Virus record (IMG/VR): IMGVR_UViG_2711768015_000009
Source of the DNA: a virus
Lineage: Duplodnaviria; Heunggongvirae; Uroviricota; Caudoviricetes
DNA: 6,737 bases
Reading direction: 5' to 3' (one strand)
Both the position numbers and the translations under genes were made by a program. Below, piece after piece: positions 1-6,737 of this stretch. Within the stretch, counting starts at the first letter, position 1, and every line of letters starts with the position of its first letter. The notes beneath the pieces are model-generated. The model was not told the DNA's origin. It did not search any database and saw only the letters and a program-made list of their open reading frames with translations.

Positions 1-146
1 GGAATACATTGAGATTTTCTACAATCGTCAGCGTCGTCACTCTCGTCTGGGGAATATCTCCCCGGCAGCCTTCAGGGAAAAATATCATCAGATGGCTGCT
101 TAAAAAAAGAACAAATGGTAGTGTCCGCTATTGCCAGTACACCTCA
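1..146 (+). mobile_element. 3' terminus of an IS3-family insertion sequence (transposase C-terminal codons plus terminal inverted repeat ending ...GCCAGTACACCTCA)
   Basis: Positions 1-146 are the exact reverse complement of 6592-6737. The end reads 5'-TG...CA-3' in IS orientation (TGAGGTGTACTGGCAATAGCGGACAC...), and the CAATAGxGGACAC core resembles IS3-group inverted repeats as recalled from memory. Identity diverges immediately outside position 146. Confidence 0.75.
2..103 (+). CDS. IS3-family transposase (OrfB-type) C-terminal fragment
   Basis: Frame starting at position 2 translates to EYIEIFYNRQRRHSRLGNISPAAFREKYHQMAA*, with TAA at 101-103. The motif 'FYNRxRRHSxLG..SP..F' is the conserved C-terminus of IS3-family DDE transposases. 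The gene body lies outside the window. Confidence 0.75.
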   Translation, partial: EYIEIFYNRQRRHSRLGNISPAAFREKYHQMAA

Positions 147-345
147 TCCATCACCGAAAAAAATTGGCTTTTACACCATTGGCGATAAAAGCATTTACCT
201 GTATGACCTACGCCGCATGGATGAAATCATGGAGGCTCTTGATAATCGTTCGTCGATGGATTGGTGTGTTGCTGTTCATGATATGAATGCAGGGTTTGAT
301 GAAAAGATTTTGTTCCCCTCATCAGTTGAAAGCACTGCGGGTTAA
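147..345 (+). pseudogene. 3' fragment of a phage gene apparently truncated by the IS insertion (hypothetical protein C-terminus)
   Basis: Frame 1 is open from inside the IS across the 146/147 boundary to TAA at 343-345 (...PSPKKIGFYTIGDKSIYLYDLRRMDEIMEALDNRSSMDWCVAVHDMNAGFDEKILFPSSVESTAG*). The N-terminal extension of track ORF 115-345 lies in IS sequence, so the native start is missing. The next gene follows 10 nt later with a strong Shine-Dalgarno, so this looks like operon context. Confidence 0.35.
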
Positions 346-355
346 GGAGTAACAC

Positions 356-523
356 ATGACCACTATTACCAAAGAACGTATTGAATTGTTCATTAAAAAC
401 CCGCTTGAAAACGGGCTTACCCGTGGTGAACAAATGGAACTGGCACGGATTGCGCTGGCATCGCTGGAAGCAGAGCCGGTTGTGTTCTGGTTTGAAAAAT
501 ATCAAGAAGGGGCTACGGCATGA
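356..523 (+). CDS. hypothetical small acidic protein (55 aa)
   Basis: ATG at 356 is preceded by AAGGAG (345-350). Translation is [55 protein letters not shown]. It is below the 60-aa cutoff of the ORF track. Its stop overlaps the next start (ATGA at 520-523). Confidence 0.55.
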
Positions 524-864
524 CGACTTTTACCAGAGAGCAGTTAATAGCTCACGCAGAGGAGACTATTGAAGCACAGAGACTGTGCATACCGGGCACA
601 ATCGACCATGACATCATCCGCACATATAAGATGGATATTGCTGTTCTGGAAATCGCACTGGTATCGCTGGCAGCAGAGCCAGCCGGTAAATTGCATGAAT
701 ACAAACCAGTGGGATATCAGCGTCTGGTCGATGAGTTAACCATGCTGGTAAAGCAGTTAACCTGGCAACTGAGGAAAGCGAAGCCAGACTGCAAATTACC
801 GGATAAGGCGATGAGTTATCTGGAGCGGAACGGACTGATAAGCGTGGAGGATATTTTACGATGA
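520..864 (+). CDS. hypothetical protein (114 aa), paralogous to the upstream 55-aa ORF
   Basis: ATG at 520 overlaps the upstream stop. It shares the N-terminus MTT(I/F)T(K/R)E(R/Q)(I/L) and the motif (I)AL(A/V)SL(E/A)AEP with the 55-aa ORF. Its stop TGA at 862-864 overlaps the next ATG at 861. Confidence 0.6.
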
Positions 865-944
865 CCTGGCCTGAAGCATTAACAACGGTAGGAATTGCGA
901 TGGCGGTGGCGCTGGTGGTGTATTCGATTTGCCGCTGGGGATAA
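861..944 (+). CDS. predicted small hydrophobic (membrane) peptide, 27 aa
   Basis: ATG at 861 is in an ATGA overlap with the upstream stop, suggesting translational coupling. Translation is [27 protein letters not shown], with one hydrophobic helix-length segment. There is no independent support beyond the coupling. Confidence 0.35.
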
Positions 945-951
945 AAACGGT

Positions 952-986
952 TTGCGGGAAAAGGAGAGTTAAGTAGAATTGCAGCG
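952..986 (+). promoter_or_regulatory. candidate sigma70 promoter and start of hok mRNA
   Basis: -35-like TTGCGG (952-957), 16-nt spacer, -10 TAGAAT (974-979). The downstream sequence GGGTGCTTGAGGCTATCTGTCTCAGG forms the 5' hairpin expected of hok-family mRNA leaders. Confidence 0.4.
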
Positions 987-1039
987 GGTGCTTGAGGCTA
1001 TCTGTCTCAGGCATGAACACCAAAAGGCAGATAGAGAAA

Positions 1040-1106
1040 AGCCCCAGTTAACATTACGCGTCCGGCAAGACGCTTAACATTAATCTGAGGCTCAATCTAT
1101 GAACGG
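1040..1106 (-). ncRNA. sok: predicted Sok-like antisense RNA of the hok/mok locus (boundaries approximate)
   Basis: On the minus strand there is a promoter-like pair: -35 TTGCCT (complement of 1137-1142), 17-nt spacer, -10 TAACCT (complement of 1114-1119). It is oriented to transcribe antisense across the mok start and Shine-Dalgarno region, as in characterised hok/sok loci. The 3' end is not clearly defined by a canonical terminator. Confidence 0.4.
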
Positions 1107-1311
1107 CAAATCTAGGTTAGCCTCTTACGTGCCGAAAGGCAAGGAGAAGCAGGCTATGAAGCAGCAAAAGGCGATGTTAATCGCCCTGATCGTCATCTGT
1201 TTAACCGTCATAGTGACGGCACTGGTAACGAGGAAAGACCTCTGCGAGGTACGAATTCGAACCGGCCAGACGGAGGTCGCTGTCTTCACAGCTTACGAAC
1301 CTGAGGAGTAA
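1099..1311 (+). CDS. mok: Mok-like reading frame (in-frame N-terminal extension of hok, as in chromosomal mokC/hokC-type loci)
   Basis: ATG at 1099 is in frame with hok (MNGKSRLASYVPKGKEKQA-MKQQKAM...). The leader region aligns by eye with the plasmid R1 hok/mok leader as recalled from memory (TAGCCTCTTAC...GCAAGGAGAAG.AGGC.ATGAA). Confidence 0.5.
   Translation: MNGKSRLASYVPKGKEKQAMKQQKAMLIALIVICLTVIVTALVTRKDLCEVRIRTGQTEVAVFTAYEPEE
1156..1311 (+). CDS. hok: Hok/Gef-family type I toxin (51 aa membrane peptide)
   Basis: Translation is MKQQKAMLIALIVICLTVIVTALVTRKDLCEVRIRTGQTEVAVFTAYEPEE*. This is near-identical in pattern to Gef/HokC and HokD as recalled from memory. Shine-Dalgarno AAGGAG lies at 1141-1146. 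Confidence 0.9.
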   Translation: MKQQKAMLIALIVICLTVIVTALVTRKDLCEVRIRTGQTEVAVFTAYEPEE

Positions 1312-1380
1312 GAGACCAGGCGGGGGAGAAATCCCTCGCCACCTCTGATGGGGCAGGCATCCTCAATGCACCCACACTTA

Positions 1381-1410
1381 ACCCGCTTCGGCGGGTTTTT
1401 GTTTTTATTT
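1381..1410 (+). terminator. rho-independent terminator at the 3' end of hok mRNA
   Basis: Hairpin ACCCGC-TTCG-GCGGGT (1381-1396) followed by a T-rich tract TTTTTGTTTTTATTTT. Confidence 0.7.
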
Positions 1411-1419
1411 TCAACGCGT

Positions 1420-1449
1420 TTGAAGTTTTAGATGGTGCCGGAATAGAAT
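1420..1449 (+). promoter_or_regulatory. candidate sigma70 promoter for the downstream ORF cluster
   Basis: -35 TTGAAG (1420-1425), 18-nt spacer, -10 TAGAAT (1444-1449). Found by pattern only. Confidence 0.3.
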
Positions 1450-1531
1450 CAAAAATACTTAAGTAGCGCGCAGGGAGAAGAGGGATGGACCCCGAACAGG
1501 GGAGTGCTATTTATCTGGAAGGATTCTGTTG

Positions 1532-1887
1532 ATGAAAATCGAAGAATTACGTGAAATTTTTAGTGAAGATGGCCTCTATACTGTGCGCGTTGAGAATGGC
1601 GCTATTGTCAGCCACTGCCTTCCAGACTACACAATTCTGATAATTCAGCCGTCTTTGCCAGCAGGCACGGGCGGCGCTCTCACGCATTTAAATCTGATTG
1701 GTACCAGCATCCCCCATGCACTGAAGAACAGGCCGAATGGCTCATTCAGTGTTACCGCAGGCGCGGATGCGAGGTTAAAAAAGCCCTTAGCCTCGACTAC
1801 CGTCACTGGATAATCTCCGTCAGGCTCCCTTACTCCGAACGGCCAACGCGTCCGTCCCGCACATTCCAGCAACGGATCTGGAGGTAA
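1532..1887 (+). pseudogene. phage ORF apparently disrupted by a 1-nt frameshift (N-terminal part in frame 2, C-terminal part in frame 1)
   Basis: ATG at 1532 with AGGA Shine-Dalgarno gives MKIEELREIFSEDGLYTVRVENGAIVSHCLPDYTILIIQPS..., which then degenerates into low-complexity sequence ending at TAA 1811-1813. Frame 1 is open over 1594-1887 with no start codon and a protein-like end (...EEQAEWLIQCYRRRGCEVKKALSLDYRHWIISVRLPYSERPTRPSRTFQQRIWR*). Its TAA (1885-1887) sits in a GGAGGTAATGTG coupling junction with the next gene. A C5 homopolymer at 1711-1715 is one candidate slip site. Confidence 0.45.
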
Positions 1888-1888
1888 T

Positions 1889-2947
1889 GTGCGGGTATTA
1901 CTTCGACCTGTTCTGGTACCGGAACTCGGTCTGGTTATCGTTAAGCCAGGCCGTGAATCAATGTCAGCATTCCATAACGGCAGAATACTGGTGGAGCCGG
2001 AACCAAAAAGCATGCGTAATCTGCCGTCCGGGGTCGTTCCTGCCGCTCGCCAGCCGCTGGTGGAAGACAAAACATTGCTGCCGTTTTTCAGTAACGCACG
2101 GGTGATTCGTGCTGCTGGTGGTGCTGGTGCATTGTCTGACTGGCTGTTGCGCCATATTAAATCCTGCCAGTGGCCACACGGCGATTATCATCACAGCGAA
2201 ACCGTCATTCACCGTTATGGTACCGGCGCAATGGTGTTGTGCTGGCACTGCGACAACCAGCTGCGTGACCAGACATCCGAATCACTCGAGCAACTTGCTC
2301 ATCAAAACCTGTCAGCATGGATGATTGACGTCATCGGTCACGCAATAAGCGGTACGCAGGAGCGTGAATTATCTCTGGCTGAATTATCCTGGTGGGCGGT
2401 CCGCAATCAGGTGGCGGACGCGCTACCGGAAGCGGTATTACGTCGTTCGCTGGGGTTGCGTGCGGAAAAAATTCGCTCTGTGTACAGTGAAAGCGACATC
2501 ATACCGGGAGAGCAGACAGCCACCAGCATACTGAAGCAGCGCACAAAAAATATTGCGTTACTGCCTCACGTCCACCAGCAACAGAACCCACCACAGGAAA
2601 AGACGGTGGTCAGCATTGCCGTTGATCCGGAGTCACCGGCTCAGTATCTCCAGCGCCAGAAATCACAACGGGAAGAGATGCCTGTATACACGCGCTGGGT
2701 AAAAACGCAGAAATGCATGACGTGTGGCAATCAGGCAGATGATCCGCATCACATCATTGGTCATGGACTGGGAGGGATGGGAACAAAGGCTGATGATTTG
2801 TTTGTTATTCCGTTATGCCGTAAATGCCGTAACGAACTACATGCCGGAGTAAAAGATTTTGAAGAGAAACACGGCAGTCAGCTGTTGTTGCTGATTCGTT
2901 TTTTAATGCACGCGAGAAATTCGGGTGTTCTGAAGTGGAAAGCATAA
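1889..2947 (+). CDS. DUF968-like lambdoid prophage protein (YdfU-like) with C-terminal Cys/His zinc-finger or HNH-like motif
   Basis: Open frame of 352 codons from GTG 1889, with GGAGG at 1880-1884; an alternative ATG start is at 1961. The C-terminus reads CMTCGNQADDPHHIIGHGLGG...CRKCRNELH. It sits immediately upstream of rusA and Q, as in Qin-type prophages. The family name is from memory, not a search. Confidence 0.65.
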   Translation: MRVLLRPVLVPELGLVIVKPGRESMSAFHNGRILVEPEPKSMRNLPSGVVPAARQPLVEDKTLLPFFSNARVIRAAGGAGALSDWLLRHIKSCQWPHGDYHHSETVIHRYGTGAMVLCWHCDNQLRDQTSESLEQLAHQNLSAWMIDVIGHAISGTQERELSLAELSWWAVRNQVADALPEAVLRRSLGLRAEKIRSVYSESDIIPGEQTATSILKQRTKNIALLPHVHQQQNPPQEKTVVSIAVDPESPAQYLQRQKSQREEMPVYTRWVKTQKCMTCGNQADDPHHIIGHGLGGMGTKADDLFVIPLCRKCRNELHAGVKDFEEKHGSQLLLLIRFLMHARNSGVLKWKA

Positions 2948-3328
2948 ATGACCGAGCGCATAGAATTTGTTTTACCTTACCCGCCGACGGTGAACACTTA
3001 CTGGCGTCGTCGTGGCAGCACATATTTTGTATCAAAAGCCGGGGAGCGTTATCGCCGGGCAGTGGCGCTTATTGTTCGCCAGCAGCGGCTGAAATTAAGC
3101 CTGTCCGGAAGGTTGGCAATAAAAATTATTGCAGAACCACCGGATAAGCGCCGCCGTGACCTGGACAATATTCTGAAAGCGCCGCTGGATGCGCTGACGC
3201 ATGCGGGGTTGCTAATGGACGATGAGCAGTTTGATGAAATCAATATCGTTCGTGCTCAGCCAGTATCTGGTGGACGTCTGGGGGTGAAGATTTATCCCAT
3301 AATGCTTGAAGGGCAGGTCAAAAAATGA
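2948..3328 (+). CDS. rusA: crossover junction endodeoxyribonuclease RusA (Holliday junction resolvase)
   Basis: The 126-aa product aligns by eye to E. coli RusA as recalled from memory: LPYPPTVNTYWRRRG...VS..G..YR..VA...PDKRRRDLDNILKAPLDALTHAGLLMDDEQ...GGRL. The start ATG abuts the upstream stop (TAAATG). Confidence 0.9.
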   Translation: MTERIEFVLPYPPTVNTYWRRRGSTYFVSKAGERYRRAVALIVRQQRLKLSLSGRLAIKIIAEPPDKRRRDLDNILKAPLDALTHAGLLMDDEQFDEINIVRAQPVSGGRLGVKIYPIMLEGQVKK

Positions 3329-4146
3329 AACTGGAAGATTTACCGAAATACTACTCCCCAAAATCCCCCGGCCTGACTGATGCATCGGCCTCAACGTCGA
3401 AAGATGCGCTGAGTATCACTGATGTGATGGCCGCGCAGGGCATGACACAGAATCGGGCTGAGATGGGGGTTTCTGCGTTCCTTGGGAAAATGGGCATTAG
3501 TATGAATGACAGAGAGCGGGCAACAGAATTGCTGACAGAATATGCACTCAGTCGGTGTGATCGCGTGGCGGCGTTAAGAAAACTCCCGGCAGAAATAAAA
3601 CCGGCAGTGATGCGTATTATGGCTTCGTATGCGTTTGAAGATTATGCCCGTAGCGCGGCGAGCAAAAAACAGTGCCCCTGCTGTCACGGAAAAAAATTTA
3701 TTGAAAGCGAGGTTTTTACAAACAAGATCCAGTATCCGGATGGTAAGCCGCCGGTATGGGCAAAGTGTACGAAAGGTGTGTATCCGTCTTACTGGGAAGA
3801 ATGGAAAAAAGTCAGGGAGGTGGTAAAAGTTGCCTGTCCGGAGTGTGGCGGAAAGGGTGAGGTTTCCACCGCCTGTAAGGATTGCCGTGGGCGTGGTGTC
3901 GCCATTCATCGTGAAGAGTCGGTAAAACGTGGTATGCCTGTTATCAGAGACTGCCAGCGTTGTGGTGGTCGTGGCTATGAAAGACTACCATCAACGGAGG
4001 CATTTAATGCTATATGCGAGGTGACAAACCAGATAACACGCGCGTCATGGGAAAAAACAGTTAAGAAATTTTATGATGCGCTGGTGACCCGGTTTGATAT
4101 TGAAGAAGCATGGGCTGAGCGGCAGTTAAAAAAGGTAACTAGGTAA
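3325..4146 (+). CDS. late-gene antitermination protein Q (zinc-finger Q family, QuuQ-like)
   Basis: The 273-aa product has four CxxC motifs (CPCCHGKK, CPECGGKG, CKDCRGRG, CQRCGGRG). Its start overlaps the rusA stop (ATGA). It lies immediately upstream of a PR'/qut-like element, the canonical Q position. Confidence 0.8.
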   Translation: MKLEDLPKYYSPKSPGLTDASASTSKDALSITDVMAAQGMTQNRAEMGVSAFLGKMGISMNDRERATELLTEYALSRCDRVAALRKLPAEIKPAVMRIMASYAFEDYARSAASKKQCPCCHGKKFIESEVFTNKIQYPDGKPPVWAKCTKGVYPSYWEEWKKVREVVKVACPECGGKGEVSTACKDCRGRGVAIHREESVKRGMPVIRDCQRCGGRGYERLPSTEAFNAICEVTNQITRASWEKTVKKFYDALVTRFDIEEAWAERQLKKVTR

Positions 4147-4151
4147 CAAGG

Positions 4152-4200
4152 TTGATTTTTCCGGAATCTGTGGTAAATTCGTTATAACGATGGGCGTTTT
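4152..4200 (+). promoter_or_regulatory. PR'-like late promoter with qut-like pause and Q-utilisation element
   Basis: -35 TTGATT (4152-4157), 16-nt spacer containing TGg, -10 TAAATT (4174-4179). This is followed at lambda-identical spacing by AACGATGGG (4186-4194); lambda PR' reads TAAATT-TGACTC-AACGATGGG from memory. Predicted +1 is near 4186. Confidence 0.7.
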
Positions 4201-4227
4201 ATGCCTGACGTTAGAAGAGTTTCTACA

Positions 4228-4250
4228 ACCCGCCGCCGAGCGGGTTTTTT
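4228..4250 (+). terminator. tR'-like intrinsic terminator ending a short (about 65-nt) PR' leader RNA
   Basis: Hairpin ACCCGC-CGCCGA-GCGGGT followed by TTTTTT (4245-4250). Confidence 0.7.
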
Positions 4251-4370
4251 ATGACTGAAATCGCGTCAGTACAGTAAACGCGCTGGTGGCGGTGAATACC
4301 TGTCTTTCAGCTTGCTGGCTTTTTCGACAAGAGTTATTGGTGTGTCACGTTAACCGGAAAAGGAAAAGAC

Positions 4371-4568
4371 ATGCTAAAACAGCAGGATATGACAGAAACC
4401 GCCAGAGTGGTGTTTAATGAATTAAGCGTTACCGAACCGGCGACAGTCGGGGAGATAGCGCAGAATACTTACCTTTCACGCGAACGCTGCCAGTTAATAC
4501 TGACCCAGCTGGTTATGGCGGGTCTGGCAGACTATCAGTTCGGTTGTTACAGACGCCTTCCGCAGTGA
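4371..4568 (+). CDS. small winged-helix DNA-binding protein, PapI/FaeA-like (tentative family call)
   Basis: The 65-aa product is MLKQQDMTETARVVFNELSVTEPATVGEIAQNTYLSRERCQLILTQLVMAGLADYQFGCYRRLPQ. The segment TVGEIAQ...SRERCQLILTQLVMAGL parallels PapI TAEIAEAL...ARYYLLLLEKAGMV as recalled from memory. Shine-Dalgarno AAGGA lies at 4358-4362. Confidence 0.5.
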   Translation: MLKQQDMTETARVVFNELSVTEPATVGEIAQNTYLSRERCQLILTQLVMAGLADYQFGCYRRLPQ

Positions 4569-4578
4569 AGGCTTTTTT
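4555..4578 (+). terminator. intrinsic terminator overlapping the stop codon of the PapI-like ORF
   Basis: Hairpin GCCTTC-CGCAGT-GAAGGC (4555-4572) followed by TTTTTT (4573-4578). Confidence 0.55.
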
Positions 4579-4595
4579 ATTTGTGGTAAATGGGC

Positions 4596-4626
4596 GGCTG
4601 GTGGGTGTTAGGGGCACCCACCAGCC
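4596..4626. repeat. perfect 12-bp inverted repeat with 7-nt spacer in the methyltransferase leader
   Basis: GGCTGGTGGGTG (4596-4607), spacer TTAGGGG, CACCCACCAGCC (4615-4626). A second 7-bp palindrome CTGCTTT-GCGC-AAAGCAG lies at 4669-4686. Confidence 0.6.
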
Positions 4627-4718
4627 ATCTGCTCATGCGTTGGGTTCACAAGCAAACCTCAGGCCCACTGCTTTGCGCAAAAGCAGAATGAGCCTATCAG
4701 AGACAGGCTTAATGATCC

Positions 4719-5773
4719 ATGCTTAATACTGTAAAAATATCCAGTTGTGAGTTAATCAACGCCGACTGCCTGGAATTTATCCGGTCGTTACCCGAAAATT
4801 CTGTTGACCTGATAGTCACGGACCCGCCGTACTTTAAAGTGAAGCCTGAGGGCTGGGATAACCAGTGGAAGGGCGACGATGATTACCTGAAGTGGCTGGA
4901 CCAGTGTCTGGCGCAGTTCTGGCGGGTGCTGAAACCTGCCGGAAGTCTTTACCTGTTCTGTGGTCATCGCCTGGCATCTGATATCGAAATCATGATGCGT
5001 GAACGCTTCAGTGTGCTGAACCATATTATCTGGGCGAAGCCGTCCGGACGCTGGAACGGATGCAACAAGGAAAGCCTGCGGGCGTATTTCCCCGCCACAG
5101 AGCGCATTCTGTTCGCGGAACATTATCAGGGGCCGTATCGTCCGAAAGATGCCGGGTATGCGGCGAAGGGCAGTGCACTGAAACAGCATGTGATGGCCCC
5201 GCTGATTTCTTACTTTCGTGATGCGCGAGCTGCCCTGGGGATAACGGCAAAACAGATTGCAGATGCCACAGGAAAGAAAAACATGGTGTCGCACTGGTTC
5301 AGTGCCGGTCAGTGGCAGTTGCCGAATGAAAGCGATTATCTGAAATTACAGGCGCTGTTTGCCCGGGTGGCAGAAGAGAAGCATCGGCGTGGTGAACTGG
5401 AAAAGCTCCACCACCAGCTGGTGGATACGTATACCTCACTGAACCGGCAGTATGCGGAGCTGCTGAGTGAATATAAACATCTGCGGCGGTATTTTGGCGT
5501 GACGGTGCAGGTGCCGTATACCGATGTGTGGACGCATAAACCGGTGCAGTTCTATCCCGGGAAACATCCGTGCGAAAAACCGGCAGAAATGCTGCAGCAG
5601 ATAATCAGCGCTAGCAGTCGTCCGGGTGACCTGATTGCAGATTTTTTCATGGGGTTGGGTTCGACAGTGAAAGCGGCACTGGCGCTCGGGCGTCGTGCAA
5701 TTGGCGTTGAGCTGGAGACTGAACGTTTTGAGCAGACGGTTCGGGAAGTACAGGATTTAGTCAGCCAGAACGG
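4719..5773 (+). CDS. beta-class amino (N6-adenine/N4-cytosine) DNA methyltransferase, prophage-encoded orphan; 3' end lost in the N-run
   Basis: Motif IV (DPPY, in LIVTDPPYF) lies near the N-terminus and motif I (DFFMGLGST) near the C-terminus, which is the beta-class order. A long insert between them includes an HTH-like segment (LGITAKQIADATGKK). The track ORF continuing to 6332 is an artefact of N translating as X. Confidence 0.85.
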
Positions 5774-6098
5774 NNNNNNNNNNNNNNNNNNNNNNNNNNN
5801 NNNNNNNNNNNNNNNNNNNNNNNNNNNNNNNNNNNNNNNNNNNNNNNNNNNNNNNNNNNNNNNNNNNNNNNNNNNNNNNNNNNNNNNNNNNNNNNNNNNN
5901 NNNNNNNNNNNNNNNNNNNNNNNNNNNNNNNNNNNNNNNNNNNNNNNNNNNNNNNNNNNNNNNNNNNNNNNNNNNNNNNNNNNNNNNNNNNNNNNNNNNN
6001 NNNNNNNNNNNNNNNNNNNNNNNNNNNNNNNNNNNNNNNNNNNNNNNNNNNNNNNNNNNNNNNNNNNNNNNNNNNNNNNNNNNNNNNNNNNNNNNNNN
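5774..6098. other. 325-nt run of N (assembly gap or masked sequence)
   Basis: Directly visible. It hides the methyltransferase 3' end and the 5' part of the tRNA. Confidence 0.95.
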
Positions 6099-6147
6099 TT
6101 GCCTTCTAAGCAATCGGTCACTGGTTCGAATCCAGTACAACGCGCCA
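6099..6147 (+). tRNA. tRNA-Arg (anticodon UCU), 3' portion only; 5' part lies in the N-run (full gene about 6071-6147)
   Basis: Anticodon loop CTTCTAA (6103-6109) with U33 and A37 gives anticodon TCT. Anticodon stem TTGC/GCAA, T-arm ACTGG-TTCGAAT-CCAGT, acceptor 3' strand ACAACGC, discriminator G and encoded CCA (6145-6147) are all present. Confidence 0.8.
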
Positions 6148-6161
6148 CACTTATTTTCCCT

Positions 6162-6188
6162 GGCTCGCTTTTGCGGGCCTTTTTTTTA
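6162..6188 (+). terminator. rho-independent terminator downstream of the tRNA
   Basis: Hairpin GGCTCGC-TTTT-GCGGGCC (one G-U pair) followed by eight T (6180-6187). Confidence 0.65.
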
Positions 6189-6591
6189 AATGTCTCACAA
6201 TTCAGACGGTTGACAGTTGTCTGTTTTGCGGGGAGTTTGTTAAAAGAAACTGGCATGGTGAATCCCCCTGTGCGGAGGGGCAATCAGCGAGTAGGTATAT
6301 GGGATAATCGCGGATTCAGGTGCTGGTACTGAATTCACCGGGAGGCACCCGGCATCATGCAATGGCACATAGCGCCACTCTCCAGCCCTCTCCGGAGGGG
6401 CTTTTCTGTGCCGGATACATCACAGTTTCTGGAACCTTAGGTACTACAGTATCAGTCAGGGTGCTATATTTTCAGATGTGATGAAAGCCTGTCAGCAGGC
6501 AGGGCGTATCGGAAATGACCCAGTAGAGAAAACGTTGACTCAGATACCGGTGCTGAGTTACCGGGAAACCGGCATCACATGACCGCTATCC

Positions 6592-6737
6592 TGAGGTGTA
6601 CTGGCAATAGCGGACACTACCATTTGTTCTTTTTTTAAGCAGCCATCTGATGATATTTTTCCCTGAAGGCTGCCGGGGAGATATTCCCCAGACGAGAGTG
6701 ACGACGCTGACGATTGTAGAAAATCTCAATGTATTCC
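6592..6737 (-). mobile_element. second copy of the same IS3-family terminus, inverted
   Basis: Exact reverse complement of 1-146. The IS body lies beyond the window edge. Confidence 0.75.
6635..6736 (-). CDS. IS3-family transposase C-terminal fragment (minus strand)
   Basis: Mirror image of 2-103, with identical translation. Confidence 0.75.
   Translation of the reverse strand, partial: EYIEIFYNRQRRHSRLGNISPAAFREKYHQMAA

Follow-up and report, generated by a model that had tools for sequence, protein, structure and literature searches.

The Ea22 proteins of lambda and their Stx phage variants, EaA and EaE of P22 and the DUF550/DUF551 proteins are encoded by accessory early genes that occur in tandem arrays, and in the Ea proteins common N-terminal segments are joined to unrelated portable C-terminal domains. 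The Ea22 variants are mosaics of blocks, with DUF551 among the portable C-terminal domains (PMC10834534). A pro-lysogenic effect was reported for Ea22 (PMC7093339) and is not transferable to the two proteins, ORF1 and ORF2, described below. These are encoded side by side in a stretch of viral DNA of 6,737 nt (the whole stretch analyzed, referred to as the window) and resemble the Ea proteins both in their gene arrangement and in their modular build. Unlike the Ea22/DUF551 proteins, neither ORF1 nor ORF2 matched a Pfam family at E ≤ 1, the Ead_Ea22, DUF551 and DUF550 models included (longer relatives do carry DUF551); the C-terminal module of ORF2 is undescribed and ORF1 has no C-terminal domain. 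The position of the array differs as well, being the nin-like region in this prophage versus the stretch between exo and xis for the Ea proteins.

Enterobacterial proteins of the KdpF, AcrZ, MgtS and PmrR type are shorter than 50 aa, contain one hydrophobic helix and are often missed by annotation; small membrane proteins of these bacteria in many cases exert their effect through binding to a larger membrane protein. The product of ORF3, the third gene of the group, is similar in size and in its single helix but shows no sequence relation to them, the scores for KdpF (E = 0.12) and for the DUF883_C glycine zipper (E = 0.029) being far below the cut-offs. It also differs in being phage-borne and coupled to variable upstream genes. 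Phage small proteins have been reviewed (PMC11323111) and, judging from its sequence, ORF3 is a credible member of those that reside in the membrane. The hok/sok locus, which is adjacent to ORF3 in the window, likewise encodes a small hydrophobic peptide; it differs in forming a mosaic module of its own, with a distinct boundary, and ORF3 lies outside the Rfam sok/hok leader match.

We consider it probable that the region is the distal end of a mosaic Ea-type accessory array in a lambdoid prophage of Escherichia/Shigella and that ORF3 is an independent gene. The initial annotation had described three ORFs linked by ATGA stop/start overlaps, and these were confirmed together with both overlaps. 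The features referred to in the text are as follows:

1..147, + strand, right end of IS600 (IS3 family); the transposase C-terminus ends at 103; cuts the prophage operon upstream of ORF1
148..345, + strand, 3' part of a phrog_1714 gene (E = 5e-37), truncated by IS600
344-349, + strand, Shine-Dalgarno sequence AAGGAG of ORF1, read from the sequence
356..523, + strand, ORF1, 55 aa, Ea-type N-module plus HNH-gene tail; RefSeq WP_000207997.1, hypothetical protein
449..478, + strand, junction motif copy 1, in ORF1; recurrent motif DNA, proposed crossover point
520-523, + strand, ORF1/ORF2 ATGA overlap, read from the sequence
520..864, + strand, ORF2, 114 aa; phrog_660, E = 8e-43; RefSeq WP_000206826.1, hypothetical protein
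652..681, + strand, junction motif copy 2, in ORF2; from the alignment with relatives
846..850, + strand, Shine-Dalgarno sequence GGAGG of ORF3, inside the last codons of ORF2
861-864, + strand, ORF2/ORF3 ATGA overlap, read from the sequence
861..944, + strand, ORF3, 27 aa, conserved gene for a predicted single-pass membrane peptide
986-1161, + strand, hok leader and sok region; Rfam RF01794 sok, 112 bits
1099..1311, + strand, mok; Hok family NCBIfam matches
1156..1311, + strand, hok, part of the hok/sok locus 986..1405
1380-1405, + strand, terminator-like site, end of the hok/sok locus

Prophage setting and the IS600 end

DNA nearly identical to the window (98-99%) was found in 241 complete E. 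coli genomes, within lambdoid prophages. In the order of the prophage genes, the repressor/cro genes, the replication genes and several ead/Ea22-like genes (three in the near-identical prophages) are followed by ORF1-ORF3 and then by hokD, DUF968, RusA, the Q antiterminator, a DNA methyltransferase and tRNA genes; the downstream genes of the window are those of the 241 near-identical prophages. ORF1 and ORF2 hence lie in the accessory early region of a lambdoid/P22-like phage, in tandem with other Ea genes, and the array would occupy a nin-like stretch flanked by the replication genes on one side and by hok, DUF968, rusA and Q on the other.

In the window, the array has been severed from its own upstream part by IS600. 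Positions 1-135 were 100% identical to IS600/IS3-family transposase ends located at unrelated sites in 2903 genomes, and prophage homology began at approximately 147-148 when window 100-1450 was compared. Intact homologues of the truncated phrog_1714 gene encode 87 aa (MATLTKKEQAWL...PSPKKIGFYTIG...) in loci L052, L057 and L035, and the 76-aa ORF listed at 115..345 has its start inside the IS600 end. Because IS600 stands between ORF1-ORF3 and the early promoter of the prophage, the three genes may be silent here, their expression having possibly been lost in this particular window through the insertion.

Elsewhere in the window, positions 5774-6098 consist of 325 N, so that the DNA methyltransferase gene (4719..) is masked in its 3' part, as is the sequence that follows it. 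An Rfam match to the STnc100 sRNA (123.6 bits) was located downstream of the masked stretch, at 6224-6413. Genes for tRNA-Ile and tRNA-Arg are present just downstream in homologous prophages, and ARAGORN detected no tRNA in the window. A minus-strand ORF of 55 aa (856..1023) was rejected, as it straddles two independent modules and has no support.

Exchangeable modules of ORF1 and ORF2

The initial annotation regarded ORF1 and ORF2 as paralogues that arose via internal duplication. Their similarity is indeed beyond chance: BLASTP gave E = 1e-5 with 33% identity across the N-terminal 54 residues, the Smith-Waterman score was 56 versus 23 ± 4 for shuffled sequences (0/2000 shuffles as high), and four families, phrog_60, phrog_660, phrog_3323 and phrog_5117, were matched by both proteins. 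Each starts with an Ea-type N-module of approximately 45-50 aa that ends with IAL(A/V)SL(E/A)AEP. The duplication itself had to be abandoned. The first ~42 codons of ORF1 showed ~92% DNA identity to P22-type eaA starts, as against the mere 33% protein identity to ORF2, and window 346-482 was 89-94% identical to the starts of P22-type eaA, eaE and DUF550/DUF551 genes. Furthermore, relatives keep the C-terminal part of ORF2 on at least five different N-modules, always joined exactly at the motif. The similarity between ORF1 and ORF2 is that of a family-wide exchangeable N-module of mosaic Ea-type proteins, a helical hairpin of approximately 50 aa.

The two copies of the junction motif are identical in 25 of 29 nt. 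Many phage records contain the motif DNA (window 437-489) at 88-98% identity, with unrelated sequence on its flanks. The loci compared comprised 9 N-side and 15 C-side clusters in 23 combinations, among them P0066 (101 aa), which corresponds exactly to the ORF1 N-module followed by the C-terminal part of ORF2. In other prophages a single long gene (140-289 aa) occupies the place of the ORF1-ORF2 pair, with an ORF1- or ORF2-like N-module at its start and the ORF2 C-module or DUF551 at its end. Such replacement of the pair, either by one long gene or by the P0066 fusion, speaks against the fixed three-gene module originally proposed. From the many recombinant combinations we infer that the junction motif, conserved at the DNA level, acts as the crossover point at which modules are swapped. 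An Ea-type protein would accordingly consist of the N-module hairpin of ~50 aa with the terminal motif, optional middle modules and a C-terminal module.

ORF2 belongs to the phrog_660 family, of which it represents a minimal version with two modules. Its N-module hairpin (residues 1-54) is followed by a short disordered linker and the C-module (residues 72-114, nt 733-861). In the AlphaFold model, helices were predicted at residues 6-26 and 30-51 with pLDDT of ~90, residues 56-63 scored below 50, and the C-terminal helices (65-87, 95-103 and 109-112) were of moderate confidence. The C-module is invariant across relatives that differ in their N-terminal and middle parts, the DUF551 domain included. 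The structural searches recommended in the initial annotation gave no usable match: the PDB profile search returned generic helical hairpins alone (best E 0.026), as did Foldseek with the ORF2 model against PDB (best E 0.9). Since the latter search gave nothing, no function is transferable to ORF2.

ORF1 is a chimera in which an eaA-like N-module (residues 1-42, nt 356-481) is joined at EPV to a tail of 13-14 codons (nt ~476-523) that corresponds to the 3' end of an HNH endonuclease gene. The eaA-type homology stopped at ~482, and homology to locus L060 started at 476. In L060, the end of a Pfam-HNH endonuclease gene overlaps the start of the 114-aa gene and shares the ORF1 tail; a putative HNH endonuclease gene was also found immediately before the 114-aa-type gene in Stx phage ArgO145, and phrog_2118 (HNH) matched ORF1 residues 31-54. 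ORF1 is thus a product of recombination, its last 13-14 codons stemming from the HNH endonuclease gene that relatives carry ahead of ORF2. Among the loci compared, the ORF1-type tail was also present behind a second N-module allele; therefore, the stub form either arises repeatedly or is retained. As a separate observation, frameshifts at the first ATGA fuse ORF1 and ORF2 into proteins of 167-168 aa (P0036, P0037). Altogether, the mosaic family to which ORF1 and ORF2 belong is a known one, obscure in function, and the two are unremarkable members of it.

The 27-codon gene downstream of ORF2

Among 192 loci, 34 variants of the ORF3 DNA and 26 of its peptide were counted; each had exactly 27 codons, and peptide identity went down to ~50-60% without any change in length. 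Refutation of ORF3 had been linked in the initial annotation to a lack of frame conservation and of a synonymous-site pattern in homologous prophages; both were found. The pN/pS was 0.35 in its own frame versus 1.14 and 1.54 in the other frames, as computed from related sequences with non-independent pairwise counts, and none of 1000 column shuffles reached the observed value (null 0.88 ± 0.25). A pN/pS of this size indicates moderate, not strong, constraint.

Intactness was scored at loci picked without regard to ORF3, either hok-anchored (25) or C-module-anchored (79). ORF3 was intact in 24 and 72 of them, respectively; the remaining copies were altered by frameshifts or, in one case each, by a nonsense change, a stop loss and an in-frame insertion. 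Frameshift, nonsense or stop-loss changes concerned ~8-9% of ORF3 copies at the loci picked in this way, a decay rate about that of the neighbouring gene; ORF3 is therefore dispensable in prophages.

Several altered copies were recorded. The same 1-nt frameshift near the ORF3 start was present in L004 (3626..3736, phage vB_EcoS-689R5) and in three IMG/VR loci; in L004 the frameshifted ORF is annotated in GenBank as a 36-aa hypothetical protein. In rare fusions (P0046 and P0064, the latter with 11 member sequences; also L060 1002..1346) the 114-aa gene runs on into the ORF3 peptide owing to a frameshift or deletion, which would provide a predicted C-terminal membrane anchor. Fusions of ORF3 to DUF551 proteins, suggested by the protein-cluster listing, were rejected, since the members lack the peptide and the grouping was an artefact of partial ORFs.

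The start of ORF3 overlapped the upstream stop as ATGA in 113 of 114 copies and as TAATG in one. At least four mutually unrelated gene ends precede it: DUF551-type (...HWMPLPEPPQEVNQ), ORF2-type (...LISVEDILR), that of VT2-Sakai orf75 (...NIEQKVNQ) and those of truncated genes, a variety of contexts that again speaks against a fixed three-gene module. A GGAGG-type Shine-Dalgarno sequence before the ATG was kept in each context, the main two being ggaggatattttacgATG and caggaggtgaatcaATG. Where the upstream gene is of the DUF551 type, ORF3 is accompanied by the final four or five codons (QEVNQ) of otherwise different proteins, which suggests that the Shine-Dalgarno sequence is probably part of the small-gene module. 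In three independent locus types, 861 was precisely the position at which homology to the window started, and the edges of the module were placed at 861 and ~938-966. As ORF3 has an ATGA start and its own Shine-Dalgarno sequence, placed within the final codons of the gene before it, it is probably translated via coupling or re-initiation. The overlaps had been thought to enforce stoichiometric expression; coupled translation is what they argue for, and fixed ratios are unsupported by them. Altogether, ORF3 makes a credible, independent and conserved gene, coupled to whatever gene precedes it.

The hok/sok neighbour noticed in the initial annotation is genuine, as shown by the Rfam and NCBIfam matches listed above, and it is an independent module outside the ORF1-ORF3 operon. 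The hok gene adjoined in 53 of the 80 C-module-anchored loci; Hok was encoded within 1.5 kb in 0/80 peptide-anchored loci, where ORF3 is located after a DUF551 gene and before two small genes, xis and int. Further cases of ORF3 without hok were VT1-Sakai and PhiR5_1, where xis/int come next, and the virulent phage Av-05, and convergent genes follow it in ArgO145 and vB_EcoS-666R9. In loci without ORF3 the left boundary of the hok module was mapped at ~938-978. The idea that ORF3 is an upstream part of the hok module was rejected, as hok modules usually start at this boundary without ORF3 and all 80 peptide-anchored loci are without Hok.

A second, unrelated small hydrophobic candidate ORF was noticed directly upstream of the hok promoter in approximately 30 loci, many of them without ORF3. 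Examples are L011 1257..1346 and L074 1207..1311, with the sequences MLVLKCALAIAAVMAIYCLAVVLMDRLSD (GTG start) and MSDDISLAMEGALAVVAVVGVYCLVVFLMDRLGN; in L074, L080 and L083 the candidate stands alongside ORF3.

Full-length homologues of ORF3 (27/27 residues, 55-96% identity) were detected by tblastn in 91 phage records, including 933W, VT1-Sakai, VT2-Sakai, BP-4795 and the Vequintavirinae phage Av-05. At least 503 confirmed stretches with ORF3 were obtained in the IMG/VR scan, and with blastn 1613 of the 5426 complete E. coli genomes (~30%) were positive, single genomes having as many as seven copies; 163 of the places were on plasmids. The features annotated under the ORF3 matches in these genomes were upstream genes only. 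Both small ORFs had been supposed to be unannotated, which proved right for ORF3 and wrong for ORF1 (WP_000207997.1): ORF3 was absent from the annotation of every RefSeq record examined and sporadic in GenBank, as 'prophage protein' or 'hypothetical protein'.

When the GTDB species representatives were scanned with a degenerate DNA pattern, ORF3 was found in Escherichia and Shigella only, two tiny contigs aside. These two (L253, Xanthomonas pisi, 431 nt; L256, Acinetobacter idrijaensis, 369 nt) carry the enterobacterial DUF551-type Shine-Dalgarno context and are probably contamination. The yfdS (DUF551) region of K-12 CPS-53 was checked and contained no homologue. The Actinobacillus phage vB_Apl-pPE4 (L005, PP818812.1), with Actinobacillus pleuropneumoniae as the host on record, carries the C-module, ORF3 and hok at 92.5% DNA identity to the window, which suggests either a very recent transfer or a host/assembly mix-up.

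The hydrophobic nature of the ORF3 peptide, remarked on from the start, was borne out by a GRAVY of 1.13 and a Kyte-Doolittle mean of 2.16 for the 19-residue window from residue 6; the corresponding window averaged 2.0-2.6 in the six representative variants scored. The peptide has the form of a small membrane protein, i.e., one hydrophobic helix of ~19 or more residues with interfacial/charged flanks, and its hydrophobic core (residues 6-24) has a conserved Trp at both ends. Met1, Trp3, Pro4, Ala6, Gly11, Ala15, Arg25 and Trp26 were invariant in a nine-sequence alignment; the 26 peptide variants showed rare exceptions at positions 3, 4 and 25, with Trp3 replaced by Arg in a few. The product is predicted to form a single-pass inner-membrane helix with Trp3 and Trp26 at the interfaces. 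By the positive-inside rule its topology would be N-out, C-in, with Arg25 in the cytoplasm, and our best guess for a putative packing face is the small-xxx-small face of Gly11/Ala15.

Alternative explanations and significance

It had been proposed that the three genes constitute one dedicated toxin-antitoxin or superinfection-exclusion cassette, with paralogues and peptide in fixed stoichiometry. We find this highly improbable, despite the tight ATGA coupling of the three genes, the presence of a small hydrophobic peptide beside a type I toxin locus and the recurrence of the whole arrangement in 241 E. coli genomes. These 241 copies count as one lineage, since they are ~98% identical, and the three genes travel together only within this closely related group, whereas ORF3 is ~7 times wider (1613 genomes) and stands behind unrelated genes. 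A single gene of 101-289 aa replaces the 55 + 114 pair in relatives, and ORF1 is a recombinant stub. The PADLOC models contained no family for any of the four proteins scanned, the Pfam, NCBIfam and PADLOC scans of the ORF1, ORF2 and ORF3 proteins gave nothing above cut-off, toxin-antitoxin and defence families included, and no Hok was encoded near the peptide-anchored loci.

The toxins TisB, DinQ, Ibs and Hok resemble the ORF3 peptide in size and hydrophobicity. Combined with the frequent position of ORF3 beside hok, this likeness could point to a type I-like membrane-damaging toxin, produced late in the early operon and depolarising the cell. We regard such a role as improbable: a type I toxin would have its own transcript and an antisense RNA, and around 861-944 no promoter- or terminator-like sites beyond chance were seen, nor did any Rfam antisense RNA family match over these positions, the Rfam match starting at 986. 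ORF3 was operon-coupled to the upstream gene in 114/114 loci, showed no sequence relation to Hok or other toxin families in Pfam and NCBIfam, and reached a Kyte-Doolittle value of 2.16 versus 3.07 for Hok; its conserved small-residue face would be more typical of specific helix packing.

It also seems unlikely that the ORF3 frame is incidental, its DNA being carried along with the neighbours as a recombination linker or as hok upstream sequence. The concentration of substitutions at synonymous sites in the ORF3 frame only, matched by 0/1000 shuffles, and the zero length changes among 34 DNA variants speak against it, as do the start codon, Shine-Dalgarno sequence and overlap kept behind unrelated genes, the presence of ORF3 where hok is absent and the conserved Trp residues flanking a 19-residue hydrophobic core. 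On the other side stand the shortness of ORF3, its lack of RefSeq annotation, the copies that are frameshifted or fused to the upstream gene, and the fact that its peptide strings were not found in the searchable literature or in the supplements of the Sakai Ribo-seq paper (PMC5597208).

We therefore favour the distal end of an Ea-type array with ORF3 as a gene in its own right. As the near-invariant residues Pro4, Ala6, Gly11, Ala15, Arg25 and Trp26 include the Gly11/Ala15 face, a working mechanism is that, in the early phase of lytic growth, the ORF3 helix would pack against itself or against a membrane protein of the host.

The window offers a clear example of a short conserved motif serving as a module junction. 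ORF3 is the useful part, a RefSeq-omitted gene for a predicted membrane peptide of Shiga-toxin phages such as 933W, VT1-Sakai and VT2-Sakai and of ~30% of complete E. coli genomes; if expressed, it would be a cheap and well-defined target for phage small-protein work. Its omission also shows where annotation pipelines fall short, since genes of this small size tend to escape them. A more far-reaching idea, which we put forward tentatively and hold to be possible rather than probable, is that ORF3 defines an unrecognised family of phage-encoded inner-membrane peptides, always coupled to the last gene of the Ea array and having a specific target. The target might then be a membrane protein of the host or else the Ea protein whose synthesis immediately precedes that of ORF3. 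Besides about one in three complete E. coli genomes, the carriers of the family would include Stx phages, P1-like plasmid prophages and one virulent phage of the Vequintavirinae. If this were true, the long-mysterious Ea accessory arrays would gain a membrane-linked function.

Follow-up and report, generated by a model that had tools for sequence, protein, structure and literature searches.

A predicted late-operon cassette of a small winged-helix protein, a structured leader RNA and an M.EcoGII-type methyltransferase in enterobacterial prophages

The window, that is the whole 6,737-nt stretch of viral DNA analysed here (IMGVR_UViG_2711768015_000009), carries a 65-aa reading frame and a DNA methyltransferase gene behind a late antiterminator gene, which raises the questions of whether the two genes belong together and how the enzyme might be controlled. 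An earlier note on this DNA had suggested a PapI/FaeA-like regulator paired with an orphan methyltransferase, the two being separated by a terminator and a structured leader, and all the sequence features that it listed are present where it placed them (Table 1).

Table 1. Positions of the features discussed, in window coordinates
Feature	Position	Strand	Remarks
Late antiterminator Q gene, quuQ type, 273 aa	3325..4146	+	Pfam PF03589 Antiterm, E 1.6e-53
Candidate late promoter PR'	4152..4179	+	TTGATT, 16-nt spacer, TGgTAAATT extended -10; inferred, read from the sequence
Intrinsic terminator, tR'-like	4227..4252	+	Hairpin AACCCGC/GCGGGTT and T run; 5' edge of the conserved cassette
Chi sequence GCTGGTGG	4282..4289	+	Between first terminator and small ORF
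65-aa winged-helix protein, PHROG_331	4371..4568	+	ATG start; function unknown in PHROG
Second terminator-like hairpin and T run	4555..4580	+	Overlaps the stop codon of the small ORF
Conserved structured leader RNA of the methyltransferase, ~135 nt	4585..4724	+	Covariance model R1, covariation, MFE
Leader Domain I	4590-4636	+	Includes the 12-bp repeat hairpin, 4596-4626
Chi sequence	4597..4604	+	Within the invariant left arm of the first hairpin
Reverse Chi	4618-4625		Right arm of the first hairpin
Leader Domain II	4637-4722	+	Closing helix with GATC 4714-4717 and, in the window copy, the start codon
M.EcoGII-type beta-class N6-adenine DNA methyltransferase, 352 aa	4719..5773	+	PF01555; motif I with L313
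Run of N	5774..6098	.	Hides the end of the methyltransferase gene and the tRNA genes that follow in relatives

The region behind Q

The product of the Q gene also matches the PHROG family 'anti-termination protein Q-like' (E 6e-112), and the candidate PR' is located directly after this gene, as in the lambdoid architecture. It agrees with the consensus at 8 of the 12 hexamer positions, a weak match that falls below the threshold of the promoter scan, and for this reason the scan did not call it. The tR'-like terminator consists of a hairpin with a T run at 4227-4246, and homology to phage phiP27 starts at this element. A terminator-like site precedes the small ORF in 135 of 149 distinct upstream regions, at a median distance of 126 nt and with stems that vary, and in 63 of the 149 a Chi sequence is found between the terminator and the small ORF. 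The conserved block between these two elements could possibly also hold a promoter that is active in the lysogen. A second terminator-like site (4555-4572 plus TTTTTTAT) lies across the stop codon of the small ORF, and by simple criteria a comparable one is present in 43 of 84 distinct variants. The position behind Q and a terminator fits the antitermination-gated expression put forward in the earlier note, and by synteny and by the literature on related phages we infer that expression of the methyltransferase should depend on Q.

Among about 76 genome loci taken from different species, about 60 (~80%; dozens of species) have the small ORF directly upstream of the methyltransferase gene, as do 107 of the 113 viral contigs in which the leader motif occurs. 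The methyltransferase starts 130-132 nt past this motif in 107 of 111 cases, and the distance from the end of the small ORF to the methyltransferase ATG is about 100-150 nt, typically about 150 nt. More than 150 loci show the arrangement as a whole, and so does the distant homologue P0148. By these comparisons the pairing of the two genes, as proposed in the earlier note, is real across enterobacterial prophages. The order of the cassette is an intrinsic terminator, PHROG_331, a second and often weaker terminator, the leader, the M.EcoGII-type methyltransferase and tRNA genes; relatives have tRNA-Ile/Met(CAT) and tRNA-Arg genes where the window has its run of N. The cassette sits behind Q genes of four unrelated Pfam families, with lysis genes downstream, and in Stx phages between Q and stx2. 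The window holds one copy of this widespread late-operon cassette of lambdoid prophages.

The location is that of the known PR'/tR' moron region of lambdoid and Stx phages, which holds stx, tRNAs and short RNAs from PR' such as lambda 6S and StxS (PMC7547250, PMC4104026). As there, a terminator directly follows the promoter, and tRNA genes and, in relatives, stx2 and lysis genes are located downstream. Two kinds of small RNA are known from the moron region, the PR'-tR' transcript and, 3' of the moron, convergent anti-sRNAs; the leader of the cassette belongs to neither kind and lacks an Rfam model.

The methyltransferase and its leader

The reading frame that begins with the ATG at 4719 is cut at 5773 by the run of N, and comparison with two relatives (L001 and L005) indicates that the run hides no more than the last codon and the stop. 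The earlier note had assigned the enzyme to the beta class, and this holds: Pfam PF01555 (N6_N4_Mtase) matches with 144.1 bits against a cut-off of 26.7 (E 7.9e-42), and the motifs follow the order of that class, with DPPY at residues 35-38, a central target-recognition region and FMGLG at 310-314. The helix-turn-helix insert, by contrast with the note's description, is seen only as a sub-threshold match to HTH_3 (residues 167-195, E 0.036). Nor is the enzyme a new one. It is identical to M.EcoGII at 324 of 349 residues (93%) over the full length, with no difference in residues 1-102, although the true identity may be slightly higher, since the reference is the sequence printed in the SUPREM supplement, a machine-read text with a few obvious reading errors. 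It is therefore an M.EcoGII orthologue, a near-copy of an already characterised non-specific adenine methyltransferase, an outcome which answers in part to what the earlier note had counted against its own reading.

M.EcoGII and M.EcoGI of E. coli O104:H4 C227-11 are prophage-borne and have, like the window enzyme, DPPY followed by the target-recognition domain and FxGxG (Murray et al. 2018, PMC5778455). M.EcoGII accepts adenine whatever the surrounding sequence, its gene is silent in lysogens and its expression is toxic, and phage 1720a-02 is named in the same paper as carrier of a very similar enzyme (PMC5778455), to which family both M.EcoGII and the window enzyme belong; the DNA of the window gene is 95% identical to that of 1720a-02. 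Compared with M.EcoGII, the window enzyme has a C-terminus that is 3 residues longer and a leucine in place of a conserved serine in motif I (FMGLGS), so that the motif reads DFFMGLGS where DFFMGSGS is typical of the family. FMGLGS is found in the window and in one other homologue (L192), FMGSGS in 142 homologues, and 6 further ones keep the serine with a different residue before the glycine, which makes Ser313Leu in the AdoMet-binding motif a rare change (2 of about 150 homologues). The window copy is moreover a remnant bounded by IS600, in which the downstream lysis genes are absent, and because of these features it may no longer be functional.

The methyltransferase gene is preceded by a leader that is apparently a conserved and undescribed structured RNA with compensatory base changes, and that is better conserved than the coding DNA (median nucleotide identity 82% for the leader and 74% for the methyltransferase CDS). 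The covariance model R1 scores 128 bits in the window and 71-166 bits over 52 sources (51 related loci plus the window), with one match per locus that always abuts the methyltransferase ATG. The minimum free energy is -63.4 kcal/mol (z = -4.6 against shuffles). In the alignment 93.9% of the cells are paired, and 12 of the 40 pairs show compensatory changes against 3.2 in shuffles, but since the compared sequences are related the shuffle statistics overstate the significance of the structure. G-U pairs are numerous, and hence the structure should form on the sense strand only. The structured leader of the earlier note is in this way confirmed, and its features lie beyond chance expectation, as judged from the folding energy, the number of recurring loci and the first hairpin.

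This hairpin corresponds to a perfect 12-bp inverted repeat (4596-4607/4615-4626) with a loop of 7 nt, and by our own estimate chance alone would produce about 0.002 repeats of this kind (within 40 nt) in 661 nt. Enterobacteriaceae and Morganella all share the same left arm of the hairpin, the right arm being variable, and in most relatives the pairing is kept by G-U wobbles and a bulge. In Xenorhabdus a U run follows the hairpin. A 7-bp repeat is located at 4668-4674/4680-4686, and GCTTTAGCGCTAAAGC in the leader DNA forms, in many relatives, a palindrome of 16 bp without mismatch. The RNAalifold result for the first MAFFT alignment was a poor fold and was discarded; its long-range UGGGC/GCCCA helix, supported by one compensatory change, is a possible alternative conformer. 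The GATC is the sole one in 4150-4800 and is conserved next to the methyltransferase ATG. It co-varies as one strand of a helix, with AGGUCA or AGAUCA pairing with UGAUCU, which explains it better than a role as a Dam-sensitive regulatory site would. The methyltransferase start is not preceded by a Shine-Dalgarno sequence, and in the predicted folds the AUG is either paired, as in the window, or the conserved helix ends at -1, as in relatives.

Other identities of the leader were considered and set aside. Rfam gave no family at E<=0.1 for the whole window and nothing credible at E<=10 for 4150-4760, with SAM riboswitches, isrK and sok among the families that gave no match; the anti-sRNAs of Tree et al. 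are located 3' of the moron and not here. A short reading frame from 4590 (MGGWWVL...) overlaps the invariant hairpin arm, but its length varies (7, 33, 43 and 45 codons, among others) and it is lost in Providencia though the hairpin is kept there, and the frame ends at the methyltransferase start in only about one quarter of the variants, so that both a conserved leader peptide and obligatory translational coupling were dismissed. An antisense RNA or promoter on the minus strand was rejected on account of the promoter scan, which found no promoter-like site on either strand of the leader, the G-U pairs that fit the plus strand only, and the weak matches of the model on the minus strand. The first hairpin is not followed by a U run in Enterobacteriaceae, and was therefore not accepted as an intrinsic terminator. 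Neither the small ORF nor the leader was found described in our literature searches, and the M.EcoGII paper (PMC5778455) makes no mention of an upstream ORF or leader.

The small winged-helix protein

The small ORF has AAGGA 8-9 nt upstream of its ATG, and from its codon-position bias and the conserved Shine-Dalgarno sequence it is a real gene under purifying selection. Its product is a genuine minimal winged helix, showing a three-helix bundle and a beta-hairpin wing, although four of the five AF2 models have low confidence. The charge is near neutral and there are only two cysteines. The best Pfam matches are TrmB, MarR_2 and DprA_WH, all below their cut-offs (TrmB 18 bits against 25.6, E 0.0026), and a search of NCBIfam gave no match; some family members are named 'TrmB family transcriptional regulator' in RefSeq. 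The winged-helix part of the earlier proposal thus stands, and the part that linked the protein to PapI/FaeA does not, as the Pfam comparison suggested as a check returned no FaeA match and only sub-threshold MarR_2 and TrmB.

By analogy with Com, which acts on mom in phage Mu, we tentatively suggest that the protein is a cassette-specific regulator of methyltransferase expression that acts on the leader. A somewhat bolder version, to which we give a little less credence, is that the leader represents an undescribed class of cis-regulatory RNA with two domains and invariant unpaired nucleotides, which gates the translation of a promiscuous and toxic m6A methyltransferase, and that the PHROG_331 protein serves this RNA in trans as a dedicated partner, analogous to Mu Com without being its homologue. 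In this version the RNA might also sense a small molecule such as SAM or SAH, and in Stx phages with the cassette it would lie on the sole transcript that extends to stx2.

The protein might instead be a dimeric DNA-binding repressor or controller, resembling the C proteins, that binds palindromes in the DNA of the leader or close to the start of its own gene and times the transcription of the methyltransferase gene without acting on RNA. Fold searches place the protein nearest to the DNA-binding domains of ArsR, MarR, BlaI and IclR, helix 3 hardly departs from the motif CQLILTQL within the family, and the 12-bp repeat and GCTTTAGCGCTAAAGC would offer palindromic targets. We nevertheless regard this as unlikely, since the wobbles and the bulge in the first hairpin preserve an RNA hairpin and not a DNA palindrome, the promoter scan of the leader was empty on both strands, and the matches to helix-turn-helix families are all below threshold. 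C proteins are Xre-type helix-turn-helix proteins linked to an endonuclease gene, and no such gene is present here.

Less probable still is an action on the enzyme or its product, either as an antitoxin-like inhibitor or partner, or as a reader or shield of m6A-DNA, for example against methylation-dependent (Type IV) nucleases. The order of a small protein followed by a toxic enzyme resembles that of toxin-antitoxin operons, the pairing with the methyltransferase is strongly conserved, and prokaryotic winged helices that sense 6mA have reportedly been described. Toxin-antitoxin pairs are however usually tightly coupled, and here 150 nt with a terminator-like site and a structured leader part the two genes; the 65-aa protein has no sequence similarity to 6mA-sensing domains of the DpnI type, the small gene is missing in about 20% of the loci, and M.EcoGII works alone both in vitro and in vivo (PMC5778455).

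The loci that lack the small ORF bear also on an equally improbable explanation, in which the two genes are neighbouring morons that have been inherited together with no functional link, and the leader is a cis element of the methyltransferase alone. In about 16 of the about 76 species loci the methyltransferase and the leader are present with other cargo upstream, and the leader is equally conserved there, which means that it needs no small protein in cis; the region behind Q is in addition a known insertion hot spot for unrelated genes (PMC4104026). Against this, the position and orientation of the small ORF are kept from Escherichia to Xenorhabdus and Providencia despite an identity below 50%, and its small family (85 representatives among 1.8 billion proteins) nearly always has an M.EcoGII-type methyltransferase behind it in the examined loci that extend downstream.

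An epigenetic switch along the lines of the earlier note, in which a PapI/FaeA-like regulator of methylation patterns and the orphan methyltransferase act through the GATC before the ATG, is largely refuted and very improbable: the protein shares with PapI (PF04703; PDB 2HTJ) a winged helix-turn-helix fold and a small size (about 70 aa in PapI/FaeA), hhalign aligns the helix-turn-helix region in the PapI register and the conserved GATC adjoins the ATG, but FaeA gives no Pfam match at E<=1, phmmer against PDB sequences finds no PapI at E<=10, the hhalign probability of the family alignment against the 2HTJ sequence is 3.2%, PapI is absent from the top structural matches in two fold searches, the enzyme is non-specific and not GATC-specific (PMC5778455), the one GATC in 650 nt behaves as a strand of an RNA helix, and the context is a prophage late region with no fimbrial operon, Lrp sites or paired GATC sites.

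Proposed control and its meaning

The best explanation of the locus as a whole, which we consider reasonably likely, is an anti-restriction module that is expressed late and controlled in several layers, in the manner of com/mom of phage Mu. The leader would probably keep a toxic enzyme off until phage induction. In the lysogen, transcription from PR' would halt at the terminators, and any read-through mRNA would be poorly translated because the closing helix of the leader (AGGUCA/UGAUCU, with the GATC) abuts or covers an AUG that lacks a Shine-Dalgarno sequence. After induction, RNA polymerase modified by Q would read through, and the methyltransferase would be made late. It could then hypermethylate replicating phage DNA before packaging, and the progeny would be shielded from the restriction systems of the next host.

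The likeness to com-mom is found at several levels. Both systems have an adenine-modifying enzyme that is toxic and sequence-promiscuous, that lysogens keep silent and, for the cassette as proposed, that is expressed late; toxicity and silence are known here from M.EcoGII, which a review pairs with Mu Mom for both properties (PMC12707154). In both a small ORF of about 60-65 aa is located immediately upstream on the same strand, the start codon of the enzyme lies beside or inside an RNA helix, here a predicted one, and several layers of control would be stacked. The parts are different, however. Com is a zinc-finger RNA-binding protein, whereas the cassette protein is a winged helix with its two cysteines; com overlaps mom, whereas the cassette has a gap of 150 nt formed by the leader with its terminator-like site; mom transcription requires protein C of the phage, and Dam/OxyR acting at a GATC cluster, whereas the cassette has a single GATC and, as proposed, Q antitermination; and Mom carries out carbamoylmethylation and not methylation.

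M.EcoGII is a widely used reagent, for example in chromatin footprinting and engineered RNA methylation, and is thought to be a phage counter-measure against restriction, and how a phage silences so toxic an enzyme has so far not been described. The window copy has less biological weight, being a remnant bounded by IS600 whose substitution may be damaging. What is new is that the methyltransferase travels with a small winged-helix protein and a conserved, undescribed leader RNA across enterobacterial prophages. The conserved partner protein and the leader RNA offer concrete handles on how the enzyme is controlled, and with Mu mom as the first example of such layered regulation, the cassette would be a second one, assembled from other components. 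Several Stx2-converting phages have the cassette between stx2 and the late promoter, so that the route to toxin expression runs through its terminators and structures.

The prophage fragment and its methylase

The 6737-base window is a lambdoid prophage fragment carrying, from left to right, hok/sok, a DUF968 gene, rusA, Q, the cassette region (terminator, small ORF, second terminator-like site, leader and methylase), a run of N, the 3' end of a tRNA gene and STnc100. Its ends are inverted copies of the IS600 end, indicating that the window is probably a complete short contig with a repeated IS on either side. The prophage breaks off before any lysis genes, and this copy of the cassette is a decayed, IS-bounded remnant. 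The ORFs, terminator-like hairpins, repeats and GATC described in the earlier note are all present at the positions given there.

Features of the window and of related loci
Feature	Position	Strand	Remarks
IS600 end, inverted copies	1–~115 and ~6600–6737		transposase gene of the IS3 family; identical (100%) to copies in Shigella and E. coli
hok/sok toxin-antitoxin locus	986–1311	+	sok RNA 112 bits; Hok/Gef peptide E 3e-23
Q antiterminator			273 aa; PF03589, E 1.6e-53
isrK-like sequences	1320–1401; 4179–4250	+	25.8 and 18.9 bits; gathering score 50
First terminator-like hairpin	4227–4246
Conserved block	4300–4370	+	…CTTGCTGGCTTTTTCGACAAGAGTTATTGG…
Small ORF	4371–4568	+	65 aa
Second terminator-like hairpin	4555–4572
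uORF	4590–4691	+	starts MGGWWVL
12-bp inverted repeat	4596–4626		perfect
7-bp repeat	4668–4686
GATC	4714–4717
Methylase	4719–5773	+	interrupted by N run
Run of N	5774–6098		masks methylase stop codon and downstream tRNA genes
tRNA 3' half	~6099–6150		still readable
STnc100 sRNA	6224–6413	+	Rfam match, 123.6 bits; gathering score 47
Chi (GCTGGTGG)	911, 2056, 2114, 4282, 4597, 5417	+
Chi	2520, 2572, 4618, 5411	-
Cargo between Q and cassette, related locus L210	2889–5747		C5 DNA methylase with HEPN and GmrSD-type genes
Cargo, related locus L208	4083–5554		AAA_15 ATPase and partner gene
Cargo, related locus L205	5114–5827		TfpB-family gene

The same DNA recurs at 94–97% identity in many E. coli prophages and Stx2-converting phages, in the order Q, hypothetical protein, DNA methylase, tRNAs, stx2AB or iraM/nanS-like genes, and lysis genes. 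In relatives the methylase is followed by genes for tRNA-Ile/Met (CAT) and tRNA-Arg; ARAGORN found no complete tRNA in the window. STnc100 occupies the place held in Stx phages by stx and convergent anti-sRNAs. In Stx2a phages of the 933W/VT2-Sakai type all that is left of the methylase gene is its final ~107 bp, 5' of the tRNA genes, the scar of a cassette deletion in that lineage. Two weak, sub-threshold resemblances to isrK were seen, the one at 4179–4250 in the expected place of a short transcript from PR', the putative late promoter after Q, to the terminator; lambda 6S RNA, StxS and IsrK are counterparts of such a transcript (PMC7547250).

Comparison with two related loci (L001, 352 aa, and L005) shows that the N run hides no more of the methylase than its final codon and stop. 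The protein matches Pfam N6_N4_Mtase with 144 bits and has the beta-class order, with DPPY at residues 35–38 and FxGxG near the C-terminus. It is an already known enzyme type: over 349 residues it shares 93% identity with M.EcoGII, and the first 102 residues are identical (reference sequence machine-read from the supplement of PMC11551740, with a few evident reading errors). Phage 1720a-02, named in the M.EcoGII paper as carrier of a very similar enzyme (PMC5778455), is 95% identical to the window at the DNA level. For M.EcoGII itself, adenine methylation irrespective of context, lack of expression in the lysogen and harm on expression have been reported (PMC5778455), and a 2025 review puts Mu Mom and M.EcoGII together as 'silent in lysogens and toxic' (PMC12707154). 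The proposed HTH insert comes down to a sub-threshold HTH_3 match (E 0.036). Motif I reads DFFMGLGS in place of the family version DFFMGSGS: residue 313 is Ser in 148 of the ~150 homologues in which motif I can be recognised, and Leu is restricted to the window and one identical viral contig. To judge from this substitution, the window copy may be impaired or inactive.

A small gene paired with the methylase

Compared with 99 distinct homologues, the small ORF shows 180, 148 and 516 differences in codon positions 1, 2 and 3, with 387 altered codons synonymous and 231 non-synonymous, and an AAGGG-type Shine-Dalgarno is kept 8–10 nt upstream; by these coding signatures it is a real gene. It falls in PHROG_331 (E 1.4e-37, annotated 'unknown function') and no NCBIfam model matches it. 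The family is small: a set of 1.8 billion proteins clustered at 50% contains 85 representatives of it. Homologues with a named source come from enterobacteria and relatives, and conservation is strongest in the N-terminal MLKQxDMT and in the helix CQLILTQLxMAGL. The kinship to PapI/FaeA suggested earlier was rejected: Pfam FaeA gave no match at E<=1, PapI was found neither by PDB sequence search nor among the top structural matches, and hhalign of the family against the PapI sequence (2HTJ) gave a probability of 3.2%. The conserved block separating the first terminator from the small ORF is below the threshold of the promoter scan, and could be the site of a weak promoter giving the small protein in the lysogen.

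The pairing of the two genes, also proposed in the earlier note, is real. Eighty loci from different species, each encoding a methylase relative, were surveyed; identity falls as low as 61% among those of Providencia, Morganella, Photorhabdus and Xenorhabdus. Of the ~76 loci with upstream sequence, ~60 have a PHROG_331 homologue directly 5' of the methylase on the same strand, the others having unrelated cargo or an IS there. Of 113 viral contigs collected by a leader motif of 21 nt, 107 carry the small ORF, and in 107 of 111 the methylase starts 130–132 nt past the motif. The Stx2c-phage form of the small protein shares just 48% identity but occupies the same position, as does a still more distant homologue (P0148).

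The Q genes ahead of the cassette belong to four Pfam families (PF03589, PF06323, PF06530 and DUF1133). Extra cargo sometimes lies between Q and the cassette, and this interval looks like a hot spot for defence and counter-defence. Terminator-like hairpins of varied stem, each with a T run, precede the small ORF by a median of 126 nt in 135 of the 149 distinct upstream regions, and the homology of phiP27 with the window begins exactly at the first terminator.

A conserved leader RNA

Over the 135 nt that precede the methylase ATG, median identity to the window is 82% (84–90% in most Enterobacteriaceae), against 74% for the methylase coding DNA. The structured leader of the earlier note was borne out: single-sequence folds are unusually stable (z = -4.6, -3.4 and -3.1), with two domains common to all. 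Domain I is an AUGGGC/GCUCAU helix stacked on the hairpin of the 12-bp repeat, which in most relatives has a bulge and G-U wobbles and in Providencia has fully compensated arms (GACUGUAAAGG.../...CCCUUACAGUC). Domain II is closed by AGGUCA (in some AGAUCA) pairing with UGAUCU directly 5' of the AUG, so the conserved GATC is one strand of that helix; the AUG itself is paired in the window's own predicted fold. In an alignment of 38 leaders 93.9% of cells are paired and two-sided changes occur in 12 of 40 pairs, compared with 3.2 in shuffles (none of 500 reaching 12) and 2–6 in slid controls, and a set of 102 sequences gives the same picture. The many G-U pairs indicate that the structure forms on the sense strand only.

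There is no Shine-Dalgarno before the methylase AUG in Enterobacteriaceae and no Rfam match for the leader. A covariance model derived from the alignment matched once in each of 52 sources (51 related loci, including some outside the model-building set, and the window) with 71–166 bits, always on the methylase strand and ending at ATG+6; Photorhabdus leaders were matched weakly, and 619 kb held no further match. In Xenorhabdus (L050–L084) a U run follows the first hairpin ~90–110 nt before the ATG, with the look of an intrinsic terminator, and a clear GAGAGGA Shine-Dalgarno is present in some of these leaders, so that lineages may differ in how control works.

The uORF contains two Trp codons in tandem and shares sequence with the invariant hairpin arm; its length in relatives is 7, 33, 43 or 45 codons, and its stop overlaps the methylase start in about a quarter of variants. 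Ten Chi sites are found in ~6.4 kb, compared with ~0.2 expected in random sequence. Two plus-strand sites are in the cassette, one being the invariant left arm of the first leader hairpin; since the repeat is perfect in the window, the right arm yields a reverse Chi. Chi, RNA or both are candidate reasons for the invariance of this arm.

Proposed control of the cassette

The observations of the earlier note are thus confirmed and its interpretation is partly supported, the idea of Q-gated cargo being reasonable. From the enzyme identity, gene order, RNA conservation and lack of a Shine-Dalgarno observed here, and the promiscuity, silence and toxicity known from the literature, we infer that in the lysogen transcription from PR' would be halted at the terminators, and that the leader helix would restrain translation of any read-through message. 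On induction, Q-modified polymerase would pass the terminators, and the late enzyme could hypermethylate phage DNA before packaging, so that restriction would be evaded in the next host.

The most plausible role for the small winged-helix protein, put forward tentatively and by analogy with Com for Mu mom, is that it might tune this control. The idea is a weak one: about one fifth of loci have no small protein and still keep the leader, and any binding of nucleic acid by the protein is hypothetical. Alternatively, the protein may be a DNA-binding controller, or an inhibitor or m6A reader. The same fifth of loci would also suit two neighbours without any functional link, a reading to be set beside the pairing in ~60 loci. 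With no description of either found in the literature searched, the conserved partner protein and leader RNA are of moderate interest.
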